Assembly: GCA_033759635.1 (NCBI GenBank)
Contig: GCA_033759635.1_4528.1
Length of the DNA: 64,000 nucleotides
DNA from: a phage
Reading direction: 5' to 3' (one strand)
Position 1 is the first letter of the stretch. Each line of letters begins with the position of its first letter. Positions 1-64,000 of the stretch are shown piece by piece. The notes beneath the pieces were generated by a model. That model saw only the letters and a list, made by a program, of their open reading frames with translations. It made no database searches and had not been told where the DNA came from. A program made the translations under genes and the position numbers.

Positions 1-317
1 TTTATTTCAAATGTTTCAAACTCTTCGGTGTATCTCCAATCAGACTGCTCAAATCCCTCCGCTGCTGTAGCCACACGCATCATATATGTTGTTAATGAAT
101 TTAAACCAGACTCAAAGAAATTGTTATCAGCGGTATATCCTAAATTAGTCCATCTATAGCTATTACGGGGAATTGCTTCCCCATTAGCTGTTTTGGTCTC
201 AGCTATTTCCACAAAATAGTAGAAATTAGCGCCAACCTCATCCCAGCGAATTTGAACTTGGTTTGCGGACAATTTAGATAATCTGAGACTCGTGACTGCT
301 GGCGCTTTTACTGTCAT
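1..317 (-). CDS. 7: baseplate wedge protein gp7, N-terminal fragment (gene runs off the left edge)
   Basis: Minus-strand reading frame open to the window edge; ATG at 315-317 overlaps the gp6 stop (ATGA); hand translation begins MTVKAPAVTSLRLSKLSANQVQIRWD; lies downstream of gene 6 as in T4. Confidence 0.6.
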   Translation of the reverse strand, partial: MTVKAPAVTSLRLSKLSANQVQIRWDEVGANFYYFVEIAETKTANGEAIPRNSYRWTNLGYTADNNFFESGLNSLTTYMMRVATAAEGFEQSDWRYTEEFETFEI

Positions 318-2284
318 TGTGAAATAGGCTCCAAATCTATGGTTAAATATTGTGGACGTAAGTCATTTTCAAATACAATTAATGACCCGTCTTTAGTAAA
401 GATAACATCATCAGCTGGGTCTGAATAGAGTTCAATAGTTTGAACTTCAAATCTATCGGAAGTTAAATCAATTTTAGCTATATTCCAATAAATTGAATCA
501 GCCGGATAATTTACTTCACCTATAGAGTAATATTTGTTTCTTCCGTCCGTAACATGAAGTTTATTAAAATCGTCACCAGTATATGGTTGAATATAAGCAT
601 TTTCTATAACGTCGCCATCTGCAAACGGGCCAATAATAACTTGTCCAATGCCACGGTCATTTCTATCTGAACCTACAATGCGAACGTCGTATTTAATAGT
701 AGCTTCCGTTTCAGGGTCAACGCGTAAACTATCAAATGAAAACACGTTAGATTCTAATGTTCTATCTTTAATCTGGTTATTGTATTTAATACCTGTTTCA
801 GGTGTTTTGTAGAAGTTCTGTACCTCGCGAACCATTTGAATAGTCGCAGACGAACCAATGATAGAAATATCTGCGTCATCGACATACGTTAGCATTTTAG
901 ATTTTGCGAATGACGAGTTAAAAATTTCCACGTCTTCAATATAATACCGGTCGATTTTATTAATAATTTGGCCTTCTAACCATTGTTCAGATTCCTGTAA
1001 TTTGTTCAATGCATACGTAACGCGAATATTCATTTTAATAAACAAATAATCAGGAGAAATAACAACAGGAGTTATCGTCCCTAAGTTATACTCATTAAGA
1101 TAATTTTTAATATCGTCTCGTTGGACGGAAGTCAAATATAACCCAGACTTAGGTTTAGCAGCAATAAATGCGTACCCAGGCTTAGATGAATCCGTAAATG
1201 TCTGAACCGCTTGAATAATAGAACCAAATCGTTCAGAGACGAATGTGTCGTAATCTGTCGCAGTCACACATCGTTGTTGAGTTTCGCGTTTAATTGTACC
1301 TAATTCACGGATACGTTCAATATCTTCAGGGTCGCCACCGCCATCCGCACCAACGAAGTCAGGGTTATTACTTGGGTTTTCATTAATTCCAATAACTGTG
1401 ATATTAGCTAATGTATCAGCATAAGAGAATCCTACTGCACCATTTGCTTCAGCACCATTAGTAGAAATATATTCAATTACGATTTTAGAACCCTGGACAG
1501 GTTTAAGGCCGCCAACGTAGTTAGATGTTAAAGCACCTTCTGATGTGTTAATAGAGATTTCACCTTCACCAAAATAAAATTCAGTGTTCCCGTCAACAGT
1601 TTCTCGCATATAATAAATGGTTGAAGTAGAACCAGCATGAACCATCGATTTGCGAGTCCAGTTAATCCATTCTGCTCCGTCAACATACAATTTAACCAAA
1701 TTACGGTCAATGTTCTTATCACGAATAATGATAGGTTTTAATTTATCAAATGTTAATTCAGTACGAACAATACGTCCCTGAGCTAACCTAAGACGTGGGA
1801 AATATTGATTATTTTTGTCTTTAACTACAATGACGTCTTCTGTGGAAACAAAGTTATATGGATTTACAGAAGTACCTTTAGCATACGCCAGGAAACGAGT
1901 ACCACGTGGAATAGTGATATAGTTTCTATTTAATGCATCCGTACATGTGAGCATAATTTCTGTTTGTGCTGCCGATTTAGATGAAGGCAGGTATCCGTTA
2001 TCTTGAGCCGCTTGTACAACAGAGCTACGCAAGTTTGCAGTGCGCATAAAGCTTTCATACACCGCACTATTACTGAACTGTTGGATATAAAGAGTATTAT
2101 ATGCTAAAAGGTCGCACAATACGTTTAAACGCGAACCTTCAAAATCATAATCAAGAAATTCATTCTGCCCATTAAGCCATTCGATAATGTTCTGTTTGAT
2201 TTCGGCAAATGTGCCCCCGATAAAAATCTCGGGAATAGCATTCGCTGTTCGGGTTAATTGATAATTTACAGGAGTGTTTGCCAT
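314..2284 (-). CDS. 6: baseplate wedge protein gp6
   Basis: ORF 314..2341; start moved to internal Met (MANTPVNYQLTRT...), giving 656 aa, T4 gp6-like size and N-terminus; synteny 53-5-5.4-6-7. Confidence 0.8.
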   Translation of the reverse strand: MANTPVNYQLTRTANAIPEIFIGGTFAEIKQNIIEWLNGQNEFLDYDFEGSRLNVLCDLLAYNTLYIQQFSNSAVYESFMRTANLRSSVVQAAQDNGYLPSSKSAAQTEIMLTCTDALNRNYITIPRGTRFLAYAKGTSVNPYNFVSTEDVIVVKDKNNQYFPRLRLAQGRIVRTELTFDKLKPIIIRDKNIDRNLVKLYVDGAEWINWTRKSMVHAGSTSTIYYMRETVDGNTEFYFGEGEISINTSEGALTSNYVGGLKPVQGSKIVIEYISTNGAEANGAVGFSYADTLANITVIGINENPSNNPDFVGADGGGDPEDIERIRELGTIKRETQQRCVTATDYDTFVSERFGSIIQAVQTFTDSSKPGYAFIAAKPKSGLYLTSVQRDDIKNYLNEYNLGTITPVVISPDYLFIKMNIRVTYALNKLQESEQWLEGQIINKIDRYYIEDVEIFNSSFAKSKMLTYVDDADISIIGSSATIQMVREVQNFYKTPETGIKYNNQIKDRTLESNVFSFDSLRVDPETEATIKYDVRIVGSDRNDRGIGQVIIGPFADGDVIENAYIQPYTGDDFNKLHVTDGRNKYYSIGEVNYPADSIYWNIAKIDLTSDRFEVQTIELYSDPADDVIFTKDGSLIVFENDLRPQYLTIDLEPISQ

Positions 2285-2292
2285 TTTAATTC

Positions 2293-2586
2293 CTATTTTA
2301 TAAAGACTTTTGACGAGGCCTGAGAAACAGTATCCCCGCATGAAATTGGGTCAGCCATTTGAACGGCCTTTTTACCGGTGACGTATACTTTAGATGTACG
2401 AGGTTCAGTAACACCTCCATGAGTCTCGTATGGTTTTTTAATTTCTGTATGAGGTGTTATTTGGTCTCCTGCTACAAGAACAGGAATACCGCCGGTGAAT
2501 ACTTTAGATTGAGAAGCATTAATTACTGTAGGAGGCCATGCTTCATGGCCTGTTGTAACGCACTGGTCGTAACTTAATCCAGACAT
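2293..2586 (-). CDS. 5.4: PAAR-repeat baseplate spike tip protein gp5.4
   Basis: ORF 2293..2640 trimmed to internal Met (MSGLSYDQC...), 97 aa; small Gly/Cys/His-rich protein directly downstream of gene 5 as in T4. Confidence 0.65.
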
Positions 2587-2588
2587 TT

Positions 2589-3104
2589 TTATGGCCTCGC
2601 ATAAACGTAGTTTCGTAATTGTTGAGCCCATTTGCTCCAATTTCCTACTATAGTTTTTGTATAAACCTTAGTAAGAGTTTTTTGTACCGGAGCTGGCGGA
2701 GGTTCTGTACTAGAGTCACTTCTTGAGCCGCCTGATGAACCTTCTTCTTGGTAGTTATAAATCATTTCAACCGTATAACTAAACACTTTACGAAGATTCT
2801 GAGGAGCTCTCCACAAATATAACTGTGCGGATTCATCTTTCGGTAAATCATCCCATGAAGATGCAGTTTTAAAATCATCATTTAATCGATATTTCAATGC
2901 ATCAGAAGAAAAGCTAAACACACTTTCATATGTTCCATATAAACGATTACCATCTACCGTAATGCCTTGTGTCGGTTCATAATCTGTTATATTTATTGAC
3001 ACTAAAGTTTCGGACGTTTCTAGCTGAGGAGTAAAAAGGACGTCAATAGACGCCCCTTCTATGTCTTCTCCTAAGTCGGTATTTAAAGGAAGTATTTGTG
3101 CCAT
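2589..3104 (-). CDS. hypothetical protein in gene 5.1 position
   Basis: 171-aa ORF between gene 5 and 5.4; no recognisable motif. Confidence 0.5.
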
Positions 3105-3107
3105 ATA

Positions 3108-4841
3108 TTACCCAATATCAATACGAGATCCGTCAACAGTATATTGTCCTGAAGCTATTGAGCTCATTGTAGTCATTGTCTCAGACCAATTGCCAGCAAC
3201 AGTCATATCAACATTACCATTGACAGTCCATTTAACATTACCATTGACAGTATAGTCATGATTCCCTTCAACTTGAGTCTTAGCATCACCTTTAACAAGA
3301 ATATCTGCATTTCCGTCAACAACTATTTTGATATTGCCCTTAACGTAAAGAGTTCCATCGCCTTCAACAGTTTTAGTTTGGTTACCACGAATAAAGATTG
3401 TGTCGCTGCCATCTATTTGATGGAGGCGGTCTGCCATGTTATAATATATTTCATTAGCACCAACGTTAACAAGTTTATCACCAGAAATCAAGAAGTTCCC
3501 ATCGCCATTAGTGATGTCAAAAAGGTCTTCTACAGTTTTACGAGTACGACGACCGGATGGAGAAACTTCCTCATATGACCCTGTCGGATGAACTAAGCGA
3601 TAACGTTCATTACCTGGAGTGTCGTCAAACTCTTGGATATGTCCGCTTTCTGTTTCCATAGCATGAACATACGGGTATTCACCACGATAACTTGATTCCG
3701 GTTCTTTAAAAAGGATACGTGAATCTAATGGAACAGGAGGACTAGCCGGATCTTCTGGATCTGTATTTCTAGTAACTAAATCGGCACCAACACCAGGCGA
3801 AGGTGGTGTTTTAACAGGAACACCGTATGATTCCATGTTACCAGTTAAAATAATTGTTGTTACGCGTGAAGCACGTCCTTTAGTCTGTTGGAACCATAAC
3901 GAATCACGCCCAGATTTGTATGCAGTTTTCCAATCGCCTGCGGCCATTGCTTTAAGCATAGTATTGAATTTTGCTACACCGCCAACACCCATTTGGAAGC
4001 ACATGTTTTCTAATGCCATTTGGCGAGACCTATTCATTTTGGCATAAACAGGACCTACTTTAGAATTAGAACGAATATCTTTCTGCATCTTAGCAAGGTC
4101 TTTCTCAAATAACGCTGTTGCTTCTTCTAATGTAATAGTCCCGGGATTTCCTGTTACTTCACGCCCTACTTGATCAGATAACAATTTATTAATTCGAGTC
4201 ATGTCTCGGGTCTTTTCCATTACGATAAGGTGTCCAATACCTACTGTAGGATACCCTAGATGGTCCCAATACACTTTATCACGAAGTCCTTCGTCACGAC
4301 GTAACATTTCTGTTATTGTAAAATTAGGGTCATCATCTTCTGGAATATTTGCTAAATCTGTATCATCCGGGTTTATACCATAATCCAAGTTGTTATCTTG
4401 AATTACGTTAGAGTTTGAATAATAACCAGCTTCACCACCTTGGTTTAATACGTTCGTATCATTACCTAAACGTCGCGGATATTGGCCAGTCGGGTCTGAA
4501 AAACCTTCAAGTCTATTAGGCTTTTCACGTACGATTCCGCCGTATGTACCAAGTACAATCCCGTTTGTTTTCCATTTGTCTAAGAAATGACCGTATACTC
4601 GAGTTCCTTCAACAGGACCTGTAACAGAACCACCAATACCTGAAATTGATGCAGACGTAATAGGTTGAATAACAGTCATCCACGGAAGTTTTTCTGTAGG
4701 AATACCTTGTACATCACCTTGTGCTCTCTGTGCTGGATGAAGACCAACGACTCGAACTCGAACTCGCCCTTGTTTTAATGGGTCCATTCTGTCCTCAACA
4801 ACACCCACGAACCAATTAAGGCTACTGCTAATCATTTCCAT
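3108..4841 (-). CDS. 5: baseplate central spike / tail lysozyme gp5
   Basis: 577 aa; central T4-lysozyme-like domain (GYPTVGIGHL...) and C-terminal repeated VxGxxxV beta-helix repeats (VKGDAKTQVEGNHDYTVNGNVKWTVNGNV); T4 gp5 is about 575 aa. Confidence 0.9.
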   Translation of the reverse strand: MEMISSSLNWFVGVVEDRMDPLKQGRVRVRVVGLHPAQRAQGDVQGIPTEKLPWMTVIQPITSASISGIGGSVTGPVEGTRVYGHFLDKWKTNGIVLGTYGGIVREKPNRLEGFSDPTGQYPRRLGNDTNVLNQGGEAGYYSNSNVIQDNNLDYGINPDDTDLANIPEDDDPNFTITEMLRRDEGLRDKVYWDHLGYPTVGIGHLIVMEKTRDMTRINKLLSDQVGREVTGNPGTITLEEATALFEKDLAKMQKDIRSNSKVGPVYAKMNRSRQMALENMCFQMGVGGVAKFNTMLKAMAAGDWKTAYKSGRDSLWFQQTKGRASRVTTIILTGNMESYGVPVKTPPSPGVGADLVTRNTDPEDPASPPVPLDSRILFKEPESSYRGEYPYVHAMETESGHIQEFDDTPGNERYRLVHPTGSYEEVSPSGRRTRKTVEDLFDITNGDGNFLISGDKLVNVGANEIYYNMADRLHQIDGSDTIFIRGNQTKTVEGDGTLYVKGNIKIVVDGNADILVKGDAKTQVEGNHDYTVNGNVKWTVNGNVDMTVAGNWSETMTTMSSIASGQYTVDGSRIDIG

Positions 4842-5416
4842 TATGCAATCTCCATCTCACGAATCAAATCAGTAATAAACGAGTTTATATCTTCTTTTGC
4901 AACAATTTTTATTTTACGAAGTTTTTCATTATCTAATATTGCCGCTTCATAAGTATCTACTGCAGCTAAAGGTCCTTTATATTGCGGATACTTACGAGCT
5001 TCATCACCTTTATCATACCACACTAAAGGCTCGTCTGGATATGAAACTAAATTGTAAAATTTCTCACGGTTATCGTTAATATGGTAAAGAATTTGGTCTC
5101 CGCCAGCATTTGCATATTTCTGAATAGACGCTTGATACGCTGCTTCCTGAGATGTAATCCAACCATAATACGGATCATAGTTATCATTACACATCAAAAG
5201 GACCCAGTATAATTGAGGGTTGCCATAAATTATGTTTGCTAGTTCTTCAGGACGTGGAGAGCCTTTAATATAATAAGAACGTAATCTATAATTGGCAGCA
5301 ACACGTTTAAAGTACTCTTTATAGTTACGAAATATGTCTGTCATAGGAATAGTAGGTGCATTCTTATTAATGGTTTTAGCACTATACCCTATTGGGTCGA
5401 AGAATGTAAATAACAA
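4841..5416 (-). CDS. 53: baseplate wedge protein gp53
   Basis: 191-aa ORF immediately upstream of gene 5 on the same strand; size and position match T4 gp53. Confidence 0.65.
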   Translation of the reverse strand: MLFTFFDPIGYSAKTINKNAPTIPMTDIFRNYKEYFKRVAANYRLRSYYIKGSPRPEELANIIYGNPQLYWVLLMCNDNYDPYYGWITSQEAAYQASIQKYANAGGDQILYHINDNREKFYNLVSYPDEPLVWYDKGDEARKYPQYKGPLAAVDTYEAAILDNEKLRKIKIVAKEDINSFITDLIREMEIA

Positions 5417-5443
5417 GATAGTCTCCTTCCAATATGAAATTGG

Positions 5444-5451
5444 TATAAATA
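5444..5451 (+). promoter_or_regulatory. T4-type late promoter (TATAAATA) for genes 4/2
   Basis: Exact TATAAATA about 27 nt upstream of the gene 4 ATG, in the divergent intergenic region. Confidence 0.5.
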
Positions 5452-5458
5452 ATAATAC

Positions 5459-5466
5459 TATTTATA
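5459..5466 (-). promoter_or_regulatory. T4-type late promoter (TATAAATA on minus strand) for genes 53-5-6-7
   Basis: tatttata on the plus strand is TATAAATA on the minus strand, upstream of gene 53. Confidence 0.45.
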
Positions 5467-5477
5467 AGGAGGACAAC

Positions 5478-5927
5478 ATGGCCTACTCTGGTAAATGGGT
5501 CCCGAAAAATTTAAAAAAATACCGTGGAGACCATACCAAAATAACGTATCGTTCAAACTGGGAAAAATTCTTTTTCGAATGGTTGGATAAAAATCCGGAA
5601 ATTATTGCATGGGGTAGTGAAACAGCCGTAATTCCATATTTTTGTAATGCTGAAGGTAAGAAACGTCGATACTATATGGACATATGGATGAAAGATGCAT
5701 CAGGTCAAGAGTTCTTTGTAGAAATAAAACCAAAGAAAGAAACTCAACCACCTATTAAGCCTGCAAATCTTACGACCGCAGCAAAGAAACGTTATATGAA
5801 TGAAATATACACCTGGTCTGTGAACTGCGACAAATGGAAAGCTGCTTCTGCTGTCGCAGAAAAGAGAAATATAAAATTTCGAGTTCTAACCGAAGACGGA
5901 CTTAGGAAACTCGGATACAAGGGGTAA
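5478..5927 (+). CDS. 4: head completion protein gp4
   Basis: ORF 5334..5927 trimmed to the Met preceded by AAGGAGG ([17 protein letters not shown]...), 149 aa; T4 gp4-like size and N-terminus. Confidence 0.75.
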
Positions 5928-5929
5928 TT

Positions 5930-6751
5930 ATGAGCATATTCCAAATTATATCTGAAGGCGTACAAGCCCCTAAGATTGCTCAGTCTATGAATGAAAGAAA
6001 ATGGATTGAGATAGGATTAGAATACAAGAAAGCTAAAGAGAAAGGAATCACTGCAAAAGCATTTGCAGAATCAAAAGGAATAAAATACTCGTCGTTTACA
6101 TCTGCAATGTCTAGATATGCATCATCTATTAAGACTGCACAGAAAATTGAAACGCTTGAATCTAAACCTAAAAATAAACTCAATAAGCAAGAACGTCAAC
6201 TTCTGATGATAAACTCGTTTCGCAGTTCAATACGAGAAAAGATTAGAAATGAAGGCGCAGCAGTAAACAACAAATCATCTAAGTGGTTTGTTGAAACAAT
6301 TAAGAAAAGTGTAAAAGGTCATAAAGTAGTCAAGCCTACGCCAGGCAAAATTTATACTTACGTGTATGATGCTAAACATAAAGATACTCTGCCGTATTGG
6401 GACAGATATCCTTTGATTATTTATTTAGGATTAGGTAAACATAATTTGATGTACGGGTTAAACTTGCACTATATCCCACCTAAAGCACGTCAACAGTTTC
6501 TTGAAGAATTGCTGAAGCAATACGCTAGCACAACTACTATTACTAATAACACAAAGTTGAAGATAGACTGGAGCAAGGTGAAAGGATTTCAAGGTGCTGA
6601 CAAAATGATTAAAGCATACCTGCCAGGCCACATTAGAGGAACAATAACAGAAATCGCTCCTAAAGACTGGGCTAACATAATCATGTTACCTACTCAGCAA
6701 TTTATGTCAAAAGGAAAACGTTTCTCTGCGAATACTGTTTGGAAATCTTAA
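5930..6751 (+). CDS. 2: DNA end protector protein gp2
   Basis: 273 aa (T4 gp2 is 274 aa); basic protein; synteny 4-2-3-1. Confidence 0.7.
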
Positions 6752-6853
6752 TTCTATTCTCTTCCGTTCTTCTGATATTCTGTTGAACCGGATTAATGGA
6801 AGAGACCTAAAACCATTATACTGTATTTTTATTAAAGCGTTTTTGAGGTGCTT

Positions 6854-7438
6854 ATGACTCGTCCAACGAGACAGATTTTTAACCAAACAAATATAACAAA
6901 CTTTGTTGTGGATATCCCAGATAGTACACGAACTTCAGGTTTTGTGCTCAATGCCCAAACGGCACCATTGCCAGGTGTGAGAATTCCTGTTGTTGAAACT
7001 GTGACAGGCACAATGGGGCTAGGGCGTGCAATGCGTGCAGGCACAACATTTGAATATGACCCTTTTATTGTACGATTTATAGTTGATGAAGACATGACGT
7101 CCTGGATGAACATGTATAAATGGATGCTCAGCACTAATAACTATATAACCGGACATAATACGGCCCATGCTGATGGTCCTGAGTTTGTTACTTTGCACAT
7201 TTTAAACAACAATAAGACTGAAGTCGTTTTGACGGCAAATTTCTATAAACCATGGATTTCCGATTTGAGCGAAATTGAATTTAGTTACACTGAAGATTCT
7301 GATCCTGCCGTTACGTGCGTAGCAACTATTCATTACGCGTATATGACGATAGAAAAAGACGGTGAAGTCATTGTATCTCAACAACCACGTCAGGCTGCCG
7401 AATCTAAATCCATTTCTAGACACCCTTCCTTGCGTTAA
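6854..7438 (+). CDS. 3: tail completion and sheath stabiliser protein gp3
   Basis: ORF 6848..7438 with ATG at 6854 after GAGGTG (MTRPTRQIF...); synteny. Confidence 0.65.
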   Translation: MTRPTRQIFNQTNITNFVVDIPDSTRTSGFVLNAQTAPLPGVRIPVVETVTGTMGLGRAMRAGTTFEYDPFIVRFIVDEDMTSWMNMYKWMLSTNNYITGHNTAHADGPEFVTLHILNNNKTEVVLTANFYKPWISDLSEIEFSYTEDSDPAVTCVATIHYAYMTIEKDGEVIVSQQPRQAAESKSISRHPSLR

Positions 7439-7492
7439 TCGCTTCTAGCTCCGTATGTTATAATCACTCATAAATTATATGAGGAAAAACCT

Positions 7493-8227
7493 ATGGAGCT
7501 AATCTTTTTAAGTGGCATCAAACGTAGTGGTAAAGACACTACTGCTGATTACATCAATTCAAACTTTAAATCCGTAAAATACCAATTAGCATATCCAATT
7601 AAAGACGCTCTAGCAATAGCCTGGGGGCGTAGACATGCCGAAAACCCTGATGTATTCACAGAGTTGAAATACGAATACTTTGAAGGCATTGGATACGACC
7701 GTGAAACACCATTAAATCTCAATAAGTTGGATGTTATTGAATTATTGGAAGAAGCGCTAATTTATTTACAAAGTCAATATTTACCAATTAATAATGTTAA
7801 AGTATTATCATCGTTAGAAGGTGGATACTCATATCTAGATATTAAACCGTACGAAGCCCTGCGTGAAGCTATAAATAATATCAACGACACATGGTCGATC
7901 CGCCGTCTTATGCAAGCCCTCGGTACGGATGTTGTCGTTAATTTATTTGACCGTATGTATTGGGTTAAGCTTTTTGCATTAAACTATATGGATTATATTG
8001 GAAGTGATTTCGATTACTATGTTGTGACCGATACACGCCAAGTCCATGAAATGGAAACCGCTAGAGCGATGGGTGCTACAGTTATTCATGTGGTTCGCTC
8101 TGGTACGGAATCCACCGATAAACATATTACAGAAGCTGGGTTGCCTATTGAAGAAGGCGACTTAGTTATTACAAACGACGGCTCGTTAGAAGAGCTTTAT
8201 TCTAAAATTGAAAAAATCTTAAGGTAA
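7493..8227 (+). CDS. 1: deoxynucleoside monophosphate kinase gp1
   Basis: 244 aa beginning MELIFLSGIKRSGKDTTADY (gp1-type phosphate-binding loop); T4 gp1 is 241 aa. Confidence 0.85.
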   Translation: MELIFLSGIKRSGKDTTADYINSNFKSVKYQLAYPIKDALAIAWGRRHAENPDVFTELKYEYFEGIGYDRETPLNLNKLDVIELLEEALIYLQSQYLPINNVKVLSSLEGGYSYLDIKPYEALREAINNINDTWSIRRLMQALGTDVVVNLFDRMYWVKLFALNYMDYIGSDFDYYVVTDTRQVHEMETARAMGATVIHVVRSGTESTDKHITEAGLPIEEGDLVITNDGSLEELYSKIEKILR

Positions 8228-8231
8228 TAAA

Positions 8232-8917
<686 letters not shown>

Positions 8918-8930
8918 TTTTCACAAAACA

Positions 8931-8965
8931 GTTTACATAAAGATGATGGTGTGTTACTATCATCC
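8931..8965 (+). promoter_or_regulatory. early promoter cassette with stem-loop (PeSL-type)
   Basis: GTTTAC (-35), 18-nt spacer, TGnTACTAT extended -10 flanked by inverted repeat gatgat/atcatc; upstream of 8995. Confidence 0.5.
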
Positions 8966-8994
8966 TATCAAATAAACAGCCTCAAGGAAATAAA

Positions 8995-9282
8995 ATGAAA
9001 ACCTATAAAGAATTTATATCACCTGTTGCTAACGTTTCTACTCTGACCGAAGCATCCCTTACTTCTGAAGTTATTAAAACAAATAAAGGACGTGAGGGTA
9101 AACCAATGATTAGTCTGGTTGACGGTGAAGAAGTAAAAGGTACTGTTTACTTAGGGGACGGATGGTCTGCTAAGAAAGATGGCGCTACTATTGTTATCTC
9201 TCCGGCTGAAGAGACTGCACTGTTTAAAGCTAAGCACATTTCTGTAGCTCAGCTTAAAATTATTGCAAAAACTCTTCTGTAA
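8995..9282 (+). CDS. internal-protein-like head protein with capsid targeting sequence
   Basis: N-terminus MKTYKEFIS resembles the T4 internal-protein targeting sequence MKTYQEFIAE; 95 aa; sits where T4 ipI lies. Confidence 0.6.
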   Translation: MKTYKEFISPVANVSTLTEASLTSEVIKTNKGREGKPMISLVDGEEVKGTVYLGDGWSAKKDGATIVISPAEETALFKAKHISVAQLKIIAKTLL

Positions 9283-9285
9283 GTA

Positions 9286-9323
9286 GTTTACATGCCGATA
9301 GGACTATGTTATAGTAGTCCTAT
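9286..9323 (+). promoter_or_regulatory. early promoter cassette with stem-loop (PeSL-type)
   Basis: GTTTAC then ATAGGACTA-tgTTATAGT-TAGTCCTAT: 9-bp inverted repeat bracketing an extended -10. Confidence 0.55.
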
Positions 9324-9353
9324 CAAAACAAAATGAGTAAATGGAGAAATAAA

Positions 9354-9539
9354 ATGAAACGCGCTGAACTGATTCGTAATGTTGCTGTAGTAATTGCTTC
9401 AATGGCTTTTAGCTTTTCGATGTTTGTAGGATTCATTTGTGGACTACTGACAACAACAGAAAATTCTATCTCATTGGTAGTAGCATTTCTAATCGGCTTA
9501 ATCGCTATCGTTATGGATAAAATTGCAAAAGGTGAGTAA
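9354..9539 (+). CDS. small membrane protein
   Basis: ORF 9333..9539; second ATG has a GGAG RBS; one long hydrophobic stretch. Confidence 0.5.
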   Translation: MKRAELIRNVAVVIASMAFSFSMFVGFICGLLTTTENSISLVVAFLIGLIAIVMDKIAKGE

Positions 9540-9902
9540 ATGAAATATCATGTATATGCAGATTTTGAAGCAAATCCTTCTAAAGACCCTGATTGTCTTT
9601 TGATACGCAGACCATTTGATTCAGCAGCTCAAGCATGGGCTTGGATTAAATCTAAATCGCCTGGTTATATGTTCTTTGAAGTAGTCGATGACAATGGTAC
9701 ACTGCATCCAGAACCTACAGAAACTATTAATTTCCTTCTGTTTGCTGGTTACGACTGTTATCCTCTTGGCGGTATTGACGATCTTGTTGCTACAGGAAAA
9801 ACTGTTGAAGCTCTTCGCGAAATTTATAAAAACGCGGAAGAAAATTTTGACTGGTATCATATTGTTGATGCTCATACCTTTGAAATGGTGGAACATTCAT
9901 GA
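9540..9902 (+). CDS. hypothetical protein
   Basis: 120-aa ORF, start overlaps previous stop; no motif recognised. Confidence 0.5.
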   Translation: MKYHVYADFEANPSKDPDCLLIRRPFDSAAQAWAWIKSKSPGYMFFEVVDDNGTLHPEPTETINFLLFAGYDCYPLGGIDDLVATGKTVEALREIYKNAEENFDWYHIVDAHTFEMVEHS

Positions 9903-10189
9903 TTCTTTATGCTAAAGTATCGTCCATTGAGAACGGATATGAAAGCGACCAACGTGCAGCTAAAGCACTAGTTGATGACTATGGTATTCTGACTAACTTT
10001 GAGGTTGAAAAGGTTTATATCGACCGTTCGTCTTCGCAAGTTAAATTACTCTGTGAAGACGATAAATTTAACACAGTTAACTTTGATTTCTTTATTGAAA
10101 CAGAAAAAGGCCCTCTTGAATATGATATTTTCAAGAATCCTTTGAAATTACGTTGCATTGAATATAATTACATTAATATGGTACGGTGA
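9899..10189 (+). CDS. hypothetical protein
   Basis: 96-aa ORF with ATGA overlap to the upstream gene. Confidence 0.5.
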   Translation: MILYAKVSSIENGYESDQRAAKALVDDYGILTNFEVEKVYIDRSSSQVKLLCEDDKFNTVNFDFFIETEKGPLEYDIFKNPLKLRCIEYNYINMVR

Positions 10190-10193
10190 GTAA

Positions 10194-10709
10194 ATGAATA
10201 TTTGTTTAGGCAGTACAATCCCTAAAGGTTACGTAATTGATGTCACTACTTCGGAAAATGACGGCGACAACTATAAAACCAAAACATTATTTGGTGTAGA
10301 AGAGCATGAGCTCCAACAGTTTAAATATCTCTTGAAGAAATTTAAGAGTCGTCATTCTAGCACTAAAGCTGAACGTTACTGTGGTAATACACCATTCAGT
10401 GATTGCTCGCTTATTATCTACGAATATCTGGTTGAAGGACTGTTCTCAGACCATCTTTATCCAGAATTCATTAAAAAGGTCTTTGATATTGAAGTTGACC
10501 TCGGTAATAAATCTGAAGAAGACGAATCACGTGTATTTGACCTGTTCCGTGAGAATGGATATTTAGTATCAGAAGGTCTCATTGATATTCTTGGCCATGC
10601 TTCCGAATATTATGATTATGATTTCTTGCGTGTAGTTGAATGTGTTGAATTTGCTTATATTGAAGAAGAAATCGTTTTGCCGACTGTTAAAATGATTGAT
10701 TTGCTTTAA
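10194..10709 (+). CDS. hypothetical protein
   Basis: 171-aa acidic ORF; no motif recognised. Confidence 0.5.
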   Translation: MNICLGSTIPKGYVIDVTTSENDGDNYKTKTLFGVEEHELQQFKYLLKKFKSRHSSTKAERYCGNTPFSDCSLIIYEYLVEGLFSDHLYPEFIKKVFDIEVDLGNKSEEDESRVFDLFRENGYLVSEGLIDILGHASEYYDYDFLRVVECVEFAYIEEEIVLPTVKMIDLL

Positions 10710-10788
10710 GAATTATGTGTTATTATTAATTCATACCCTCTATTACCAAAGGTGCTCTAAAGTGCCTTTCATAATAGAAAGTTATTTA

Positions 10789-10862
10789 GGCCCTGTAGCT
10801 CAACGGTTAGCAGCAGTCCCCTCATAAGGGAAAGGTTACCAGTTCGAATCTGGTCTGGGTCA
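10789..10862 (+). tRNA. tRNA with CAU anticodon (Met, or Ile if lysidine-modified)
   Basis: Hand-folded cloverleaf: acceptor GGCCCUG/CUGGGUC (one U-U mismatch), anticodon stem UCCC/GGGA with loop CUCAUAA, T-arm ACCAG-UUCGAAU-CUGGU; CCA not encoded. Confidence 0.65.
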
Positions 10863-10868
10863 TATATT

Positions 10869-10945
<77 letters not shown>

Positions 10946-10963
10946 ACTTTAAGTGAGGAAAAT

Positions 10964-11308
10964 ATGAAAGGCAATGTTTATCTGGTAGTTCATGATTTAA
11001 CGTTTTATTTTAACGAATATGATACAGTTATTTCTCATCGATTGATTAATTCGCTGTATCAGCATGCCGATTACATCTATGTTCAAAATGAATTTGGTCA
11101 TTGGAAGTTCATTAAAAACCGTTCCGGGTTAACTAGTTTTGAATACTTTGACCGTAAAGACCTTTTAAACGAAATCCCATTGCAACATCGGTTTCAGAAA
11201 CGCGAATCATTATATTATTGCCGTCATATACCAAACGCCGAATGTGTTGATGAAGCAATTAATCTATGGCGTAGACGTAGAGAACAAATTGATGATATGC
11301 CAAAATAA
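10964..11308 (+). CDS. hypothetical protein
   Basis: ORF 10916..11308 overlaps tRNA-Arg; trimmed to the Met with GAGGAA RBS (MKGNVYLVVHDL...). Confidence 0.5.
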   Translation: MKGNVYLVVHDLTFYFNEYDTVISHRLINSLYQHADYIYVQNEFGHWKFIKNRSGLTSFEYFDRKDLLNEIPLQHRFQKRESLYYCRHIPNAECVDEAINLWRRRREQIDDMPK

Positions 11309-11309
11309 G

Positions 11310-11618
11310 AAGCCGGGTCGCTACCGGCAAGTCGTCGGACTGATGTTCCCTGAGTAAGGACTGGTCTTAATAAATCTTTATGATTCGTTAATATCCCCTT
11401 ACATCACAGCAGAAACGGCGCACAGAATTATCGATTCGAGGAAATATCTTTGCCGTAAGCCGAGTAGCGTTTTTGACGGAACGTTCGGATATGGTCGAGA
11501 TATGGCCTTTTAAAAATATTGAGTAGCGTCAACTGCTTAATAACCGGGTTCGAATCCCGGCGTTTCGTACAAACACTTGCCTTAGCAGGTGGAACCCCGA
11601 CAAGGTTACCGCAAGGCT
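11310..11618 (+). ncRNA. ORF-free structured region downstream of the tRNAs; candidate small stable RNA(s)
   Basis: About 300 nt with no plausible plus-strand ORF; contains a perfect T-arm-like element CCGGG-TTCGAAT-CCCGG and a 7-bp acceptor-like pairing (CGGAACG/CGTTTCG), but no clean anticodon arm could be folded; ends in a strong terminator. Confidence 0.3.
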
Positions 11619-11619
11619 T

Positions 11620-11648
11620 AGCCCCTTCCGAAAGGTTGGGGCTTTTTT
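11620..11648 (+). terminator. rho-independent terminator (repeated cassette, copy 1)
   Basis: AGCCCC-ttccgaaaggtt-GGGGCT followed by TTTTTT. Confidence 0.7.
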
Positions 11649-11692
11649 GCATAATAATAAATAGATAAGTTAATTAACTTAGGAAAAGTAAC

Positions 11693-12157
11693 ATGAAATC
11701 ATATGCAGAATTTTTGACTGAACAATCTAGTTCAGATGTAAAAGCCGCTGCGATTGCAGCAATTCAAGCAGGTAAATATTCTTACAAAGACGCCTCTGAT
11801 GAAGAACGTTTCCGTTTTATTAGAGATTTTAAAGCCGAAGGTTTTACTAATGCTAATACTGTTAGCCGAGTTTTTAAAAGCCTAGCTGCATCAGGTGAAT
11901 TGTTCCAGAAAGCTACAGGTAAAGCACCAGCACCAAAAGCGGACCCTAAAGCAGCTCAAGAAAAAAATATCGCCAAAGGAATTATTTCTAAGTATGAAGC
12001 AATTCTTAAAGAACTTTTGGTAATCAAAACTGAAGGTCAGAAACTAGCTCGAGCACATAGCTTCAAAGATAATCCTCACGCTCATAGCCTTGAGTATGTT
12101 GAAGATATCCAAAAACTTATTAAAGACCGTATCTGGTCTGCTAAGCAAATTAAATAG
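11693..12157 (+). CDS. internal-protein-like protein with capsid targeting sequence
   Basis: N-terminus MKSYAEFLTEQ (targeting-sequence-like); 154 aa, Ala/Lys-rich. Confidence 0.5.
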   Translation: MKSYAEFLTEQSSSDVKAAAIAAIQAGKYSYKDASDEERFRFIRDFKAEGFTNANTVSRVFKSLAASGELFQKATGKAPAPKADPKAAQEKNIAKGIISKYEAILKELLVIKTEGQKLARAHSFKDNPHAHSLEYVEDIQKLIKDRIWSAKQIK

Positions 12158-12162
12158 TAGAA

Positions 12163-12190
12163 AGCCCCTTCCTTACGGTTGGGGCTTTTT
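12163..12190 (+). terminator. rho-independent terminator (repeated cassette, copy 2)
   Basis: AGCCCC-ttccttacggtt-GGGGC + TTTTT; near-identical to copies at 11620 and 27026. Confidence 0.7.
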
Positions 12191-12223
12191 GGCATCTAGG
12201 GCATAAAAATATTTCATAAAGAT

Positions 12224-12260
12224 GTTTACTTCTTCCCTAGATGTGTTACTATAGACCTAT
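12224..12260 (+). promoter_or_regulatory. early promoter cassette (GTTTAC ... TGTTACTAT)
   Basis: GTTTAC -35 and extended -10 TGTTACTATAG about 20 nt upstream of the 12281 start. Confidence 0.5.
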
Positions 12261-12280
12261 CAAAACATGAGGAAAATGTT

Positions 12281-12586
12281 ATGAGTCTTTACACTGAACT
12301 GAATAAAAAATCTGAAGAATCTGCTGAAACTATTTTTAAAAACGTGCAAAAGCGTATTTTAGAAAAGATGTATAACACCGCAGCTAAAGGTGAAAAATCT
12401 TGCCGGTTTCCGATGAGGTGTTCTTCAGATTTATGCGCAAACACTATTGAATGGCTGGAAAGTGAAGGTCTTACGGTAGAGAAAAACCCGGCGACTTCTA
12501 TTGATAGCGAATCATATATTAGTATTTCTTGGGATAAACCTCGTACGAATGAAGGACACTACAAGTTGTTAAGTTGGAAAAATTAA
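12281..12586 (+). CDS. hypothetical protein
   Basis: 101-aa ORF with AGGAAA RBS. Confidence 0.5.
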   Translation: MSLYTELNKKSEESAETIFKNVQKRILEKMYNTAAKGEKSCRFPMRCSSDLCANTIEWLESEGLTVEKNPATSIDSESYISISWDKPRTNEGHYKLLSWKN

Positions 12587-12655
12587 AAATAATGATGTAC
12601 AAGCACCAAGGATGGTGATACTATAGACTTATCAACTACAGTGGAGTAAACAAAA

Positions 12656-12819
12656 TGACTACTTTAATTATTTGGTTCGATGAAAATGAAGAAACATACT
12701 GTGTGAATATTGGTGAAAGCCCAATGCCTGAATTTGAATCCTCAGATAAAAACTCTGTTGTATCTTGGGCCGAAGGTTATAAAGCAGCTAAAGGTGATGT
12801 TGAAATAATTTACATCTAA
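12656..12819 (+). CDS. small hypothetical protein (54 aa)
   Basis: Hand-translated MTTLIIWFDENEETYCVNIGESPMPEF...; GGAG RBS; preceded by a promoter-like cassette; below the ORF-track size cutoff. Confidence 0.4.
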
Positions 12820-12866
12820 GTAAGTTTATGTTATAGTAATCACATCAAATCAAGAGGAGAAACAAA

Positions 12867-13094
12867 ATGGCTACAGTTAGTATTGATGTCGTTGATTATG
12901 AATACACTGAAGAAGTTATTCGCAACCGTCACCCTGAAGTTCGTATCGATTCAGTCCAAGATTCCAAGTTTTGGACAACTGAGCTTAATCTGAGTGGTCC
13001 TTATGAAGCTGTTAAGAAGTTCATGGTTGAAGAATACTGCGAAGGCATGCACCCCGAAGACGCTAAGTTTTATGTCAATTTGATTAAAAAATAA
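12867..13094 (+). CDS. hypothetical protein
   Basis: 75-aa ORF with AGGAGA RBS. Confidence 0.5.
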   Translation: MATVSIDVVDYEYTEEVIRNRHPEVRIDSVQDSKFWTTELNLSGPYEAVKKFMVEEYCEGMHPEDAKFYVNLIKK

Positions 13095-13130
13095 TTTACA
13101 AACTCTTGAGAGCAGAGTATAATGCTCTCA
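13095..13130 (+). promoter_or_regulatory. early promoter cassette with stem-loop (PeSL-type)
   Basis: TTTACA -35; inverted repeat TGAGAGCA/TGCTCTCA bracketing GAGTATAAT; near-identical copy at 42931. Confidence 0.55.
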
Positions 13131-13163
13131 TGGATAATAAACCACCAATTGAAAGGTAATAAT

Positions 13164-13757
13164 ATGAACACACTGAAGAAACTTGTTGAATTCATCCGCA
13201 CTAAACTGGGCACTGCTATGGCTAAAAATCTGACTGTAGAAGAACAGTATAACGCAGCTGCAGATAAGTTGATTACTCAAATCAAAGAACTAAAAACGGC
13301 TTCTGTTAAATCTATTAATGAAGAAAAACGTATTCGCGAACTTGTTAATGAAAAGAACAAGCAAGCCGCTTCTAAGGAACGTGAAATTCGTAAGCTCCTG
13401 GCTGAAGGACAAGATGTTACCATGCATGCTAAGCTTGGTCTTCTGTATCGTCGAACTGCCGAACAACTTAATACAAAAGCTGACGGGTACGCCGCTATGC
13501 GAATTGAAATTGCTCGTAAGGTGGTTGAACTTGATGATGCTCGTCAGAATTTGGCAATCAAACTCGAATACATCCGCGAAACTCGAGCAGCCAATGCCCT
13601 TGGTATCTCTACGGCTGATGATGTGATCGAAATTGCTGCACTGACTAAGGTTGATATCGAAGACACTCTGACTCGTGTTGAAACATTCAATGGCACTCCA
13701 GCTGGTGTCGAAACCACTTCTGCTGATGTACAAGAATATATTAACTCTTTGAAATAA
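13164..13757 (+). CDS. coiled-coil protein (possibly PspA-like)
   Basis: ORF 13122..13757 trimmed to [10 protein letters not shown]...; long heptad-rich helical sequence; the PspA resemblance is by eye only. Confidence 0.45.
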
Positions 13758-13765
13758 AATAATAT

Positions 13766-13788
13766 GGAGGACTCCGGTCCTCCTTTTG
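13766..13788 (+). terminator. rho-independent terminator
   Basis: GGAGGAC-tccg-GTCCTCC followed by TTTT. Confidence 0.6.
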
Positions 13789-13806
13789 GATAATAAAGGA
13801 GTTAAC

Positions 13807-14409
13807 ATGCGAAACCAAAATAATGATATTGACTCAATGTTCGAAGAGTTCCGAGATAAGGTAAATCCACCTACGTCTTTAGTTGATTCATTACGATATG
13901 TTTCAACCGGACGTAAATGGTACTGGTCGTCTTCTTATGAGACCACCGAGAAAACGGCTAGCCATAGCAGAAAATCTTTATTAGCCCCAGGTATTATGAT
14001 TCATGATATCGGAGCTATTGCTAAACTAGTTGCAGACCATGATATTAGATTCACTGATTTCGTTGCTCCTACGTGGTCTGTTTGTTGTTTAAACACTGAA
14101 TGGGAATATATCAGCGAACGCTCTGAAGATTATTATGGTTTTAGAGATAAGCTTCTGAGGTCTAATATGTTTTATATCGATACAGAAGTTCTAGTCGATA
14201 ATAAAAAATACTACTTTACGTTAATCGTCGATTCTGAAACTATGTATGAAGGCAAGCCTTTGCTTAAGAGAGTTGATGCTTTAAGTGCTATTGATGCGCT
14301 TTATGAAACTATGGTTGTTAGTCCTAATTTCACTAACAATTTAATCCTTGAGCAATTTATTATGGAATGTAGAGAATATGTCAAAGCCAACCCTATACAT
14401 GCCAAGTAA
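13807..14409 (+). CDS. hypothetical protein
   Basis: ORF 13786..14409 trimmed to the Met after AAGGAG (MRNQNNDIDSMF...). Confidence 0.5.
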   Translation: MRNQNNDIDSMFEEFRDKVNPPTSLVDSLRYVSTGRKWYWSSSYETTEKTASHSRKSLLAPGIMIHDIGAIAKLVADHDIRFTDFVAPTWSVCCLNTEWEYISERSEDYYGFRDKLLRSNMFYIDTEVLVDNKKYYFTLIVDSETMYEGKPLLKRVDALSAIDALYETMVVSPNFTNNLILEQFIMECREYVKANPIHAK

Positions 14410-14773
14410 GCCCTGGGCGTATGAATACAAGCGTAAATTAATCCCAAATGAAGTACTATTTGGCCCTATTTTAGCTTTAGCATTTTTAATCTTTATGATT
14501 ATAGGAGCCGTTTTAGATTTTAGTGAAGTTATATCGTCTGATGCAGCATTTTCATTAATGTTTGTCGCACCACTTATTGTACCGTTTTTATTAATGCCTA
14601 TTAACTGGATGGGATATTGGTACCAAGGACGTCATCACAGGGCCCGATTAAGAGAATGGAAAGTTCAGTGCGCAAAAGCCCAAGCTCAGTATGATGAAGC
14701 TGTTAAAAAGTATGAATATGAAGAAGCTATGGAATTCGTTAAGGAAATAAGATGCAAAAGCCTTAACTCTTAA
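14348..14773 (+). CDS. membrane protein (start uncertain)
   Basis: Two hydrophobic segments; true start probably at an internal Met (14378 or 14399) because the 5' end overlaps the previous gene. Confidence 0.45.
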   Translation: MSNLLWNVENMSKPTLYMPSKPWAYEYKRKLIPNEVLFGPILALAFLIFMIIGAVLDFSEVISSDAAFSLMFVAPLIVPFLLMPINWMGYWYQGRHHRARLREWKVQCAKAQAQYDEAVKKYEYEEAMEFVKEIRCKSLNS

Positions 14774-14814
14774 CCGTATGGCCTTCTCTTGGTGAGAACA
14801 TTCTAATTTTTATT

Positions 14815-15111
14815 ATGAGTATTGGCATGGGATTTGCCTTTGGATTAGTTGGATTTATTATTGACGGCGTTGTGTTAGGATTTATAGGGAACACTGGTGG
14901 ATTCACAGATCAATGGCAGGACTTACGGTATACCCAAGCCTTTGCATCCATCGCATCATTTTGTACTGTAGTCTATTTTTACTACAATTTTATAAACCAT
15001 AACAAGAAAAATAAAAAAGTTTACGCTTCTCAAATGATTAGTTATAATGAACTCCTAGCTAGACGTGAAAATGAAACAATCGAAAACTTTATTAAGGAAT
15101 GTAGAAAATGA
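14815..15111 (+). CDS. small membrane protein, ENFIKECR-tail family (copy 1)
   Basis: N-terminal TM segments; C-terminus ...ENFIKECRK shared with the 17257 and 18250 products. Confidence 0.55.
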   Translation: MSIGMGFAFGLVGFIIDGVVLGFIGNTGGFTDQWQDLRYTQAFASIASFCTVVYFYYNFINHNKKNKKVYASQMISYNELLARRENETIENFIKECRK

Positions 15112-15413
15112 GTAAGATTATTGAAATTAAAGTACCAGAGTTTAATGATGCCAAATCCGCTTCAGATGCAATTTATAAACTTCTGAATCAAGCTGAACGT
15201 ATCGAAGAAGAAGCTACAAAGATTGCAGACCAATATGCAGTATCGTTTTCTGTAGGTGATTATGGTAGCGGTCGTACTTATTATCCTAAGGGTGAAATCG
15301 TATCCCAGTGGATGAAAGATGAAATTGAAAATAATGGCGGCGATGTTAAGCGTGAAGGTAATGGATACGTTATTACTGAAGGTGCTTGGGTTTCATCTTC
15401 TGCGTTGTGCTAA
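15108..15413 (+). CDS. hypothetical protein, WVSSSxxC-tail family (copy 1)
   Basis: 101 aa ending GAWVSSSALC; shares a YGxGxTYY motif with the next gene. Confidence 0.5.
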   Translation: MSKIIEIKVPEFNDAKSASDAIYKLLNQAERIEEEATKIADQYAVSFSVGDYGSGRTYYPKGEIVSQWMKDEIENNGGDVKREGNGYVITEGAWVSSSALC

Positions 15414-15422
15414 GGAATCATT

Positions 15423-15695
15423 ATGTCTAAAGAACAAACCGAACTGGCTGAAGCTGTAGCAAAAATCTATGCAGCTATTGAGGCTGCCAAAGAAATTGCT
15501 GATAAACAAAACACAACATTCGACTTGTATCCAGCTTATGGTATGGGTGGAACGTATTATTCTCCTGGATTCTTGAAAAAAGAACTTGAGCATTATACCG
15601 AACAAGGCAATCCGAATTGGGCCACTGTCAACCAACACTCATATTACACCAGCCTCGAATCAGGTGGTTGGGTTGCATCTTCTATGGAATGCTAA
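15423..15695 (+). CDS. hypothetical protein, WVSSSxxC-tail family (copy 2)
   Basis: 90 aa ending GGWVASSMEC. Confidence 0.5.
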   Translation: MSKEQTELAEAVAKIYAAIEAAKEIADKQNTTFDLYPAYGMGGTYYSPGFLKKELEHYTEQGNPNWATVNQHSYYTSLESGGWVASSMEC

Positions 15696-15704
15696 GGAAA
15701 TCAT

Positions 15705-15902
15705 ATGTCTCGTGAATTAGATTGTGCTGTACGTACGGCAGTAGCTGCTCTGGAAAACCTGTTCCAAATTGCAACAGAAGAACGCGAAGAAGTTACATTA
15801 TGGATTGAAGATAACGCAGGTCTGAATCTCCAGGACGCGATCTCATTATCCCACAATAGTATCACTGTTCAAGGCTGGGTATCATCTAGTTATTCTTGCT
15901 AA
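15705..15902 (+). CDS. hypothetical protein, WVSSSxxC-tail family (copy 3)
   Basis: 65 aa ending QGWVSSSYSC. Confidence 0.5.
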   Translation: MSRELDCAVRTAVAALENLFQIATEEREEVTLWIEDNAGLNLQDAISLSHNSITVQGWVSSSYSC

Positions 15903-15906
15903 AACA

Positions 15907-15944
15907 GTTTACAACAAGATAGGGCTATGTTATAGTAGTCCTAT
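15907..15944 (+). promoter_or_regulatory. early promoter cassette with stem-loop (PeSL-type)
   Basis: GTTTAC + ATAGGGCTA-tgTTATAGT-TAGTCCTAT. Confidence 0.55.
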
Positions 15945-15952
15945 CAAATTAA

Positions 15953-16204
15953 ATGGAGACAACAATGGTTTATTACGAAAGTATCGGAACCGAAGTAGTT
16001 GCTAAAACTATTACTCGTGAAAAGTTTGCAAAGATATTCGATATGCGTTATAAAAAATCTGAACACAAAGGCATCCGATTCGAAGATGCGCACTGTACAA
16101 TTTGCCCTTATAATGAAGACATAAACGGCACAATCGTTCCATTGGTAGAGGCTTCACATGACGACCTCTGGGATGAATATAATATCGCATGTCGCGAAAT
16201 TTAA
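15953..16204 (+). CDS. hypothetical protein
   Basis: 83-aa ORF following a promoter cassette. Confidence 0.5.
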   Translation: METTMVYYESIGTEVVAKTITREKFAKIFDMRYKKSEHKGIRFEDAHCTICPYNEDINGTIVPLVEASHDDLWDEYNIACREI

Positions 16205-16229
16205 GTAATCTAAATTCGAGGAAAATATT

Positions 16230-17186
16230 ATGATGTTAGTTATTGGTTCTCGTGCACTTCACTATCACGGTCTTATTGATTCTAGCGCTATCAAAAATAG
16301 TGATTGGGACTTTATTGCGGACCAATGTTCTTGGAATGCATTCAAAAATCAAATGATGGGTGTATATGTTCACCAAGATAACCCTGGTGTCCAAGTTTTC
16401 AAATGTTTCCATAATGGACGCGAAACTCATTTTGAAGCATACATCGTTCCGGCTATCACTAACGTTCGCGAACTAGTCGGTGAACTCACTCCTGAAGATT
16501 TCACGTCTTCTTATGACCTTTTAAAATACGCCAAGAAAAATTTGACTAAAGACCGTTTGAACGGGTTTTACTGGGCAACTCCTGAGATATGTCTTGCAAT
16601 TAAGATGTCTCATCGTTTCAAGAAAAATAATCCATTCTTTTTAAAGACTATGAACCATATTCAGTATCTTCGTGGTAAAGGTGTTACACTGGACGATGAA
16701 CTTACTGAAATTATGCTGAAACGCCAGAAAGAAACCTTGAACTATGCTCACCCAGTTCTTGACACTTCTAAAAGCGCATTCTTTAAAGATGACATCTATA
16801 CGTATGACCATGATACTATTCACGAAGCCATTGCACTAACAGACCGTCCAGCGTATACATTTTATATGAAAGATGGTTCTGAAGTCATGACCTCACGCGA
16901 GAAGTTCGAATCATTACCAGAAATGGTCAAATTAGCCGGCGTATACGAAGAATCATGTGTACTAGCGTTAGAACGTTCTCAGATTCCTAATAACTTTGAA
17001 ATCCATCCACGTGATAGTTTTATGATGGCATTAGAAAAAGTCTGTACTTCAATCACGTCAGGCTGGTTCCGTGAATACGCTTGGGAAAACTACAGCAAAG
17101 TTGTAAGTATGTACCAAAGCTTAGGACATGACGATTATGTAAAACGTTTTAAACAAAATTTCCATATGGTAAAACCTTTCAAATAA
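16230..17186 (+). CDS. hypothetical protein, possible Pol-beta-type nucleotidyltransferase fold
   Basis: 318 aa; N-terminus IGSRALHYHGLIDSSAIKNSDWDF resembles the hG[GS]...DxD minimal nucleotidyltransferase motif, but spacing is longer than canonical. Confidence 0.4.
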   Translation: MMLVIGSRALHYHGLIDSSAIKNSDWDFIADQCSWNAFKNQMMGVYVHQDNPGVQVFKCFHNGRETHFEAYIVPAITNVRELVGELTPEDFTSSYDLLKYAKKNLTKDRLNGFYWATPEICLAIKMSHRFKKNNPFFLKTMNHIQYLRGKGVTLDDELTEIMLKRQKETLNYAHPVLDTSKSAFFKDDIYTYDHDTIHEAIALTDRPAYTFYMKDGSEVMTSREKFESLPEMVKLAGVYEESCVLALERSQIPNNFEIHPRDSFMMALEKVCTSITSGWFREYAWENYSKVVSMYQSLGHDDYVKRFKQNFHMVKPFK

Positions 17187-17198
17187 TTTCGCAAAACT

Positions 17199-17236
17199 GT
17201 TTACACAATTATAGGACTATGTTATAGTAGTCCTAT
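17199..17236 (+). promoter_or_regulatory. early promoter cassette with stem-loop (PeSL-type)
   Basis: GTTTAC + ATAGGACTA-tgTTATAGT-TAGTCCTAT (same cassette as at 9286). Confidence 0.55.
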
Positions 17237-17256
17237 TAAAACATGAGGAGAATATT

Positions 17257-17562
17257 ATGAAATTAGGCGAAACCAACCGAATTGGTCTTTTAACTATATT
17301 TGTATCACTTTTTTACGTAGCTCTTTCTGTTGCAGTATTACAAAAGGCTTACGATATGGATGGTGTTCCTGGTTTTGTATTCTTATCACCATTTTTATTA
17401 TTCGTCGGGGCTTTGTTATTATATGCCACGACTAGTTTTGACCATAACGTCTGGGTTAATTATAAATGTAAATTGTCTGAAGAAGAACACGCAGAAGCTC
17501 GTAAAAAAACTATTGAATCTACCAATCTAGAAAATTTCATTAAAGAATGTCGAGGAAAATAA
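17257..17562 (+). CDS. small membrane protein, ENFIKECR-tail family (copy 2)
   Basis: Two TM segments; C-terminus ...LENFIKECRGK. Confidence 0.55.
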   Translation: MKLGETNRIGLLTIFVSLFYVALSVAVLQKAYDMDGVPGFVFLSPFLLFVGALLLYATTSFDHNVWVNYKCKLSEEEHAEARKKTIESTNLENFIKECRGK

Positions 17563-17563
17563 T

Positions 17564-18250
17564 ATGAATAGTTCTAAAGTGTTTAATAGTCAAGCTCGTG
17601 CAGTAGGTGGTTTTGCTCATAACGTACAAAATGACCAAATCAAAAATGAACCAATGTTCTTTAACTGTGATTTGAGTTTTGCTTGGGATAACGGCGGTCC
17701 TATTACTCGTAGCTTTATTGCCAATCTCCCAATTGATTGGACTAATCAACATGTTGTATTTGATTCTCGGGTTCATATGCTGATGCCTGGTTGGTATCCT
17801 GCTATTCCTGGATATCACCATGACGATGTTCCTCGCCCTGATATTCCAGTCTGCCAACACTTTATTACTGCAGGACAACCTGACTATGATAACCCTCGTT
17901 ACCATTCTGAACATATTCTTGGTCTTGTTAACGCTGACGTGTGTCCTACTCATTTTGCAACAGGAACTGCAGAGTTCAGTCAGATTCCTGATGGCGAACT
18001 TATCTATCGCCAATGGCACAAAGAAGTCCTCGAAAAAATTGAAAAAGGTGAACTAGAGAAATGGGAAGCTCCAGACCGTACTCTTCTTCAGTTTGATTGG
18101 CAAACATGGCACACTGGTTCTCGTGCAATTAGTAATGGATGGCGTTGGTTCGGACGTGTATCTCGTAATACAGACCGAGTTAAAAAGATTACCAATGAAA
18201 TTCGTGTCAATGCCCAAGTTTATCTGGAATTCCCTATGGAAGGCTGGTAA
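17564..18250 (+). CDS. hypothetical protein (His/Cys-rich)
   Basis: 228-aa ORF; several HxD/HH/Cys clusters suggest metal binding, but no family recognised. Confidence 0.5.
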   Translation: MNSSKVFNSQARAVGGFAHNVQNDQIKNEPMFFNCDLSFAWDNGGPITRSFIANLPIDWTNQHVVFDSRVHMLMPGWYPAIPGYHHDDVPRPDIPVCQHFITAGQPDYDNPRYHSEHILGLVNADVCPTHFATGTAEFSQIPDGELIYRQWHKEVLEKIEKGELEKWEAPDRTLLQFDWQTWHTGSRAISNGWRWFGRVSRNTDRVKKITNEIRVNAQVYLEFPMEGW

Positions 18251-18741
18251 TGATTAACAAAACATATTGGTCTAATATTGTCGACGGCAATGAAGGTATT
18301 TCATACTATTCAGTAGATTGGACAGGATGTCCATCCTACTTAGTGAAACGTATTTGTCAAGAATTTAAAATCGACCAGCCAGCAGGTATTATCGTGAACA
18401 GATACATTAATGGATATCAACCTATCGATGAAGTAATACGAACAACTCAAGCTGATCTTGAAAAGTTTTTCAATAAGTGTCAATGGATAACAGGATGGAT
18501 TATATTTGTACCGTCGGTATGGTTTTTTAGTACTAAAGTAAGTGCCTTTGCCATACCAGATATTATCGCTATCTTATTAGCATCTACTATCGTAAGTATT
18601 ATTGGTGGTATTATTGGTGGAGGTACTATAGGCATCATTATTAATCTTGTTAAAAGTAGTTTACAGGAACGTAAAGACAAGATAAAGGCCAAGAATAATG
18701 AAGTTGAACGTTTTATTACCGAATGCAGGAATTTGAGATGA
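18250..18741 (+). CDS. membrane protein, ENFIKECR-tail family (copy 3)
   Basis: TM segments with a GG-rich helix (IIGGIIGGGTIG); C-terminus ...VERFITECRNLR. Confidence 0.5.
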   Translation: MINKTYWSNIVDGNEGISYYSVDWTGCPSYLVKRICQEFKIDQPAGIIVNRYINGYQPIDEVIRTTQADLEKFFNKCQWITGWIIFVPSVWFFSTKVSAFAIPDIIAILLASTIVSIIGGIIGGGTIGIIINLVKSSLQERKDKIKAKNNEVERFITECRNLR

Positions 18742-18974
18742 GTATAGCAATTTACATTAAATCAGAATCATGTGATAGTTATCTGTACACATATGATAAA
18801 GATGTGTCAGAAGAAAAAATCAAAGACAACCTTAATACGGACCTTGATTTGTTCCGTCCTATTGCAGATTACAAACTTGCGGTCTCTAATAGTGAAAGTC
18901 CATCTAAAGAAACGCGCATTGAAGAATTTATGTCCGAATTAATGGCCAAATCATGGGACCGAGATGATGAGTAA
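18738..18974 (+). CDS. hypothetical protein
   Basis: ORF 18723..18974 trimmed to the Met with AGGA RBS (MSIAIYIKSE...). Confidence 0.45.
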   Translation: MSIAIYIKSESCDSYLYTYDKDVSEEKIKDNLNTDLDLFRPIADYKLAVSNSESPSKETRIEEFMSELMAKSWDRDDE

Positions 18975-19422
18975 GAAAAATAAAGTGAAAGAGATATCAG
19001 CTGGTATTATCTTCATGACAAAAGATAAAGAATTATTCATGGGGCGTGTAACTGGTTCTAGTCCTAAAGGTTCTTTAGCTCATCGGTGGGATATTCCTAA
19101 AGGCCGTGTCGAACCTGGCGAATCTCCTATTGAAGCCGCTATTCGTGAATGCGAAGAAGAAACTGGGTTTACACAATATGACCCTGCCTTCCTGAAAGAC
19201 CTAGGTGAACATAATTACTCAGACAATAAGAATATTCATCTGTTCCTATATACCATCCCTGTAGAGCACGAGCAATTCAGAAACAGTGTTTGTAATTCCT
19301 ATCATACATTCCCGGACGGACGACAGATTCCTGAATTTGATGCATTCGCTTTAATTAAACCTTCTCAATGGGAATATGTAATGGGCAAATCATTATATAA
19401 GGTGCTCACTACCCTCCTATAA
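18964..19422 (+). CDS. nudE: Nudix hydrolase (NudE-like)
   Basis: Nudix box GRVEPGESPIEAAIRECEEETGF; 152 aa; next to lysozyme e as T4 nudE (e.1) is. Confidence 0.8.
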   Translation: MMSKKNKVKEISAGIIFMTKDKELFMGRVTGSSPKGSLAHRWDIPKGRVEPGESPIEAAIRECEEETGFTQYDPAFLKDLGEHNYSDNKNIHLFLYTIPVEHEQFRNSVCNSYHTFPDGRQIPEFDAFALIKPSQWEYVMGKSLYKVLTTLL

Positions 19423-19430
19423 GTAATAAA

Positions 19431-19454
19431 TACCTCCTATAAACGTGGGAGGTA
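19431..19454 (+). promoter_or_regulatory. RBS-sequestering hairpin upstream of lysozyme gene e
   Basis: TACCTCC-tataaacgtg-GGAGGTA; the right arm contains the Shine-Dalgarno GGAGG, 5 nt before the e ATG. Confidence 0.5.
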
Positions 19455-19456
19455 TT

Positions 19457-19945
19457 ATGAATATATTTGAAATGCTTCGTAATGACGAAGGTCTTAGACT
19501 GACTTTATACAAAGACACTGAAGGCTTTTGGACGATTGGCATAGGCCATTTAGTAACAAAGAACCCGTCTTTAGCCGTAGCTAAAGCTGAACTTGACAGA
19601 ATGATCGGTCGTAAATGCAACGGTACAATTACCCTTGATGAGGCTGAAAAGCTATTTAATGAAGACGTTGATAAAGCCGTTCGCGGGATCTTGGGTAATG
19701 CTAAACTTAAACCGGTATATGATTCTTTAGATGCGGTTCGTCGATGTGCATTGGTCAATATGGTCTTCCAAATGGGTGTATCAGGCGTCGCCGGTTTTAC
19801 TAATTCTCTTCGTATGCTTCAACAGAAACGTTGGGATGAAGCGGCAGTAAATTTAGCCCAATCTAAATGGTATCGTCAGACACCTAATCGCGCGAAACGC
19901 GTAATCTCAACATTTAAAACAGGAACTTGGAAAGCGTATATATGA
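19457..19945 (+). CDS. e: endolysin (T4 lysozyme, gene e)
   Basis: [32 protein letters not shown]... is colinear with T4 lysozyme including catalytic Glu11/Asp20/Thr26 context; 162 aa. Confidence 0.95.
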
Positions 19946-20223
19946 AAACATACAGTGAATTTTTATCAGAATCTATTCTTAACGAAGCTACTGACACATT
20001 TGCAACTAAGCTAGGTGCAGCTTTGGTCGAAGCCGAAAGTCTATTAGCACGTATTTCTGAACTTGCTAGTAAGATAGATACTCGCAAATTTGAGCGCACC
20101 AGTGATATCGTTAAGCTTGAAGCACTGTTGCGTATGTGCGATAAACCGGAAGAAATCGCTAAGAACGGCTCGCTGATGAAACAACGTCTTGAAAAATATA
20201 TTTCAGGCGCTTCAGAAAAATAG
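19942..20223 (+). CDS. internal-protein-like protein with capsid targeting sequence
   Basis: ORF 19927..20223 trimmed to [11 protein letters not shown]...; targeting-sequence-like N-terminus; adjacent to e as T4 ipIII is. Confidence 0.55.
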
Positions 20224-20224
20224 T

Positions 20225-20278
20225 GTTTACTTCCTCCAAGGGTTTTGATACTATACATTCATCAACTACTTGGAGGAA
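20225..20278 (+). promoter_or_regulatory. early promoter cassette with long-range inverted repeat
   Basis: GTTTAC; TTCCTCCAAG ... CTTGGAGGAA inverted repeat bracketing GATACTATA; the right arm carries the RBS of denV. Confidence 0.5.
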
Positions 20279-20281
20279 ATT

Positions 20282-20695
20282 ATGACTCGTATCAATTTAA
20301 CACTTGTTTCTGAACTGGCCGACCAACATCTTATGGCTGAGTATCGTGAATTACCTCGTGTATTCGGTGCAGTCCGTAAACATGTTCAAAACGGTAAACG
20401 TGTAAAGGATTTTAAAATCTCTCCAACATTTATCTTAGGCACGGGTCACGTAACATTCTTTTACGACAAACTCGAATTTTTACGTTTACGCCAAATCGAG
20501 CTAATCGCTGAATGTTTGAAACGTGGTTTCAAAATCAAGGACACGACTGTCCAGGATATTTCCGACATCCCTGCCGAATTTCGTAATAATTATGTCCCGT
20601 CCGAAGCGTCCATTGCGATAAGTCAAGCACGCTTAGATGAAAAAATTGCTCAACGTCCGACTTGGTACAAATACTATGGTAAATCAATTTACTAA
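20282..20695 (+). CDS. denV: endonuclease V, pyrimidine-dimer DNA glycosylase (DenV)
   Basis: [34 protein letters not shown]... colinear with T4 endonuclease V; 137 aa. Confidence 0.95.
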
Positions 20696-20701
20696 GGAAA
20701 A

Positions 20702-20962
20702 ATGAAAATGTATCAAGAATTTATCACTGAAGCAGATGCCAAAGGTCCTAAATTTAAAGTTAAAGCTTTCATTGGTGATGCCGAAGACTTTGGCTCATTA
20801 AAACGTAATGGGTATTCTTTCTTAGGTGGCGATGGTAAAGAAATCAACACCTATGCAAAACGTAGTGAAATTGCTTATGTTGTAGTAAATCCTAAAGTAG
20901 ATGTTGACGATATTGGATACGATTTTAACAACTTCGGAATTATTTCTGGCGGTAAAGCTTAA
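20702..20962 (+). CDS. internal-protein-like protein with capsid targeting sequence
   Basis: N-terminus MKMYQEFITEA; 86 aa. Confidence 0.55.
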   Translation: MKMYQEFITEADAKGPKFKVKAFIGDAEDFGSLKRNGYSFLGGDGKEINTYAKRSEIAYVVVNPKVDVDDIGYDFNNFGIISGGKA

Positions 20963-21026
20963 ATTGTTTACGCTTAAGTATTAATATGGTATAATTACTC
21001 TATCAAAACAAACAAGGAAACAAAAA

Positions 21027-21329
21027 ATGAAAACATATCAAGAATTTATTACTGAAGCGCGAGTGAGTGCAGGTAAATTAGAAGCCGCTATAAATAAAAA
21101 GGCCCATTCATTTCATGATTTGTCCGATAAAGACCGTAAGAAACTTGTAAGCCTTTATATTGACAAAGAGCGTATTCTCGCTCTTCCTGGCGCTAATGAA
21201 GGTAAACAGGCCAAGCCTTTGAATGCTGTCGAAAAGAAAATTGATAACTTTGCTTCTAAATTCGGTATGTCTATGGATGACCTTCAGCAAGCGGCTATCG
21301 AAGCAGCTAAAGTAATTAAAGGTAAATAA
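21027..21329 (+). CDS. internal-protein-like protein with capsid targeting sequence
   Basis: N-terminus MKTYQEFITEA (near-consensus targeting sequence); 100 aa. Confidence 0.6.
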   Translation: MKTYQEFITEARVSAGKLEAAINKKAHSFHDLSDKDRKKLVSLYIDKERILALPGANEGKQAKPLNAVEKKIDNFASKFGMSMDDLQQAAIEAAKVIKGK

Positions 21330-21442
21330 CAGTTTACTTTCTCCTAGAATTGTGATAGTATATTCATAATTACTTAGAGGGGTAAATACAGAAATGGACA
21401 ATTCATGCGCCACGGAATGGCCCAACCTAAAAGAGAAACTAA

Positions 21443-21982
21443 ATGAGAACATTTTTAACTGGTCCTTATCTATCCCTGATGAATGCTTTTACACACCATT
21501 CTGATGCTAGAGTAGAAGAAATTTGTAAGAACGGTTATGCCCCACCATTTGAAGACGTACTCAAGCAGTACTGTACACTTCGTTTAGACGGCGGCAGACA
21601 ATCCGGTAAATCAATTGCTGTGACTAATTTTGCTGCTAATTGGTTGTATGATGGCGGAACAGTTATTGTTCTTTCTAATACTTCAGCTTACGCTAAAATT
21701 TCTGCCGGCAACATTGAAAAAGAATTTTCTCGATATTCTAGCGATGATATTCGATTCCGTTTATTTACTGATTCTGTCCGTAGTTTTATTGGTAATGAAG
21801 GACATAAATTCCGTGGATTAACGCTTTCTCGTATTCTGTACATAATTGACGAGCCTATTAAAGCTCCTGATATGGATAAGATTTACGACATCCATATTAA
21901 AACAGTCCAACACTGTTGCAAAAGCAAATATTGCATCGGTGGTATTGCTCGTCCTCAATTTTTTGTGATTGGAATGCAATGA
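21443..21982 (+). CDS. hypothetical P-loop protein
   Basis: Walker-A-like GGRQSGKS; 179 aa. Confidence 0.45.
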   Translation: MRTFLTGPYLSLMNAFTHHSDARVEEICKNGYAPPFEDVLKQYCTLRLDGGRQSGKSIAVTNFAANWLYDGGTVIVLSNTSAYAKISAGNIEKEFSRYSSDDIRFRLFTDSVRSFIGNEGHKFRGLTLSRILYIIDEPIKAPDMDKIYDIHIKTVQHCCKSKYCIGGIARPQFFVIGMQ

Positions 21983-22287
21983 TGACCACTATTGAAGTTT
22001 TTGAGCATTGTTATAACAGCCCAGTATGTAATAAAAGGGCCCTTGTAGAAAATTATGAGATTTACCATTTTAAACCTAAACGATACCGTTTGACTAAAGG
22101 TCCGTTCGCAGGGCAGCAGGTTCTTTGTACTGCTCCTAATGCACGGTTGATGACTAGTATTCCGCATTTCAAAATGGAATTTATTGATGGGCCATTTAAG
22201 GGATTAATAACTCAAAGTTTAATGGCGTTTAATTCCGATCCATTTTTGATTAAAGAAAAATCTTGGATAAATTTATTTTCTAATTGA
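21979..22287 (+). CDS. hypothetical protein
   Basis: ORF 21916..22287 trimmed to the Met overlapping the previous stop (MMTTIEVFEH...). Confidence 0.45.
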   Translation: MMTTIEVFEHCYNSPVCNKRALVENYEIYHFKPKRYRLTKGPFAGQQVLCTAPNARLMTSIPHFKMEFIDGPFKGLITQSLMAFNSDPFLIKEKSWINLFSN

Positions 22288-22293
22288 GGTTAT

Positions 22294-22656
22294 ATGAAAG
22301 CATATCAAATTCTTGAAGGTGAACATAAAGGCACTATTTATTTTGAAGACTGTACTCAAGCCCGGATTATTGTCTCTAAGACTTTTAAAGAAGACGCTAT
22401 TGTAGATCCAGAAATTTTCTACGGTTTGAATGCTCGTGAAATTGAAATTGAACATCAACCTAAAGTTAAAATTGAAGGTGGTCAACACCTGAACGTTAAC
22501 GTTCTGCGTCGCGAAACTCTGGAAGATGCAGTTAAGCATCCAGAAAAATATCCGCAGCTGACCATCCGTGTATCCGGTTATGCAGTTCGCTTTAACTCTC
22601 TGACTCCGGAACAGCAGCGCGACGTTATCGCTCGTACCTTTACCGAGAGTCTATAA
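22294..22656 (+). CDS. autonomous glycyl-radical cofactor (GrcA/YfiD-like)
   Basis: C-terminal glycyl-radical domain ...[29 protein letters not shown]; about 120 aa, the size of E. coli GrcA and T4 Y06I. Confidence 0.8.
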
Positions 22657-22880
22657 TGGCTAAATTGATTATAGAAGGGTCTGAAGATGTTTTAAAATGT
22701 TTTGCCGCCTGGTTTAGTTGCTCAGGCGAGCAATCATTCATTGAAGCATTTAGAATGGGTGATATTACTGGAAACTATCCGACAACTGATATCACTGTAC
22801 GTGGATATGGTATTAATGAGCCTATCCAATTGGTCGAATATGACCTTGCCACAGATGAGGAAATTCCTTATGTCGATTGA
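22656..22880 (+). CDS. hypothetical protein
   Basis: 74-aa ORF, ATGA-coupled to the GrcA-like gene. Confidence 0.45.
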   Translation: MAKLIIEGSEDVLKCFAAWFSCSGEQSFIEAFRMGDITGNYPTTDITVRGYGINEPIQLVEYDLATDEEIPYVD

Positions 22881-23136
22881 AGATATTAAAGGCTACAAGC
22901 CACATACCGACGATAAAATCAGTAAAGTGAACGCTATTAAAGATGCAGAAGTCCGTCTTGGATTGATGTTTGATGCTCTGATTGAAGAAGCATATATCTT
23001 AAAAGAAAATGAAACAGAGCAACAAACCAAAGAAGATATGGATGCAGTGCAGGCTCTTAAGTATGCTAAGCAACATCTAAAAGAAGCTAGTATGTGGGCT
23101 TGTCGTGCGGTATTTCAACCAGAGGAAAAATACTAA
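22870..23136 (+). CDS. hypothetical protein
   Basis: Taken from long ORF 22702..23136 at the internal Met ([12 protein letters not shown]...) to avoid overlap. Confidence 0.45.
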
Positions 23137-23435
23137 TGGCTCAAATCCTATCAGGCTTTGGAACTCATTATGAAGCATCTCGACGCATAACTGAAAGCAA
23201 TCCTTTTGGCCTTGTTCCGAAGCACAAGAAAATTCAAAGCCTTGATGACTTTGAGAATCGCCTATGGGCCCTCTTTAATGAGTACAAGGCATATCTGAAA
23301 GAAGACGCTGACGATTGTCTTGAAGAAGATGAGATTGCGTATTACGAACAACGCCTTGAACAGCTCAAGAACTTCCACCAGGTTCGTGACGAAGTATCTA
23401 AAGCAGTTAAAAAGTTAATTCCTTTCAAAGAGTAG
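23136..23435 (+). CDS. hypothetical protein
   Basis: ORF 23094..23435 trimmed to MAQILSGFG...; TAATG coupling. Confidence 0.45.
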
Positions 23436-23485
23436 TTTACTTCTCCTCTAGTTGTGTTACTATAGACCTGTCAACTAGAGGAGAA
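23435..23485 (+). promoter_or_regulatory. early promoter cassette with long-range inverted repeat
   Basis: GTTTAC; TTCTCCTCTAGTTG ... CAACTAGAGGAGAA bracketing TGTTACTATAG; right arm includes the regB RBS. Confidence 0.5.
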
Positions 23486-23491
23486 ATCAAA

Positions 23492-23950
23492 ATGACTATC
23501 AATTCAGACGTTTTTATCCGCCGTAATAAACTCCGTCGAATCTTTGAAACGGAGTTCCGCAAAATAAATGCCGGTATAAAAGATGCTGCAAAGTCTCTTG
23601 GACTACCAGGCTTTCATATCAAGTATTCTCAACATCTCTTAGATCGTGCCATCCAGAGAGAAATAGATGAGAATTACGTTTTTGAATTATTTCGTAAAGT
23701 AAAAAATCATGTTAAAGAAGTTGCAGAATTTTTATCAATGCCGGCACGTCCAGATGTTGATGAAGATTTTGTCGAAGGTGTCGAATATCGCCCAGGCCGT
23801 TTAGAAATAACTGATGGAAATCTTTGGTTAGGACTTACAGTCTGTCGCGAAAATCCAGCATTCAAAATGAAGACTCTTCAATGTAGAATGGCTATTATTA
23901 ACAGTAAACGACTACCAGGAAAAGCTTCTAAAGCAGTGATTAAAATCTAG
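23492..23950 (+). CDS. regB: RegB site-specific endoribonuclease
   Basis: MTINSDVFIRRNKLRR...KYSQHLLDRAIQREIDE...GVEYRPGRLEITDGNLWLG... matches T4 RegB as recalled from memory (not searched); 152 aa. Confidence 0.8.
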   Translation: MTINSDVFIRRNKLRRIFETEFRKINAGIKDAAKSLGLPGFHIKYSQHLLDRAIQREIDENYVFELFRKVKNHVKEVAEFLSMPARPDVDEDFVEGVEYRPGRLEITDGNLWLGLTVCRENPAFKMKTLQCRMAIINSKRLPGKASKAVIKI

Positions 23951-23958
23951 AGGTAAAC

Positions 23959-24501
23959 ATGAGAAAAGCACTACTCGCTGGTCTATTTGCTCTTTCGTTA
24001 TCAGCACATAGCTCCGAGCATACTTTTAGTAATGTCCAACTCGATAACTTGAATTATGCTTATCAGTTTGGGGAACAGTTTTCTAAGGACGGAAAATTTA
24101 AAACGCATGAAAATATGCATAAGAAAGGACTTGGATACATAATGGCCGCAATACTATGGCAAGAATCATCTGCCGGTATTAATCTTAAAGATAAGAAAGG
24201 TCACCATGCGTATGGAATGTTCCAAAATTATCTACCGACAATGAGGGCAAGAATTAACCAGCTTGGTTATAATATGTCTGATGCCCAAATTAAGAAAATG
24301 CTATCTAAGCGGTCTAATTCGGCCAGATGGGCTTATATCGAATTTTCTTATTGGTTAAATATACATAACGGGGATATAAGAAAAGCTATATCCTCATATA
24401 ATGCGGGGTGGAAGACAAGTGCTGGAAGTAAATATGCTTCTGAAGTCCTAGAAAAGGCTAATTACCTTAAATCAAATAAACTACTGGAAATAAAAGAATG
24501 A
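23959..24501 (+). CDS. exported lytic transglycosylase (SLT domain)
   Basis: N-terminal signal peptide; SLT motifs in order: ES (LWQESSAG), GLMQ-like (YGMFQ), AYNAG-like (SYNAGW). Confidence 0.65.
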   Translation: MRKALLAGLFALSLSAHSSEHTFSNVQLDNLNYAYQFGEQFSKDGKFKTHENMHKKGLGYIMAAILWQESSAGINLKDKKGHHAYGMFQNYLPTMRARINQLGYNMSDAQIKKMLSKRSNSARWAYIEFSYWLNIHNGDIRKAISSYNAGWKTSAGSKYASEVLEKANYLKSNKLLEIKE

Positions 24502-24845
24502 CCAAAATGTTAGCTTTAATAGTTGGCTTGGTTTCATTTAACGCTCTTGCTAATACTACATATACTGATGTAACGGAGTATACAAACAGAACGGCGTCTG
24601 ATTATTGTGGTAAAAGTCAAGAGTGTAAAGTAGATTTTTCACAAAAATTGTTATATGCGTATAAAGACGGAGAAAAAGATGGGGCGTCTAGTAGGTTCAA
24701 GGCGTCTACCTTAATTAAAAGATACTATAAAAAATGGCAAATATTAGAATGCTCGGTGGCGGAACCTAAAGATAAGGCAGCATGCAATTCTATGGTGGAC
24801 CGTCTAGTTGACTCTTATACTAGAGGACTTGCAGCAAGTGATTAA
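24498..24845 (+). CDS. exported Cys-containing protein
   Basis: Signal peptide (MTKMLALIVGLVSFNALA), four Cys; ATGA-coupled to the transglycosylase gene. Confidence 0.5.
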   Translation: MTKMLALIVGLVSFNALANTTYTDVTEYTNRTASDYCGKSQECKVDFSQKLLYAYKDGEKDGASSRFKASTLIKRYYKKWQILECSVAEPKDKAACNSMVDRLVDSYTRGLAASD

Positions 24846-25305
24846 AAACTATATCAAGGGCGATATTGTCGCCCTGTTTTCTAAAGGTAATAATATTGCT
24901 CATGGGTGCAATTGTTTTCATACAATGGGTGCCGGTGTAGCAGGTCAATTGGCAAAGGCTTATCCAAAAATTTTAGAAGCCGATAAACTTCAAACCGAAT
25001 TCGGAGACGAGTCTAAACTCGGGACTTATTCGGTTTATGAAAAATATTTTAAGACCCATAAAGCTTATTGCTTTAATCTTTATACACAGTTTGAGCCGGG
25101 ACCTAATTTTGAGTACTCTGCTTTAATGAATTGTATAATAGAATTAAATGAATTCGGAAAAAATAAGATAACAAAGCCTGTAATTTATATGCCAAGAATT
25201 GGTGCAGGTATTGGTGGTGGAAACTGGGATGTCATCGAAGAGATTTTAGATACGTATTCCACTAAACTAGAAATTGTGATTGTTGATTGGGAACCATTGT
25301 TATGA
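24808..25305 (+). CDS. macro domain protein (putative ADP-ribose binding/hydrolase)
   Basis: Macro-domain signature N-x-A-x(5)-G-x-G-V-x-G (NIAHGCNCFHTMGAGVAGQLAKAYP); track start is TTG at 24808, GTG at 24838 is an alternative. Confidence 0.6.
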   Translation: MTLILEDLQQVIKNYIKGDIVALFSKGNNIAHGCNCFHTMGAGVAGQLAKAYPKILEADKLQTEFGDESKLGTYSVYEKYFKTHKAYCFNLYTQFEPGPNFEYSALMNCIIELNEFGKNKITKPVIYMPRIGAGIGGGNWDVIEEILDTYSTKLEIVIVDWEPLL

Positions 25306-25514
25306 ATGTGCATTATCCTCACCCGTATGACCCAAAGAATAAAGCAGTTATTATTCGTGAATGGGAAGAAATTCGTCAGACTAAGTGTCCTATTAATAGT
25401 CCACATGATGTCGATAAAGACTACATTGGAACATTCGTTGAATATACCTTTATTGATAAGAAAGGTCGTAAACAGCATGTAGAAGAATACTGCTTAAAGG
25501 TGACATGGTTATGA
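25302..25514 (+). CDS. hypothetical protein
   Basis: ORF 25287..25514 trimmed to MNVHYPHPYD... Confidence 0.45.
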   Translation: MNVHYPHPYDPKNKAVIIREWEEIRQTKCPINSPHDVDKDYIGTFVEYTFIDKKGRKQHVEEYCLKVTWL

Positions 25515-25696
25515 GTTTAAGTAAAGAACAAAAAGACAAACTCTTTTCTCTTATCCATGAAGTTATGGATAAAAATAGCGAATTGGAAAAAGTTTGTAAT
25601 GAATGTGGTCCTTTTAATACTGACGAATACGAAGAACTGTGTAAAGATTTTGACGATAAAGAGCAAGAACTTATTGATTATATAAATTCATTATGA
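25505..25696 (+). CDS. small acidic hypothetical protein
   Basis: 63 aa; similar in size and composition to the next ORF. Confidence 0.45.
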   Translation: MVMSLSKEQKDKLFSLIHEVMDKNSELEKVCNECGPFNTDEYEELCKDFDDKEQELIDYINSL

Positions 25697-25890
25697 TTAC
25701 TCGCGAACAAAAGAACGAAATATTATTTTTAGTTGGTGAAATTATTAGTTTAGAAAAGGATTTGTCTTTTGAAATATCTTCTGAATATGGAGATGCCGAA
25801 ACATATTACGAATTAGTAAAATCTATCAATAAAGCTGAAAATGATTTAGAAACATATTTAGAAAATTTAACTAAGGACTCTTATGGCTAG
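25693..25890 (+). CDS. small acidic hypothetical protein
   Basis: 65 aa, ATGA-coupled. Confidence 0.45.
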   Translation: MITREQKNEILFLVGEIISLEKDLSFEISSEYGDAETYYELVKSINKAENDLETYLENLTKDSYG

Positions 25891-26464
25891 TTTAATTTTT
25901 ACCTATGCCGCTATGAACGCTGGTAAGTCTGCTTCATTACTTACTGCCGCACATAACTATAAAGAACGTGGCATGGGTGTATTAGTTCTTAAACCTGCTA
26001 TTGATACTCGAGATTCAAAAGGTGAAATAGTCTCTCGTATTGGTATTCGTCAGGATGCCAATATAATTACAAAAGACATGGACATCTTTGAATTCTATAA
26101 ATGGGCTGCAGCACAAAAGGATATTCATTGTGTATTTGTTGACGAAGCTCAGTTCTTAACTACTGAAAAGGTGTATCAACTTAGTCGTATTGTTGACGTA
26201 TACAATGTGCCAGTAATGGCATATGGACTACGAACAGATTTTAAAGGTAATCTATTTGAAGGTTCTCAAGCATTAATGGCTATTGCCGATAAGCTTGTTG
26301 AACTTAAAGGTGTCTGTCATTGCGGTAAAAAGGCCACAATGGTAGCTAGAGTCACGGAAGATGGACTTCCAATTACAGATGGTGGACAAATTGAAATTGG
26401 TGATACCGATAGATACGTGTCATTATGCCGGAAGCATTGGAATGATTTGACAGGGATGTTATAA
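25883..26464 (+). CDS. tk: thymidine kinase
   Basis: P-loop YAAMNAGKS, VDEAQF, C-terminal Zn-ribbon CHCGKKA...CRKH; 193 aa as T4 Tk. Confidence 0.9.
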   Translation: MASLIFTYAAMNAGKSASLLTAAHNYKERGMGVLVLKPAIDTRDSKGEIVSRIGIRQDANIITKDMDIFEFYKWAAAQKDIHCVFVDEAQFLTTEKVYQLSRIVDVYNVPVMAYGLRTDFKGNLFEGSQALMAIADKLVELKGVCHCGKKATMVARVTEDGLPITDGGQIEIGDTDRYVSLCRKHWNDLTGML

Positions 26465-26491
26465 ATACTAATATCTAACCAAGAGGTATAT

Positions 26492-26704
26492 ATGCAGCAA
26501 TTAAACGAAAGACAACTTCGTAATCTTACTGTAACCCAATTGGATGAAATCCGAAGAGAATTAGGACATTCTATTTCTCATTTAAATGAGGATATCCGTC
26601 AAACTGGTTCTAAAGCTGATTATACACGCAAGCGCAAGCTGGAAAAATACCTCACAGATGTTAAGGCCGTCCAAAGGCGAAAAATAAATACTGGCCAAAA
26701 TTAA
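26492..26704 (+). CDS. hypothetical protein
   Basis: 70-aa basic ORF between tk and rI. Confidence 0.45.
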
Positions 26705-26716
26705 CAGGAGGCCTAT

Positions 26717-27019
26717 ATGGCCTTAAGAGCGATAGCTGTCATAGCGATGCTGGGGTTTTTTGCAGCAACAACTCCTATCGTTGGTACTGCACATATTGAC
26801 CCATATTTTGATAACTTTATGGAATCAGGGATTAAAAACGTATATACTTTGTTTGAAATTCAAAATGTCGAGAATTCTGAAAAATTCTATAAGTATATGG
26901 CAAAGCATTACAAAAATAGCCCCTGTGATGATGCATTTGAATGTCATGAACAAGGCATAAAAACTGCCAGACAATTTGCTGAGTTCATGAAAATAAAATT
27001 AGAGCCTACATCTATCTAA
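26717..27019 (+). CDS. rI: RI lysis-inhibition antiholin
   Basis: N-terminal signal-anchor-like segment then DPYFDNFMESGIKNVYTLFE...SPCDDAFEC..., colinear with T4 RI as recalled from memory; 100 aa; next to tk as in T4. Confidence 0.8.
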   Translation: MALRAIAVIAMLGFFAATTPIVGTAHIDPYFDNFMESGIKNVYTLFEIQNVENSEKFYKYMAKHYKNSPCDDAFECHEQGIKTARQFAEFMKIKLEPTSI

Positions 27020-27025
27020 TTTACT

Positions 27026-27053
27026 AGCCCCTTCCTTATGGTTGGGGCTTTTT
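27026..27053 (+). terminator. rho-independent terminator (repeated cassette, copy 3)
   Basis: AGCCCC-ttccttatggtt-GGGGCT + TTTT, followed by ggcatcta as in copy 2. Confidence 0.7.
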
Positions 27054-27064
27054 GGCATCTATCA

Positions 27065-27116
27065 GTTTACTTCTCCTCAGGTTGTGTTATAGTAGTCCTT
27101 ACTTACTAGAGGAGAA
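27065..27116 (+). promoter_or_regulatory. early promoter cassette with long-range inverted repeat
   Basis: GTTTAC; TTCTCCTC ... GAGGAGAA bracketing TGTTATAGT. Confidence 0.5.
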
Positions 27117-27120
27117 CGTT

Positions 27121-27300
27121 ATGACACGTAAAGAAAAGATTTCTAAGTTGATGTTTTTGATTGAAGAGTACGCTAATGCGGTATCTGATTGGGAAAATGC
27201 TCATGGTTGCGAAGATGGAGACATCGACATTAACAGAGCTATGAAAAAGATGGCCGACGCCCACACTGAATTGCAAATGTATGTTAACGAGATTATGTGA
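27121..27300 (+). CDS. hypothetical protein
   Basis: ORF 27052..27300 trimmed to MTRKEKISKL... downstream of the promoter. Confidence 0.45.
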   Translation: MTRKEKISKLMFLIEEYANAVSDWENAHGCEDGDIDINRAMKKMADAHTELQMYVNEIM

Positions 27301-27307
27301 GGATATT

Positions 27308-27514
27308 ATGCTTTACGATTATACTGGAAAATCTGAAGACGGTGTGCTTGAACTTTTACCTGAAAGCGCTGAAGATGATGATATGGTGGCAATGTTTTGT
27401 AAAAATGGTCCTGGGGATAAGGGATGGATTTATCTTCGCCAAGAAAATGACCTAATTGTTTTAGACCCAAAACAAGTTGAAGAACTTTATCAACATTTAA
27501 AACACAATCGGTAG
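27308..27514 (+). CDS. hypothetical protein
   Basis: ORF 27281..27514 trimmed to MLYDYTGKSE... with GAGGA RBS. Confidence 0.45.
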   Translation: MLYDYTGKSEDGVLELLPESAEDDDMVAMFCKNGPGDKGWIYLRQENDLIVLDPKQVEELYQHLKHNR

Positions 27515-27551
27515 TTTACATCTTGGTAGGACTATGTTATAGTAGTCCTAC
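27514..27551 (+). promoter_or_regulatory. early promoter cassette with stem-loop (PeSL-type)
   Basis: GTTTAC + GGTAGGACTA-tgTTATAG-TAGTCCTACC (10-bp arms). Confidence 0.55.
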
Positions 27552-27572
27552 CAAAACAAACGGAGAACAAAA

Positions 27573-27683
27573 TGAAACTTTTGCTTATCGCTTATGTTGT
27601 AGTACAATACAATTATCCGATGTTTACTTATAACATGGTAAACGGCATAGTGAATCTTATTGAAACGAGTATGGTAAAATGAC
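27573..27683 (+). CDS. very small hydrophobic ORF (36 aa)
   Basis: MKLLLIAYVVVQYNYPMF...; GGAG RBS directly after the promoter cassette; below track cutoff. Confidence 0.3.
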
Positions 27684-27858
27684 CCGTGAACAAGCTAATA
27701 AATTGATGGACCTTATCCGTGACCTACGTGAAGCCGATTCAGATTTGAATGATGTAGCTTATCACGCGGTAAATGATAACGGAGACTTTTATGAAAATCA
27801 GGTTGATGCGTGCCAGAATGCTTTGGTGAATTTTGTTGAAACTTTAATTGGTGAATAA
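27679..27858 (+). CDS. small hypothetical protein (59 aa)
   Basis: MTREQANKLMDLIRDLREADSDL...; ATGA-coupled; below track cutoff. Confidence 0.4.
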   Translation: MTREQANKLMDLIRDLREADSDLNDVAYHAVNDNGDFYENQVDACQNALVNFVETLIGE

Positions 27859-27859
27859 T

Positions 27860-28390
27860 ATGAAAATTGTAATTGAAACAACCGAGTTGTTTGGTGATTT
27901 ATGTATCGAAAAACGTGGTTATGTGTATGTTCTGACACAAGAAGATGATTCTGTTACTATTCTTCCTATGGAACTGGACAAGATTTTGAAACTCAATCCG
28001 CCAGGCCATGCATCTGTAATTAACATCGATGAAGACCTTCAAGTTCGTTTTTATCACGGTCTTTATAGTGGGGTTAATATCGAAACAGAAGATGAATGCC
28101 TTTCTATTAATAATTGGAAAACATTCGTCACTAAGGTGAAAGAATTAATGGAATCTGAAACAGCCAAAAAGGCCAAACTTCAATGGGCTAAATGCCGTAA
28201 TGCTTTTATTACAAATCAGGACCGCCCTGACTATACAACGGTCCTAGGCGTTAATCCTTCTTATGAAGATGGCGATGTTGTAGTTATTCGCCAAATTGAT
28301 GACCTTCGTCAACATATCGTTACATTAGACAAAGATGAAGCAGTTGCTCTTAAAGCTTATCTCGATTCTATTATCCCAACTTTGAAATAA
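27860..28390 (+). CDS. hypothetical protein
   Basis: ORF 27848..28390 trimmed to MKIVIETTEL... Confidence 0.5.
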   Translation: MKIVIETTELFGDLCIEKRGYVYVLTQEDDSVTILPMELDKILKLNPPGHASVINIDEDLQVRFYHGLYSGVNIETEDECLSINNWKTFVTKVKELMESETAKKAKLQWAKCRNAFITNQDRPDYTTVLGVNPSYEDGDVVVIRQIDDLRQHIVTLDKDEAVALKAYLDSIIPTLK

Positions 28391-28399
28391 GGAATTATT

Positions 28400-28873
28400 A
28401 TGATTATCAATGAAAACTCTTGGCACTTTAAAATTTATGCCGCGTTTAATAGTACATGGAATCGTCCGAAAACGTTGTGTGCTTATTTTTGGAAAACGTT
28501 TCTCCCGGTATTGTTTGTTTCGATTATTGGATTTGCGATTTTAGCAGCGGCCACAATCGTTGGCCATGAAATTTTAACTAAATTCTTTGTCTTTAGTAGT
28601 TTATGGTCATTGGTTCCGGCCTCAATTGGTGTAGGTGTTTTATTCATTGCATTATGTGTTGGTATTTCTATAGTTTTAGTATTAGGCATACCGTGGCTAA
28701 TCGACTTATATAGAGAGCGGAAGTATTATAAAGAAATTGAGCTCATTGCGCAAAACCAAGAACGAATTAAAAATGGACTTGAGCCTATTGAACGTAAGAA
28801 ATCATTAATAGGTGAATACCTTAAAGCTCGTAAAGAAAAAGTCTGTCCTACTCTTGAATATAAGGCTAAATAA
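28400..28873 (+). CDS. membrane protein
   Basis: Three predicted TM segments, charged C-terminal tail. Confidence 0.5.
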   Translation: MIINENSWHFKIYAAFNSTWNRPKTLCAYFWKTFLPVLFVSIIGFAILAAATIVGHEILTKFFVFSSLWSLVPASIGVGVLFIALCVGISIVLVLGIPWLIDLYRERKYYKEIELIAQNQERIKNGLEPIERKKSLIGEYLKARKEKVCPTLEYKAK

Positions 28874-29859
28874 TGAAAACGATTGTTAAGGCTTACTTTG
28901 GTAGCCACCTTTATGGAACGTCTACTCCTGAATCTGACGTTGATTTTAAAGAAATTTATGTCCCTCATGCTCGTGATATTTTGACCGGTAACGTTAAAGA
29001 ACATATGAGCAAGAACACGAATAACACATCTTCTAAGAACACAAAAGACGACGTAGACCATGAGTTGTATAGTCTCAAATATTTCTTTAAACTAGCTGCA
29101 GATGGTGAAACCGTCGCATTAGATATGCTTCACACTCCACCGAGTCTAGTAGTTAAATCTGATTTGCCTGATGTATGGAAGTATATTCAAGATAACAGAT
29201 CTCGTTTCTATACCACTAACATGAAATCTTATTTAGGGTATGTCCGTAAGCAAGCTTCTAAATATGGCGTCAAGGGTTCTCGTCTGGCTGTTCTCCGCCA
29301 AGCCCTTAAACGTTCTAATGAATGGGGACAATACTTTGACAACGGTGCAGTAATTCGTTTATCACATATGAAGAATGTTCTGCCTATAGGTGAATTTGCT
29401 TCGTGGATTGAAACCGAAAACGAGAAAACAGGTAAGCAAACATTCTATAATCTGTTAGACCGTAAATTCCAAGACACGTTAACCAATAAAGAGTTCAATG
29501 CCATCCTGGTTAAACTGGAAGAGAACTATGGTGAACGTGCTCGTAAGGCAGAAGCTAACGAAGGTATTGATTGGAAAGCATTGAGTCATGCATGCCGTGG
29601 TGGACTTCAGCTCTTAGAAATTTACAAAACCGGCGACCTGGTTTACCCGCTTCAGGATGCTCCATTTATTCTCGATGTTAAGCTTGGTAAACATACGTTT
29701 AAAACCGTACAGGAATTCTTAGAAGATATCGTTGACCAAGTTGAACATGCCGCAGAACAAGCCGCTAAGAACGGTATGCAGCAAAAAGTAGATATGAGTT
29801 TCTGGGATGACTTCCTTGAGCAAGTCTACTTAGAAAACCACAATTCATACTATAAATGA
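28873..29859 (+). CDS. Pol-beta-superfamily nucleotidyltransferase-fold protein
   Basis: N-terminal FGSHLYGTSTPESDVDF (G-S...D-x-D) with a downstream acidic strand (GETVALDML); 328 aa with a helical C-terminal half. Confidence 0.5.
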   Translation: MKTIVKAYFGSHLYGTSTPESDVDFKEIYVPHARDILTGNVKEHMSKNTNNTSSKNTKDDVDHELYSLKYFFKLAADGETVALDMLHTPPSLVVKSDLPDVWKYIQDNRSRFYTTNMKSYLGYVRKQASKYGVKGSRLAVLRQALKRSNEWGQYFDNGAVIRLSHMKNVLPIGEFASWIETENEKTGKQTFYNLLDRKFQDTLTNKEFNAILVKLEENYGERARKAEANEGIDWKALSHACRGGLQLLEIYKTGDLVYPLQDAPFILDVKLGKHTFKTVQEFLEDIVDQVEHAAEQAAKNGMQQKVDMSFWDDFLEQVYLENHNSYYK

Positions 29860-29860
29860 T

Positions 29861-29878
29861 AAGGGCCTTCGGGCCCTT
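29861..29878 (+). terminator. GC hairpin with UUCG tetraloop (terminator-like)
   Basis: AAGGGCC-ttcg-GGCCCTT immediately after the stop; weak T-tract. Confidence 0.4.
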
Positions 29879-29966
29879 TAGGGGGTCAAAATATTTTTAA
29901 AAAGTAGTGTACATGCTTTTAGGATATGTTATTATAGGACCTATCAAAACAAGAGGAGAAAACAAA

Positions 29967-30185
29967 ATGAAAACCAAAATGTTAGAAATGATTCGTGAAG
30001 CTGGTGATAAAGGTCTTATGGTTAACACTCGTAATGCAGACCAACGTCAAGCATTCGGTGAACTGAAATCTAAAGGTCTGGTTAAAGCATCCTTGGGAAT
30101 CGGTAATGCATTACGAGTCACTTTGACTCCTGCCGGTAAAGCAGTGTTCTTTCAACCTCTTACCAAAAAATCTCGTCGCAAATAA
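29967..30185 (+). CDS. small basic protein
   Basis: ORF 29907..30185 trimmed to MKTKMLEMIREAGDKG... (AGAGGAGAA RBS); 72 aa. Confidence 0.45.
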   Translation: MKTKMLEMIREAGDKGLMVNTRNADQRQAFGELKSKGLVKASLGIGNALRVTLTPAGKAVFFQPLTKKSRRK

Positions 30186-30255
30186 TTGTTTACTTTTGCT
30201 TTAAACATGTTATTATAGACCTATCGAAACGAAATGAGTAAATTTGGAGAATAAA

Positions 30256-31236
30256 ATGTTCAACGTTCAGATCAAAAAAGGTATCTATCGTAATAACGAA
30301 ATCTCTGGTTCTTATGTTGCCACAAAGACATGGTTCCCGGCAAAGCTTAATCCTGAATGTTCCCACTTAGGTGACGGTAAAATTTTCGTTATGATTGATG
30401 GTTCTGAACGTGGAGTATGGGTCTTCAAATCAGACATCGTAATGGAAGGAGTTGAGACATCACCAGTTGCAGTTGTTGAAAGCACTGAAGATATGAAAAC
30501 TCGTATCAACAAACGCTTTAAAGTAATGAACATGATGACGAATGGCATTATTGATGGCAAAATTCGTTCACTCATTATTTCAGGTGCAGCTGGTATTGGT
30601 AAGACGTATTCTCTGGATAAAGCACTTAATAATGCTAATGATAACGGTTTCATCAAATACAAAAGCATTAATGGTAAAATCTCTGGTATTGGCCTTTACG
30701 AACAACTTTGGCTCAACCGTGATGAAGACAGCGTTCTCTTAATCGATGACGTTGACGTATTCTCAGATATGGACATCCTGAACCTTCTTAAAGCAGCATT
30801 AGATACCGGAGATAAACGCAAAGTTTGTTGGAGCACTGCGTCATCTTATCTCGAGGATAAGGGTATTGATAAAGAATTTGAGTTTGAAGGTACTATCGTT
30901 TTCATTACAAACGTTGATATCGATAAAGAGTTAGAACGGGGTTCGAAACTTGCTCCACACCTTCAAGCTTTAGTATCTCGTTCAGTGTATCTCGACCTTG
31001 GAGTACACTCTAATGAAGAGATTATGGTTCGAGTTGAAGATGTAATATTATCTACTGACATGATGCAGAAACGTGGTCTGACGGATGCAGAAACGTATAA
31101 AGCATTGTCCTGGATGAAGGCTAACGTATCTCGTCTTCGCAATGTATCATTACGTACGGCTCTTTATGTAGCAGATTTTATTTCAACTGATAAAGATGGT
31201 TGGGAAGAAATCTCGGAAGTTACTTTACTGAAATAA
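30256..31236 (+). CDS. P-loop ATPase (AAA-like)
   Basis: Walker A GAAGIGKT and Walker B LLIDDVD; 326 aa. Confidence 0.55.
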   Translation: MFNVQIKKGIYRNNEISGSYVATKTWFPAKLNPECSHLGDGKIFVMIDGSERGVWVFKSDIVMEGVETSPVAVVESTEDMKTRINKRFKVMNMMTNGIIDGKIRSLIISGAAGIGKTYSLDKALNNANDNGFIKYKSINGKISGIGLYEQLWLNRDEDSVLLIDDVDVFSDMDILNLLKAALDTGDKRKVCWSTASSYLEDKGIDKEFEFEGTIVFITNVDIDKELERGSKLAPHLQALVSRSVYLDLGVHSNEEIMVRVEDVILSTDMMQKRGLTDAETYKALSWMKANVSRLRNVSLRTALYVADFISTDKDGWEEISEVTLLK

Positions 31237-31374
31237 GCTTATAGGAAGTTCTGAGGTAACAAAAGCCATAAAGATGAATAATCATATGGCTTACCTCAAA
31301 GAAGGACACCAGGAACCTACTGAGGGCATAGAAATATTTAAAAATAATGATGTACAAATCAAAGAGGATATGTT

Positions 31375-31662
31375 ATGGATTTTATGCAAAAAATTAAAGC
31401 CGCAGTCGAACTCTATGCACATCGTATGGTTAGTTCTACGATGAAATATAGCGAGGAAGTTCGCCAGGACTCTTCCTTGAAAGGAAAAACTAAAGCCTTA
31501 ATTACCTTAGATCGTTTGCAAAAGAATGCCATAGAGATGCTCCAGTACGACAAGAGTGTATATAAGAAAGAACAGGAAGAGAAACTTAAATCTGAAAAAT
31601 TACAAAAAATCCCGAAGTCTGTTTGGTTCAGTGGAAAAAATACTGAAAAAAGTTTCTTTTAG
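31375..31662 (+). CDS. hypothetical protein
   Basis: 95-aa Lys/Glu-rich ORF. Confidence 0.45.
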   Translation: MDFMQKIKAAVELYAHRMVSSTMKYSEEVRQDSSLKGKTKALITLDRLQKNAIEMLQYDKSVYKKEQEEKLKSEKLQKIPKSVWFSGKNTEKSFF

Positions 31663-31664
31663 TT

Positions 31665-31699
31665 GTTTACAAGGTCTATGGTTATGTTATTATAGACCT
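31665..31699 (+). promoter_or_regulatory. early promoter cassette with stem-loop (PeSL-type)
   Basis: GTTTAC + AGGTCTAT-ggttatgTTATTAT-ATAGACCT. Confidence 0.5.
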
Positions 31700-31720
31700 A
31701 TCAACTACTGGAGGTAAAAC

Positions 31721-32248
31721 ATGAACGCTAAAGATATTTTCAACCTGGTAAATTATAACGACGGTAAATTTAAATCTGAAGCACAAAGCAAGTTCTTTAA
31801 TGACGTTGCTTATGATAACGAGATTACCGTGGACGGAGGTCAGATTTTCAAATCTCGCTGGAATTGGATTGTTATCATCGATTCAGTTGGAATTGTGGAA
31901 GTCTACAAAAACACTAACAAAAAACGTACATTATTCTGGTCTCGTGAAACTAACGAGCAGTACAAAAAGGATAAAGCGTCTCGTTTATCCAAAGTAACCC
32001 AGGAAGATATCGAGTTTATCAAGAAAGATATCGAGATGTACGAAAATTTAATCGCTGAAGACCAGGCAGTACTCGACAAGTTTGATGAAATTAAAGCTTC
32101 TCGTGAAATCCCTGACTTCATGAAAGAAACAGTAAACGAACGATACGCTCTCACTTCAGAACGTATTGCAAACTATACAAAACAGAAAGCAGAACGTATT
32201 AGTACTCTTCGGAAATTTGAAGAACGTTTAAAGACGGTTCACGCATAA
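31721..32248 (+). CDS. hypothetical protein
   Basis: 175-aa ORF after the promoter cassette. Confidence 0.5.
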   Translation: MNAKDIFNLVNYNDGKFKSEAQSKFFNDVAYDNEITVDGGQIFKSRWNWIVIIDSVGIVEVYKNTNKKRTLFWSRETNEQYKKDKASRLSKVTQEDIEFIKKDIEMYENLIAEDQAVLDKFDEIKASREIPDFMKETVNERYALTSERIANYTKQKAERISTLRKFEERLKTVHA

Positions 32249-32310
32249 ACGCTTTACCCAAGGACGGGTTATAATGGTTTTGAGTTCCAATTCAATCTGA
32301 GGAAATAGTT

Positions 32311-33306
32311 ATGAGCATTACATCTGATGCGGTAAAACATGAAATTAACGGTTTATGTGCTTCACAGATTAAAGTGTGGTTTAAAGACCATAACGATCGC
32401 AGAGCACTTAATTATGAGCAAATTGCTATCCAAGTTCATCAATTACTGACTAGTAAATTTGATTTTCATATGCCGCCTGAAATCTATACTAATCTGCCGC
32501 GAGCACTTATTAAAGCGTGTAAAGGTTATGGAAAATCAATGGCTGATGGAATCTTCAGCGCGCTGAATAAACTTAACGTTCTGTCGATGATTAACTCTAA
32601 CAATATCCTGCGTAATCTAGGACGTACTGATTTGTTCGGTCGTGAACAGTGTAAAATGCCTTTGAAATGGATTGTTGCTCATCTTAACGAGAACCAAACA
32701 CGTTTTATGGCCGTAACAGCACGTTTACAAATGGGCCTAGATCGTCAGATGAACTTTAAAACTCATCCACGTTATTCAGGTTCAACAGACTTTTATAAAT
32801 GCGAGCTTCAAAAGGTCGCTGGCAAAACTGTCTTAGTAGTTCGTGTAACGTTTGAAGGACGACGTCAAGGATATTTTGACCTAATCGGCTCTGGTCTTAA
32901 ACATTGTGGATTTATCGACGAAGTTGATATCAAGCGAGACGGCATTGGATACCGTATTGGGTATGTTTGTACTCTTAAAGAAGAGATTTCAGGACCAGCT
33001 CCAGGACTAAAAGACGTTAGATATAAAGACGAGCTCGTTGAAGAAATAAAAGAAGTTGAATATGATATCAACCAAGAAGATGCTCTTAAAGACCTTATTG
33101 ATGAACTGAACCAAGATGTTATTCCTGTTCAGAAATTTGAATCAAAACATGCTGAGCAAATCAAATACTTTGAAGCTTTGATTAACGAACTTAATGTAAC
33201 TATTCAACAGACTGACGATGAAATCTCACGATTAGCAGGCTTAAATGGTAAAAATAAAACAGAACGAGCTAATCTTATTCAAGTAGTAAAACTTCTTAAG
33301 GAATGA
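32311..33306 (+). CDS. hypothetical protein with C-terminal coiled coil (331 aa)
   Basis: Globular N-terminal region plus about 70-aa heptad-rich C-terminus. Confidence 0.5.
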   Translation: MSITSDAVKHEINGLCASQIKVWFKDHNDRRALNYEQIAIQVHQLLTSKFDFHMPPEIYTNLPRALIKACKGYGKSMADGIFSALNKLNVLSMINSNNILRNLGRTDLFGREQCKMPLKWIVAHLNENQTRFMAVTARLQMGLDRQMNFKTHPRYSGSTDFYKCELQKVAGKTVLVVRVTFEGRRQGYFDLIGSGLKHCGFIDEVDIKRDGIGYRIGYVCTLKEEISGPAPGLKDVRYKDELVEEIKEVEYDINQEDALKDLIDELNQDVIPVQKFESKHAEQIKYFEALINELNVTIQQTDDEISRLAGLNGKNKTERANLIQVVKLLKE

Positions 33307-33335
33307 TGTACAACCAAGGATGGTTGGAGTATAAT
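33307..33335 (+). promoter_or_regulatory. early promoter cassette with stem-loop (PeSL-type)
   Basis: TGTACA + CAACCA-agga-TGGTTG hairpin + GAGTATAAT; near-identical copy at 34326. Confidence 0.55.
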
Positions 33336-33361
33336 AAATTTTTCAACATGAGGAATATAAA

Positions 33362-34321
33362 ATGGCTTTTATTACACGTAGAGAACTTATCAAAGAATTT
33401 ACCTCGAACGCATATACTCCAGGACCTAATCCTATCCGTATGCCTGTAAAAACTCCTGAAGAGATTGAGGAAGTCTGTTCGTATTATGGGATTACTTCTC
33501 GTATGTTTACTCAATTTGAATGTGTTACTAACACGCCCGTTAAAGAGTTCATTAAAAATGGTGAGTTCAGCCGTTTACTAGCCAAACAGAAACTTCGTAA
33601 TTTTTGTATTGGCGGTGAAGGACAATATTTCGCTAAGCAGTTCCGGAATAACCTTAACAATCTGATGGCCATTGCTTCTCGTATTCGTCCTCAAGCAATT
33701 AACATGAAACATTTGAAATATACTTACGATAAGTTGGAAATCATGGTTATCAGTGAGAACGAGTTCACTCTCACGTATAAACCTAAGAACGATAACGTTG
33801 CTCGTGTATTCCACCAAGCGTTAGAAGTTTTAGGTGATAATATCCACCAGATTAAAGCAATTTATTCTCGTGAGCTTAATATTATCGACCCTATCAAGAA
33901 TAAGGGCCATATCGCTATCCAGGCTCGTGTATCTATTGGTAAAAAGGTTCCTGCGCCATGGTGGCACAAAGACTCTGAATACTATCAAAATCTTAAAAAG
34001 GAAAATGCAACGTTCGAAGGCAATATCACAGCAACACCAGTCGGTAATGCAGAGGTTCTAAGCGCATATTCTCCGACACAACCCGGTATGTTTAAAGGTT
34101 TGCCAAATGTGTGCAAACTGTCGGCAGTAAAACTAAATGTTTCTAATGACCTTCTTCCGGCCGAAGATTATCATTACAACCAAATCAAGGCTACTGTAGA
34201 CCAACTGTCCGTTGAACTTGACAAAGCACAAGCTAAGCTTCGTGATGCTCAAAGTGTTGTAACGAATCTCCAGTTGCAGTACTCTAAACTTTTTAACGCA
34301 ATGAATGCGTTAAAATCATAA
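33362..34321 (+). CDS. hypothetical protein with C-terminal coiled coil (319 aa)
   Basis: Same architecture as neighbours; C-terminus ATVDQLSVELDKAQAKLRDAQSVVTNLQLQY. Confidence 0.5.
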   Translation: MAFITRRELIKEFTSNAYTPGPNPIRMPVKTPEEIEEVCSYYGITSRMFTQFECVTNTPVKEFIKNGEFSRLLAKQKLRNFCIGGEGQYFAKQFRNNLNNLMAIASRIRPQAINMKHLKYTYDKLEIMVISENEFTLTYKPKNDNVARVFHQALEVLGDNIHQIKAIYSRELNIIDPIKNKGHIAIQARVSIGKKVPAPWWHKDSEYYQNLKKENATFEGNITATPVGNAEVLSAYSPTQPGMFKGLPNVCKLSAVKLNVSNDLLPAEDYHYNQIKATVDQLSVELDKAQAKLRDAQSVVTNLQLQYSKLFNAMNALKS

Positions 34322-34325
34322 AACG

Positions 34326-34355
34326 GTTTACAACCAAGGATGGTTGGAGTATAAT
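34326..34355 (+). promoter_or_regulatory. early promoter cassette with stem-loop (PeSL-type)
   Basis: GTTTAC + CAACCA-agga-TGGTTG + GAGTATAAT. Confidence 0.55.
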
Positions 34356-34383
34356 GAATCTATCTTAACGAGAGGAAAATATT

Positions 34384-35334
34384 ATGACACGTTCACATTA
34401 CATTGAATACTTTGCCGGTCTTATCGCTAACGTTCATGCCCAGCGTGCTGTTGGTGCACTAGGATTTGATGTTCCACACCGAGATGTAGTAAGTGGTATT
34501 CTTCGCGATTTTGGTACATACACAGGTCAAGAAAATCATATCTGTAAAGATACTCAGAATGCGTATTCTCATTCATTAGGGACACTGCTTCAATGGTTCA
34601 AACGTTCTCGTTTATTATCTTCTACTGTAGCTCGCGATAACATTAAAAACTTTATGAAACCGAGCTTTATTAAATCTGTGACATCTAAAACTGATTTGGT
34701 TGAATTCACTATTATTAATGATGTTAAAAAGACTCATTTGGCTGATTGGTTATCTACCATTCCTGAAACTAAATTCGCTGATAAATTTGCTTGTGAATTC
34801 AATAACCAAGTGAATATGCTTTTTAAACATTCTCGTAAATTATTCACGGGCGGTGATGGTCGTACAAATAAAGTTCATGTTAAAGATTGGGTTACTGCAG
34901 TATTCAAACCGACCGGTAATGGTAACGCATCATTATCAATTGATATCCAGGTTCCTTATTACTACTCACGTAATCTCGGTACCATGAAAGCTGAAGAAAT
35001 TAATAAGCATAACAAAACCGTTCGTTCATTGTCTTATAAACTTATTACATTGTTAGAGACTATGGATGTTGTTGAAACGTTCGACGAATCCGAAGATAAC
35101 GGTTCAATGTTATACAGTTCTCGCACCCGAATTAAGCTGAAGAACCCTAACGAGTATAAACTTAAGACTATTAAAGAACCTAAAGTAGAAAAAGTTGACA
35201 ACTTGAGCGAAGAACGTGAATATCTCAAATCTCGTCTGAAAGAAGTCGAAGCCCAGATTAAAGAACAGACTAAATCGTTAAAAGCTCTGAATGCGAAAGC
35301 GGACGGTTTACGAAATGCCATTGAGGTGTTATAA
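34384..35334 (+). CDS. hypothetical protein with C-terminal coiled coil (316 aa)
   Basis: C-terminus EEREYLKSRLKEVEAQIKEQTKSLKALNAKADGLRNAIEVL. Confidence 0.5.
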   Translation: MTRSHYIEYFAGLIANVHAQRAVGALGFDVPHRDVVSGILRDFGTYTGQENHICKDTQNAYSHSLGTLLQWFKRSRLLSSTVARDNIKNFMKPSFIKSVTSKTDLVEFTIINDVKKTHLADWLSTIPETKFADKFACEFNNQVNMLFKHSRKLFTGGDGRTNKVHVKDWVTAVFKPTGNGNASLSIDIQVPYYYSRNLGTMKAEEINKHNKTVRSLSYKLITLLETMDVVETFDESEDNGSMLYSSRTRIKLKNPNEYKLKTIKEPKVEKVDNLSEEREYLKSRLKEVEAQIKEQTKSLKALNAKADGLRNAIEVL

Positions 35335-35639
35335 TGAAACTACGTCTTTTAGAGGATATTGATATGAGCACTAATCATGGCTTGGTTAAGTTTATTGACG
35401 ATAGTTCAAAGATTGAATTTGTTCAGCGAGATAAAATCCACGGTGAAGAAGAGTTCGTTCCTCCAGCATGGAACGAAATAATGAAAATGGTTGAACGACG
35501 TGAAAATGCTGCCAAATCAGCAGCAAAACATCCATGCCCGAAATGTGGAACTATCCAAGTCCAACTGGTTAACTGGACCACTGATAACTTGAAATTGAAA
35601 TGCCGTAAATGCTTCCACAAATTTGAGAGAATATTATAA
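35334..35639 (+). CDS. zinc-ribbon protein
   Basis: CPKCG...CRKC C-terminal Cys4 pair; 101 aa. Confidence 0.5.
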   Translation: MKLRLLEDIDMSTNHGLVKFIDDSSKIEFVQRDKIHGEEEFVPPAWNEIMKMVERRENAAKSAAKHPCPKCGTIQVQLVNWTTDNLKLKCRKCFHKFERIL

Positions 35640-36052
35640 TGAGATATAGCCTTCGTTGTTTTATCGCAGCTTTAGTTTTTGCCATTATTCCATTCATTTG
35701 GAACAGTCAGAATACTTACATGGAAACTAAAGTAATTCCTGTGGAGGTAGTGGAATTAATCTCAGGCCAATCTACAGGAAAATATTCTAAATTAGAATTT
35801 ATTGCAGTCTATAAAGATGAGCAAGGACGAGTTTTTGACAGGCGTGTATCACCGTCGTTTTATACGCTTCTGAATAAAGGTGATACGATAGCTATAGAAA
35901 TTCGTGAGATGGATATCAAACAAACTACTAAAGATAACTTGATTTGGTTCTTTGGTACAGTGTTGTTGGTTTCTATCTGTATCACAGGTTTTATTACATG
36001 TATTGTATTTGGCATTGCATATTTAATCGATGAAAGGAAAAATAATGTTTAA
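35639..36052 (+). CDS. membrane protein
   Basis: N- and C-terminal TM segments; 137 aa. Confidence 0.5.
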   Translation: MRYSLRCFIAALVFAIIPFIWNSQNTYMETKVIPVEVVELISGQSTGKYSKLEFIAVYKDEQGRVFDRRVSPSFYTLLNKGDTIAIEIREMDIKQTTKDNLIWFFGTVLLVSICITGFITCIVFGIAYLIDERKNNV

Positions 36053-36308
36053 AGTGTACGGGTATGACTCTACTATTCATAAATGCATTTATTGTGATAA
36101 TGCGAAACGATTGCTGACTGTTAAGAAACAGCCATTCGAATTCATTAATGTTATGCCAGAAAAAGGTGTTTTTGATGATGAGAAAATTGCTGAGCTTCTG
36201 GTTAAGCTTGGACGTGAATCACAAGTTGGATTGACTATGCCTCAAGTATTTGCTCCTGATGGAAGTCATATTGGTGGATTTGACCAACTACGAGAATATT
36301 TTAAATGA
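36045..36308 (+). CDS. nrdC: glutaredoxin/thioredoxin NrdC
   Basis: ORF 36030..36308 trimmed to MFKVYGYDSTIHKCIYCDNAKRLL... (CxxC active site); 87 aa, colinear with T4 NrdC. Confidence 0.9.
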   Translation: MFKVYGYDSTIHKCIYCDNAKRLLTVKKQPFEFINVMPEKGVFDDEKIAELLVKLGRESQVGLTMPQVFAPDGSHIGGFDQLREYFK

Positions 36309-36601
36309 GTATTGATTTAACTTTCCCGGGCCCTTATGATCAGGGCGAATTAGAAGCTTTGTTATATCAAGAAATGCGTTCTCGTGCTAAGAACGATATC
36401 CAATATGCTATCGATAATCCATGGGGTGAATTTCATATATTAATGGGTAATCGAATCATCGGTGTCCAATGGCGATTCGTTGGCCTTGAGGCTGAGGACT
36501 ATGAAGAAAACGAGCACGGTGTCTGGATTCCTGTTGGTGAATACCACTGGGAATACGGTGGTCCTGACTTCGAAGTTTCCTGTGCATGGGTAGAACAATA
36601 A
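36305..36601 (+). CDS. hypothetical protein
   Basis: 98-aa ORF, ATGA-coupled. Confidence 0.45.
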   Translation: MSIDLTFPGPYDQGELEALLYQEMRSRAKNDIQYAIDNPWGEFHILMGNRIIGVQWRFVGLEAEDYEENEHGVWIPVGEYHWEYGGPDFEVSCAWVEQ

Positions 36602-36619
36602 ACTGCGAGAATATTTTAA

Positions 36620-36955
36620 ATGAACGATATTGATTTCGCCAAAGCATATAAATTTGTAGCAACTCTTCTCGGACCTGACGCTCCTACTAAGCTTGAAGTT
36701 TTAAATTCTATTCCGACTTCATTGGTTCGAGATGCTGAAATATGGACATGGGACGACTCGGCTGTTTGTGAAGATCTGTACATTCTGATGAATGACATGA
36801 TGGTTAAAAAGCCTGAAACAATGGTTACTATTACTGTTGAAGAATATAATCGCCTGCAAGCCATTGAAGAGCTTCTGTGGAACATTGAATGTGACCTGCC
36901 GTCAGGGCTAGAATCCTGGATTGATTATGAAGAGCTCAATAAACTCCGGGGTTAA
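36620..36955 (+). CDS. hypothetical protein
   Basis: 111-aa acidic ORF. Confidence 0.45.
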   Translation: MNDIDFAKAYKFVATLLGPDAPTKLEVLNSIPTSLVRDAEIWTWDDSAVCEDLYILMNDMMVKKPETMVTITVEEYNRLQAIEELLWNIECDLPSGLESWIDYEELNKLRG

Positions 36956-37083
36956 ACCGTGGTATTCTGCTCGATGGGAGACTGTCGAGCCAGACGTCGA
37001 AACGGTTTACAACGACGAAGAACCATGTTATGATGAACCTTCAATAAATGAATTAATTGATATGGAAATGGGAAGAGATTATT

Positions 37084-37254
37084 ATGCAAGTTAAATTATT
37101 GTACCGTTTATTAAAAAATGGCAAGCATGATTGGTATTTGCTTATTAAAACCGATCCGAATTTTTTCTCTGGACAACCATTTACAGTTCGTCCTACTAAA
37201 CGTCAGCTTCGCAAAGCTAAACGTTCTCATCGTAACTTTTATAGAGAATATTGA
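37084..37254 (+). CDS. small basic hypothetical protein
   Basis: ORF 37057..37254 trimmed to MQVKLLYRLLKNG... Confidence 0.4.
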   Translation: MQVKLLYRLLKNGKHDWYLLIKTDPNFFSGQPFTVRPTKRQLRKAKRSHRNFYREY

Positions 37255-37255
37255 T

Positions 37256-37669
37256 ATGAATATTTCTGAAACTCGCGGTAAATGGTTCAAGATTGTTAAA
37301 GAAGACGAAGAACTACAAGACAAGTTTCCTGAATTAAAGAAAGGAACAATCATCAAGGTAATTGGTACTACTACCGAAGATGGTTATGGCGACCATGGCA
37401 TTATCGAAGTGATGTTGAACACAGGTGAGAAACTTTGCATCTATGACCGTGATACTTCTCTTTGGTGCTTCTGGGAATCCCATTCAATAGATGAACTCGA
37501 AGAAATTGACCAAGTAGTTTGTGATGGTGGACTTGTTGAATTCGAAGGTGAACGTATTTCTTATGCTTTAGCTAAATTAGCTGGTCAAGAAAATAATGAC
37601 GGTTATGAAGGTAATCTGATGCAAGCCGCAGCGGAATACATTGAATATTTAGAAAGACGTTTAAGTTAA
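37256..37669 (+). CDS. hypothetical protein
   Basis: Internal Met of ORF 37118..37669 (MNISETRGKWFKIV...); 137 aa. Confidence 0.45.
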   Translation: MNISETRGKWFKIVKEDEELQDKFPELKKGTIIKVIGTTTEDGYGDHGIIEVMLNTGEKLCIYDRDTSLWCFWESHSIDELEEIDQVVCDGGLVEFEGERISYALAKLAGQENNDGYEGNLMQAAAEYIEYLERRLS

Positions 37670-37704
37670 TAAATACCCTTATCTATTTAAGGTAAGGGTT
37701 TATT

Positions 37705-38178
37705 ATGTTATTATCTGGCAAATTATACAAAGAAGAAAAACAAAAATTTTATGATGCACAGAACGGTAAGTGTCCTATTTGCCACCGTGAATTAGACCCT
37801 GATGTTCAAGGTAACCATCTTGACCACGACCACGAGTTAAACGGGCCAAAAGCCGGTAGAGTTCGTGGATTACTCTGTAATCTGTGCAACGCAGCAGAAG
37901 GCCAAATGAAGCATAAGTTCAACCGTTCTGGTCTTAAAGGTCAAAACGTTGATTACCTCGAATGGCTTGAAGCTCTTCTTGCTTATTTGAAACAAGATTA
38001 TTCTGATAATAATATCCATCCTAATTTTGTTCCAGACAAAACTAAAGAGTTCTCAAGACTAGGTAAAGAGGAAATGATGGCTGAGATGCTTCAAAGAGGA
38101 TTTGAATATAATGAATCTGATACTAAAACACAATTAATAGCTTCATTCAAAAAGCAGCTTAGAAAGAGTTTAAAATGA
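37705..38178 (+). CDS. 49: endonuclease VII (Holliday junction resolvase, gp49)
   Basis: MLLSGKLYKEEKQKFYDAQNGKCPICHREL...HLDHDHELNGPKAGRVRGLLCNLCNAAEG... colinear with T4 EndoVII; 157 aa. Confidence 0.95.
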   Translation: MLLSGKLYKEEKQKFYDAQNGKCPICHRELDPDVQGNHLDHDHELNGPKAGRVRGLLCNLCNAAEGQMKHKFNRSGLKGQNVDYLEWLEALLAYLKQDYSDNNIHPNFVPDKTKEFSRLGKEEMMAEMLQRGFEYNESDTKTQLIASFKKQLRKSLK

Positions 38179-39992
38179 AAATTGAAAAAGAAATTGAAGG
38201 ATTAATTCATAAAACTAATAAAGATCTTTTAAACGAGAATGCTAATAAAGATTCTCGTGTTTTTCCAACTCAACGGGACCTTATGGCTGGTATTGTGTCT
38301 AAGCACATTGCCAAAAATATGGTCCCGTCTTTTATTATGAATGCGCATGAAAGCGGAATCATTCACATGCATGATATTGATTATTCTCCTGCTCTTCCGT
38401 TTACTAATTGTTGTTTAGTCGATTTAAAGGGGATGCTTGAGAATGGATTTAAATTAGGCAATGCTCAAATTGAAACGCCTAAATCGATTGGTGTTGCTAC
38501 TGCAATTATGGCACAAATTACTGCACAAGTTGCTTCCCATCAGTATGGCGGAACTACATTTGCGAATGTCGATAAAGTTCTTTCTCCTTATGTTAAACGT
38601 ACATACGCTAAACATGTTGAAGATGCAGAAAAATGGCAAATACCAGACATTCTGAATTATGCTCAATCTAAAACAGAAAAAGACGTATACGATGCATTCC
38701 AAGCTTATGAATATGAGGTAAATACTCTTTTTAGTTCAAACGGTCAAACTCCTTTTGTTACCATAACATTTGGAACAGGAACTGATTGGACTGAACGAAT
38801 GATTCAGAAGGCAATTCTTAAAAACCGCATTAAAGGTCTTGGTCGTGATGGAATAACTCCTATTTTTCCTAAACTTGTTATGTTTGTTGAAGAAGGTGTT
38901 AATCTTTATAAAGATGATCCGAACTATGATATTAAACAACTTGCGTTAGAATGTGCAAGCAAAAGAATGTATCCTGACATTATTTCGGTTAAGAATAATA
39001 AAGCTATTACTGGTTCTTCAGTTCCGGTTTCTCCAATGGGCTGCCGTAGTTTCTTGAGTGTATGGAAAGATTCGACTGGTAATGAAATTCTTGATGGACG
39101 CAATAATCTTGGTGTTGTAACATTGAATCTTCCTCGCATCGCGTTAGATTCTTATATTGGAACACAGTTCAATGAACAGAAATTTGTTGAGCTATTTAAT
39201 GAACGAATGGATCTGTGCTTTGAAGCCTTGATGTGTAGAATTAGTTCCTTAAAAGGAGTTAAAGCGACTGTTGCTCCTATTCTTTACCAAGAAGGTGCAT
39301 TCGGGGTTCGTCTTAAACCTGATGACGACATAATTGAGTTATTTAAAAACGGTAGAAGTTCAGTGTCTTTAGGATACATTGGTATTCACGAATTGAATAT
39401 TCTTGTCGGACGTGATATTGGACAAGAAATTTTAACTAAAATGAATGCTCATCTTAAACAGTGGACCGAAAGAACTGGATTTGCTTTTAGTTTGTATTCT
39501 ACTCCTGCTGAAAACTTGTGTTATCGTTTCTGTAAACTCGACACAGAAAAATATGGAAGTGTAAAGGATGTTACTGATAAAGGCTGGTATACTAATAGTT
39601 TCCATGTTTCAGTAGAAGAAAATATTACTCCGTTTGAAAAGATTTCTCGTGAAGCGCCATATCATTTCATTGCGACAGGTGGTCACATTTCTTATGTTGA
39701 ACTTCCTGATATGAAAAATAACCTAAAAGGTCTTGAGGCTGTATGGGATTATGCTGCACAACATTTAGATTATTTTGGTGTTAATATGCCAGTAGATAAG
39801 TGTTTTACATGTGGAAGTACCCATGAAATGACTCCTACTGAAAACGGATTTGTTTGTTCAGTTTGTGGAGAAACTGATCCTAAAAAGATGAACACAATAA
39901 GAAGAACATGCGGCTATCTGGGAAATCCGAACGAACGCGGATTTAATCTCGGTAAAAATAAAGAAATAATGCATAGGGTTAAACACCAATGA
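38175..39992 (+). CDS. nrdD: anaerobic ribonucleoside-triphosphate reductase NrdD (uninterrupted)
   Basis: 605 aa; C-terminal glycyl-radical motif RRTCGYLG and Zn-ribbon Cys (CFTCGS...CSVCG). Confidence 0.9.
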   Translation: MKIEKEIEGLIHKTNKDLLNENANKDSRVFPTQRDLMAGIVSKHIAKNMVPSFIMNAHESGIIHMHDIDYSPALPFTNCCLVDLKGMLENGFKLGNAQIETPKSIGVATAIMAQITAQVASHQYGGTTFANVDKVLSPYVKRTYAKHVEDAEKWQIPDILNYAQSKTEKDVYDAFQAYEYEVNTLFSSNGQTPFVTITFGTGTDWTERMIQKAILKNRIKGLGRDGITPIFPKLVMFVEEGVNLYKDDPNYDIKQLALECASKRMYPDIISVKNNKAITGSSVPVSPMGCRSFLSVWKDSTGNEILDGRNNLGVVTLNLPRIALDSYIGTQFNEQKFVELFNERMDLCFEALMCRISSLKGVKATVAPILYQEGAFGVRLKPDDDIIELFKNGRSSVSLGYIGIHELNILVGRDIGQEILTKMNAHLKQWTERTGFAFSLYSTPAENLCYRFCKLDTEKYGSVKDVTDKGWYTNSFHVSVEENITPFEKISREAPYHFIATGGHISYVELPDMKNNLKGLEAVWDYAAQHLDYFGVNMPVDKCFTCGSTHEMTPTENGFVCSVCGETDPKKMNTIRRTCGYLGNPNERGFNLGKNKEIMHRVKHQ

Positions 39993-40459
39993 ATTATGAT
40001 AGATTTTATCCTTGCGATTTTGTGAATGGCCCTGGTTGCAGGGTCGTTCTTTTCGTTACAGGTTGTTTGCATAAATGCGAAGGGTGTTATAATAAATCAA
40101 CATGGAATGCTAGAAATGGTATTCCATTCACTGGTGAAACACTAGAACAATTAATTGAATGTTTGAATAATGATTATATAGAAGGATTAACTATAACCGG
40201 AGGAGACCCTCTCTATCCTGATAACCGAGATGTTATTCACTCTGTAGTTCAAACTATTAAAAATCTTTATCCCAATAAAAGCATTTGGTTGTGGACAGGA
40301 TATACGTTTGAAGATATTAAACAACTAGAAATGCTTAAATATGTTGATGTTATTATTGATGGGAAGTATGAGAAAAATCTTCCGACCAAAAAACTGTGGC
40401 GAGGATCAGATAATCAGCGACTTTGGTCAAATACCGATGGGGTGTGGAAACATGATTAA
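39989..40459 (+). CDS. nrdG: anaerobic RNR activating protein NrdG (radical SAM)
   Basis: CxxxCxxC (CLHKCEGCYN) radical-SAM cluster motif; 156 aa; ATGA-coupled to nrdD. Confidence 0.85.
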   Translation: MNYDRFYPCDFVNGPGCRVVLFVTGCLHKCEGCYNKSTWNARNGIPFTGETLEQLIECLNNDYIEGLTITGGDPLYPDNRDVIHSVVQTIKNLYPNKSIWLWTGYTFEDIKQLEMLKYVDVIIDGKYEKNLPTKKLWRGSDNQRLWSNTDGVWKHD

Positions 40460-40573
40460 ATTGAATTACATTATGGACACTATAAATGATATGATTTTTC
40501 ATTTTGGCCCAGAATTTTATTCGCAATATAGTTTAGTGCTTATCAATGCTTGGTTAATTAATTAAGGGTAAAT

Positions 40574-40789
40574 ATGTATAAATTTCGTAAAGGTTTAGCT
40601 GATTTTCTTACAACTGTAACGTTCTTTTTGTTTATGGCAGTTGGAGCTATTTTTCTTATTCCTTTTACTGGTGTATTTTTCGTGATTAGTTTAATTTCTC
40701 CAGAAAAGGGCTTATCTTCTAATGAGTTCAATGAGCGTCTGGATAAAATTACTAACAAACTGAATTCTGTTCTTGATAAAAAGGCTTAA
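40574..40789 (+). CDS. small membrane protein
   Basis: 71 aa, two hydrophobic segments. Confidence 0.45.
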   Translation: MYKFRKGLADFLTTVTFFLFMAVGAIFLIPFTGVFFVISLISPEKGLSSNEFNERLDKITNKLNSVLDKKA

Positions 40790-40791
40790 TT

Positions 40792-41109
40792 ATGATTAGT
40801 TTTGAGCGGTATGTAGTAGAGAGTTGGAATGGGTTTGATATGTTCGGTAATGACTATTATTTTTACGAATGTAATCTAAATCCTAGTTTTTGGGCTGGAC
40901 GTGAACGAGATCTCGAAGAAATTAATGCTCGCGCCGAATTGTTAGGTGAACTGCCTACAGTTTATTTTACATTTGATGAATCCGGCTTCGTTATCCAGGT
41001 TTATTTTCCTGAAGAAAACTCTGGTGAGGATTCGGTTAATCCTCCTTATTGGGCTTACCAAGGAATTATTTCTCGTGGAACAAAACTCGAACTTAAAGAA
41101 CAAGATTGA
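40792..41109 (+). CDS. hypothetical protein
   Basis: 105-aa aromatic-rich ORF; its stop overlaps the start region of the glutaredoxin-like frame. Confidence 0.5.
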   Translation: MISFERYVVESWNGFDMFGNDYYFYECNLNPSFWAGRERDLEEINARAELLGELPTVYFTFDESGFVIQVYFPEENSGEDSVNPPYWAYQGIISRGTKLELKEQD

Positions 41110-41398
41110 AATTTATGGCATCCCTGAAGAAGTTGGACGTTGTCCAGGATGTTATACTGTTACAAAACTTTTAAAGGAGCTCAATGCTCCTTATACATTT
41201 TATAAAGTCCTCACTAATAATGGTAAGATTGAATATGACCGTCCTTTAATCGTATCTCTTGCTAAACGTGCAGGATTCACTTCACTTAATATTCGTTATC
41301 CTGTCATATTTTTAAATGATAAGAAACAAAAGAATATTGCAGAGTTTAAAAAGTCCTTGATTTCATTAGGATATGACTCTGATATCATAGAAGATTGA
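41105..41398 (+). CDS. glutaredoxin-like redoxin (NrdH-like) with no canonical start codon
   Basis: Frame encodes KIEIYGIPEEVGRCPGCYTV... (CPGC redox motif), but the first in-frame codon after the upstream stop is ATT; the only ATG/GTG starts lie 130-160 nt upstream inside the preceding gene and give an implausible N-terminus. Confidence 0.45.
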   Translation: MEIYGIPEEVGRCPGCYTVTKLLKELNAPYTFYKVLTNNGKIEYDRPLIVSLAKRAGFTSLNIRYPVIFLNDKKQKNIAEFKKSLISLGYDSDIIED

Positions 41399-41421
41399 CC
41401 AGGTGCCGCCTGGTCTTCTTT
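41397..41421 (+). terminator. rho-independent terminator
   Basis: GACCAGG-tgccg-CCTGGTC followed by a T-rich tract. Confidence 0.55.
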
Positions 41422-41563
41422 ATCTCATTTCTAATATAATCCATTGGAATCTTCACTTCACTATCTCCTTGTGCCCCTCTCAAATCAAAAATATTTTCAT
41501 AAAACAGTTTACATCCTCGATAGATATGTTAAGATTAAACCATCTGCTATAGAGGAAAACAAA

Positions 41564-41746
41564 ATGACAATTGAAGATAAAGAAATTAAGGTTGACCAGT
41601 ACTATTCTGTCAACGGTAATGCAGTACAGATAACCAGAGTTTCAAGCCTGGATGTTTGGTACCGTTCAATCAAATATCCGGAAATTGGTGAAATGCTTTG
41701 TGACCGTAGTATCTTCTGTTCAATTGCGAAGGAAATTAAGCCATGA
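41564..41746 (+). CDS. small hypothetical protein
   Basis: Internal Met of ORF 41444..41746 with GAGGAAAA RBS (MTIEDKEIKV...). Confidence 0.45.
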   Translation: MTIEDKEIKVDQYYSVNGNAVQITRVSSLDVWYRSIKYPEIGEMLCDRSIFCSIAKEIKP

Positions 41747-41991
41747 TTAGTTTAGATTCAAAGAAGGTTGTTCTAACCCTTAAAGTTAATGATGAGCATC
41801 CGGTATTCATTACCATTTCTGATTTGCATGTTGAAATTGCTAATGACGTTCGTACTTATCAAGCAAATAAAACTCAATGGGACTATATCCCAATGTTGAC
41901 GCTTACTCAGCGTTTAGAATCAATCGGACTTAAAGACCTTTCAGTAAGTGAAGTGAATTTTATCAAACGCATTGTATCAATCAACCTCTGA
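41743..41991 (+). CDS. hypothetical protein
   Basis: 82-aa ORF, ATGA-coupled. Confidence 0.45.
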   Translation: MISLDSKKVVLTLKVNDEHPVFITISDLHVEIANDVRTYQANKTQWDYIPMLTLTQRLESIGLKDLSVSEVNFIKRIVSINL

Positions 41992-41998
41992 GGTACTT

Positions 41999-42292
41999 AT
42001 GGGTAAAACATATCGTCGTAAAGATTTGAAAGTTCGCGATTACGACTATTTTGGTAAGCGTAAAGCTCCTGATGGTGTTAGCCACAAAGACATGGTTGAA
42101 AACATCTTCCGCTCAGATAAATGGAAACGTATGAAAGGCGTTGATTCTGAAGTCAAGAATGAAATGAATCGACAACTCCGCAAAGAAGTTCGTAAGTTGA
42201 AAAAAGATGTTTACAGTAAAGAAGATTATGATTATAATACTTCTCATACTGAAGCCAAACGTAAAGCTAACGAATGTTATCGTTACAGTTGA
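41999..42292 (+). CDS. basic hypothetical protein
   Basis: ORF 41972..42292 trimmed to MGKTYRRKDLK...; Lys/Arg-rich. Confidence 0.45.
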   Translation: MGKTYRRKDLKVRDYDYFGKRKAPDGVSHKDMVENIFRSDKWKRMKGVDSEVKNEMNRQLRKEVRKLKKDVYSKEDYDYNTSHTEAKRKANECYRYS

Positions 42293-42299
42293 GGAAATT

Positions 42300-42434
42300 A
42301 TGAATATCAAACGAATGCTTTTTAAGCAGGGATTATATACTTTAAATGTTAATCCAAAGGGTGATACAACTAAATGGTCTGTAAATGACTGGATTAAGTT
42401 CATCGATGAAAATGGGGCATGGAACACAAAATGA
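42300..42434 (+). CDS. small hypothetical protein (44 aa)
   Basis: Internal Met of ORF 42207..42434 (MNIKRMLFKQ...), GAGGAAA RBS. Confidence 0.35.
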   Translation: MNIKRMLFKQGLYTLNVNPKGDTTKWSVNDWIKFIDENGAWNTK

Positions 42435-42631
42435 ATCCTGAAAATATTGTGTCATGGCAACTTCGTGAAGAACGTGCAGAATTCTTTGCCAATATGAAAC
42501 TCAACGGTGTTGAGGATGAAGACTTTTTACGCTGGTTCTGGATTTACAAATACAAAGAATGCCAACATGCTGTGCTATTGACTTGCGCAATTATGTACGA
42601 AGGCTGGAAAGGCGCTAAAAAGTTCGGTTAA
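42431..42631 (+). CDS. hypothetical protein
   Basis: ORF 42419..42631 trimmed to MNPENIVSWQ... Confidence 0.4.
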   Translation: MNPENIVSWQLREERAEFFANMKLNGVEDEDFLRWFWIYKYKECQHAVLLTCAIMYEGWKGAKKFG

Positions 42632-42686
42632 TAGTTTATGATGGTAGGAAGATAACACTTCTTCCTACCAATTTGAGGAGAATATC

Positions 42687-42926
42687 ATGGAACAAGAATT
42701 AGACATTATTACATCGAAAAAACGTCTTGAAGTTGTAGTGAATGGCTCAACTATTAAGTTTGTATATGACACTTTAACTGATGCTATTACCGTTAGTTGT
42801 GGTGGAAAGGCTTTTAGTCTAGATTCTACTGAAAACAAATACCCGTTCTATAAAGGTATCTTTGATATGGGTGTTGATATCAGTGTTCGTCAAGCAAACT
42901 ATTTACATTATCTTATCACTAAATAA
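42687..42926 (+). CDS. hypothetical protein
   Basis: 79-aa ORF after an inverted-repeat cassette (GGTAGGAAG ... CTTCCTACC). Confidence 0.45.
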   Translation: MEQELDIITSKKRLEVVVNGSTIKFVYDTLTDAITVSCGGKAFSLDSTENKYPFYKGIFDMGVDISVRQANYLHYLITK

Positions 42927-42930
42927 CGCA

Positions 42931-42962
42931 CAAACTCTTGAGAGCAGAGTATAATGTTCTCA
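42931..42962 (+). promoter_or_regulatory. early promoter cassette with stem-loop (PeSL-type)
   Basis: CTTGAGAGCAGAGTATAATGTTCTCA; near-identical to the cassette at 13095. Confidence 0.5.
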
Positions 42963-42992
42963 TTGGATAATAAAATAACCGAGGAAAATAAT

Positions 42993-43325
42993 ATGTCTAC
43001 TAAAATCAAAAACGTAGTGAACTCTTTCGCTTTCGATAAAGTTGTTAGTCTTCTAGAAAAAGGTGGTATTGTTACTCCTCAAGTTCTTGACGCGTGGGAA
43101 TTCCGTCTTTATGAAATCATGCAAAAACACGACCAGAAAATTGGACGTAATTCTATTCGTGAAATTCTAGTACAATATATTCTTTCTGAATTTGACGTTG
43201 CTGCATTTGGTGTTGAATCTAAAGCTTATCAGAAACATGAAATCTCTGAAAAGACTATCCGTCGTATGAAAAATCAACGTAAGAAAAAATTCGTTGACCT
43301 GAAAATTGTTAAGGCGGTAAAATGA
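42993..43325 (+). CDS. hypothetical protein
   Basis: ORF 42954..43325 trimmed to MSTKIKNVVN... Confidence 0.45.
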   Translation: MSTKIKNVVNSFAFDKVVSLLEKGGIVTPQVLDAWEFRLYEIMQKHDQKIGRNSIREILVQYILSEFDVAAFGVESKAYQKHEISEKTIRRMKNQRKKKFVDLKIVKAVK

Positions 43326-43549
43326 GCGTATTAACAGAAACTTTGATTAATGACCTGCGTCTAGCTGGTTACGAAGTTGGTACAAATAGCCTAGGTCTTC
43401 CTCAGATTGAAGGGTCTGGATTTATCCTAGAATATGAATTCAAACAATGGTGGTTATATGCTACGGTTGACGATGCGTTGAATATCGATTTCGTTGACCA
43501 ATTTGATTCGCTGGATGCTGCCTTATTTGCAGCAAAGGAAATAGAATGA
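43322..43549 (+). CDS. hypothetical protein
   Basis: 75-aa acidic ORF, ATGA-coupled. Confidence 0.45.
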   Translation: MSVLTETLINDLRLAGYEVGTNSLGLPQIEGSGFILEYEFKQWWLYATVDDALNIDFVDQFDSLDAALFAAKEIE

Positions 43550-43638
43550 AACTATCTCGAATCGCTATAACCGAAGAAAAGTTTGGTGAATTTTAAGTCG
43601 ACAACTTTATAAAAGTTATGTATCTTTGATAGTATCTC

Positions 43639-43683
43639 GTGCTTTAAGATAGGTCTCTAAATATTATGATATAATAGACCTAT
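43639..43683 (+). promoter_or_regulatory. middle-type promoter (MotA-box-like GCTTTA) with stem-loop, upstream of gene 55
   Basis: gtGCTTTAag about 30 nt upstream of tatgatATAAT; inverted repeat ATAGGTCT/AGACCTAT brackets the -10. Confidence 0.45.
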
Positions 43684-43704
43684 GAATTGAGCCAAGAGGT
43701 ACTT

Positions 43705-44262
43705 ATGACTGAACAAAAACCTAAAAATAACTATGTGAATAATAAAGAGCTTCTCGCCGCTATAATCGAGTGGAAAAAGGAGCTCTTAAATAATAAAGAC
43801 CCAAACAAAATTATTCGTCAGAATGATACCATCGGTTTAGCAATTATGCTTATCGCCGAAGGCCTGTCTAAACGTTTCAACTTTTCAGGATATACCCAGT
43901 CTTGGAAGCAGGAGATGATTGCAGATGGGATTGAAGCCTCTATTAAGGGACTTCATAATTTCGACGAAACTAAGTACAATAACCCACATGCATACATAAC
44001 TCGAGCTTGTTTTAATGCTTTTGTCCAACGTATCAAAAAAGAACGTAAGGAAGTTGCAAAGAAATATAGTTACTTCGTTCATAATGTCTACGACAGTCAT
44101 GACGATGATATGGTAGCGTTGGTAGATGAAACGTTTATTCAAGACATCTACGATAAAATGACGCATTATGAAGAATCCGCTTATAAAGCTCCTGGGGCTG
44201 AAAAGAAGGAAGTTGTTAGCGATTCGCCTAGTTTGGATTTTTTATATGAGGATGACAATTGA
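43705..44262 (+). CDS. 55: late-transcription sigma factor gp55
   Basis: ORF 43687..44262 trimmed to [25 protein letters not shown]...; 185 aa as T4 gp55; synteny nrdD-nrdG-...-55. Confidence 0.8.
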
Positions 44263-44461
44263 TATCTCTAACTACTTAGAAGAACCTTTTGACGAAGCAA
44301 TCCCTTATTTGGTAAAACTGTTGGGTCGAGAATTTAAAATTAATTTTGACATCGACCCTTTGAACCCACATGACGTGTCATTTTCGATAAATGGGACTCC
44401 AGTTGAGTACGAGTTCTGTATTGAAGAGGATGGACGTTTTTATTTTAATTTAATGAGATAA
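44246..44461 (+). CDS. small hypothetical protein (start uncertain)
   Basis: ORF 44168..44461 largely overlaps gene 55; only the 3' part from Met 44246/44252 is plausible. Confidence 0.35.
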
Positions 44462-44462
44462 T

Positions 44463-44786
44463 ATGACTACCGAGATTATTGAAAATAAAGAAGCAGAAGA
44501 TGCAGTAGCTAAAATGCTACAAGAAATCCAAAAGAAAAATGAAGCTGAAGCACGTAAAAAATCCGAAAAGATTCTTAAAAAGAATCGTTTTGAACTAAAC
44601 CGTCTTTATGCACATGCTCAAGAAGCAGCAATTCAAAACAACTTCGAAGCTTACGAATATGCTATTAAGAAATCTCGGGATATTCTACGACAACCATACA
44701 ATGACAAGTTAATTAAAATCCAGTGGGTTACTACTCGTCAGGCTATTGAGGACATCATTAATGGCGCTAGTTCAAACAAAGTTTAA
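44463..44786 (+). CDS. hypothetical protein
   Basis: 107-aa Lys/Glu-rich helical ORF. Confidence 0.45.
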   Translation: MTTEIIENKEAEDAVAKMLQEIQKKNEAEARKKSEKILKKNRFELNRLYAHAQEAAIQNNFEAYEYAIKKSRDILRQPYNDKLIKIQWVTTRQAIEDIINGASSNKV

Positions 44787-44967
44787 ACGTCTGAAGCTGA
44801 ACGCAGGGTTCTCCCTTAAATTGGGAGGTCCTCTTTGTGTTAAAATTTCTGAAAAGGAATATCACGACGGTTCTATTACAGAAATTTGTCCGCCTATTGT
44901 AAAGGCAGACCCAAAACAACTCGTGTGGGTCGATTCATTTCAAGTTAAGAAATGGTGGAAACGATGA
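44746..44967 (+). CDS. hypothetical protein (start uncertain)
   Basis: 73-aa ORF overlapping the previous gene by about 40 nt. Confidence 0.35.
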   Translation: MRTSLMALVQTKFKRLKLNAGFSLKLGGPLCVKISEKEYHDGSITEICPPIVKADPKQLVWVDSFQVKKWWKR

Positions 44968-45006
44968 TAGAAATTGATTTAGGCATTTTCTGAGAGGTGC
45001 TTATGC

Positions 45007-45180
45007 ATGACGAACATCCCGACTTCTGAAAATTTCGATAAAATCCGTAAAGGCAAAGCAGAAAGAATGAGACGTTTTAAAGAGACTTATGATAAAGCTA
45101 AAGCCGAAGGAACTATTACGTACAAGCCAATTCGATTTAAAAGTTCAAATGAGCCTCTGTACGGTGTACTATGTGGATAG
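45007..45180 (+). CDS. small hypothetical protein (57 aa)
   Basis: MTNIPTSENFDKIRKGKAERMRRFKETYDKAKAEG...; GAGG RBS; followed directly by a terminator; below track cutoff. Confidence 0.4.
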   Translation: MTNIPTSENFDKIRKGKAERMRRFKETYDKAKAEGTITYKPIRFKSSNEPLYGVLCG

Positions 45181-45204
45181 GAACTCTTCGGAGTTCCTTT
45201 TTTG
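45179..45204 (+). terminator. rho-independent terminator
   Basis: AGGAACTC-ttcg-GAGTTCCT followed by TTTTTT. Confidence 0.7.
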
Positions 45205-45249
45205 CTTTATAAACGGATGATAGAATGAATTAACTAATGAGGAAATAAT

Positions 45250-46269
45250 ATGAAAATTTTGCACTTAGGCGACTTCCATATCGGAGTCAAACAAGACGAC
45301 CCATGGGTTCAAGATATTCAACGTGATGGTATTCGACAAGCAATTGAATACTCTAAGAAACACGGGATTAAAACTTGGATTCAGTACGGTGATTGGTTTG
45401 ATGTCCGTAAAGCAATAACACATCGTACAATGGAATTCAATCGTGAAATCGTTGATATGATTTCTAAAGCAGGCATTCACGTTCATGTCACGATAGGAAA
45501 CCATGACATGGCGTTTAAGAATACAATAACACCTAACACTGTTTCTGAATTGTTAACTCAATTTGAAAACTTTACTATTTACGAACATCCAACTACTGTA
45601 GATTTTGACGGATGTCTGATTGATATCGTTCCATGGATGTGTGAAGAAAATACAGGTGAAATCTTAGAGCACATCAAGACTTCTTCTGCTGCGTATTGTG
45701 TTGGTCACTGGGAACTGAACGGCTTTTATTTCTATAAAGGAATGAAGTCTCATGGGCTTGAACCCGATTTCTTAAAGACATATAAACAAGTCTGGTCTGG
45801 CCACTTCCACACAATCTCTGAAGCTGCTAACGTCAAATATATTGGGACACCATGGACCCTTACTGCAGGTGACGAGAACGACCCACGTGGATTCTGGGTA
45901 TTTGACACTGATGTTGAACGTATGGAATTTATTCCTAATGAAACAACATGGCATCGACGAATCACTTATCCATTTAAAGGCAAAATCAATTATTCTGATT
46001 ATACTAATCTAGCCGTACGTGTTATAGTATCAGAAATTGATTCAGAGTTGACTAAGTTTGAATCTGAACTTGAAAAAGTAGTTCACTCTCTTCGTATGGT
46101 TTCTAAAGTTGATAACAGTGTTGAATCTGATGACGACCAGGAAATCGAGATTAAATCACTTCAAGATATCATTAAAGAATATATTGACGCGATTCCAGAT
46201 ATCTCAGACGAAGACAGAGAAGCGCTGGTCAAATATTCCAACGAACTTTATATTGAGGCAACACAATGA
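45250..46269 (+). CDS. 47: recombination endonuclease subunit gp47 (Mre11/SbcD-like)
   Basis: Phosphoesterase motifs (LHLGDFH, GNHD, GHWE/GHFH); 339 aa as T4 gp47. Confidence 0.9.
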   Translation: MKILHLGDFHIGVKQDDPWVQDIQRDGIRQAIEYSKKHGIKTWIQYGDWFDVRKAITHRTMEFNREIVDMISKAGIHVHVTIGNHDMAFKNTITPNTVSELLTQFENFTIYEHPTTVDFDGCLIDIVPWMCEENTGEILEHIKTSSAAYCVGHWELNGFYFYKGMKSHGLEPDFLKTYKQVWSGHFHTISEAANVKYIGTPWTLTAGDENDPRGFWVFDTDVERMEFIPNETTWHRRITYPFKGKINYSDYTNLAVRVIVSEIDSELTKFESELEKVVHSLRMVSKVDNSVESDDDQEIEIKSLQDIIKEYIDAIPDISDEDREALVKYSNELYIEATQ

Positions 46270-46523
46270 CTTTAGATGAATTTAATAATGCTGGGCTCGG
46301 GCTTGAAGTTGAAATAGACGTTAAAGATGATGATGGATTCGAGAACACTATCAAGTATTGGATTGAGCCATTACGCGTTGAAGGCAATGAAGTTAAAGCC
46401 GTTCATGTCTGTACCGACTGGGCTATTGAATTTAGCTTTAATATAATGGACAACGATACTCCTGGCTCTATTCTTAAAATGGCTGAAGCATGTATCAAGG
46501 ATGCGTATAATGACGAAGACTGA
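46266..46523 (+). CDS. hypothetical protein
   Basis: 85-aa acidic ORF between 47 and 46. Confidence 0.45.
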   Translation: MTLDEFNNAGLGLEVEIDVKDDDGFENTIKYWIEPLRVEGNEVKAVHVCTDWAIEFSFNIMDNDTPGSILKMAEACIKDAYNDED

Positions 46524-46749
46524 TTATGAAATCCATCGTCATGAATTTAGTATTGGTGACGGTTATATTGGTATCGTTGAATGGACTGAGAATTACGAGG
46601 AGACAACTCCTCGTTTCTTTGGAACAATGTATGTTACCTGTGAGTACGCACCGGGTGTTGTTATGTATGCAGAACTAGATGAATATTTTGCTGATAGAGA
46701 TGACATGTTAAAATATGTAGAGGACTTCATTCGAAGAGAATACATATGA
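46501..46749 (+). CDS. hypothetical protein
   Basis: 82-aa ORF, coupled to gene 46. Confidence 0.45.
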   Translation: MRIMTKTDYEIHRHEFSIGDGYIGIVEWTENYEETTPRFFGTMYVTCEYAPGVVMYAELDEYFADRDDMLKYVEDFIRREYI

Positions 46750-48434
46750 AATCATTTAAATTAAATCGTGTTCGTTATCAAAACATCATGTCGGTAGGTG
46801 GGAATCCTATTGATATCCAATTAGATAAAGTCCAAAAGACATTAATCACCGGTAAAAATGGCGGTGGTAAATCTACGATGTTAGAAGCCATCACTTTCGG
46901 ACTTTTCGGTAAACCATTTCGTGATGTTAAGAAAGGACAAATCATTAATAGCACGAACAAGAAAGAGCTCTTAGTTGAGCTTTGGATGGAATTCGATGAT
47001 AAAAAATACTTCATTAAACGTGGCCAAAAGCCCAATATTTTCGAAATCTCCGTTGACGGTGTTCGTCTTGATGAATCTGCCAGCAGTCGTGACTTCCAAG
47101 AAGAATTTGAACGTAGCATCGGAATGTCATACGCGTCTTTTAAACAGATCGTTGTGCTTGGGACGGCAGGGTATACCCCTTTCATGGCTCTTAGCACCCC
47201 TGCTCGCAGAAAACTTGTCGAAGACCTTTTAGAAGTTGGCACACTCGCTGAAATGGATAAAATCAATAAGTCTCAAGTTCGAGAACTTAATTCCCAGGGA
47301 CAAGTTCTCGATGCCAAGAAAGATGGTGTTATCCAACAAATTAAGATTTATAATGAGAATATCGAACGTCAAAAGAAATTATCTGGTGATAATGTAGCGC
47401 GTCTACAGAATATGTATGACGACCTAGCCAAAGAAGCTCGTTCATTAAAATCAGAAATTGAAGAAGCTAACGAGCGTCTACTTAATATCGTTCTTGACGA
47501 AGACCCTACTGAGGCATTCAACAAGATAGGACAAGAAGCATTCTTGATTAAATCTAAAATTGACTCATATAACAAAGTTATTAAGATGTATCATGATGGC
47601 GGTACATGTCCTACTTGTGCATCACAGTTGCACCAGGGTGATCCTATTGTCTCTAAGATTACCGATAAGCTTCATGAATGTAATCACTCATTCGAGCAAC
47701 TTACCTGTCACAGAGATAATCTGAGTGTCCTAGTGGACGAATATAGAGCTAATGTTAAGACTAAGCAGGACCTTGCATCTGATATTCGTACCAAGAAACA
47801 AGCAATGATTGCCACTATTGATAAAGCTAAGAAAGTTAAAGCTGCAATAGAGCAAGCCTCGGCAGAATTTATCGACCATGCCGATGAGATAGCTTTGCTT
47901 CAAAAAGAACTTGATAAAATCATTAAAACAAAATCAGATATCGTTCTTGAAAAATACCATCGTGGTATTATCACAGATATGTTAAAAGATTCTGGTATTA
48001 AAGGTGCTATCATTAAAAAATATGTGCCTCTGTTCAACAAGCAGATTAACCATTATCTTAAAATCATGGAAGCTGATTACGTGTTTTCTATTGATGAAGA
48101 ATTCAATGAATCTATAAAATCACGTGGCCGTGAAGAGTTCAGTTATGCTTCATTTAGTCAAGGTGAAAAGGCACGTATCGATATCGCATTGTTGTTTACA
48201 TGGCGAGATATTGCTGAAAAAGTCTCTGGTGTTAGAATCAATACATTAATTATGGACGAAGTCATGGATTCCGCGACTGATTCTGAAGGTATTAAAGCTA
48301 TTTCAACAATTCTTAACTCTCTAACCGATGCAAACGTGTTTATAATTAGTCACAGAGACCATGACCCACAAGCTTATGGACAACATCTTCAAATGAGCAA
48401 AGTTGGACGATTTACTGTGATGACTGTTTCATAA
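46746..48434 (+). CDS. 46: recombination endonuclease subunit gp46 (Rad50/SbcC-like ATPase)
   Basis: Walker A GKNGGGKST, central coiled coil with CPTC zinc hook, signature SQGEKARIDIAL, Walker B LIMDEV; 562 aa. Confidence 0.9.
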   Translation: MKSFKLNRVRYQNIMSVGGNPIDIQLDKVQKTLITGKNGGGKSTMLEAITFGLFGKPFRDVKKGQIINSTNKKELLVELWMEFDDKKYFIKRGQKPNIFEISVDGVRLDESASSRDFQEEFERSIGMSYASFKQIVVLGTAGYTPFMALSTPARRKLVEDLLEVGTLAEMDKINKSQVRELNSQGQVLDAKKDGVIQQIKIYNENIERQKKLSGDNVARLQNMYDDLAKEARSLKSEIEEANERLLNIVLDEDPTEAFNKIGQEAFLIKSKIDSYNKVIKMYHDGGTCPTCASQLHQGDPIVSKITDKLHECNHSFEQLTCHRDNLSVLVDEYRANVKTKQDLASDIRTKKQAMIATIDKAKKVKAAIEQASAEFIDHADEIALLQKELDKIIKTKSDIVLEKYHRGIITDMLKDSGIKGAIIKKYVPLFNKQINHYLKIMEADYVFSIDEEFNESIKSRGREEFSYASFSQGEKARIDIALLFTWRDIAEKVSGVRINTLIMDEVMDSATDSEGIKAISTILNSLTDANVFIISHRDHDPQAYGQHLQMSKVGRFTVMTVS

Positions 48435-48469
48435 ACGCTTTAACACGATGTGGTTATAATGACCACATC
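48435..48469 (+). promoter_or_regulatory. middle-type promoter (GCTTTA box) with stem-loop
   Basis: aacGCTTTAac then GATGTGGT-TATAAT-GACCACATC. Confidence 0.45.
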
Positions 48470-48488
48470 AAATTAAATGGAGAACAAC

Positions 48489-48677
48489 ATGGAGTATTCA
48501 ACCGGACAACATCTTCTCGTTGTCCCTGAAATTAAAAAATATGTTTTGACCAATACGTTTTCAGGTGAAGAACATATTGTTACTGAACAAATGCTCAAAT
48601 CTGCTTTTAAAGATGAGTATAATAAAATAATGTCTAATCGCAATTCCGCATGGACAGTTACTGACTTCTACGAATAA
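48489..48677 (+). CDS. hypothetical protein
   Basis: ORF 48477..48677 trimmed to the Met with GGAG RBS (MEYSTGQHLL...). Confidence 0.45.
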   Translation: MEYSTGQHLLVVPEIKKYVLTNTFSGEEHIVTEQMLKSAFKDEYNKIMSNRNSAWTVTDFYE

Positions 48678-48689
48678 GAGAGAAATAAT

Positions 48690-49106
48690 ATGTTTACTAC
48701 TGCTAAAGGTTTCACTGCTGCTGATCTGAAAGTTACTTCTATCCGTACTGACGCTAACCCGCATAACCATAATCGTGTTCGTAAAGCATGGGTCCTGCAT
48801 TGTGATGACGCAAGTGCTAAAAAGCTTCAATCTTTGCCACAAGAAACTCGTTTTATGATTTATGGTTTTATTGATAACGATGTATCTGATATGTGGATTC
48901 ATCTGATGCGTAAGCACTATAAAGATTCTATTGAAGCCGGCGGGAAAATCGTTCTTGATAAAGACGGTTCTGAGCGTCTAGAAGATTTCTATTGTGTTGA
49001 TGCCGACGAACAACTAATCGCAGCCGGCGAAATTGTTGCTTCTAAAATTCCAGAATATATTGAATCACTGCCTGAAGCTATTAAAAAGCAGATGGTTGCT
49101 GCTTGA
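48690..49106 (+). CDS. hypothetical protein in rpbA position
   Basis: 138 aa; sits between gene 46 and gene 45 where T4 has rpbA; no motif checked. Confidence 0.35.
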   Translation: MFTTAKGFTAADLKVTSIRTDANPHNHNRVRKAWVLHCDDASAKKLQSLPQETRFMIYGFIDNDVSDMWIHLMRKHYKDSIEAGGKIVLDKDGSERLEDFYCVDADEQLIAAGEIVASKIPEYIESLPEAIKKQMVAA

Positions 49107-50001
49107 TAATTATGAATTTAATATATCTTATAACCTTTTATAATCGTGAGATTAAAAATGAATACCCTTGTTATTATATAGGTTCTAAAGTTTCGTGTCA
49201 TTTTAATGGAAAGGATATTATTGAAGATTCTACCGGTAAAATATATACCGGTAGTGTTAATTCCTCGTATTCTCCTTTATATAACAGATTAATAGACCAA
49301 GGCGAATATTCTGTAAAATTTTAGGCGAAACCACATTAGACCCTAGAAGAATAGAAAGACTATTCCAACTCAATGTTAAAGCCGTTTCAAATGAAAAATA
49401 TTTTAATAAGGCTTATGCTAACGAGAAGTCTAGAATATCAGCTAAAGGATATGCACCGTATAAAAATTTAAAAACAGGCAAAATAGTAAAACTTTCTAAA
49501 AACGAAATAAACGAAGATTACGTCGGTGTTAGAAAAAATTGCAAATTGTCGGAGAATCATTTAAACGCAATTAGAGAATTTCAAAAAACATATTGGACCA
49601 AAGAACGAAGAGAGAAAGTTTCTATTCGTTCTAAAAAAATGTTTAGCGATAGAGATTTTGCTTTAAAATTTAAAGATATAATGAATTCTCCTAATGTTAA
49701 AGATAAAATAAAAATATCTAAAACATTGTATTGGTCTAAACCTGAAAATAGAGCAAAGGCCTCTATCGCAGCTTCGAAAAGAAATGCAACCAAAGAATTT
49801 AAGGATAAATTCAGAAAATCTAAAGCTAGAGGTACATGGATATTTCATGAACAAAAATTAAAGGAATTGTGGATTGCTTTAGGAAAACCAAGTTATATTA
49901 CATTTAGAAAACATGCAATTCAGCATGGTTTTAATGATGAATCATACCAAGGTGCTATCCGGTCTTGGACAAATTATTATGCTAATAGGAAACCTAAATG
50001 A
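49103..50001 (+). mobile_element. free-standing GIY-YIG homing endonuclease gene (seg-like), split by a frameshift
   Basis: ORF 49103..49324 carries the GIY-YIG N-terminus (LIYLITF...YYIGS); a second frame is open from about 49285 to 50001 and carries repeated basic S/K motifs (REKVSIRSKK, RAKASIAASKR) typical of homing-endonuclease DNA-binding tails; locally AT-rich; lies between gene 46 and gene 45. Confidence 0.5.
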
Positions 50002-50684
50002 AACTTAGTCGTGAAACCGTAAATATTCTGAAAAACTTCGCTTCTATTAACTCTGGCATTCTGCTGAGTCAAGGTAAATTTATTATGACTCGTGCAGTTA
50101 ATGGCACCACTTATGCGGAAGCAAATATCTCTGATGAAATTGATTTTGACGTAGCACTTTATGATTTGAATAGCTTCTTAAGCATTTTGAGTCTAGTGTC
50201 TGACGATGCTGAAATTTCAATGCACACTGATGGTAATATTAAAATTGCAGATACACGTTCCACAGTTTATTGGCCTGCCGCTGACAAGAGCACCATTGTT
50301 TTTCCTAATAAGCCAATTCAATTCCCAGTGGCTTCTGTGATTACTGAAATTAAAGCCGAAGACCTTCAACAATTGCTTCGAGTTTCACGTGGTCTCCAAA
50401 TTGATACAATTGCTATTACAAATAAAGATGGTAAAATTGTTATCAATGGTTACAATAAAGTTGAAGATTCTGGCTTGACTCGTCCTAAGTATTCTTTGAC
50501 TCTTACCGATTATGATGGTTCTAACAACTTTAACTTCGTAATCAATATGGCTAATATGAAAATCCAGCCAGGTAACTATAAAGTAATGCTGTGGGGAGCT
50601 GGTGATAAAGTTGCAGCCAAGTTTGAAAGCTCTCAAGTAAGTTATGTTATTGCAATGGAAGCCGATTCTACTCACGACTTCTAA
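49998..50684 (+). CDS. 45: sliding clamp gp45
   Basis: 228 aa, identical in length to T4 gp45; synteny 45-44-62-regA-43. Confidence 0.9.
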   Translation: MKLSRETVNILKNFASINSGILLSQGKFIMTRAVNGTTYAEANISDEIDFDVALYDLNSFLSILSLVSDDAEISMHTDGNIKIADTRSTVYWPAADKSTIVFPNKPIQFPVASVITEIKAEDLQQLLRVSRGLQIDTIAITNKDGKIVINGYNKVEDSGLTRPKYSLTLTDYDGSNNFNFVINMANMKIQPGNYKVMLWGAGDKVAAKFESSQVSYVIAMEADSTHDF

Positions 50685-50759
50685 GTCAAAGCTTTACGTT
50701 TAATGTAGTACGATTATGGAGGAGAAATCCTCCAGATTAATGATAATGAGGAAAATTAC

Positions 50760-51722
50760 ATGATTACTATCAATTCCAAAGAACACATTCTAGAACAGAA
50801 ATATCGTCCTTCTTCCATTGACGAATGTATTCTGCCTGCGTATGACCATGAAACATTCAAGTCTTTAGTATCTAAAGGAAAACTTCCTCATATTATTTTA
50901 CACTCTCCATCTCCTGGTACAGGTAAAACAACCGTAGCAAAAGCATTATGTAATGATATCAATGCCGAAATGATGTTCGTCAACGGTTCTGATTGTAAGA
51001 TTGATTTTGTGCGTGGTCCGTTAACTGCATTCGCTCGTTCAGTCTCAATGGAAGGCAAGCCTAAAGTTATTGTTATTGATGAATTTGACCGTAGTGGCCT
51101 CGCCGAATCACAACGTCACCTTCGTACATTCATGGAAGAATTCTCTAGTAACTGCTCTATTATTATCACTGCTAACAATATTGATGGAATTATTGAACCA
51201 TTACGTAGCCGTTGTCGAGTTATCGAATTCGGACGTCCGACTGAAGAAGATAAAATCTCGATGATGAAGAAAATGATTCATCGTATGGTTGAAATCTGTA
51301 AGAACGAAAATATCGAAATCGCTGATATGAAAGTTGTTGCAGCTCTGGTTAAAAAGAATTTCCCGGACTTTCGTCGTACAATTGGCCAATTAGACCAGTA
51401 CTCGTCTAAAGGTGTTCTTGATGCAGGTATTCTGTCTATCGTAACTAATGACCGTGGCACAGTCTCTGATGTTATCGAAGCAATGAAGAACAAAAATATC
51501 AAACAGCTTCGTGCATTAGCTCCAAAATATGCTGCAGATTATTCATGGTTCATCGATAAATTAGTTTCAGAATGTTACGACCAAGTTGCACCTGGTAAAA
51601 GTATTATTTCGCTTTACGAAATTGCAGGCGAAAATAATAAGTTTCATGGACTAGCAAGTAATATTGAATTACATGTTATGTATATGCTTCTTCAACTGAC
51701 CTGTGAACTGACTTGGAAATAA
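50760..51722 (+). CDS. 44: clamp loader large subunit gp44 (AAA+)
   Basis: Walker [11 protein letters not shown], Walker B VIVIDEFD, sensor SRC; 320 aa. Confidence 0.9.
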
Positions 51723-51723
51723 T

Positions 51724-52287
51724 ATGAACTTATTCGATGATGACGTCCAGCTTAACGAGCACCAAATTGCATGGAAGTCTAATGACGCTGATGCGATTCA
51801 AAAATGTGCTGATATGTTTAAAGAAAAACCTGAGAATGAATTCTTTAAAATCATTAATGCTATTAATGAAAAGAAATCTATGTCAATTGCTCAGGTCGAC
51901 TACTCAAAATTTATGGTTGAGAACTCATTATCCCAGTTCCCAGAATGTATGCCAGCCGTTTACATGATGAACTTAGTCGGTTCTGAATTAAGTGATGAAG
52001 CGCACTTCAACTATATGATGGCGGCAATTCCACGTGGTCGTCGATTCTCTAAATGGGCTAAACTAGTCGAAGACACTTCAGAGTTACTAGTTATCAAACT
52101 GTTGATGAAACATTACACAATCAACATGAACGATGCTACCGAGTATAAGCGGCTCCTTGAAAAAAATAACAAGTTGCCAATAGTCCTTAAAGAACTGAAG
52201 GCCATGGTCACTGATGAATTTCTCAAAGAAGTTACTAAAAACGTAAAAGAACAAAAACAATTTAAAAAATTAGCATTGGAATGGTAA
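51724..52287 (+). CDS. 62: clamp loader small subunit gp62
   Basis: 187 aa immediately after gene 44, as in T4. Confidence 0.8.
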
Positions 52288-52289
52288 AA

Positions 52290-52658
52290 ATGATTGAAAT
52301 TAAATTGAAGAACCCTGAAGATTTTCTTAAAGTCAAAGAGACTTTGACCCGTATGGGCATCGCTAATAACAAAGATAAAGTCCTTTACCAGTCTTGTCAT
52401 ATCCTCCAAAAGCAAGGTAAATATTACATCGTCCACTTTAAAGAAATGCTGCGTATGGACGGGCGTCAGGTTGATATTGATGGTGAAGACTATCAGCGAC
52501 GTGATTCGATTGCTCAGTTGCTTGAAGACTGGGGATTAATTGTTATTGAAGACTCTGCTCGTGAAGATCTGTTTGGCCTGACTAATAACTTCCGTGTTAT
52601 CTCTTTTAAACAGAAAGATGACTGGACTTTGAAAGCAAAATATACAATTGGTAATTAA
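52290..52658 (+). CDS. regA: translational repressor RegA
   Basis: ORF 52281..52658 trimmed to MIEIKLKNPEDFLKVKETLTRMGIANNK...; 122 aa as T4 RegA. Confidence 0.85.
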   Translation: MIEIKLKNPEDFLKVKETLTRMGIANNKDKVLYQSCHILQKQGKYYIVHFKEMLRMDGRQVDIDGEDYQRRDSIAQLLEDWGLIVIEDSAREDLFGLTNNFRVISFKQKDDWTLKAKYTIGN

Positions 52659-52663
52659 AGCAA

Positions 52664-52683
52664 TGGGACTTCGGTCCCATTTG
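52664..52683 (+). terminator. UUCG-tetraloop hairpin (terminator-like) overlapping the gene 43 promoter region
   Basis: TGGGAC-ttcg-GTCCCA followed by TTT and GGAGTATAAT. Confidence 0.4.
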
Positions 52684-52739
52684 GAGTATAATAATTTCAT
52701 CAACAAACAAAAGACAATAACTCGTCTAAAGGAAATTAA

Positions 52740-55451
52740 ATGAAAGAATTTTACTTAACGGTTGAACAGATTGGTGATTCAATTTTTGAACGTTACATCG
52801 ATTCTAATGGCCGTGAACGTACTCGTGAAGTAGAATATAAACCATCACTGTTTGCTCATTGTCCAGAAAGTCAGGCTACGAAATATTTCGATATCTACGG
52901 TAAGCCGTGTACTCGTAAGTTGTTCGCTAATATGCGTGATGCCTCCCAATGGATTAAACGCATGGAAGATATAGGACTTGAAGCACTTGGCATGGACGAT
53001 TTCAAATTGGCGTATTTGTCTGACACTTATAACTATGAAATCAAATACGACCATACAAAAATTCGTGTGGCTAACTTCGACATCGAAGTAACATCTCCGG
53101 ATGGGTTCCCTGAGCCGTCACAAGCAAAACATCCGATTGATGCTATCACCCATTATGACTCAATTGACGACAGGTTCTACGTATTTGATCTATTGAATTC
53201 TCCGTATGGTAATGTAGAAGAATGGTCTATCGAAATTGCGGCTAAGCTTCAAGAACAAGGTGGTGATGAAGTTCCATCCGAAATTATCGATAAAATCATT
53301 TATATGCCGTTCGATAACGAAAAAGAATTGTTGATGGAATATCTCAACTTCTGGCAACAGAAAACTCCTGTCATTTTGACTGGATGGAACGTTGAGTCAT
53401 TTGATATTCCATATGTGTATAACCGAATCAAGAATATTTTTGGCGAATCTACTGCGAAACGTTTATCACCACATCGTAAAACTCGTGTTAAAGTTATCGA
53501 AAACATGTATGGTTCTCGTGAAATCATTACATTGTTCGGTATCTCTGTTCTTGATTACATTGACCTTTACAAAAAATTCTCTTTTACCAATCAACCGTCG
53601 TATTCTCTGGATTACATTTCAGAATTTGAATTGAACGTTGGTAAACTGAAATATGACGGCCCTATTTCTAAGCTTCGTGAAAGCAATCACCAACGATATA
53701 TTTCTTATAACATTATCGACGTGTATCGTGTATTGCAAATTGATGCTAAGCGTCAGTTCATCAACTTGAGTTTGGACATGGGTTATTATGCTAAGATACA
53801 GATTCAATCTGTGTTTAGCCCAATTAAAACATGGGATGCTATTATTTTTAATAGCCTTAAAGAGCAGAACAAGGTGATTCCACAAGGTCGTTCTCACCCG
53901 GTTCAACCTTATCCTGGCGCTTTTGTTAAGGAACCTATTCCAAATCGATACAAATATGTAATGAGTTTCGACCTTACATCTCTGTATCCAAGTATTATTC
54001 GCCAAGTGAATATTAGCCCGGAAACAATAGCAGGAACGTTTAAAGTAGCTCCATTGCATGATTATATTAACGCAATCGCTGAACGTCCTTCAGATGTGTA
54101 CAGCTGCTCTCCTAATGGCATGATGTATTATAAAGACCGTGATGGTGTAGTTCCAACTGAAATCACTAAGGTCTTTAATCAACGTAAAGAACATAAAGGT
54201 TATATGCTTGCGGCTCAACGTAATGGTGAAATAATTAAAGAGGCATTGCATAATCCTAATCTTTCTGTTGACGAACCATTAGATGTTGATTATCGTTTCG
54301 ACTTCAGTGATGAGATTAAAGAAAAGATTAAAAAGTTGTCTGCTAAATCTCTTAATGAAATGTTGTTTAGAGCTCAACGTACTGAAGTTGCAGGTATGAC
54401 TGCACAGATTAACCGTAAATTGCTCATCAACTCGCTTTATGGTGCACTTGGAAACGTTTGGTTCCGTTATTATGATTTGCGTAATGCTACTGCAATCACA
54501 ACATTCGGGCAAATGGCTTTACAGTGGATTGAACGTAAAGTTAATGAATATCTGAATGAAGTTTGTGGTACAGAAGGTGAAGCTTTCGTTCTTTATGGTG
54601 ATACAGACTCTATTTACGTATCTGCTGATAAAATTATCGATAAGGTTGGTGAATCTAAATTCCGTGATACCAACCATTGGGTAGACTTCTTAGATAAGTT
54701 CGCACGTGAACGTATGGAACCGGCTATTGATAGAGGTTTCCGTGAAATGTGTGAATACATGAATAATAAGCAACATTTGATGTTCATGGACCGAGAAGCT
54801 ATCGCTGGTCCTCCGCTCGGTTCTAAAGGTATTGGTGGATTCTGGACTGGTAAGAAACGTTATGCATTAAACGTGTGGGATATGGAAGGAACCAGATACG
54901 CTGAGCCTAAACTTAAAATCATGGGTCTAGAGACTCAGAAATCTTCGACCCCTAAAGCAGTACAGAAAGCTCTTAAAGAATGTATTCGTCGTATGCTTCA
55001 AGAAGGTGAAGAATCATTACAAGAATATTTTAAAGAGTTTGAAAAAGAATTCCGTCAATTGAATTATATTAGCATCGCGTCGGTATCTTCTGCGAATAAC
55101 ATTGCTAAATATGATGTAGGTGGATTCCCTGGTCCCAAATGCCCGTTCCATATTCGTGGAATTCTGACATATAACCGAGCTATCAAAGGTAATATTGATG
55201 CTCCACAAGTTGTAGAAGGTGAAAAAGTATACGTTCTGCCTTTACGTGATGGAAACCCGTTCGGTGATAAATGTATCGCATGGCCTTCTGGTACGGAAAT
55301 CACCGATTTAATCAAAGATGATGTACTTCATTGGATGGACTATACTGTTCTCCTTGAGAAGACATTTATTAAACCACTTGAAGGATTCACAACAGCAGCT
55401 AAACTCGATTACGAGAAGAAAGCATCTCTGTTCGATATGTTTGATTTTTGA
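52740..55451 (+). CDS. 43: DNA polymerase gp43 (family B)
   Basis: 903 aa; exonuclease motifs (FDIEV), polymerase motifs (DxxSLYPS, KxxxNSxYG, YGDTDS). Confidence 0.95.
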   Translation: MKEFYLTVEQIGDSIFERYIDSNGRERTREVEYKPSLFAHCPESQATKYFDIYGKPCTRKLFANMRDASQWIKRMEDIGLEALGMDDFKLAYLSDTYNYEIKYDHTKIRVANFDIEVTSPDGFPEPSQAKHPIDAITHYDSIDDRFYVFDLLNSPYGNVEEWSIEIAAKLQEQGGDEVPSEIIDKIIYMPFDNEKELLMEYLNFWQQKTPVILTGWNVESFDIPYVYNRIKNIFGESTAKRLSPHRKTRVKVIENMYGSREIITLFGISVLDYIDLYKKFSFTNQPSYSLDYISEFELNVGKLKYDGPISKLRESNHQRYISYNIIDVYRVLQIDAKRQFINLSLDMGYYAKIQIQSVFSPIKTWDAIIFNSLKEQNKVIPQGRSHPVQPYPGAFVKEPIPNRYKYVMSFDLTSLYPSIIRQVNISPETIAGTFKVAPLHDYINAIAERPSDVYSCSPNGMMYYKDRDGVVPTEITKVFNQRKEHKGYMLAAQRNGEIIKEALHNPNLSVDEPLDVDYRFDFSDEIKEKIKKLSAKSLNEMLFRAQRTEVAGMTAQINRKLLINSLYGALGNVWFRYYDLRNATAITTFGQMALQWIERKVNEYLNEVCGTEGEAFVLYGDTDSIYVSADKIIDKVGESKFRDTNHWVDFLDKFARERMEPAIDRGFREMCEYMNNKQHLMFMDREAIAGPPLGSKGIGGFWTGKKRYALNVWDMEGTRYAEPKLKIMGLETQKSSTPKAVQKALKECIRRMLQEGEESLQEYFKEFEKEFRQLNYISIASVSSANNIAKYDVGGFPGPKCPFHIRGILTYNRAIKGNIDAPQVVEGEKVYVLPLRDGNPFGDKCIAWPSGTEITDLIKDDVLHWMDYTVLLEKTFIKPLEGFTTAAKLDYEKKASLFDMFDF

Positions 55452-55491
55452 TATAATGCCAAGGACGGCCAACTAATTAAATGAGAGAAAT

Positions 55492-56127
55492 ATGAAAACT
55501 ACTCCTATTACTATCGCTATTGACGCAATCATAAAACAAGCTTCTTCTTTGGCCGCTATGGCCAAAGTAATTAGTCAAAACCCTGCTCGTTATAATGCTA
55601 TTCTAGAAACTCTTCGACGCCCAGGACTGAGTAATTATGAAAGTCGTGTAATTATTACAGGTGTCGGTAAGAATGCTAATATCGCAACTAAAGCTTCCGA
55701 GACTTTTGCTTCATTGGGTATTCCTAGCATGTATTTGAACACCGGGCATTATTCTCATGGTGACGCAGGATTTATTGCACCTAATGATGTATTAGTTCAC
55801 ATCAGTCGTTCTGGTAAGACTGAAGAAATGATAGGTGTTGCTAAACATCTTCGTATGATTCGTCCTCAGGTTAAACAGATTCTGTTACATTGTAACCCTG
55901 ACATTCCACAAGAATACGAAGCTCTTTTTGATTATACGTTCTGTACCGGTATCGCGGTAGAAGTTGACGAGAACTCTTTAGCTCCGACAATGTCCACTAC
56001 ATTGTTGTTAGCGCTTATCGATACGTTCGCTATCAACCTTTCGTCTGAACGTGGATTTACCTCTAATGATTTCCTTAAGTTCCATCCAGGCGGTGCACTA
56101 GGTGCCATGTTACGAGGCGAGCAATGA
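55492..56127 (+). CDS. SIS-domain sugar-phosphate isomerase (KdsD/KpsF-like arabinose-5-phosphate isomerase core, no CBS domains)
   Basis: VIITGVGKNANIATKASETFASLGIPSMYLNTGHYSHGDAGFIAPNDVLVHISRSGKTEEM and C-terminal LAPTMSTT...FHPGGALGAMLRG align by eye with the KdsD SIS domain. Confidence 0.7.
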   Translation: MKTTPITIAIDAIIKQASSLAAMAKVISQNPARYNAILETLRRPGLSNYESRVIITGVGKNANIATKASETFASLGIPSMYLNTGHYSHGDAGFIAPNDVLVHISRSGKTEEMIGVAKHLRMIRPQVKQILLHCNPDIPQEYEALFDYTFCTGIAVEVDENSLAPTMSTTLLLALIDTFAINLSSERGFTSNDFLKFHPGGALGAMLRGEQ

Positions 56128-56267
56128 AAGCAATAACAATAGGACTTTTACTATTGATGCTTGTCATGACTATCTACTGGAGCTTAACGGCTCCAGTAAT
56201 GATTCCGACTCTTATAATCGGATGGATTATGATTGGACTACAAGCAAAGTATGAATGCTTTAACTAG
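56124..56267 (+). CDS. small hydrophobic membrane protein (47 aa; possibly Imm-like)
   Basis: MKAITIGLLLLMLVMTIYWSLTAPVMIPTLIIGWIMIGL...; ATGA-coupled to the SIS gene; sits where T4 imm lies. Confidence 0.35.
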   Translation: MKAITIGLLLLMLVMTIYWSLTAPVMIPTLIIGWIMIGLQAKYECFN

Positions 56268-56308
56268 AATAGTGTACAATACTCCTACTTACCAATGAGG
56301 ACCACAAC

Positions 56309-57997
56309 ATGAAAAAAGCTGTTATTCTTGGTGCTGGATTAGCAACTCGTTTATATCCAATTACTCACCATATTCCTAAGGTGCTTGTTAACTATAAACA
56401 AGACACTATTCTGAGCAATTTGTATACAATTTATTCTGACCTTGGCGCAGATGAAATTATTGTAGTAGTTCATTCAAAATTTGCTGAAACTGTTCGAGCT
56501 TATTGTGAGCAAGAAGGGTTCAATGTGACTATTCGTACAGTTGATGAAGCGTATGGTTCTGCTTATGCTCTTGCTAAATTACACAAAGATTTAGACGGCC
56601 ATAACGTAATTGTTAACTGGTGTGATATTATTCCTGATTTTGGTTCATGGTCTTGGAATGTTAACGCAATCTATGTTAAGGGTGATGAATGTCGATATAA
56701 TTTCGATGGTGAAAATATCACTAACGTAGGTTCAACTGGTGGTAATGTTGTAGGAATTTATCAGTTCAAAGACTGGGAATTCTATATGGGTTCTACTGAT
56801 GAGGAAATTCATGAATACTGCAAAGGACGTGATTTCGTAGAATTCCTTTACAGCGGCGCATTCAATAAATCAGAGCTTATGAATATCATCGACCTTGGTG
56901 ATATGCCTAAACTTGAAAAAGCTCATGAAGTTCGTGAACTTAATCGTAGTTTTAATGCAGTTGAAATTGGTGAAGAAACGGTAACAAAGATTGCTTTAAC
57001 AGAACAGGGCGTTGCACTTCAAAAAGATGAAGTCAATTGGTATAAGAAAGTTAAATCAGATTCAGTTCCACGGATTGTAAGTTATCATCCTGGCGGCCAC
57101 TTTATTATGGAACGCATTAAAGGTAAGCCGGCATTTGAATATATTAAATCCAAATCAAGTCTTGCTCGTCCACAAATTGTTGATGCAATTTTAGATGCAC
57201 TGAAATTCAGCACAGACATGTATTTTGTAAGTCCTGAAACTGTTCGTCGTGATTTCACTAAAGAATTCTATACGAAAGTTATTGATCGTTGTGAAAGTAT
57301 TCAACCATTGATTGATTCATTTGGTAAAATCACACATGTGAACTACACTAAGATTGGACGTCTGAAGCCAATGCTGAAGCAAGCTTTAGAACATCTTATT
57401 CGTTATCATACCCGTTCTCAGGGACAGTACTCTGTTATTCATGGTGACCCGAACTTCAGTAATACTATGATTACTGATAACGGCGAAGTCAAGTTTATCG
57501 ACCCTCGTGGATATTTTGGCGAAACCAAGATTTACGGGCCAAAATTGTACGATGAAGCTAAAGTGCTTTATGCTGTTTCAGGTTATGATGAATTCAATGC
57601 TAATCCGACCTGGGGACAGTTTACTATTGATGAAACAACTTGTAATGTGACTATTAACATCAATCCATTAATTTACAAATATGGAAAGATGAGTTCGTTT
57701 AACGAGTATCATCATTTGGCGGTGGCAATTATCTGGATTGCATTAGGTGGTTATTTCAAGAATAATCCACTTAAAGCGGTAGCCGCATATTATAAAGGTA
57801 TGGAACTTCTGACTAAGCAATTACGCAACATGGGCCGTGTACTTCAAGACGGCTCTATTAGTTATGACGTAGCAGGACCTGTAACGGCTACTCTGATTAC
57901 AAAAAATCCTGGTAAATGGGTACTAACTGATAAAGAAACTGGTGTTTCCTATCGTCCAATCGGTGGCGATATCACTCATCAATGGGAACGAATCTAA
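56309..57997 (+). CDS. bifunctional sugar-1-phosphate nucleotidyltransferase / sugar kinase (protein-kinase-like fold)
   Basis: N-terminus ILGAGLATRLYPITHHIPKVLV matches the RmlA/GlmU-type G-x-G-x-R...K motif; C-terminal half has the Brenner motif HGDPNFSN and the IDPRG metal-binding motif of APH/choline-kinase-type kinases; 562 aa. Confidence 0.65.
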   Translation: MKKAVILGAGLATRLYPITHHIPKVLVNYKQDTILSNLYTIYSDLGADEIIVVVHSKFAETVRAYCEQEGFNVTIRTVDEAYGSAYALAKLHKDLDGHNVIVNWCDIIPDFGSWSWNVNAIYVKGDECRYNFDGENITNVGSTGGNVVGIYQFKDWEFYMGSTDEEIHEYCKGRDFVEFLYSGAFNKSELMNIIDLGDMPKLEKAHEVRELNRSFNAVEIGEETVTKIALTEQGVALQKDEVNWYKKVKSDSVPRIVSYHPGGHFIMERIKGKPAFEYIKSKSSLARPQIVDAILDALKFSTDMYFVSPETVRRDFTKEFYTKVIDRCESIQPLIDSFGKITHVNYTKIGRLKPMLKQALEHLIRYHTRSQGQYSVIHGDPNFSNTMITDNGEVKFIDPRGYFGETKIYGPKLYDEAKVLYAVSGYDEFNANPTWGQFTIDETTCNVTININPLIYKYGKMSSFNEYHHLAVAIIWIALGGYFKNNPLKAVAAYYKGMELLTKQLRNMGRVLQDGSISYDVAGPVTATLITKNPGKWVLTDKETGVSYRPIGGDITHQWERI

Positions 57998-58383
57998 TGC
58001 ACCGTGTAGAAAACATGCTTAATCTTTGTTTTGATGTCGATGATTGTATAACAGAGTGGAATAACAATCGTGATTACGTGAACTTCAAACCAGACGTCGA
58101 AATGGTGTCTGCCATTAATGCCCTGTATGATGCAGGGCATACCATAACGCTTTACACTGCTCGTGGTATGAAGTCAGTAGGTCCTGGTCGTATAGCAATT
58201 GACATTCTCCCAAGTCTGATTCAGAACTTGGCAAACATTGGCTTGAAGTACCATAATTTGCTAACACATAAACCAGTATATGATTGGATTATCGACGACA
58301 AAGCTATGCGTCCTGACGAATTCAAAGCTCTTATGAATAAAGGCGAATTCGAAACATTTAAATCATATAAACCGAATCTATAA
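57997..58383 (+). CDS. HAD-superfamily phosphatase
   Basis: ORF 57982..58383 trimmed to the TAATG-coupled Met; HAD motif I FDVDDCIT, motif II LYTARG, motif IV IIDDKA. Confidence 0.6.
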   Translation: MHRVENMLNLCFDVDDCITEWNNNRDYVNFKPDVEMVSAINALYDAGHTITLYTARGMKSVGPGRIAIDILPSLIQNLANIGLKYHNLLTHKPVYDWIIDDKAMRPDEFKALMNKGEFETFKSYKPNL

Positions 58384-58437
58384 TAATTTAAGTAAGACCT
58401 GCAAAAACCATCGCATCAATTAACGCGAGATGCAAAA

Positions 58438-59598
58438 ATGAATACTTTTAAAATCGGAACGAATTTTGATTTAGCTCTTCTTGATAAAATCGTAGAGCTC
58501 AATAAAACTTATCCTAATAGCTTGATAAACGAAGTATACGGCTCTACAAGAGAAATGGCTTTTGTAGCAGCCAGACCTGATTTTAGGCTTCCTGACGTTG
58601 ACAAAAAGATGTTAGAAGATTACGTTAAACGTTGTAACGAATTAGGTATTTGCTTTAACTATACACTCAACACGATAAATCCTGGTTCAAAAAGAGAACT
58701 AGTCGAGTGGAAGAAGAAAGCTATTCAGGATTATGTTCAGTATCTTTGGTCAATAGGCGTATGGCGTATTACTATCGCTAACCCTGTTGTTATGGAAATT
58801 GTTCGTGAAGTCAATAAAGACATTGAGATTGAAGTTTCAACAATTCTACATGTCGATGCTGTAACTCAAATAAAATACTTACATGACCAATACAATATCA
58901 AAAAGGTCTGCTGTGGAATTCATAAGAACCGTTCAGTTTCTTTCCTGAAGCGTGCAGCAGAGTTTTGCAATAAGAACAATATAATATTTGAAGTTCTTGT
59001 AAATGAGTTCTGTTCTAATGCTGGTAAAGGGTATACAACACATTGTAGTTATCGTGACTCTTGCTATATTTTCCATAGTACTGATGTTACAGCTGATGAT
59101 GCTAAATCCTTAAATGGATATCCAATGCAACACTGCATTAAAGCTCGTGATACAGACCCATTTAACTGGTTGAGAACTCGTTTTGTTCGTCCTCAAGATT
59201 TGAAACTTTATAATGATATTGGTATCACTCAATTCAAAGTTTCAGGACGTACAGGTAGCACAGACTACATTTTGAAAGTTCTTGAAGCATACGCTTCTGA
59301 AAAGTTTGAAGGTAATTTGTTAGAACTGTGGAAGCCTTTAGAGACTATTTTCACTCTTGAAAATGAAACTGAGTTTTCACATACAGTAAATATTGAAACC
59401 TCTTTGTTAGATGGCTTTTTAGAAAAAAGGTGGTTCAGACATCCAGATTTTGATTGTGCTAATGAAATCTGTGGATCAACGTGTACATATTGTGAAAGAT
59501 ATTATAAACGTCAATTATCTAAAAACGGGTTAGCAGAAAACTCTATATCTATTATTGATATAACTAACTCTGATGACGCTCTGAGGTACCCGGAATGA
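58438..59598 (+). CDS. Cys-rich protein, possibly peptidase-U32-family-like Fe-S enzyme
   Basis: 386 aa; clusters EFCSNAGKGYTTHCSYRDSCY and CANEICGSTCTYCERYY; the U32 resemblance is by eye only. Confidence 0.3.
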   Translation: MNTFKIGTNFDLALLDKIVELNKTYPNSLINEVYGSTREMAFVAARPDFRLPDVDKKMLEDYVKRCNELGICFNYTLNTINPGSKRELVEWKKKAIQDYVQYLWSIGVWRITIANPVVMEIVREVNKDIEIEVSTILHVDAVTQIKYLHDQYNIKKVCCGIHKNRSVSFLKRAAEFCNKNNIIFEVLVNEFCSNAGKGYTTHCSYRDSCYIFHSTDVTADDAKSLNGYPMQHCIKARDTDPFNWLRTRFVRPQDLKLYNDIGITQFKVSGRTGSTDYILKVLEAYASEKFEGNLLELWKPLETIFTLENETEFSHTVNIETSLLDGFLEKRWFRHPDFDCANEICGSTCTYCERYYKRQLSKNGLAENSISIIDITNSDDALRYPE

Positions 59599-59834
59599 TT
59601 TCTAGAAAAACTTTTAATCACCAACTTAATGAAGAGATTTTGACTATTAAACTGAACACTAACGAACAAATTCTTAAAAAGGCCCTTATGGGCCTGTTTG
59701 AAACTAAAGCGGCTAAAGCGATTAAAGAACCTGTTCAACTAGAATACTATGCCGACGCATTCCTTCATAGTGTCCTTGGAAGTATTGATGCCGAAGCTCT
59801 ACGTTATATCAACATCGCTAAGAAATTCAAATAA
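59595..59834 (+). CDS. hypothetical protein
   Basis: 79-aa ORF, ATGA-coupled. Confidence 0.45.
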   Translation: MISRKTFNHQLNEEILTIKLNTNEQILKKALMGLFETKAAKAIKEPVQLEYYADAFLHSVLGSIDAEALRYINIAKKFK

Positions 59835-59875
59835 GCTTTATGAATTGAGTATATAATAACTGTATTGAGGTAAAC

Positions 59876-60592
59876 ATGGGAAAACATAACACAATGAAAT
59901 ATATTAAAGCCGCAGATTTTCAATCCGCATTTAAAGCTGTCAATCGTGAAATTTTAGAAAACCCGGAATTCGTAACTGATTCTCGTATTGGACGTTGTAA
60001 TGAAATTGGGTCTATGACAGTAGTTGTTGACACTCCATCATCATTCAAAATGACCGACCCACGTATTAATCGCATCTCTTATGAATATGCTGAAGATTTC
60101 TGGAAGTTTATGATTTCTGGTGGTACTGATGCAGAAGAAGCATTTAAGGCATATCCTAATGTCGCTAAATTTATTTCTAAACCAAAATCAGATGTTTTGC
60201 CTGCAAACTTCAACACTTTCTACGGTCCTCGCATTGCGGCCCAATTACCAGCTCTTCTAAAAGAACTTAAAGAGAAACCTAACTCTCGAAGAGTTGTGTT
60301 CCAAATTCTAGAAAGTTCTGATCAGGCTTTGCTTGATTCGGACGAAACACTTGAATATCCATGTACTGACTCGGTAACTTATTATATTCGTGATGGTAAG
60401 CTTTATACTCACTGTCATATGCGTTCCCAGAACTGTGCTGTTGTTATGCAGTTGGATTTTTATCTCCAAGGAAAATTACTTCATTATATCGCTAACGAAT
60501 GTGGTGTAGAAGTTGGTGATTATACTCATACCATGGTAAGTGCCCATGTGTTTGAACGTGATTTTGATTATGTTAAAGGATTCCTTGACTAA
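59876..60592 (+). CDS. 42: thymidylate-synthase-fold pyrimidine hydroxymethylase (gene 42-like dCMP hydroxymethylase)
   Basis: 238 aa; RRVVFQIL and EYPCTDSVTYY...HCHMRSQN resemble the TS/dCMP-hydroxymethylase active-site region; sits between 43 and uvsX like T4 gene 42; lacks the TS-specific GPVYG motif. Confidence 0.55.
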   Translation: MGKHNTMKYIKAADFQSAFKAVNREILENPEFVTDSRIGRCNEIGSMTVVVDTPSSFKMTDPRINRISYEYAEDFWKFMISGGTDAEEAFKAYPNVAKFISKPKSDVLPANFNTFYGPRIAAQLPALLKELKEKPNSRRVVFQILESSDQALLDSDETLEYPCTDSVTYYIRDGKLYTHCHMRSQNCAVVMQLDFYLQGKLLHYIANECGVEVGDYTHTMVSAHVFERDFDYVKGFLD

Positions 60593-61491
60593 TGGCTATT
60601 TTCCGCGTACCAATCTTGAGTATGCGGTCTTATGAAACTGGACAGTATGCTATCCTTAAGGATGGCAACTTCCAACTTCATTTGCACCGTGCTAATCCAG
60701 GCGATGTGATTACATATCCACGTAATGCATCTGATATTAAAGAATGTGAACGTCTTTTCCCAGAATTTAAGTTTGTTCCATTATGGTATAAAGATAACGC
60801 GTATAACACTCGTAAATATTTCTGGTCTGAAAATGAATTTGTGGTTGATTCATTAATTGCTTATTATGATTGTGATTTTCTAATCACAGATATCACTGGA
60901 TATGATGGCGCTTTTGACGTAGAATTCAATTTCAATATCACTGCAGACCCTAATAAACCACGTTTTTATATTGATGAATTCTTAAAAACCGACATGTTGT
61001 CTGTTAATCGTTCACTTCAAACTACTGTGTTGAATGAACGTCAAAAAGAAGTGCTGGTTAACGCAGGTGCAGATGGTAATAAGATTATCGTAACGCAGAA
61101 AGTTATACGTCCTTCCGTCATGCAGCGTCTTGTAGGTGATTTGGCTCCTATTCATCTAGATGGTATTTTTCATCCATTTCGAATTAGTGACCCATGCTAT
61201 CGTTTTGAACAAGTTGTTGAATGCGCAATTCAATTAGGTCAACCGCTTTATATAACTGATCCAAATAATAGCTTCGACAGAAATAAGTATCCTGAAGAAG
61301 CGCTGATTCGAATTTTTAATCCAACTAAAACTGAGTACTATCAAATTCTTAAAGGACGTCCGAAGATTCAATATTTCGAAAATCCTGAAGAAGTATTCCA
61401 TCCAGGTCTTGGTGAGTTCATCTACTTTAATGCTTTAATTTCTTCGCCGTATAATATACCTAAATACGAAGATGTCGTAATCGAGGAATAA
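60592..61491 (+). CDS. hypothetical protein in the beta-glucosyltransferase position (candidate DNA glycosyltransferase)
   Basis: 299 aa, ATGA-coupled to the gene-42-like ORF; occupies the slot T4 beta-gt holds; no similarity to T4 beta-gt noticed. Confidence 0.3.
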   Translation: MAIFRVPILSMRSYETGQYAILKDGNFQLHLHRANPGDVITYPRNASDIKECERLFPEFKFVPLWYKDNAYNTRKYFWSENEFVVDSLIAYYDCDFLITDITGYDGAFDVEFNFNITADPNKPRFYIDEFLKTDMLSVNRSLQTTVLNERQKEVLVNAGADGNKIIVTQKVIRPSVMQRLVGDLAPIHLDGIFHPFRISDPCYRFEQVVECAIQLGQPLYITDPNNSFDRNKYPEEALIRIFNPTKTEYYQILKGRPKIQYFENPEEVFHPGLGEFIYFNALISSPYNIPKYEDVVIEE

Positions 61492-61492
61492 A

Positions 61493-62041
61493 ATGGCTAA
61501 AATTATTTTAGTAGATGGCCCGGATAATGCCGGTAAAACAACTTTCATTAATGACATAATGGAAATTAGTGAAAGATATGTAAAGATTGATTTCCCTAAA
61601 CGAACAGTTGATGGACGTTTCGATGTTAAGTCTCGAAATGAAGTTGGTTGTTTCGAAACGATGTTGAATTATTTAGACCCTACTAAGATTTATCTGTTAG
61701 ACCGTGGATATATTAGTAACTGGGTTTATGGACGTATTCGACAAGATGCGGACTCGGTTCTTGACGTTTATGAACAGGACTATGTTCGTCTTTGCCAAAA
61801 CCATGATGTGTTCACAATTATTTTAACACGTAACGAAATGACTGAAAGTTTTGAAGACGACCTTATTACTTTGTCTTCATTCGGTTTTAATACAGTCATT
61901 TCACATTTTGAAGAGTTTGCAATTCATAACAAAATCCAAACATATCAATTACTTAATCATGATGGTGCTAACAAAGTTATAGGATTTAATGCAAGCGAAC
62001 GTAATGGTTTGATTACAGAAATCATCAAATGGGCTCGTTAA
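61493..62041 (+). CDS. thymidylate-kinase-like P-loop nucleotide kinase
   Basis: P-loop VDGPDNAGKTT and DRGY lid-like motif; 182 aa. Confidence 0.5.
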   Translation: MAKIILVDGPDNAGKTTFINDIMEISERYVKIDFPKRTVDGRFDVKSRNEVGCFETMLNYLDPTKIYLLDRGYISNWVYGRIRQDADSVLDVYEQDYVRLCQNHDVFTIILTRNEMTESFEDDLITLSSFGFNTVISHFEEFAIHNKIQTYQLLNHDGANKVIGFNASERNGLITEIIKWAR

Positions 62042-62139
62042 GAGCCATTTAAAGTTTTAAATGCTGTATAACCCTTAGTATATAATCATCTTATCTTTTA
62101 AACATGAGTAAAATATAATGATGCCTATGGAAAAATACA

Positions 62140-63312
62140 ATGTCTGATTTAAAATCTCGTCTGATTAAAGCTTCTACTTCTAAAATGACTGCAGACTTGA
62201 CTAAGTCTAAGCTGTTTAATAATCGTGATGAAGTCCCTACTCGTATTCCGATGTTGAATATTGCACTAGGTGGTGCTCTGAATGCAGGATTGCAATCAGG
62301 CTTGACTATTTTTGCTGCACCTTCTAAACATTTTAAAACATTGTTTGGACTAACTATGGTTGCAGCTTATATGAAGAAATATAAAGATGCAATCTGTTTG
62401 TTCTATGACTCAGAATTCGGTGCTTCAGAATCTTATTTTCGTTCAATGGGTGTCGATTTAGACCGTGTAGTTCATACTCCTATTCAATCTGTCGAACAAC
62501 TTAAAGTTGATATGACTAATCAGCTTGACGCTATTGAACGCGGTGATAAAGTTATTATCTTTATCGATTCAATCGGTAATACTGCATCTAAGAAAGAAAC
62601 CGAAGATGCATTGAACGAGAAAGTCGTAGGTGATATGTCTCGTGCTAAGGCACTTAAATCTCTTTTCCGTATTGTAACTCCTTATCTGACTATTAAAGAT
62701 ATTCCATGTGTTGCAATCAACCATACAGCAATGGAAATCGGCGGATTGTATCCTAAAGAGATTATGGGCGGTGGTACAGGTATTCTTTATTCTGCCAACA
62801 CGGTATTTTTTATCTCTAAACGTCAGGTTAAAGAAGGTACAGAATTGACCGGTTATGACTTCACGTTGAAAGCGGAAAAATCTCGTACAGTTAAAGAGAA
62901 ATCTACTTTCCCGATCACGGTTAATTTTGATGGCGGTATTGACCCATTCAGTGGCTTGTTAGAAATGGCAACTGAAATTGGTTTTGTAGTTAAGCCTAAA
63001 GCCGGGTGGTATGCTCGTGAATTCCTTGACGAAGAAACAGGCGAAATGATTCGTGAAGAGAAATCATGGCGTGCTAAAGCTACTGATTGTGTAGAATTCT
63101 GGGGACCTTTGTTTAAACATAAGCCTTTCCGAGATGCAATTGAAACTAAATATAAACTAGGTGCTATCTCTTCTATTAAAGAAGTTGATGACGCTGTTAA
63201 CGACCTTATTAATTGCAAAGCAACAACTAAAGTTCCTGTTAAAGCTTCTGATGCTCCGTCTGCAGCAGATATTGAAAACGACCTTGACGAAATGGAAGAT
63301 TTCGATGAATAA
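62140..63312 (+). CDS. uvsX: UvsX recombinase (RecA-like)
   Basis: MSDLKSRLIKASTSK..., Walker A PSKHFKT, Walker B IIFIDSIG; 390 aa as T4 UvsX. Confidence 0.95.
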   Translation: MSDLKSRLIKASTSKMTADLTKSKLFNNRDEVPTRIPMLNIALGGALNAGLQSGLTIFAAPSKHFKTLFGLTMVAAYMKKYKDAICLFYDSEFGASESYFRSMGVDLDRVVHTPIQSVEQLKVDMTNQLDAIERGDKVIIFIDSIGNTASKKETEDALNEKVVGDMSRAKALKSLFRIVTPYLTIKDIPCVAINHTAMEIGGLYPKEIMGGGTGILYSANTVFFISKRQVKEGTELTGYDFTLKAEKSRTVKEKSTFPITVNFDGGIDPFSGLLEMATEIGFVVKPKAGWYAREFLDEETGEMIREEKSWRAKATDCVEFWGPLFKHKPFRDAIETKYKLGAISSIKEVDDAVNDLINCKATTKVPVKASDAPSAADIENDLDEMEDFDE

Positions 63313-63646
63313 TCTCGATGATTTAAATCTAGAAATCGTTGATGAATCCCCTTCTTCGGAAGGGGAAGACATTCGCAAAGAACGAGTGTTTAATGAATCT
63401 CTTAAAATTATCCGTTCAGCAATGGAAAATGTCATTCAAGAGATTCTGATTACACTTGAAGACGGTTCTCATCATATAGTCTATATTACAAAACTAGACT
63501 GGGTTGATGGTAAAATCGTAATGGACTTTGCAGTTCTTGACCAGGACAGAAAAGCAGAACTTGCACCACATGTTGAAAAATGTGTTACAATGCAGGTACA
63601 ACAAGCTTTTAATGAACGAACCAAGAAAAAATTTAAATTCTTTTAA
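63305..63646 (+). CDS. 40: head vertex assembly chaperone gp40
   Basis: Internal Met of ORF 63161..63646 overlapping the uvsX stop (MNNLDDLNLEIVDESP...); 113 aa; T4 order uvsX-40-41. Confidence 0.7.
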   Translation: MNNLDDLNLEIVDESPSSEGEDIRKERVFNESLKIIRSAMENVIQEILITLEDGSHHIVYITKLDWVDGKIVMDFAVLDQDRKAELAPHVEKCVTMQVQQAFNERTKKKFKFF

Positions 63647-63655
63647 GGAGTTATC

Positions 63656-64000
63656 GTGGTAGAAATTATTTTGTCTCATCTCGTATATGACCAGGCTTAT
63701 TTTTCTAAGGTCTGGCCTTATATGGATTCTGATTACTTTGAGCGTGGACCGGCAAAAAATGTCTTTAAAATTATAAAGAACCACGTTAACGAATATAACG
63801 CAATGCCATCCATTAATGCATTAAAGGTGGCTTTAGATAACAGTTCTTTAACTGAAGCCGAATATAAAGGAACTTCAGACTTAATTGAAAAATTGGCTGA
63901 TACTCCTGAAGACCACGAATGGTTGGTTAAAGAAACTGAGAAATATGTCCAGCAAAAAGCGATGTATAATGCTACATCCAAAATCATTGAGATTCAGTCT
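63656..64000 (+). CDS. 41: replicative DNA helicase gp41, N-terminal fragment (runs off the right edge)
   Basis: GTG start after GGAG; translation VVEIILSHLVYDQAYFSKVWPYMDSDYFERGPAKN... matches the T4 gp41 N-terminus as recalled. Confidence 0.8.
   Translation, partial: MVEIILSHLVYDQAYFSKVWPYMDSDYFERGPAKNVFKIIKNHVNEYNAMPSINALKVALDNSSLTEAEYKGTSDLIEKLADTPEDHEWLVKETEKYVQQKAMYNATSKIIEIQS

What the first reader, a model, noticed from the sequence alone, without database searches (positions are those of the whole stretch)
15108..15902. Tandem triplet of small paralogous proteins ending in G-x-W-V-x-S-S-x-x-C
Three consecutive genes (101, 90, 65 aa) end in GAWVSSSALC, GGWVASSMEC and QGWVSSSYSC; the first two also share YG(S/M)G(R/G)TYY. 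A conserved C-terminal Cys as the last residue is unusual and could mark a modification or recognition site. The array directly follows an ENFIKECR-tail membrane protein.
Basis: seen in the sequence. Interest (0 to 1): 0.55.

Follow-up and report, generated by a model that had tools for sequence, protein, structure and literature searches.

The report
Cys-ended small proteins with partner enzyme
Three adjacent small acidic phage genes end in the same W-x-x-S-S-x-x-Cys tail, and this tail family sits almost always just upstream of one uncharacterised nucleotidyltransferase-like gene in hundreds of large phages, which points to an undescribed two-part system that can now be tested.

Summary
The window is an RB69-like (Mosigvirus) T4-type phage. 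ORFs 15108-15413, 15423-15695 and 15705-15902 encode 101, 90 and 65 aa proteins ending GAWVSSSALC, GGWVASSMEC and QGWVSSSYSC. These are the only such tails in 64 kb (about 0.003-0.007 expected by chance).

The first two are clear paralogues (phrog_899). The third (phrog_4882) shares the tail and, more weakly, the N-terminal helix.

The family is large: 736 clusters at 50% identity. Of 203 representatives, 194 end exactly in Cys, and W(-8), S(-5) and S(-4) are almost invariant. Mean net charge is about -8. It has no Pfam family, no solved-structure relative and no literature.

The key new result is synteny. A 300-340 aa DUF7277+DUF7275 protein (window 16230-17186), with an N-terminal GS...DxD motif, lies downstream of every Cys-tail array that has enough flank (38/38). 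Conversely, 78 of 80 such enzyme loci carry 1-6 Cys-tail ORFs upstream. This holds in T4-like, phAPEC8-like, Otagovirus and about 370-kb jumbo phages.

My best reading is that the tail is the recognition or modification element for this enzyme. The chemistry is not established. No function has been described for it, and I rate it moderately to highly interesting.

The parts
15020..15048 (+). Promoter-like site (TTTACG-17-TATAAT) inside the 3' end of e.3, upstream of the array
   Evidence: Consensus scan, 10/12 match. A middle promoter is annotated at the equivalent place in OL960577. This is a consensus match only.
15108..15413 (+). p1, a 101-aa acidic Cys-tail protein (homologue of RB69ORF139c); start overlaps the e.3 stop (ATGA)
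   Evidence: ORF list. phrog_899, E 1e-22. AF2 model pLDDT 92. pI 4.6, one Cys.
15387..15410 (+). Tail of p1: W-V-S-S-S-A-L-C
15423..15695 (+). p2, a 90-aa acidic Cys-tail protein (homologue of RB69ORF137c)
   Evidence: phrog_899, E 7e-19. BLASTP against p1, E 3e-5.
15669..15692 (+). Tail of p2: W-V-A-S-S-M-E-C
15705..15902 (+). p3, a 65-aa acidic Cys-tail protein (homologue of RB69ORF136c); a different body that lacks the YG.G.TYY segment
   Evidence: phrog_4882, E 8e-37. Family alignment A4 with invariant C7 and C65. Only the tail aligns to A3.
15876..15899 (+). Tail of p3: W-V-S-S-S-Y-S-C
15908..15936 (+). Promoter-like site (TTTACA-17-TATAGT, TG extended) just after the p3 stop, ahead of orf83 and the enzyme gene
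15918..15945 (+). 11-bp stem-loop closing the array, overlapping the promoter-like site
   Evidence: RNA fold -16 kcal/mol, z -3.95. A terminator is annotated at the equivalent place in OL960577.
15953..16204 (+). 83-aa ORF (homologue of RB69ORF135c) between the array and the enzyme; whether it belongs to the module is unknown and it is not conserved outside close relatives
   Evidence: phrog_3723. It is not among the widely co-occurring families.
16230..17186 (+). 318-aa DUF7277+DUF7275 protein (homologue of RB69ORF134c), the conserved partner; N-terminal GS-x17-DxD motif, invariant K125, H128, K139, H194-D195, H198, E240-E241, E248-R249, and KVCTSITSGWFR
   Evidence: Pfam E 4e-79 and 1e-26. 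Alignments. Synteny.

Best explanation
The three genes are early-expressed members of a large phage-specific family of small, very acidic proteins. Their defining feature is a C-terminal W-x2-S-S-x2-Cys-COOH tail. They work together with the DUF7277+DUF7275 protein encoded just downstream (window 16230-17186).

I propose that the tail is the element this enzyme recognises and that the variable bodies are the cargo. This would be a one-enzyme, many-clients arrangement.

The most likely chemistry is covalent modification of the tail by a nucleotidyltransferase-type reaction. One option is NMP transfer to one of the two invariant Ser hydroxyls. Another is chemistry involving the terminal Cys thiol or carboxylate together with the enzyme's conserved Cys272. 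The modification would switch on, or mark, small effectors used in host takeover or counter-defence.

Shown: the family, the invariance and terminal position of the tail, the fold confidence, restriction to phages, and the two-way gene linkage.

Inferred: that the tail contacts the enzyme, that the enzyme is a nucleotidyltransferase, that a covalent modification occurs, and the biological role.
For: (1) Tail invariance and terminal position. Of 203 representatives, 194 end in Cys. W(-8) occurs in 193/194, S(-5) in 193/194 and S(-4) in 190/194. In 107 of the 194 the terminal Cys is the only Cys.

(2) The tail is portable. It sits on the p1/p2 body, on the p3 body, and on at least three further body types of 52-154 aa with no BLAST similarity to the main family.

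(3) Linkage from the small-protein side. All 38 loci with enough downstream DNA carry the enzyme gene on the same strand, 13-1600 bp away.

(4) Linkage from the enzyme side. 76 of 80 enzyme loci have 1-6 Cys-tail ORFs within 3 kb upstream by regex or HMM, and 2 more by eye. Among 48 non-redundant loci (enzyme at or below 75% identity) the Cys-tail family is the only widely shared neighbour: 40 loci, against 12 or fewer for any other family, and the 12-locus family is itself a tail variant.

(5) The linkage spans unrelated phage groups: Tevenvirinae, Aeromonas and Acinetobacter T4-likes, phAPEC8 (Stephanstirmvirinae), Pseudomonas Otagovirus, about 370-kb jumbo phages and metagenomic contigs. 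Enzyme identity falls to about 38%.

(6) Covariation. Enzymes with C272 (KVCTSITSGWFR) have tails in 41 of 42 loci. The three without C272 (two actinophages and Vibrio VH7D) have none.

(7) Enzyme-like character. G6, S7, D25 and D27 are invariant in 45/45 sequences, together with an invariant set of K/H/D/E residues. Two GenBank records name homologues 'nucleotidyltransferase'.

(8) The array and the enzyme gene each have an early-type promoter-like site.
Against: No modification or physical interaction has been shown.

The nucleotidyltransferase assignment rests only on a short motif and on two depositor annotations. Pfam, NCBIfam, PADLOC and PDB profile searches gave nothing. The single-sequence AF2 model of the enzyme was unusable (pLDDT 41).

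In the AF2 model of p1 the tail is a strand plus a short helix packed in the fold (E93-96, H97-100). It is not a free flexible tag.

Internal copies of the unit (DW.SSSCYGE) exist in some members, so a free carboxylate is not always part of the motif.

The array and the enzyme are separate transcription units here. The loci are not phylogenetically independent, and the locus searches were seeded on conserved motifs. DSS3_VP1 has C272 but no tail ORF.
Confidence: 0.5

Rival explanations
1. The pair is toxin-antitoxin-like or a regulator pair. The 318-aa protein would be an AbiEii/MenT-like nucleotidyltransferase acting on RNA, for example tRNA 3' ends. The small acidic proteins would bind it non-covalently through the tail. 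They would act as inhibitors, as nucleic-acid mimics, or as interchangeable specificity subunits.
For: The gene order is small gene(s) upstream, then the NTase-like gene, as in AbiE/MenAT. MenA1 is a 68-aa antitoxin (PMC10435456).

The small proteins are strongly acidic, with mean net charge -7.9.

The enzyme has [S]..DxD, an invariant K125 and a D/H about 18 residues later. This loosely resembles the MenT catalytic [S/T]xD, K, D set.

RNA-repair or tRNA genes lie near the enzyme gene in several unrelated phages: Rnl1+PNKP in L007, RNA ligase 2 in L126, a polynucleotide kinase in L122, and tRNA arrays in L121 and in the window.
Against: None of 19 diverse members matched DUF1814/AbiEii in Pfam, even at E up to 5.

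One to six diverse small paralogues per enzyme is unusual for an antitoxin.

The array has its own promoter-like site and stem-loop and is not translationally coupled to the enzyme gene.

A non-covalent binder does not obviously explain why the Cys is the very last residue.
Confidence: 0.27
2. The tail is an intrinsic functional or structural element of the small proteins. It could be a metal or redox site, an oligomerisation element, or a strand that closes the fold. The proteins would then act on host targets independently of the neighbouring gene, and the linkage would reflect only co-regulation or shared ancestry of a gene cassette.
For: In the AF2 model the tail is part of the sheet, with good confidence. 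p3-type proteins have a second invariant Cys (C7). Small acidic early proteins of T4-like phages often act alone as mimics or inhibitors (general knowledge).
Against: The linkage persists across phage groups that share little other synteny and at about 25-40% identity. The tail occurs on unrelated bodies. Presence of the tail tracks the enzyme's C272 motif. More than half of members have a single Cys, so a metal site within one chain is unlikely.
Confidence: 0.15
3. The proteins are RiPP-like precursors. An N-terminal helix would serve as leader and the C-terminal W..SS..C as a core. The core would be cyclised (Ser to dehydroalanine plus Cys, or an aminovinyl-cysteine ring on an S-x-x-C end) or otherwise cross-linked, then released.
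For: The proteins are short and occur as multiple paralogues with a shared Ser/Cys-rich C-terminal segment. The S-x-x-Cys-COOH spacing equals that of AviCys-forming ends in epidermin and cypemycin (from memory, not tested).
Against: No dehydratase, cyclase, radical-SAM or flavoprotein decarboxylase family was detected among the neighbours. p1 is predicted as a compact folded domain that includes the tail. The hosts are lytic phages with no export or protease genes in the module.
Confidence: 0.05
4. The shared ends are a nucleotide-level feature (a duplication remnant, a ribosome-binding or coupling signal) or a chance resemblance.
For: The p1 and p2 ends are followed by nearly the same TGC TAA GGA A..ATG junction. 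TAAGGA there serves as the Shine-Dalgarno sequence of the next gene.
Against: Chance expectation is 0.003-0.007 against 3 observed. The tails differ by synonymous codons. p3 lacks the junction. Hundreds of distant homologues keep the peptide motif.
Confidence: 0.01

Closest known systems
PHROG families phrog_899 and phrog_4882 (small proteins); Pfam DUF7277 (PF23942) + DUF7275 (PF23940) and phrog_2141 (partner)
   Same: Direct members: E 1e-22, 7e-19 and 8e-37 for the small proteins, and 1e-26 and 4e-79 for the partner.
   Different: These are bookkeeping families with no assigned function. Neither the tail nor the linkage between the two is recorded in the annotations I could see. A full-text search for the accessions found no paper.
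AbiE / MenAT nucleotidyltransferase toxin-antitoxin systems (DUF1814 toxins with small upstream partners; type VII logic in MenAT3)
   Same: A small upstream gene followed by a roughly 300-aa bi-lobed NTase-like protein. The [S]xD, K and D/H pattern is loosely similar. In MenAT3 the partner is controlled through a Ser (PMC10435456).
   Different: No DUF1814 match. The system is phage-borne rather than cellular. There are several partners per enzyme. The partners share an invariant C-terminal Cys tail that MenA proteins do not have.
MntA-HepT (type VII TA): a minimal nucleotidyltransferase that poly-AMPylates its small partner protein
   Same: Conceptually the closest match to the proposed mechanism: an NTase that covalently nucleotidylylates a small partner encoded next to it.
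   Different: The partner there is a HEPN RNase modified on Tyr. Here the small proteins show no HEPN match, and the candidate acceptor is Ser or Cys in a C-terminal tail. The comparison rests on my own knowledge and was not tested.
C-terminal tag plus dedicated enzyme systems (LPXTG/sortase, PEP-CTERM/exosortase, GlyGly-CTERM/rhombosortase) and multi-precursor RiPP systems (prochlorosins/ProcM)
   Same: The genomic logic is the same: many different proteins share one short conserved terminal motif and co-occur with one dedicated enzyme.
   Different: Sorting tags are followed by a transmembrane helix and act on secreted proteins. Here there is no signal peptide or TM segment, and the motif is the extreme C-terminus of cytoplasmic, acidic, folded proteins. 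The enzyme is unrelated.
Proteins that use a terminal Cys as a carrier arm (HypE C-terminal Cys in [NiFe]-hydrogenase cyanide synthesis) or an activated C-terminus (ThiS/MoaD/ubiquitin-like Gly-Gly)
   Same: The very last residue is the chemically active one and is handled by a nucleotide-using partner enzyme.
   Different: The folds and motifs differ (PR[IV]C on a 330-aa PurM-like protein; beta-grasp with GG). Fold searches found no such similarity. This is recalled from memory as an analogy only.

Membership tests
phrog_899 / phrog_4882 (phage small proteins of unknown function) | Significant match to the family HMM | tested here: met
   p1 E 1.3e-22 and p2 E 7.3e-19 to phrog_899; p3 E 7.7e-37 to phrog_4882.
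Cys-tail family as defined here | C-terminal W-x2-S-S-x2-C with Cys as the last residue | tested here: met
   All three window proteins. 194/203 representatives end in Cys; W(-8) 193/194, S(-5) 193/194, S(-4) 190/194.
Cys-tail family as defined here | DUF7277+DUF7275 gene downstream on the same strand | tested here: met
   Window gene 16230-17186. 38/38 loci from the small-protein side and 78/80 from the enzyme side.
Pol-beta-type nucleotidyltransferases (for the 318-aa partner) | hG[GS]-x(9-20)-DxD plus a third acidic residue, on an alpha/beta NTase fold | tested here: inconclusive
   G6, S7, D25 and D27 are invariant in 45/45 sequences, and E69 is invariant in the 19-sequence alignment A5. 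There is no Pfam or PDB profile hit. hhalign aligned only the DxD stretch, at about 1% probability. The fold was not obtained.
AbiEii/MenT (DUF1814) toxins | Match to PF08843/DUF1814 | tested here: not met
   None of 19 diverse members matched at E up to 5.
AbiEii/MenT (DUF1814) toxins | Growth inhibition relieved by the upstream partner; NTP addition to tRNA 3' ends | not testable with these tools
   Needs expression and biochemical assays.
MntA-HepT type VII TA | HEPN partner and a minimal NTase (NTP_transf_2) domain | tested here: not met
   No HEPN or NTP_transf_2 Pfam hit for any of the proteins.
Lanthipeptide / AviCys-type RiPP precursors | Neighbouring dehydratase/cyclase (LanB/C/M) or LanD-type flavoprotein decarboxylase; unstructured leader-core peptide | tested here: not met
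   No such family among the window neighbours or among the conserved neighbours of 48 loci. p1 is predicted as a folded domain, pLDDT 92.
Ubiquitin-like / ThiS-MoaD carriers | Beta-grasp fold and C-terminal Gly-Gly | tested here: not met
C-terminal sorting signals (sortase, exosortase, rhombosortase substrates) | Signal peptide; motif followed by a TM helix and basic residues | tested here: not met
   The sequences show no N-terminal signal or TM segment, and the motif is the extreme C-terminus.

The most novel reading that the evidence does not exclude
This is a previously undescribed, phage-specific protein-modification system. A nucleotidyltransferase-like enzyme with a conserved Cys (KVCTSITSGWFR) would act on the free C-terminal W..SS..Cys end of up to six different small acidic effector proteins per genome. 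The result would be a new post-translational mark, such as Ser-O- or Cys-S-nucleotidylylation, or an activated C-terminal Cys used for transfer or conjugation. The mark would control host takeover or counter-defence in hundreds of large lytic phages.
Probability: 0.25. Interest if true: 0.9.

Novelty: categorically new. Interest (0 to 1): 0.7.

Why it matters
If the tail is an enzyme-addressed tag, this would be a new kind of protein chemistry in viruses. It would also assign a role to two large sets of 'hypothetical' genes: 736 clusters at 50% identity for the small proteins, and 734 phage records for the enzyme. These genes lie in the variable early regions of T4-like, phAPEC8-like, Otagovirus and jumbo phages, many of which are used or proposed for therapy.

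The variable bodies on a constant tail suggest a toolkit of effectors against different host targets, so the module may bear on host range and counter-defence.

It is directly testable. The genes are present in RB69 relatives and in the BASEL phage Bas47. The RB69 reference record carries a frameshifted p1, which hints that the gene is dispensable in the laboratory.

Tried and rejected
- **Family libraries.** Pfam, NCBIfam and PADLOC scans of p1-p3 and their neighbours gave only DUF7275/DUF7277 and functionless PHROGs.
- **Solved structures by sequence.** PDB searches with the small-protein profile, the enzyme profile, the enzyme N-terminal-domain profile and p228 found nothing significant.
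- **Libraries and jobs I could not use.** afdb50 was not available. The single-sequence model was unusable, pLDDT 41.
I do not count this as evidence.
- **Literature.** Searches for ORF names, PHROG/Pfam accessions, motif strings and descriptive terms found nothing relevant. One hit on RB69 nucleotidyltransferase concerns a different gene.
- **p228 (17564-18250) as a module member.** Rejected, because it is present in only 6 of 48 non-redundant loci.
- **DNA-level repeat or ribosome-binding-site explanation.** Rejected.
- **Direct DNA repeat flanking the cassette** (the ends of e.3 and of orf101). Only 20/24 identical with synonymous changes, so this is protein-level similarity.
- **Cellular homologues.** Only 6 MAG contigs among 185,579 species genomes, five of them again with tail ORFs, and 3 partial plasmid hits.
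Full report
**Where this is.** The window matches Mosigvirus (RB69-like, Straboviridae) genomes at 94-98% identity. Annotated relatives place the finding between the tRNA cluster and the lysozyme gene e, in the run of 'e.x' genes. Window tRNA-Met and tRNA-Arg lie at 10789-10945. In T4 itself e.3 and e.2 abut. In the window, the genes between the e.3 homologue (ends 15111) and the next gene similar to e.2 include the three small genes and their partner. The block is therefore an insertion in a variable early region.

**The observation.** The ORF list and the sequence confirm three consecutive + strand genes:
- 15108-15413: 101 aa, ending GAWVSSSALC.
- 15423-15695: 90 aa, ending GGWVASSMEC.
- 15705-15902: 65 aa, ending QGWVSSSYSC.

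The first gene starts within the stop of the e.3 homologue (ATGA). That upstream protein ends ENFIKECRK. The next two genes each start 9 nt after the previous stop.

A six-frame scan for W.[SA]SS..C-stop finds only these three sites in 64 kb. About 0.003-0.007 are expected by chance. Codon usage in the tails differs synonymously.

All three proteins are acidic (pI 4.2-4.7, net charge -6 to -7). p1 and p2 each have a single Cys, the terminal one.

**Are they paralogues?** p1 and p2 are. BLASTP gives E=3e-5 from YG.G.TYY to the end, and both match phrog_899.

p3 belongs to phrog_4882. Its family is well conserved, with invariant C7 and C65. Against the p1/p2 profile only the last 14 columns align, and pairwise BLASTP finds nothing. 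With the last 12 residues removed, one p2-type protein links to p3-type N-terminal helices at 38-43% identity (E 4e-5 to 5e-4). p3 is therefore probably a shortened relative that lost the YG.G.TYY segment.

**The family.** Word-seeded searches found 68 relatives. An exhaustive profile search of 1.84 billion cluster representatives found 736 at E<=1e-3 and 136 at E<=1e-10.

The members are 70-140 aa. They share an N-terminal amphipathic helix ending ..AE.IADE.., then ..F.F...YGMGGTYYP, then an acidic, Trp- and Ser-rich linker, then (E)GW.SSS..C.

Of 203 representatives, 194 end exactly in Cys and 7 more have one residue after it. W at -8, S at -5 and S at -4 are present in 190-193 of the 194. 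In 107 of the 194 the only Cys is the terminal one. Mean net charge is -7.9.

Some members carry internal copies of the unit (DW.SSSCYGE.).

**The partner.** Two distant members led to the main result. In a 371-kb phage contig, and in a 3.3-kb metagenomic contig, the small gene is followed by a DUF7275 or DUF7277+DUF7275 gene. The window has the same gene at 16230-17186 (Pfam E 4e-79 and 1e-26).

I tested the linkage in both directions.
- **From the small-protein side.** Every one of the 38 loci with enough downstream DNA has the enzyme gene on the same strand. The two without it are contigs that end too early.
- **From the enzyme side.** Of 80 loci fetched with the enzyme profile, 76 have 1-6 Cys-tail ORFs within 3 kb upstream. 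Two of the four exceptions have variant tails (..WVQSSC..NWDSSTC).
- **Non-redundant loci.** In 48 loci (enzyme at or below 75% identity) the Cys-tail family is the only neighbour shared widely: 40 loci. The next family (12 loci) is itself a tail variant, and all others occur in 9 loci or fewer.

The number of tail genes per locus ranges from 1 to 6. JS98 has four matching the tail pattern, one of them unannotated, plus a fifth ending ..WYPSSC.

The tail also sits on bodies with no detectable similarity to the main family (52-154 aa).

The linkage holds in the following groups:
- T4-like phages of enterobacteria and Aeromonas, and the Acinetobacter T4-like phage Acj9 (locus L119)
- phAPEC8
- Pseudomonas Otagovirus
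- jumbo phages

The module is essentially phage-only. I found 6 MAG contigs in 185,579 species genomes, five of them again with tail ORFs, and 3 partial plasmid hits.

**What the partner looks like.** Across 45 diverse sequences the following are invariant or nearly so:
- G6-S7 and D25-x-D27
- K125, H128 and K139
- H194-D195 and H198
- E240-E241 and E248-R249
- the stretch KVCTSITSGWFR

The N-terminal hhhhGS-x(15-20)-DxD pattern is that of pol-beta-type nucleotidyltransferases. Two GenBank depositors call homologues 'nucleotidyltransferase'.

I could not confirm the fold. No Pfam, NCBIfam, PADLOC or PDB match was found. The single-sequence model failed, and hhalign to recalled NTase sequences was not significant.

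Shorter homologues, matched over the DUF7275 region but keeping the GS...DxD start, occur in two actinophages and in Vibrio VH7D. They lack C272 and have no tail genes. DSS3_VP1 keeps C272 but has no tail gene. Overall the count is 41 loci with C272 and a tail, 1 with C272 and no tail, 0 without C272 with a tail, and 3 without either. This is suggestive, but only a few lineages are involved.

**Expression.** Promoter-like sites of the T4 early/middle kind lie at 15020-15048, before p1, and at 15908-15936, just after p3. An 11-bp stem-loop at 15918-15945 closes the array. A relative's record annotates a promoter and a terminator at the same places. These are consensus matches, not proof of expression.

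**Interpretation.** Three observations are best explained if the tail is what the enzyme recognises:
- an invariant motif fixed at the extreme C-terminus
- the same motif carried by several different bodies
- one to six such genes kept next to a single enzyme-like gene across distant phages

Given the nucleotidyltransferase-like motif, the enzyme probably modifies the tail (confidence about 0.5 for the module-and-recognition claim, and lower for covalent chemistry).

The main rival (0.27) is a toxin-antitoxin-like or regulatory pair resembling AbiE/MenAT, in which the acidic proteins bind the enzyme non-covalently. The gene order, the acidity and the nearby RNA-repair genes fit this rival. The lack of a DUF1814 match and the multiplicity of partners do not.

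An independent structural or metal role for the tail (0.15), a RiPP-like reading (0.05) and a nucleotide-level artefact (0.01) are less likely, for the reasons given under each rival.

**Novelty.** The families exist only as functionless PHROG and DUF entries. I found no paper mentioning them, the motif or the linkage. All source names are 'hypothetical protein' apart from stray mislabels. I therefore rate the module as not belonging to any described kind of system. The caveat is that this rests on negative searches and that the function is inferred.

**Limits.**
- ORFs in fetched loci were called from the first ATG, so some are over-extended.
- Tails were recognised by regular expressions plus HMMs.
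- Locus retrieval was seeded on conserved peptides, which biases it toward canonical members.
- Many loci are close relatives, which is why I also give counts for non-redundant loci.

Noticed in passing
window 14815-15111 and 17257-17562; also 13786-14409 and 14348-14773: Two small membrane ORFs end in nearly the same ...ENFIKECR(K/GK). Weaker versions occur in the e.5 homologue (..EQFIMECREY..) and at the end of the e.4 homologue (..MEFVKEIRCKS). L061 has ..IENFIRMCRKN and ..FECFINDCRKARK. At the DNA level the two window copies are 20/24 identical with synonymous changes, so this is protein-level conservation. In e.3 the K-E codons (AAG GAA) also form the Shine-Dalgarno sequence for p1.
   Followed up: partly
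RB69 reference record (P0002, 71 aa): In RB69 itself the p1 gene is split into ORF139c (71 aa) and ORF138c. This is a frameshift or a sequencing error. It hints that the gene is dispensable in the laboratory strain.
   Followed up: no
window 17564-18250: A 228-aa protein (homologue of RB69ORF132c). By eye it has an H-x-D ... H pattern (GYHHDD ... WHTG) like 2OG/Fe(II) oxygenases. It has no Pfam or PDB match. It accompanies the module in only 6 of 48 non-redundant loci.
   Followed up: partly
window 15908-15945 and 17200-17228: Near-identical promoter-like sites (TTTACA-17-TATAGT). The first overlaps a strong stem-loop. This resembles the promoter-plus-stem-loop cassettes described in variable regions of T4-type genomes (from memory) and fits the module being a shuffled cassette absent from T4.
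   Followed up: partly
L003 (phage JS98) 4208-4417: An unannotated 69-aa ORF ending ..GFWFSSSMSC lies between annotated orf127 and orf126. It is a fourth tail-pattern gene in that phage's array, which also has a 74-aa ORF ending ..WYPSSC. Tail-family genes are sometimes missed by annotators; ATK48 likewise omits p1.
   Followed up: partly
L121 4387-5297, L122 4094-4393, L123 2860-3156: The shorter homologues of actinophages and Vibrio VH7D (matched over the DUF7275 region, without the C272 motif) lack Cys-tail neighbours. Instead they sit next to another small conserved ORF type: ..G(W/Y)Y.S..GG.(Y/W)DG...EV.P..K.ITV... This may be an analogous partner family.
   Followed up: no
L007 1-6000, L126 765-2310, L122 1-417, L121 5456-7341: DUF7275 genes in unrelated phages lie within a few kb of RNA-repair or tRNA genes: Rnl1 and PNKP, RNA ligase 2 and a phosphoesterase, a polynucleotide kinase, and tRNA arrays. 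In the window the tRNAs are about 4 kb upstream. This may be coincidence or a hint of an RNA substrate.
   Followed up: no
L007 105-1220: The 371-kb phage contig that carries the module also encodes a Gad2-family (anti-Gabija) protein a few kb away. This is consistent with an accessory or counter-defence neighbourhood.
   Followed up: no

Follow-up and report, generated by a model that had tools for sequence, protein, structure and literature searches.

The vs.1–vs gene pair of a T4-like phage: a lytic transglycosylase-like protein and a coupled small partner, both with predicted export signals

Two overlapping genes in the 64,000-nucleotide stretch of phage DNA analyzed here (hereafter, the window) raise the question of what a putatively secreted, murein-hydrolase-like protein and its small cysteine-containing neighbor could do in an infected cell apart from the endolysin. 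The window belongs to a T4-like Mosigvirus and has approximately 98% identity to phage HX01, and over the 2 kb around the pair, many Escherichia phages, HX01 among them, match it at 97.8–99.5% identity. The first gene (23959..24501, plus strand) encodes a 180-aa protein that matched phrog_600 over residues 1–178 (E 4.6e-67) and shares 82% amino-acid identity with T4 Vs.1 (NP_049725). The second gene (24498..24845, plus strand) encodes a 115-aa protein that matched phrog_1256, labeled “valyl tRNA synthetase modifier” (E 5e-35), and shares 67% amino-acid identity with T4 Vs (NP_049724); PF26829 was present in homologs of Vs. These two ORFs are orthologous to vs.1 and vs of T4, which are annotated there as “hypothetical” and as valyl-tRNA synthetase (ValRS) modifier, respectively. 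This identity was missed by the original prediction, and the textbook ValRS role of Vs differs from the role proposed there.

The gene order of T4, regB–vs.1–vs–tk.4–tk.3–tk.2–tk.1–tk–rI.1–rI, is kept in the window, and the pair is orthologous and syntenic with that of HX01 as well. In the window, regB occupies 23492..23950 and matched Pfam REGB_T4 (E 8.8e-69), vs is directly followed by a macro-domain gene, and tk and rI are located at 25883 and 26717. A ribosome-binding site GAGGT (23950..23954, plus strand) lies 4 nt 5′ of the vs.1 ATG and overlaps the regB stop codon. The start codon of vs shares bases with the TGA stop codon of vs.1 in an ATGA overlap (24498..24501, plus strand). The T4 pair shows the same gene order, overlapping genes, signal-like N-termini, and conserved cysteines; the overlap is 8 nt in T4 and 4 nt in the window, and the two loci otherwise differ only by sequence divergence. 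The endolysin gene e is located at about 19457..19945, 4 kb upstream of the pair. The original prediction had described two ORFs coupled through ATGA, the motifs ES, GMFQ, and SYNAGW in the longer product, four cysteines in the shorter one, and a location separate from e, and all of these were found as described. Wide occurrence, the dN/dS ratio, and the invariant residues in homologs argue that vs.1 and vs are real genes and no chance ORFs.

The sequence of Vs.1 reads WQE69S, G86MFQ89, and S146YNAGW, and the motifs of family 1 are present in order, namely E69-S70, G86-M-F-Q89, S146-Y-N-A-G150, and Y159. Among 38 diverse Vs.1 homologs, which are 40–83% identical to the window protein, the residues E69, S71, G86, Q89, N90, Y147, N148, G150, and Y159 were invariant. 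These residues correspond to the four ordered motifs that define the family-1 lytic transglycosylases (LTs). The window protein on its own scored under the gathering cut-off of Pfam SLT (PF01464; 18.3 vs. 21.3 bits, E 0.0017), and 35 of the 38 family members matched this entry at E ≤ 0.01, the best with an E-value of 1.3e-7. No other Pfam family was matched among the 38, and a precomputed PF01464 match was attached to many Vs.1 homologs. The NCBIfam search matched neither Vs.1 nor Vs. Likewise, a profile search of PDB sequences with the Vs.1 family retrieved no lytic transglycosylase, and single-sequence and profile searches of PDB sequences gave nothing useful for either protein.

The AF2 model of Vs.1 is all-helical (pLDDT 89.6, pTM 0.83) and places Glu69 at the C-terminal end of helix 59–70. 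The top 16 PDB matches obtained with Foldseek were MltD, Slt, and Slt70-type LTs, goose lysozyme, and a GH23 chitinase, and P. aeruginosa Slt was among the best of them. The probabilities were high (0.96–1.0), yet the E-values (0.016–0.2) and TM-scores (0.4–0.53) were weak, which indicates a clear but distant fold match. In an hhalign alignment of low score, Glu69 (codon 24163..24165, plus strand) fell on Glu505 of the E. coli Slt70 precursor, which is the catalytic Glu478 of mature Slt70, and GMFQ was paired with GLMQ. Both this alignment and the conservation single out Glu69, within the ES motif, as the predicted catalytic acid. Judged from family-wide Pfam matches, invariant motifs, and modeled fold, Vs.1 is identified as a divergent SLT/GH23 lytic transglycosylase-like protein, in agreement with the original prediction.

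The family-1 LTs (PF01464, GH23; Slt70, MltD, and EmtA) have a lysozyme-like helical fold in common with Vs.1, together with the motif order ES, GxxQ, YNxG, and Y and the location of Glu at a helix end. Vs.1 differs from them in its extra conserved N-terminal helix (FSxxQxxNLxYAYxFG), and its identity to the solved LTs is only 14–20%. The architecture of Vs.1 comprises a signal peptide and a single domain of approximately 160 residues and is comparable to that of the small “specialized” periplasmic LTs of the VirB1/IpgF/EtgA type in secretion systems. The mature protein was predicted to consist of 162 aa (18.7 kDa, pI 9.6). Vs.1-like sequences were detected in 2059 phage records, including those of Kuttervirus and Felixounavirus. 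Outside the phage records, 185,579 species genomes gave a single match, which was located on a 167-kb phage-like contig. The Vs.1 family is phage-restricted. The dN/dS of vs.1 against T4 was 0.14. Both genes of the pair were already known, as was the SLT resemblance of vs.1, which Nolan et al. (2006, PMC1524935) described as marginal though conserved. Our literature search found no functional study of Vs.1, the text queries mostly matching “vs. 1” in clinical papers.

The export signals were evaluated by using a simple n/h/c rule, in which a basic n-region, a hydrophobic h-region of 7–15 residues, and a c-region with small residues at positions −3 and −1 are required. The N-terminus of Vs.1 (MRKALLAGLFALSLSAHS, followed by SEHT) and that of Vs (MTKMLALIVGLVSFNALA, followed by NTTY) both conformed to this pattern, with a basic n-region followed by a hydrophobic core and with small residues at −3/−1. 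A Sec signal peptide was predicted for residues 1–18 of each protein, encoded at 23959..24012 for Vs.1 (plus strand; cleavage between AHS and SE) and at 24498..24551 for Vs (plus strand; cleavage between ALA and NT). Only 5 of the 120 plus-strand ORFs were flagged by this rule, which were vs.1, vs, rI, and two membrane-like ORFs. Among the flagged ORFs, rI encodes a known periplasmic antiholin. All 38 Vs.1 homologs retained the basic start, the hydrophobic core, and small residues at the cleavage site while varying in the N-terminal sequence itself, and 52 of the 55 full-length Vs-family proteins passed the rule. In place of this signal, a lipoprotein lipobox LSGC was found in 4 of these 55 proteins, in the Enterobacter phage CC31 group (MKKLFVLLVVVALSG, followed by C). 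A lipobox makes sense only on an exported protein, so that its presence argues for the export of Vs. In both AF2 models, the N-terminal 18–20 residues were of low confidence and detached from the fold, the signal segment having a pLDDT of 64 in Vs.1 and approximately 50 in Vs. These features give both Vs.1 and Vs conserved predicted Sec-type export signals, which bears out the signal peptides originally proposed for them. The SignalP table published in 2006 covers novel ORFs only, and vs and vs.1 do not appear in it.

The partner protein Vs contains four cysteines (Cys37, Cys43, Cys85, and Cys96), which were invariant across 37 Vs homologs and form, together with the C-terminal sequence SMVDRLVDSYxRGL, the invariant features of the narrow Vs family. 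Its AF2 model (pLDDT 86.8) is composed of four helices at residues 20–37, 41–64, 69–85, and 90–113, and the mature protein was predicted to have 97 residues, a mass of 10,992 Da, and a pI of 8.3. Vs-like sequences were present in 796 phage records. An exhaustive phmmer search with the window Vs alone gave 7 representatives, and a profile search with the narrow Vs family gave 43 clusters. A broader Vs family was found by using an HMM iterated on the ORFs of 70 vs.1 loci on viral contigs; its alignment was too divergent to seed a scan of the collection. Exactly four cysteines were located past residue 24 in all 55 full-length members of the family, with spacings of 5/6/10 and 8/10, and the Vs proteins of Acinetobacter T4-like phages were only approximately 25% identical. 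The four cysteines of Vs probably form two disulfides, and a metal site could be the alternative.

The association between the two genes was evaluated over the same loci. A Vs-family ORF was present in 64 of the 70 vs.1 loci, and its start was located −8 to +7 nt from the vs.1 stop codon in 58 of the 59 measurable ones. This spacing indicates that vs.1 and vs are translationally coupled over a broad spectrum of T4-like phages. As T4-like genomes are highly collinear, neighboring positions by themselves are weak evidence for a functional link. The pair was also kept in Acinetobacter phages, which lack regB and tk.4 as its flanking genes. In addition, Vs was always accompanied by vs.1, as all 27 independently found Vs loci were on contigs carrying vs.1. 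The enzyme is less strict in this regard: Vs.1-type proteins with intact catalytic motifs but without Vs were identified in Kuttervirus, Felixounavirus, and the Aeromonas T4-like phages, the last of which contain a different secreted protein or lipoprotein of 140–146 residues before tk.4. A Slopekvirus-like group has a Vs-like gene situated 0.4–1.3 kb downstream of its SLT paralog, a divergent protein of 213 aa. The two proteins show no obvious charge complementarity, since both are basic in their predicted mature forms.

Data on T4 mutants were obtained from the HIDEN-SEQ preprint (10.1101/2025.11.20.689424, Ext. Data Table 6 S8), in which vs and vs.1 were both classed as non-essential. In liquid LB, the mean reads were 26.6 for vs insertions, 22.6 for vs.1 insertions, and 128–652 for the neighbors tk, regB, tk.4, and vs.3, so that the insertion mutants of the pair were approximately 5- to 25-fold rarer than those of the neighbors. 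In M9 glucose, the log2FC was −2.19 for vs (adjusted p given as 0) and −0.87 for vs.1 (p 0.0055, adjusted p 0.155), compared with −0.07 to +1.17 for the same four neighbors (adjusted p ≥ 0.80). A clean deletion of T4 vs also impaired plaques on M9 glucose, which its authors read as an effect on ValRS (10.1101/2025.11.20.689424). That the vs mutant is worse off than the vs.1 mutant fits a Vs that restrains Vs.1, and the transposon data remain suggestive in this respect since vs.1 insertions may be polar on vs. Regarding expression, promoter and terminator scans around vs.1–vs gave nothing above the shuffled expectation, and no MotA-box pattern was detected near the pair. Ahead of regB are a GGAG Shine-Dalgarno sequence and a GTTTAC-N17-TACTAT element. 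From the gene position, this element, and what is known of T4, we infer early transcription of regB–vs.1–vs.

The reading that we prefer, tentatively and at slightly less than even weight, is that vs.1 and vs encode a periplasmic LT-like enzyme and a co-translated exported partner, Vs being most likely an inhibitor or regulator. Both genes would be expressed in the prereplicative (early) block directly after regB. Sec would export the Vs.1 precursor, and cleavage behind residue 18 would leave a single-domain, soluble enzyme of the SLT/GH23 type (family-1 LT) in the periplasm. With Glu69 as its catalytic acid, this enzyme may cleave the glycan strands of murein in the infected cell without depending on endolysin e. 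Vs would be translated by coupling from the shared mRNA, likewise exported, and folded in the periplasm into a four-helix protein, its four cysteines probably paired as two disulfides. There, it may contact Vs.1 as a dedicated partner, most likely as a stoichiometric restraint, which would keep Vs.1 from damaging the infected cell. A partner that is never alone, an enzyme that sometimes is, and a partner loss that is worse than the loss of the enzyme form the pattern expected of an enzyme–restraint pair. Of the roles that the original prediction offered, namely superinfection exclusion, wall remodeling, and an enzyme/inhibitor pair, only the idea of an enzyme and its partner gained support, and this indirectly, through the asymmetry of co-occurrence and the T4 transposon data. 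Superinfection exclusion was set aside because T4 already has Imm and Sp for this purpose and nothing found here pointed to it.

The function of Vs that was published from biochemical and genetic work conflicts with this proposal. Passages of PMC8076793 that cite Muller and Marchin (1975/1977) describe Vs as a factor binding the host valyl-tRNA synthetase, and a passage of the HIDEN-SEQ preprint (10.1101/2025.11.20.689424) likewise cites ValRS binding by Vs. Such a function is hard to reconcile with the export signals, as ValRS is cytoplasmic, and the conservation of these signals argues against a purely cytoplasmic Vs. Taken at face value, the textbook account makes Vs the cytoplasmic “tau” factor acting on host ValRS and Vs.1 an unrelated neighbor. 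The hydrophobic N-terminus of Vs would then not be used for export, or only part of Vs would be exported, and the vs.1–vs coupling would reflect only the compact gene packing of T4. This account is on the whole unlikely in our judgment, though it deserves serious weight, as the ValRS-modifier annotation stands in T4 and hundreds of other records, the plaque defect of the clean vs deletion depends on the medium and was read by its authors in terms of ValRS, and overlapping start and stop codons are common throughout this genome. Classical genetics is also said to have found that vs affects temperature-sensitive valS hosts in vivo, which would argue for a cytoplasmic action of Vs. It is difficult to see, however, why a cytoplasmic protein should retain a Sec-type signal in 52 of 55 family members despite a diverging N-terminal sequence, bear a lipobox in the CC31 group, and hold four invariant cysteines in a small helical fold, or why the pair should persist where both flanks differ and Vs should never be found without vs.1. 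Moreover, the literature searched did not reveal on what basis the vs locus of genetics had been assigned to this ORF. The purified vs factor was reportedly about 10 kDa, and the calculated masses are 11.0 kDa for cleaved Vs of both T4 and this phage and 13.1 and 12.9 kDa for the respective precursors, so that the reported size is nearer to predicted cleaved Vs than to the precursor. The conflict could possibly be resolved by an exported Vs whose ValRS link is mis-assigned or secondary, by a dual location, or by an unused N-terminus, the last of which is the least comfortable option because of the conserved signal, the lipobox variant, and the four cysteines. The boldest form of our proposal, in which Vs really is an exported, disulfide-stabilized periplasmic regulator of Vs.1 with an unseen fold and the 50-year-old ValRS link between the vs locus and this ORF is mis-assigned, secondary, or artefactual, we regard as a doubtful possibility.

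Export of both proteins would also be compatible with their acting independently, Vs.1 serving as an auxiliary murein hydrolase in lysis or wall remodeling and Vs addressing another target, such as a host envelope protein or a component of an incoming phage. The export features of both proteins, the Vs.1-type enzymes that lack Vs in Kuttervirus, Felixounavirus, and Aeromonas T4-like phages, and the different sizes of the vs and vs.1 fitness effects all accord with this, and the Tgl protein of Kayvirus is an earlier example of a phage transglycosylase that is secreted through Sec and distinct from the endolysin (PMC7150955). Against this, Vs was never observed away from vs.1; the tight coupling has been kept despite a divergence in the Vs family to approximately 25% identity, and even in the Slopekvirus-like group the Vs-like gene is still within 0.4–1.3 kb of an SLT paralog. 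We consider independent action improbable. Another mode that was considered is of the SAR (signal-arrest-release) type, in which Vs.1 would be tethered to the inner membrane and remain inactive there until depolarization freed it as a second endolysin. The N-terminal segment of Vs.1 (ALLAGLFALSLSAHSS) is rich in Ala, Gly, and Ser, a composition similar to that of SAR segments; its uncharged stretch is, however, only about 16 residues long, with a good AXS cleavage site at its end, and most Vs.1 homologs have a strongly hydrophobic core, Pro, and an AXA-type site, as is typical of cleaved signals. T4 RI, which was formerly called SAR, has a cleavable signal peptide (PMC8385771), and vs.1 is located in the early gene block away from the lysis genes. 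Taken together, these points leave such a release mechanism with very little likelihood.

In the literature searched, the evidence for an exported and obligately vs.1-linked Vs, and its clash with the annotation, appear to be new. Hundreds to thousands of T4-like phages, many therapeutic candidates among them, have conserved the vs.1/vs pair. If Vs is periplasmic, some 800 genomes carry a misleading annotation, and the recently described defect of T4 delta-vs on minimal medium calls for another explanation. In the boldest form of the proposal, T4-like phages would possess a conserved early murein-remodeling module, the loss of which would explain the delta-vs defect; if real, an early LT with a dedicated regulator would be a new element in envelope management between infection and lysis. 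If Vs regulates Vs.1, it could represent a new family of lytic-transglycosylase inhibitors. An exported Vs, if true, would surprise T4 specialists. If the textbook is right, the locus reduces to a pair of known genes, and an explanation is still needed for the signal-like N-terminus of Vs.

Several known systems resemble the proposed pair in part. T4 Spackle (gene 61.3/sp) inhibits the gp5 tail lysozyme, and Ivy, MliC/PliC, PliG, and LprI are periplasmic inhibitors of lysozymes or LTs. Vs resembles these inhibitors as a small phage protein of early expression that has cysteines, a signal peptide, and a helical fold, and as a proposed periplasmic binder of a murein hydrolase. In contrast to vs, which adjoins vs.1, Spackle is not encoded beside its target and acts on the enzyme of an incoming phage. 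Vs exhibited no fold or sequence similarity to Spackle, Ivy, MliC/PliC, PliG, PliI, or LprI/DUF1311, and it is a putative inhibitor. Glycoside-hydrolase effector/immunity pairs of type VI secretion systems and other enzyme–immunity gene pairs also exist, in which the gene of the enzyme is followed by that of a tightly linked, small, exported partner that is sometimes a lipoprotein, similar to vs.1–vs. The likeness extends to a partner that is never alone, an enzyme that sometimes is, and a more severe loss of the partner. These pairs have no sequence or fold relationship to Vs.1–Vs, and unlike them, Vs.1 and Vs would be made and kept in one infected cell with no delivery apparatus. The Tgl protein of Kayvirus, which infects Staphylococcus, is a Sec-secreted LT-like enzyme transcribed like an early gene (PMC7150955). 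It differs from Vs.1 in its Gram-positive host, its IsaA/SceD-like domain family, and the lack of a described coupled partner, and it is similar to Vs.1 in being a phage-encoded, signal-peptide-bearing, LT-like protein separate from the main late endolysin.

Vs.1-type proteins were also identified beyond the T4-like phages. An SLT protein of this type carrying a signal peptide is encoded in the Ackermannviridae by Kuttervirus SE14 (1408-2025 of its locus, L006), and another is encoded by Felixounavirus HK3 (1408-1956 of L007), in which it lies directly 3' of rIIA–rIIB. These two proteins have the N-terminal motif S..Q...M..AY..G in common, which, together with their occurrence in these phages, suggests a broader, phage-specific subfamily of exported transglycosylases.

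Aeromonas T4-like phages (loci L065-L067 and L076, about 3356-4300) retain regB–vs.1 and lack Vs, and the slot directly 5' of the macro-domain gene is filled by a secreted protein of 140-146 aa, on which a lipobox-like IYGC/MYGC was found in 3 of these loci. In one CC31-like contig, vs is broken into two ORFs (L043, 3049-3376), and in phage vB_EcoM_005 (L027, 3041-3298) an internal deletion has removed the first Cys pair, leaving 85 aa. Such occasional damage fits a dispensable gene.

At 24857-24875 (+) in the window, a hairpin rich in G+C, AGGGCGATATTGTCGCCCT, with a T-run behind it, lies 12 nt past the vs stop and within the 5' end of the macro-domain gene, the ortholog of T4 tk.4 (24808-25305, +). 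It is kept in the T4 locus (L001, about 5345-5375, - strand) and could be an attenuator or terminator that divides vs.1–vs from tk.4. Its conservation may, however, be due to coding constraint, because it falls on the conserved peptide KGDIVALF. In the mechanical ORF call, tk.4 opens with TTG 24808. Its counterpart in the close relative HX01 is annotated with a start equivalent to GTG 24838, giving an 8-nt overlap with the vs stop. The T4 gene was lately named AdfM and is an anti-DarTG2 factor (bioRxiv 10.1101/2025.11.20.689424).

On the 5' side of regB, the stretch 23435-23491 (+) holds an early-promoter-like element, GTTTAC-N17-TACTAT. The Shine-Dalgarno sequence of regB itself contains GGAG, the motif cleaved by RegB, which is consistent with the regB autoregulation known for T4.

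Among the other small ORFs of the + strand, three predicted membrane proteins (14815-15111, 17257-17562, and 18250-18741) have a common C-terminal motif, which reads ENFIKECRK, ENFIKECRGK, and ERFITECRNLR, respectively. They seem to be paralogs whose conserved tail would face the cytoplasm or the periplasm. Two neighbouring ORFs of ~90-100 aa (15108-15413 and 15423-15695) likewise appear to be paralogs, both containing GxxYYxxG and terminating with Cys in GAWVSSSALC and GGWVASSMEC. The signal-peptide rule also picked up the 71-aa ORF at 40574-40789 (+), whose N-terminal half is a long hydrophobic stretch, MYKFRKGLADFLTTVTFFLFMAVGAIFLIPFTGVFFVISL; its product resembles a small membrane protein of two helices more closely.

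Follow-up and report, generated by a model that had tools for sequence, protein, structure and literature searches.

The tk.4/adfM gene of a Mosigvirus phage: a macrodomain with a predicted glutamine-type active site and a probable role against DarTG2

Phage T4 deprived of both adfA and adfN retains full resistance to DarTG2, and a further anti-DarTG factor was proposed (Johannesman et al., PMC11825919). In HIDEN-SEQ on a DarTG2 host, tk.4 was the single significant T4 gene, and a clean tk.4 knockout made T4 sensitive to DarTG2; the gene was renamed adfM, for anti-DarT factor Macrodomain (2025 preprint, bioRxiv 10.1101/2025.11.20.689424). Enzymatic removal of ADP-ribose by T4 AdfM is described in the same preprint only as something that 'seems likely', and the literature searched yielded no biochemical assay of either T4 Tk.4 or the protein described here. 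The name AdfM was given independently to PhiKZ gp104, which in vitro frees DNA of the ADP-ribose added by DarT2 and is less active as the N23A mutant (Morgan et al., Cell Rep 2026, PMC13309987). SCO6735 of Streptomyces coelicolor outpaces DarG and TARG1 in removing thymidine-linked ADP-ribose, and it rescues Escherichia coli from DarT; Q85A and Q85E abolish its activity, N27S nearly does so, and the mechanism proposed is water mediated, with Gln85 positioning the distal ribose (PMC9411070). SCO6735 is 54% identical to BT1257 of Bacteroides thetaiotaomicron, and both are Gln-type ALC1-like macrodomains (PMC9411070) that act as thymidine-ADP-ribose hydrolases on DNA. Thymidine-ADP-ribose on single-stranded DNA is hydrolysed both by Gln-type SCO6735 and by Lys-type DarG, TARG1, and PhiKZ gp104. 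Here we describe a macrodomain gene in a 64,000-nucleotide stretch of phage DNA (GCA_033759635.1, contig GCA_033759635.1_4528.1), referred to as the window.

The gene and its surroundings

The window is assigned to a Mosigvirus (an RB69-like T-even phage) on the basis of sequence similarity: the 2.6 kb around the macrodomain open reading frame (ORF) share 97-98% identity with Shigella phage SHSML-52-1 and with many other Mosigvirus genomes. On the + strand, the order is regB, vs.1, vs, the macro ORF, tk.3, two small Tk.1/Tk.2-like ORFs, tk, rI.1, and rI, as compared to regB-vs.1-vs-tk.4-tk.3-tk.2-tk.1-tk-rI.1-rI in the T4 record (Table 1). The position of tk.4 between vs and tk is the same in both. 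Three small ORFs separate the end of the macro gene (25305) from the start of tk (25883), so the gene lies upstream of tk, where the earlier note had placed it; in RB69, the same interval holds only tk.2. The succession of vs and the macro gene is common to T4, RB69, CrRp10, Klebsiella phage EI, and UTK0003, and is kept in the genera Tequatrovirus, Mosigvirus, Marfavirus, and Gelderlandvirus.

The window protein is identical to T4 Tk.4 (NP_049723) at 130 of 155 positions (84%) without a gap, and to RB69 Tk.4 (NP_861803) at 152 of 153 (99%). With this identity and the shared gene order, we identify the gene as the Mosigvirus orthologue of T4 tk.4 (adfM). T4 and RB69 Tk.4 (155 and 154 residues) are, like the window protein, single domains, and their genes follow vs directly, ahead of tk. 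They start with ATG and overlap vs by 4 nt, as compared to GTG and 8 nt in the window, where the vs stop codon occupies 24843-24845. No functional difference between the window protein and T4 or RB69 Tk.4 is expected; the DarTG2 phenotype itself comes from T4 rather than from an RB69-like phage (bioRxiv 10.1101/2025.11.20.689424). The earlier note knew of no macro domain in the classical T4 gene set, which was wrong. The T4 record describes NP_049723 as 'phosphatase; Tk.4; contains A1pp phosphatase motif', an annotation that dates from the 2000s, and RB69 is annotated likewise. A1pp is the SMART name for the macrodomain, and the A1pp match of tk.4 orthologues has been in print since 2006 (PMC1524935). 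The gene is therefore genuine but already known, as T-even tk.4/adfM, with its phenotype and name public since late 2025.

The ORF first reported, 24808-25305 on the + strand, encodes 165 residues from a TTG codon, and its translation contains exactly the motif quoted in the earlier note, NIAHGCNCFHTMGAGVAGQLAKAYP. The end of this interval stands, but the start is 10 codons too long, GTG 24838 being likelier. The ATG of T4 tk.4 aligns with GTG 24838, and GAGGA is found 10 nt upstream in both phages. Annotated Mosigvirus records, including phage moskry, start at the matching position and give a product of 155 residues, and tblastn matches to Tequatrovirus orthologues begin only at residue 11 of the 165-residue ORF. 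The real product would therefore have 155 residues (24838-25305). TTG 24808 was rejected as the start on the T4 and moskry alignment and the conserved GAGGA, and the first 10 codons (30 nt) of the longer ORF are probably vs sequence that is untranslated in the macro protein. GAGG(A/T) is kept in the window, T4, moskry, CrRp10, and Klebsiella phage EI, and of the orthologues compared, the two most distant lack it. Two antisense ORFs lie over the strongly conserved coding sequence and are annotated in none of the records compared.

Table 1. Features of the tk.4/adfM region and other elements of the window
Feature	Position	Strand	Description
tRNA-Met(CAT), tRNA-Arg(TCT)	10789-10945	+	adjacent; found with Rfam and ARAGORN
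regB	23492-23950	+	upstream neighbour
vs.1	23959-24501	+	upstream neighbour; SLT-like
vs (valyl-tRNA synthetase modifier)	24498-24845	+	PHROG 1256, E 5e-35; directly upstream of adfM
Mechanical 5' ORF extension	24808-24837	+	from TTG 24808, inside the end of vs; not in T4, RB69, or moskry Tk.4
Antisense ORF	24820-24948	-	over the adfM coding sequence
GAGGA, Shine-Dalgarno-like	24823-24827	+	10 nt before GTG 24838; read directly from the sequence
adfM/tk.4 coding sequence	24838-25305	+	155 residues, GTG start, TGA stop; single macrodomain
Hairpin	24857-24875	+	codons 7-13 of adfM; 8 bp, GC-rich, AGGGCGAT-ATT-GTCGCCCT, then GTTTTCT
N-terminal signature NIAHGCNCFHTMGAGVAGQLAKAYP, residues 19-43	24892-24966	+	H22, N25, and G31-x-G33-V-A35, the diphosphate/distal-ribose loop
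N80-L-Y82-T83-Q84 strand end	25075-25089	+	Q84 codon 25087-25089
Antisense ORF	25185-25478	-	over the adfM coding sequence
P119-R-I-G-A-G-I-G-G-G-N-W130 phosphate-binding loop	25192-25227	+	near-identical to BT1257 MPRIGCGLAGGKW
tk.3	25302-25514	+	directly downstream of adfM/tk.4
PHROG 653 ORFs (Tk.1/Tk.2-like)	25505-25696, 25693-25890, 27121-27300, 27679-27858	+	about 60 residues each; paralogous
tk (thymidine kinase)	25883-26464	+	PHROG 592, E 3e-87; downstream landmark

About 20 nt past the start codon, the gene carries a hairpin that resembles an intrinsic terminator; in the minimum free energy fold, its T-run also pairs with the Shine-Dalgarno region. T4 and CrRp10 have an identical hairpin, whereas Klebsiella EI, UTK0003, and Raoultella M21a have lost it and show no compensatory changes. 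Its fold z-scores are only -2.4 and -1.6, a modest thermodynamic support. We rejected it as a conserved regulatory element because of its loss in distant orthologues and the low z-scores; it is probably lineage specific and incidental.

Several features of the surroundings were recorded in passing. The window has only two tRNA genes. In T4, the tRNA genes form a cluster of eight. Four paralogous ORFs of PHROG 653, scattered around tk and rI, have 29-33% pairwise identity and an M-x-T-K/R-E-Q...L...L pattern in common; RB69 has fewer of them at the tk.4-tk junction than the window. Both vs.1 (MRKALLAGLFALSLSAHS...) and Vs (MTKMLALIVGLVSFNALA...) have hydrophobic N-termini resembling signal peptides, which for Vs is odd given its annotation as a cytoplasmic 'valyl-tRNA synthetase modifier'. 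In minimal medium, vs is the most depleted T4 gene (HIDEN-SEQ preprint, bioRxiv 10.1101/2025.11.20.689424). The public record of moskry (MN850651) mislabels vs.1 as 'endoribonuclease RegB' and tk.3 as 'putative ABC transporter ATP-binding protein', and RB69 'tk.1' is labelled 'helicase loader'; for sequences matching window 23959-24501 and 25302-25514, such errors in public records are propagated annotation.

Macro fold, active site and distribution

Residues 32-146 of the window ORF match Pfam Macro PF01661 (model 2-117/118, E 2.2e-6) with 28.1 bits, above the curated gathering cut-off of 22 bits, and the ORF also matches PHROG 335 ('phosphatase', E 7e-67). The macro domain named in the earlier note is therefore real and a chance match of the motif is excluded. 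An AlphaFold2 model calculated from a 46-sequence alignment, from which the T4 sequence was left out, has a mean pLDDT of 95.4 and a pTM of 0.90. The predicted structure is a three-layer α/β/α macro fold, the outcome that the earlier note had looked for in a fold prediction. Foldseek against the Protein Data Bank returned TARG1 (E 4e-10), Poa1p (2.5e-9, TMq 0.80), Thermus DarG (1e-7), and BT1257. The family profile matches BT1257 (8e-17), TARG1 (1.5e-16), SCO6735 (1.2e-13), Mycobacterium tuberculosis DarG (4.6e-13), and Poa1p (7.8e-13). The Foldseek and profile matches thus place the protein in the ALC1-like/Poa1p-like macrodomain group. It is a free-standing macrodomain of 155 residues with no partner domain, and no second macrodomain was found in the window.

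Conservation was counted over 121 homologues, no two of them identical and the most divergent at about 39% identity. G33, A35, D49, N80, Y82, and Q84 are invariant (121/121), with H22 (118/121), N25 (119/121), C26 (120/121), and W130 (118/121) nearly so; P119, I121, G122, and G124 are each kept in 119. The two ADP-ribose-binding loops, G31-A-G33-V-A35 and I121-G-A-G-I-G-G-G128, are invariant or nearly invariant. N25 aligns with N23 of PhiKZ AdfM and, via BT1257, with N27 of SCO6735. In four independent profile alignments (TARG1, Thermus (Taq) DarG, PhiKZ gp104, and BT1257), Q84 occupies the position of the catalytic lysine. Its counterparts are K84 in TARG1, K80 (FPTK) in Thermus DarG, K77 in PhiKZ gp104, a glutamine in BT1257, and Q85 in SCO6735. 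D125 of TARG1 aligns with G126 of the window protein. We found no discussion of the invariant glutamine of the T-even family in the literature searched.

Homologues were found by tblastn in 2,801 of 50,697 phage records. The carriers include T-even, Vequintavirus-like, Felix-O1-like, and Ackermannviridae-like phages, and further phages of Vibrio, Acinetobacter, Pseudomonas, Geobacillus, and Cellulophaga. In a set with one genome per prokaryotic species, 379 stretches with 35-45% identity were found, many of them on megabase contigs, from bacteria that include Ruegeria, Desulfobacter, Verrucomicrobia, Hymenobacter, and Stieleria. At the best 80 of these 379 loci, no DarT2 was found within 4 kb (one Pseudomonas aeruginosa query; best tblastn E 0.8) and no conserved neighbours beyond lineage-specific synteny. 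The bacterial homologues are common in the Roseobacter group, Desulfobacter, Verrucomicrobia, Planctomycetes, and Hymenobacter, and keep HGCNC...NxYTQ...IGAGxAGGDW.

Proposed function and its alternatives

We estimate at roughly 80% the probability that the window gene, as the orthologue of tk.4/adfM, encodes a protein that hydrolyses DarT2-made thymidine-ADP-ribose through a Gln-type site and thereby lets the phage escape DarTG2. Reversal of DarT-type DNA ADP-ribosylation had been suggested in the earlier note, and the sensitivity to DarTG2 of T4 deleted for the orthologue bears this out (bioRxiv 10.1101/2025.11.20.689424). We infer the enzymatic step and the roles of N25 and Q84 as follows. 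The protein would bind the ADP-ribose put by the host toxin DarT2 on thymidine in single-stranded phage DNA. Hydrolysis of the ribose-thymine bond would then release ADP-ribose and restore replicable DNA, and the phage would escape the abortive defence of DarTG2. In the active site, Gln84, in place of the catalytic lysine of DarG and TARG1, would be positioned by Asn25 and would in turn align the distal ribose for a water-mediated cleavage. The substitution of glutamine for lysine gives a concrete mutational prediction for the T-even enzyme (N25A, Q84A).

The protein might instead act mainly without catalysis, by binding the toxin or its product and so neutralising DarT2, as the C-terminal domain of DarG or SCO6735 Q85A can. 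The dead Q85A mutant of SCO6735 inhibits DarT efficiently in vitro by direct interaction (PMC9411070), and protection by the T-even protein could therefore be partly non-catalytic. AdfA, the other T-even anti-DarT factor, is moreover a small protein without recognisable homology to known proteins. Against a mainly non-catalytic role stands the conservation of N25, the GxGxA loop, NxYTQ, and the PxIGxG loop, all invariant or nearly so in the 121 homologues. The residues that contact ADP-ribose are kept also in bacterial chromosomal homologues without DarT nearby. Such conservation is expected for an enzyme and not for a toxin-specific binder. The protein is, furthermore, without a DarT-binding domain, its match to the 338-position DarG model being confined to positions 4-146. 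We regard neutralisation by binding as improbable.

The historical 'phosphatase / A1pp' annotation would make the protein a Poa1p-like ADP-ribose-1''-phosphate phosphatase, or a processor of other soluble ADP-ribose derivatives; it would dispose of NAD-derived signalling molecules or of by-products from RNA repair, and DNA would not be its substrate. Poa1p is among its close structural matches. The name 'phosphatase', however, comes from the SMART A1pp match alone, with no assay, and DarTG2 sensitivity is the sole phenotype on record. The Pnk/Rnl route of RNA repair in T4 is not known to produce Appr>p. This reading is a shade less probable still than neutralisation by binding. The window protein can be confidently annotated as an anti-DarTG2 factor, and we advise 'macrodomain ADP-ribosylglycohydrolase AdfM' in place of 'phosphatase'.

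ADP-ribosylated proteins or RNA could also be the main substrates, with protection from DarTG2 a side activity; the protein would then counter other host ADP-ribosyltransferase defences or tune the modifications made by phage Alt, ModA, and ModB. Its close structural relatives TARG1 and SCO6735 also hydrolyse Asp/Glu-linked protein ADP-ribose, and family members are found widely in bacteria with no DarT beside them. Macrodomains are present in 41% of myoviruses (PMC9503650), a frequency with which our tblastn distribution is consistent and which goes beyond what one defence system would explain. When substrates compete, however, SCO6735 strongly prefers DNA over protein. Alt and Mod enzymes modify arginine, and no ALC1-like macrodomain is known to cleave arginine-linked ADP-ribose. 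CmdTAC, an mRNA ADP-ribosyltransferase, robustly blocks T4 even though the phage carries tk.4 (PMC11618068), so this RNA modification, at least, is not effectively reversed. A link between the family and CmdTAC was considered and dropped, as macrodomains appear in that paper only within the reference list. Protein or RNA as the main substrate is the least probable of these alternatives.

Comparison with known macrodomains

DarG of DarTG2 (PDB 5M31, 5M3E, and 5M3I) has the catalytic Lys80 in FPTK where the window protein has Gln84, and a C-terminal DarT-binding domain that is absent from the window protein. The PADLOC DarG model is matched (E 9e-9). The NCBIfam DarG equivalog NF048014 gives 31.9 bits as compared to a cut-off of 250 bits, the match covering only the macro part (model 4-146 of 338). 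A captured DarG was ruled out on this sub-cut-off score, the missing C-terminal domain, the glutamine in place of Lys80, and the closer match to BT1257. No DarT was found in the window by tblastn with a P. aeruginosa DarT2 query (best E 3.4), a single query that would miss distant DarTs.

PhiKZ gp104 shares with the window protein its name, the defence countered, the stand-alone macrodomain architecture, and the asparagine at N23. The two proteins are only about 20% identical, and gp104 is DarG-like (M. tuberculosis DarG, E 9e-25) and carries the FPTK lysine motif. As the protein of a chimallivirus, it is imported into the phage nucleus, a structure that T-even phages do not have. Orthology between the two was ruled out by the low identity and the different subclass. 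Since 2025-2026, two non-orthologous phage macrodomains have thus been called AdfM, a collision that could mislead annotation transfer.

SCO6735 is a stand-alone gene, as are the bacterial homologues of the window protein; the T-even gene is thus more likely to derive from a free-standing bacterial macrodomain than from a captured DarG antitoxin. T-even AdfM, with the Gln/Asn centre of SCO6735 but neither its extended mobile loop nor its K34, may represent a third type of active site and architecture among thymidine-ADP-ribose hydrolases, recruited from stand-alone bacterial macrodomains and not from DarG; we hold the chances for and against this to be even. The substrate range of the T-even family might also be wider than that of DarG and include, for example, Asp/Glu-linked protein ADP-ribose. 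If the third-type reading is true, phage 'AdfM' arose at least twice, from a DarG-like Lys-type lineage (PhiKZ gp104) and from a Gln-type lineage (T4 Tk.4).

Yeast Poa1p and human TARG1/OARD1 belong to the same ALC1-like/Poa1p-like fold group as the window protein. Poa1p has the H-x-C-N-C motif in common with it and has other known substrates (ADP-ribose-1''-phosphate). The catalytic dyad of TARG1, K84/D125, corresponds to Q84/G126.

The window protein is about 26-30% identical to SCO6735 and BT1257. The subclass of these two is defined by a 'mobile loop' five residues longer than in TARG1 and DarG, and this loop, 5-6 residues longer, is missing from the T-even family. In 103 of the 121 family members, Q84 and Y93 are separated by 8 residues; aligned to the family profile, BT1257 has 6 residues inserted immediately behind Q84...G88. 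K34, which together with K89 positions DNA in SCO6735, is replaced by Ala32 in the window protein and by Ala, Ser, or Gly in 116 of 121 homologues. With alanine at this position and no extended mobile loop, the mechanism of SCO6735 may therefore not transfer in detail. Basic residues are frequent at K60 (K/R in 100% of homologues), K50 (74%), and R120 (71%), and these could be candidate replacements for the DNA contacts. The Gln/Asn/His centre and the PRIGxGxxGGxW loop are the same in SCO6735, BT1257, and the window family, and judged by these residues the T-even family belongs with the Gln-type SCO6735/BT1257 macrodomains rather than with DarG.
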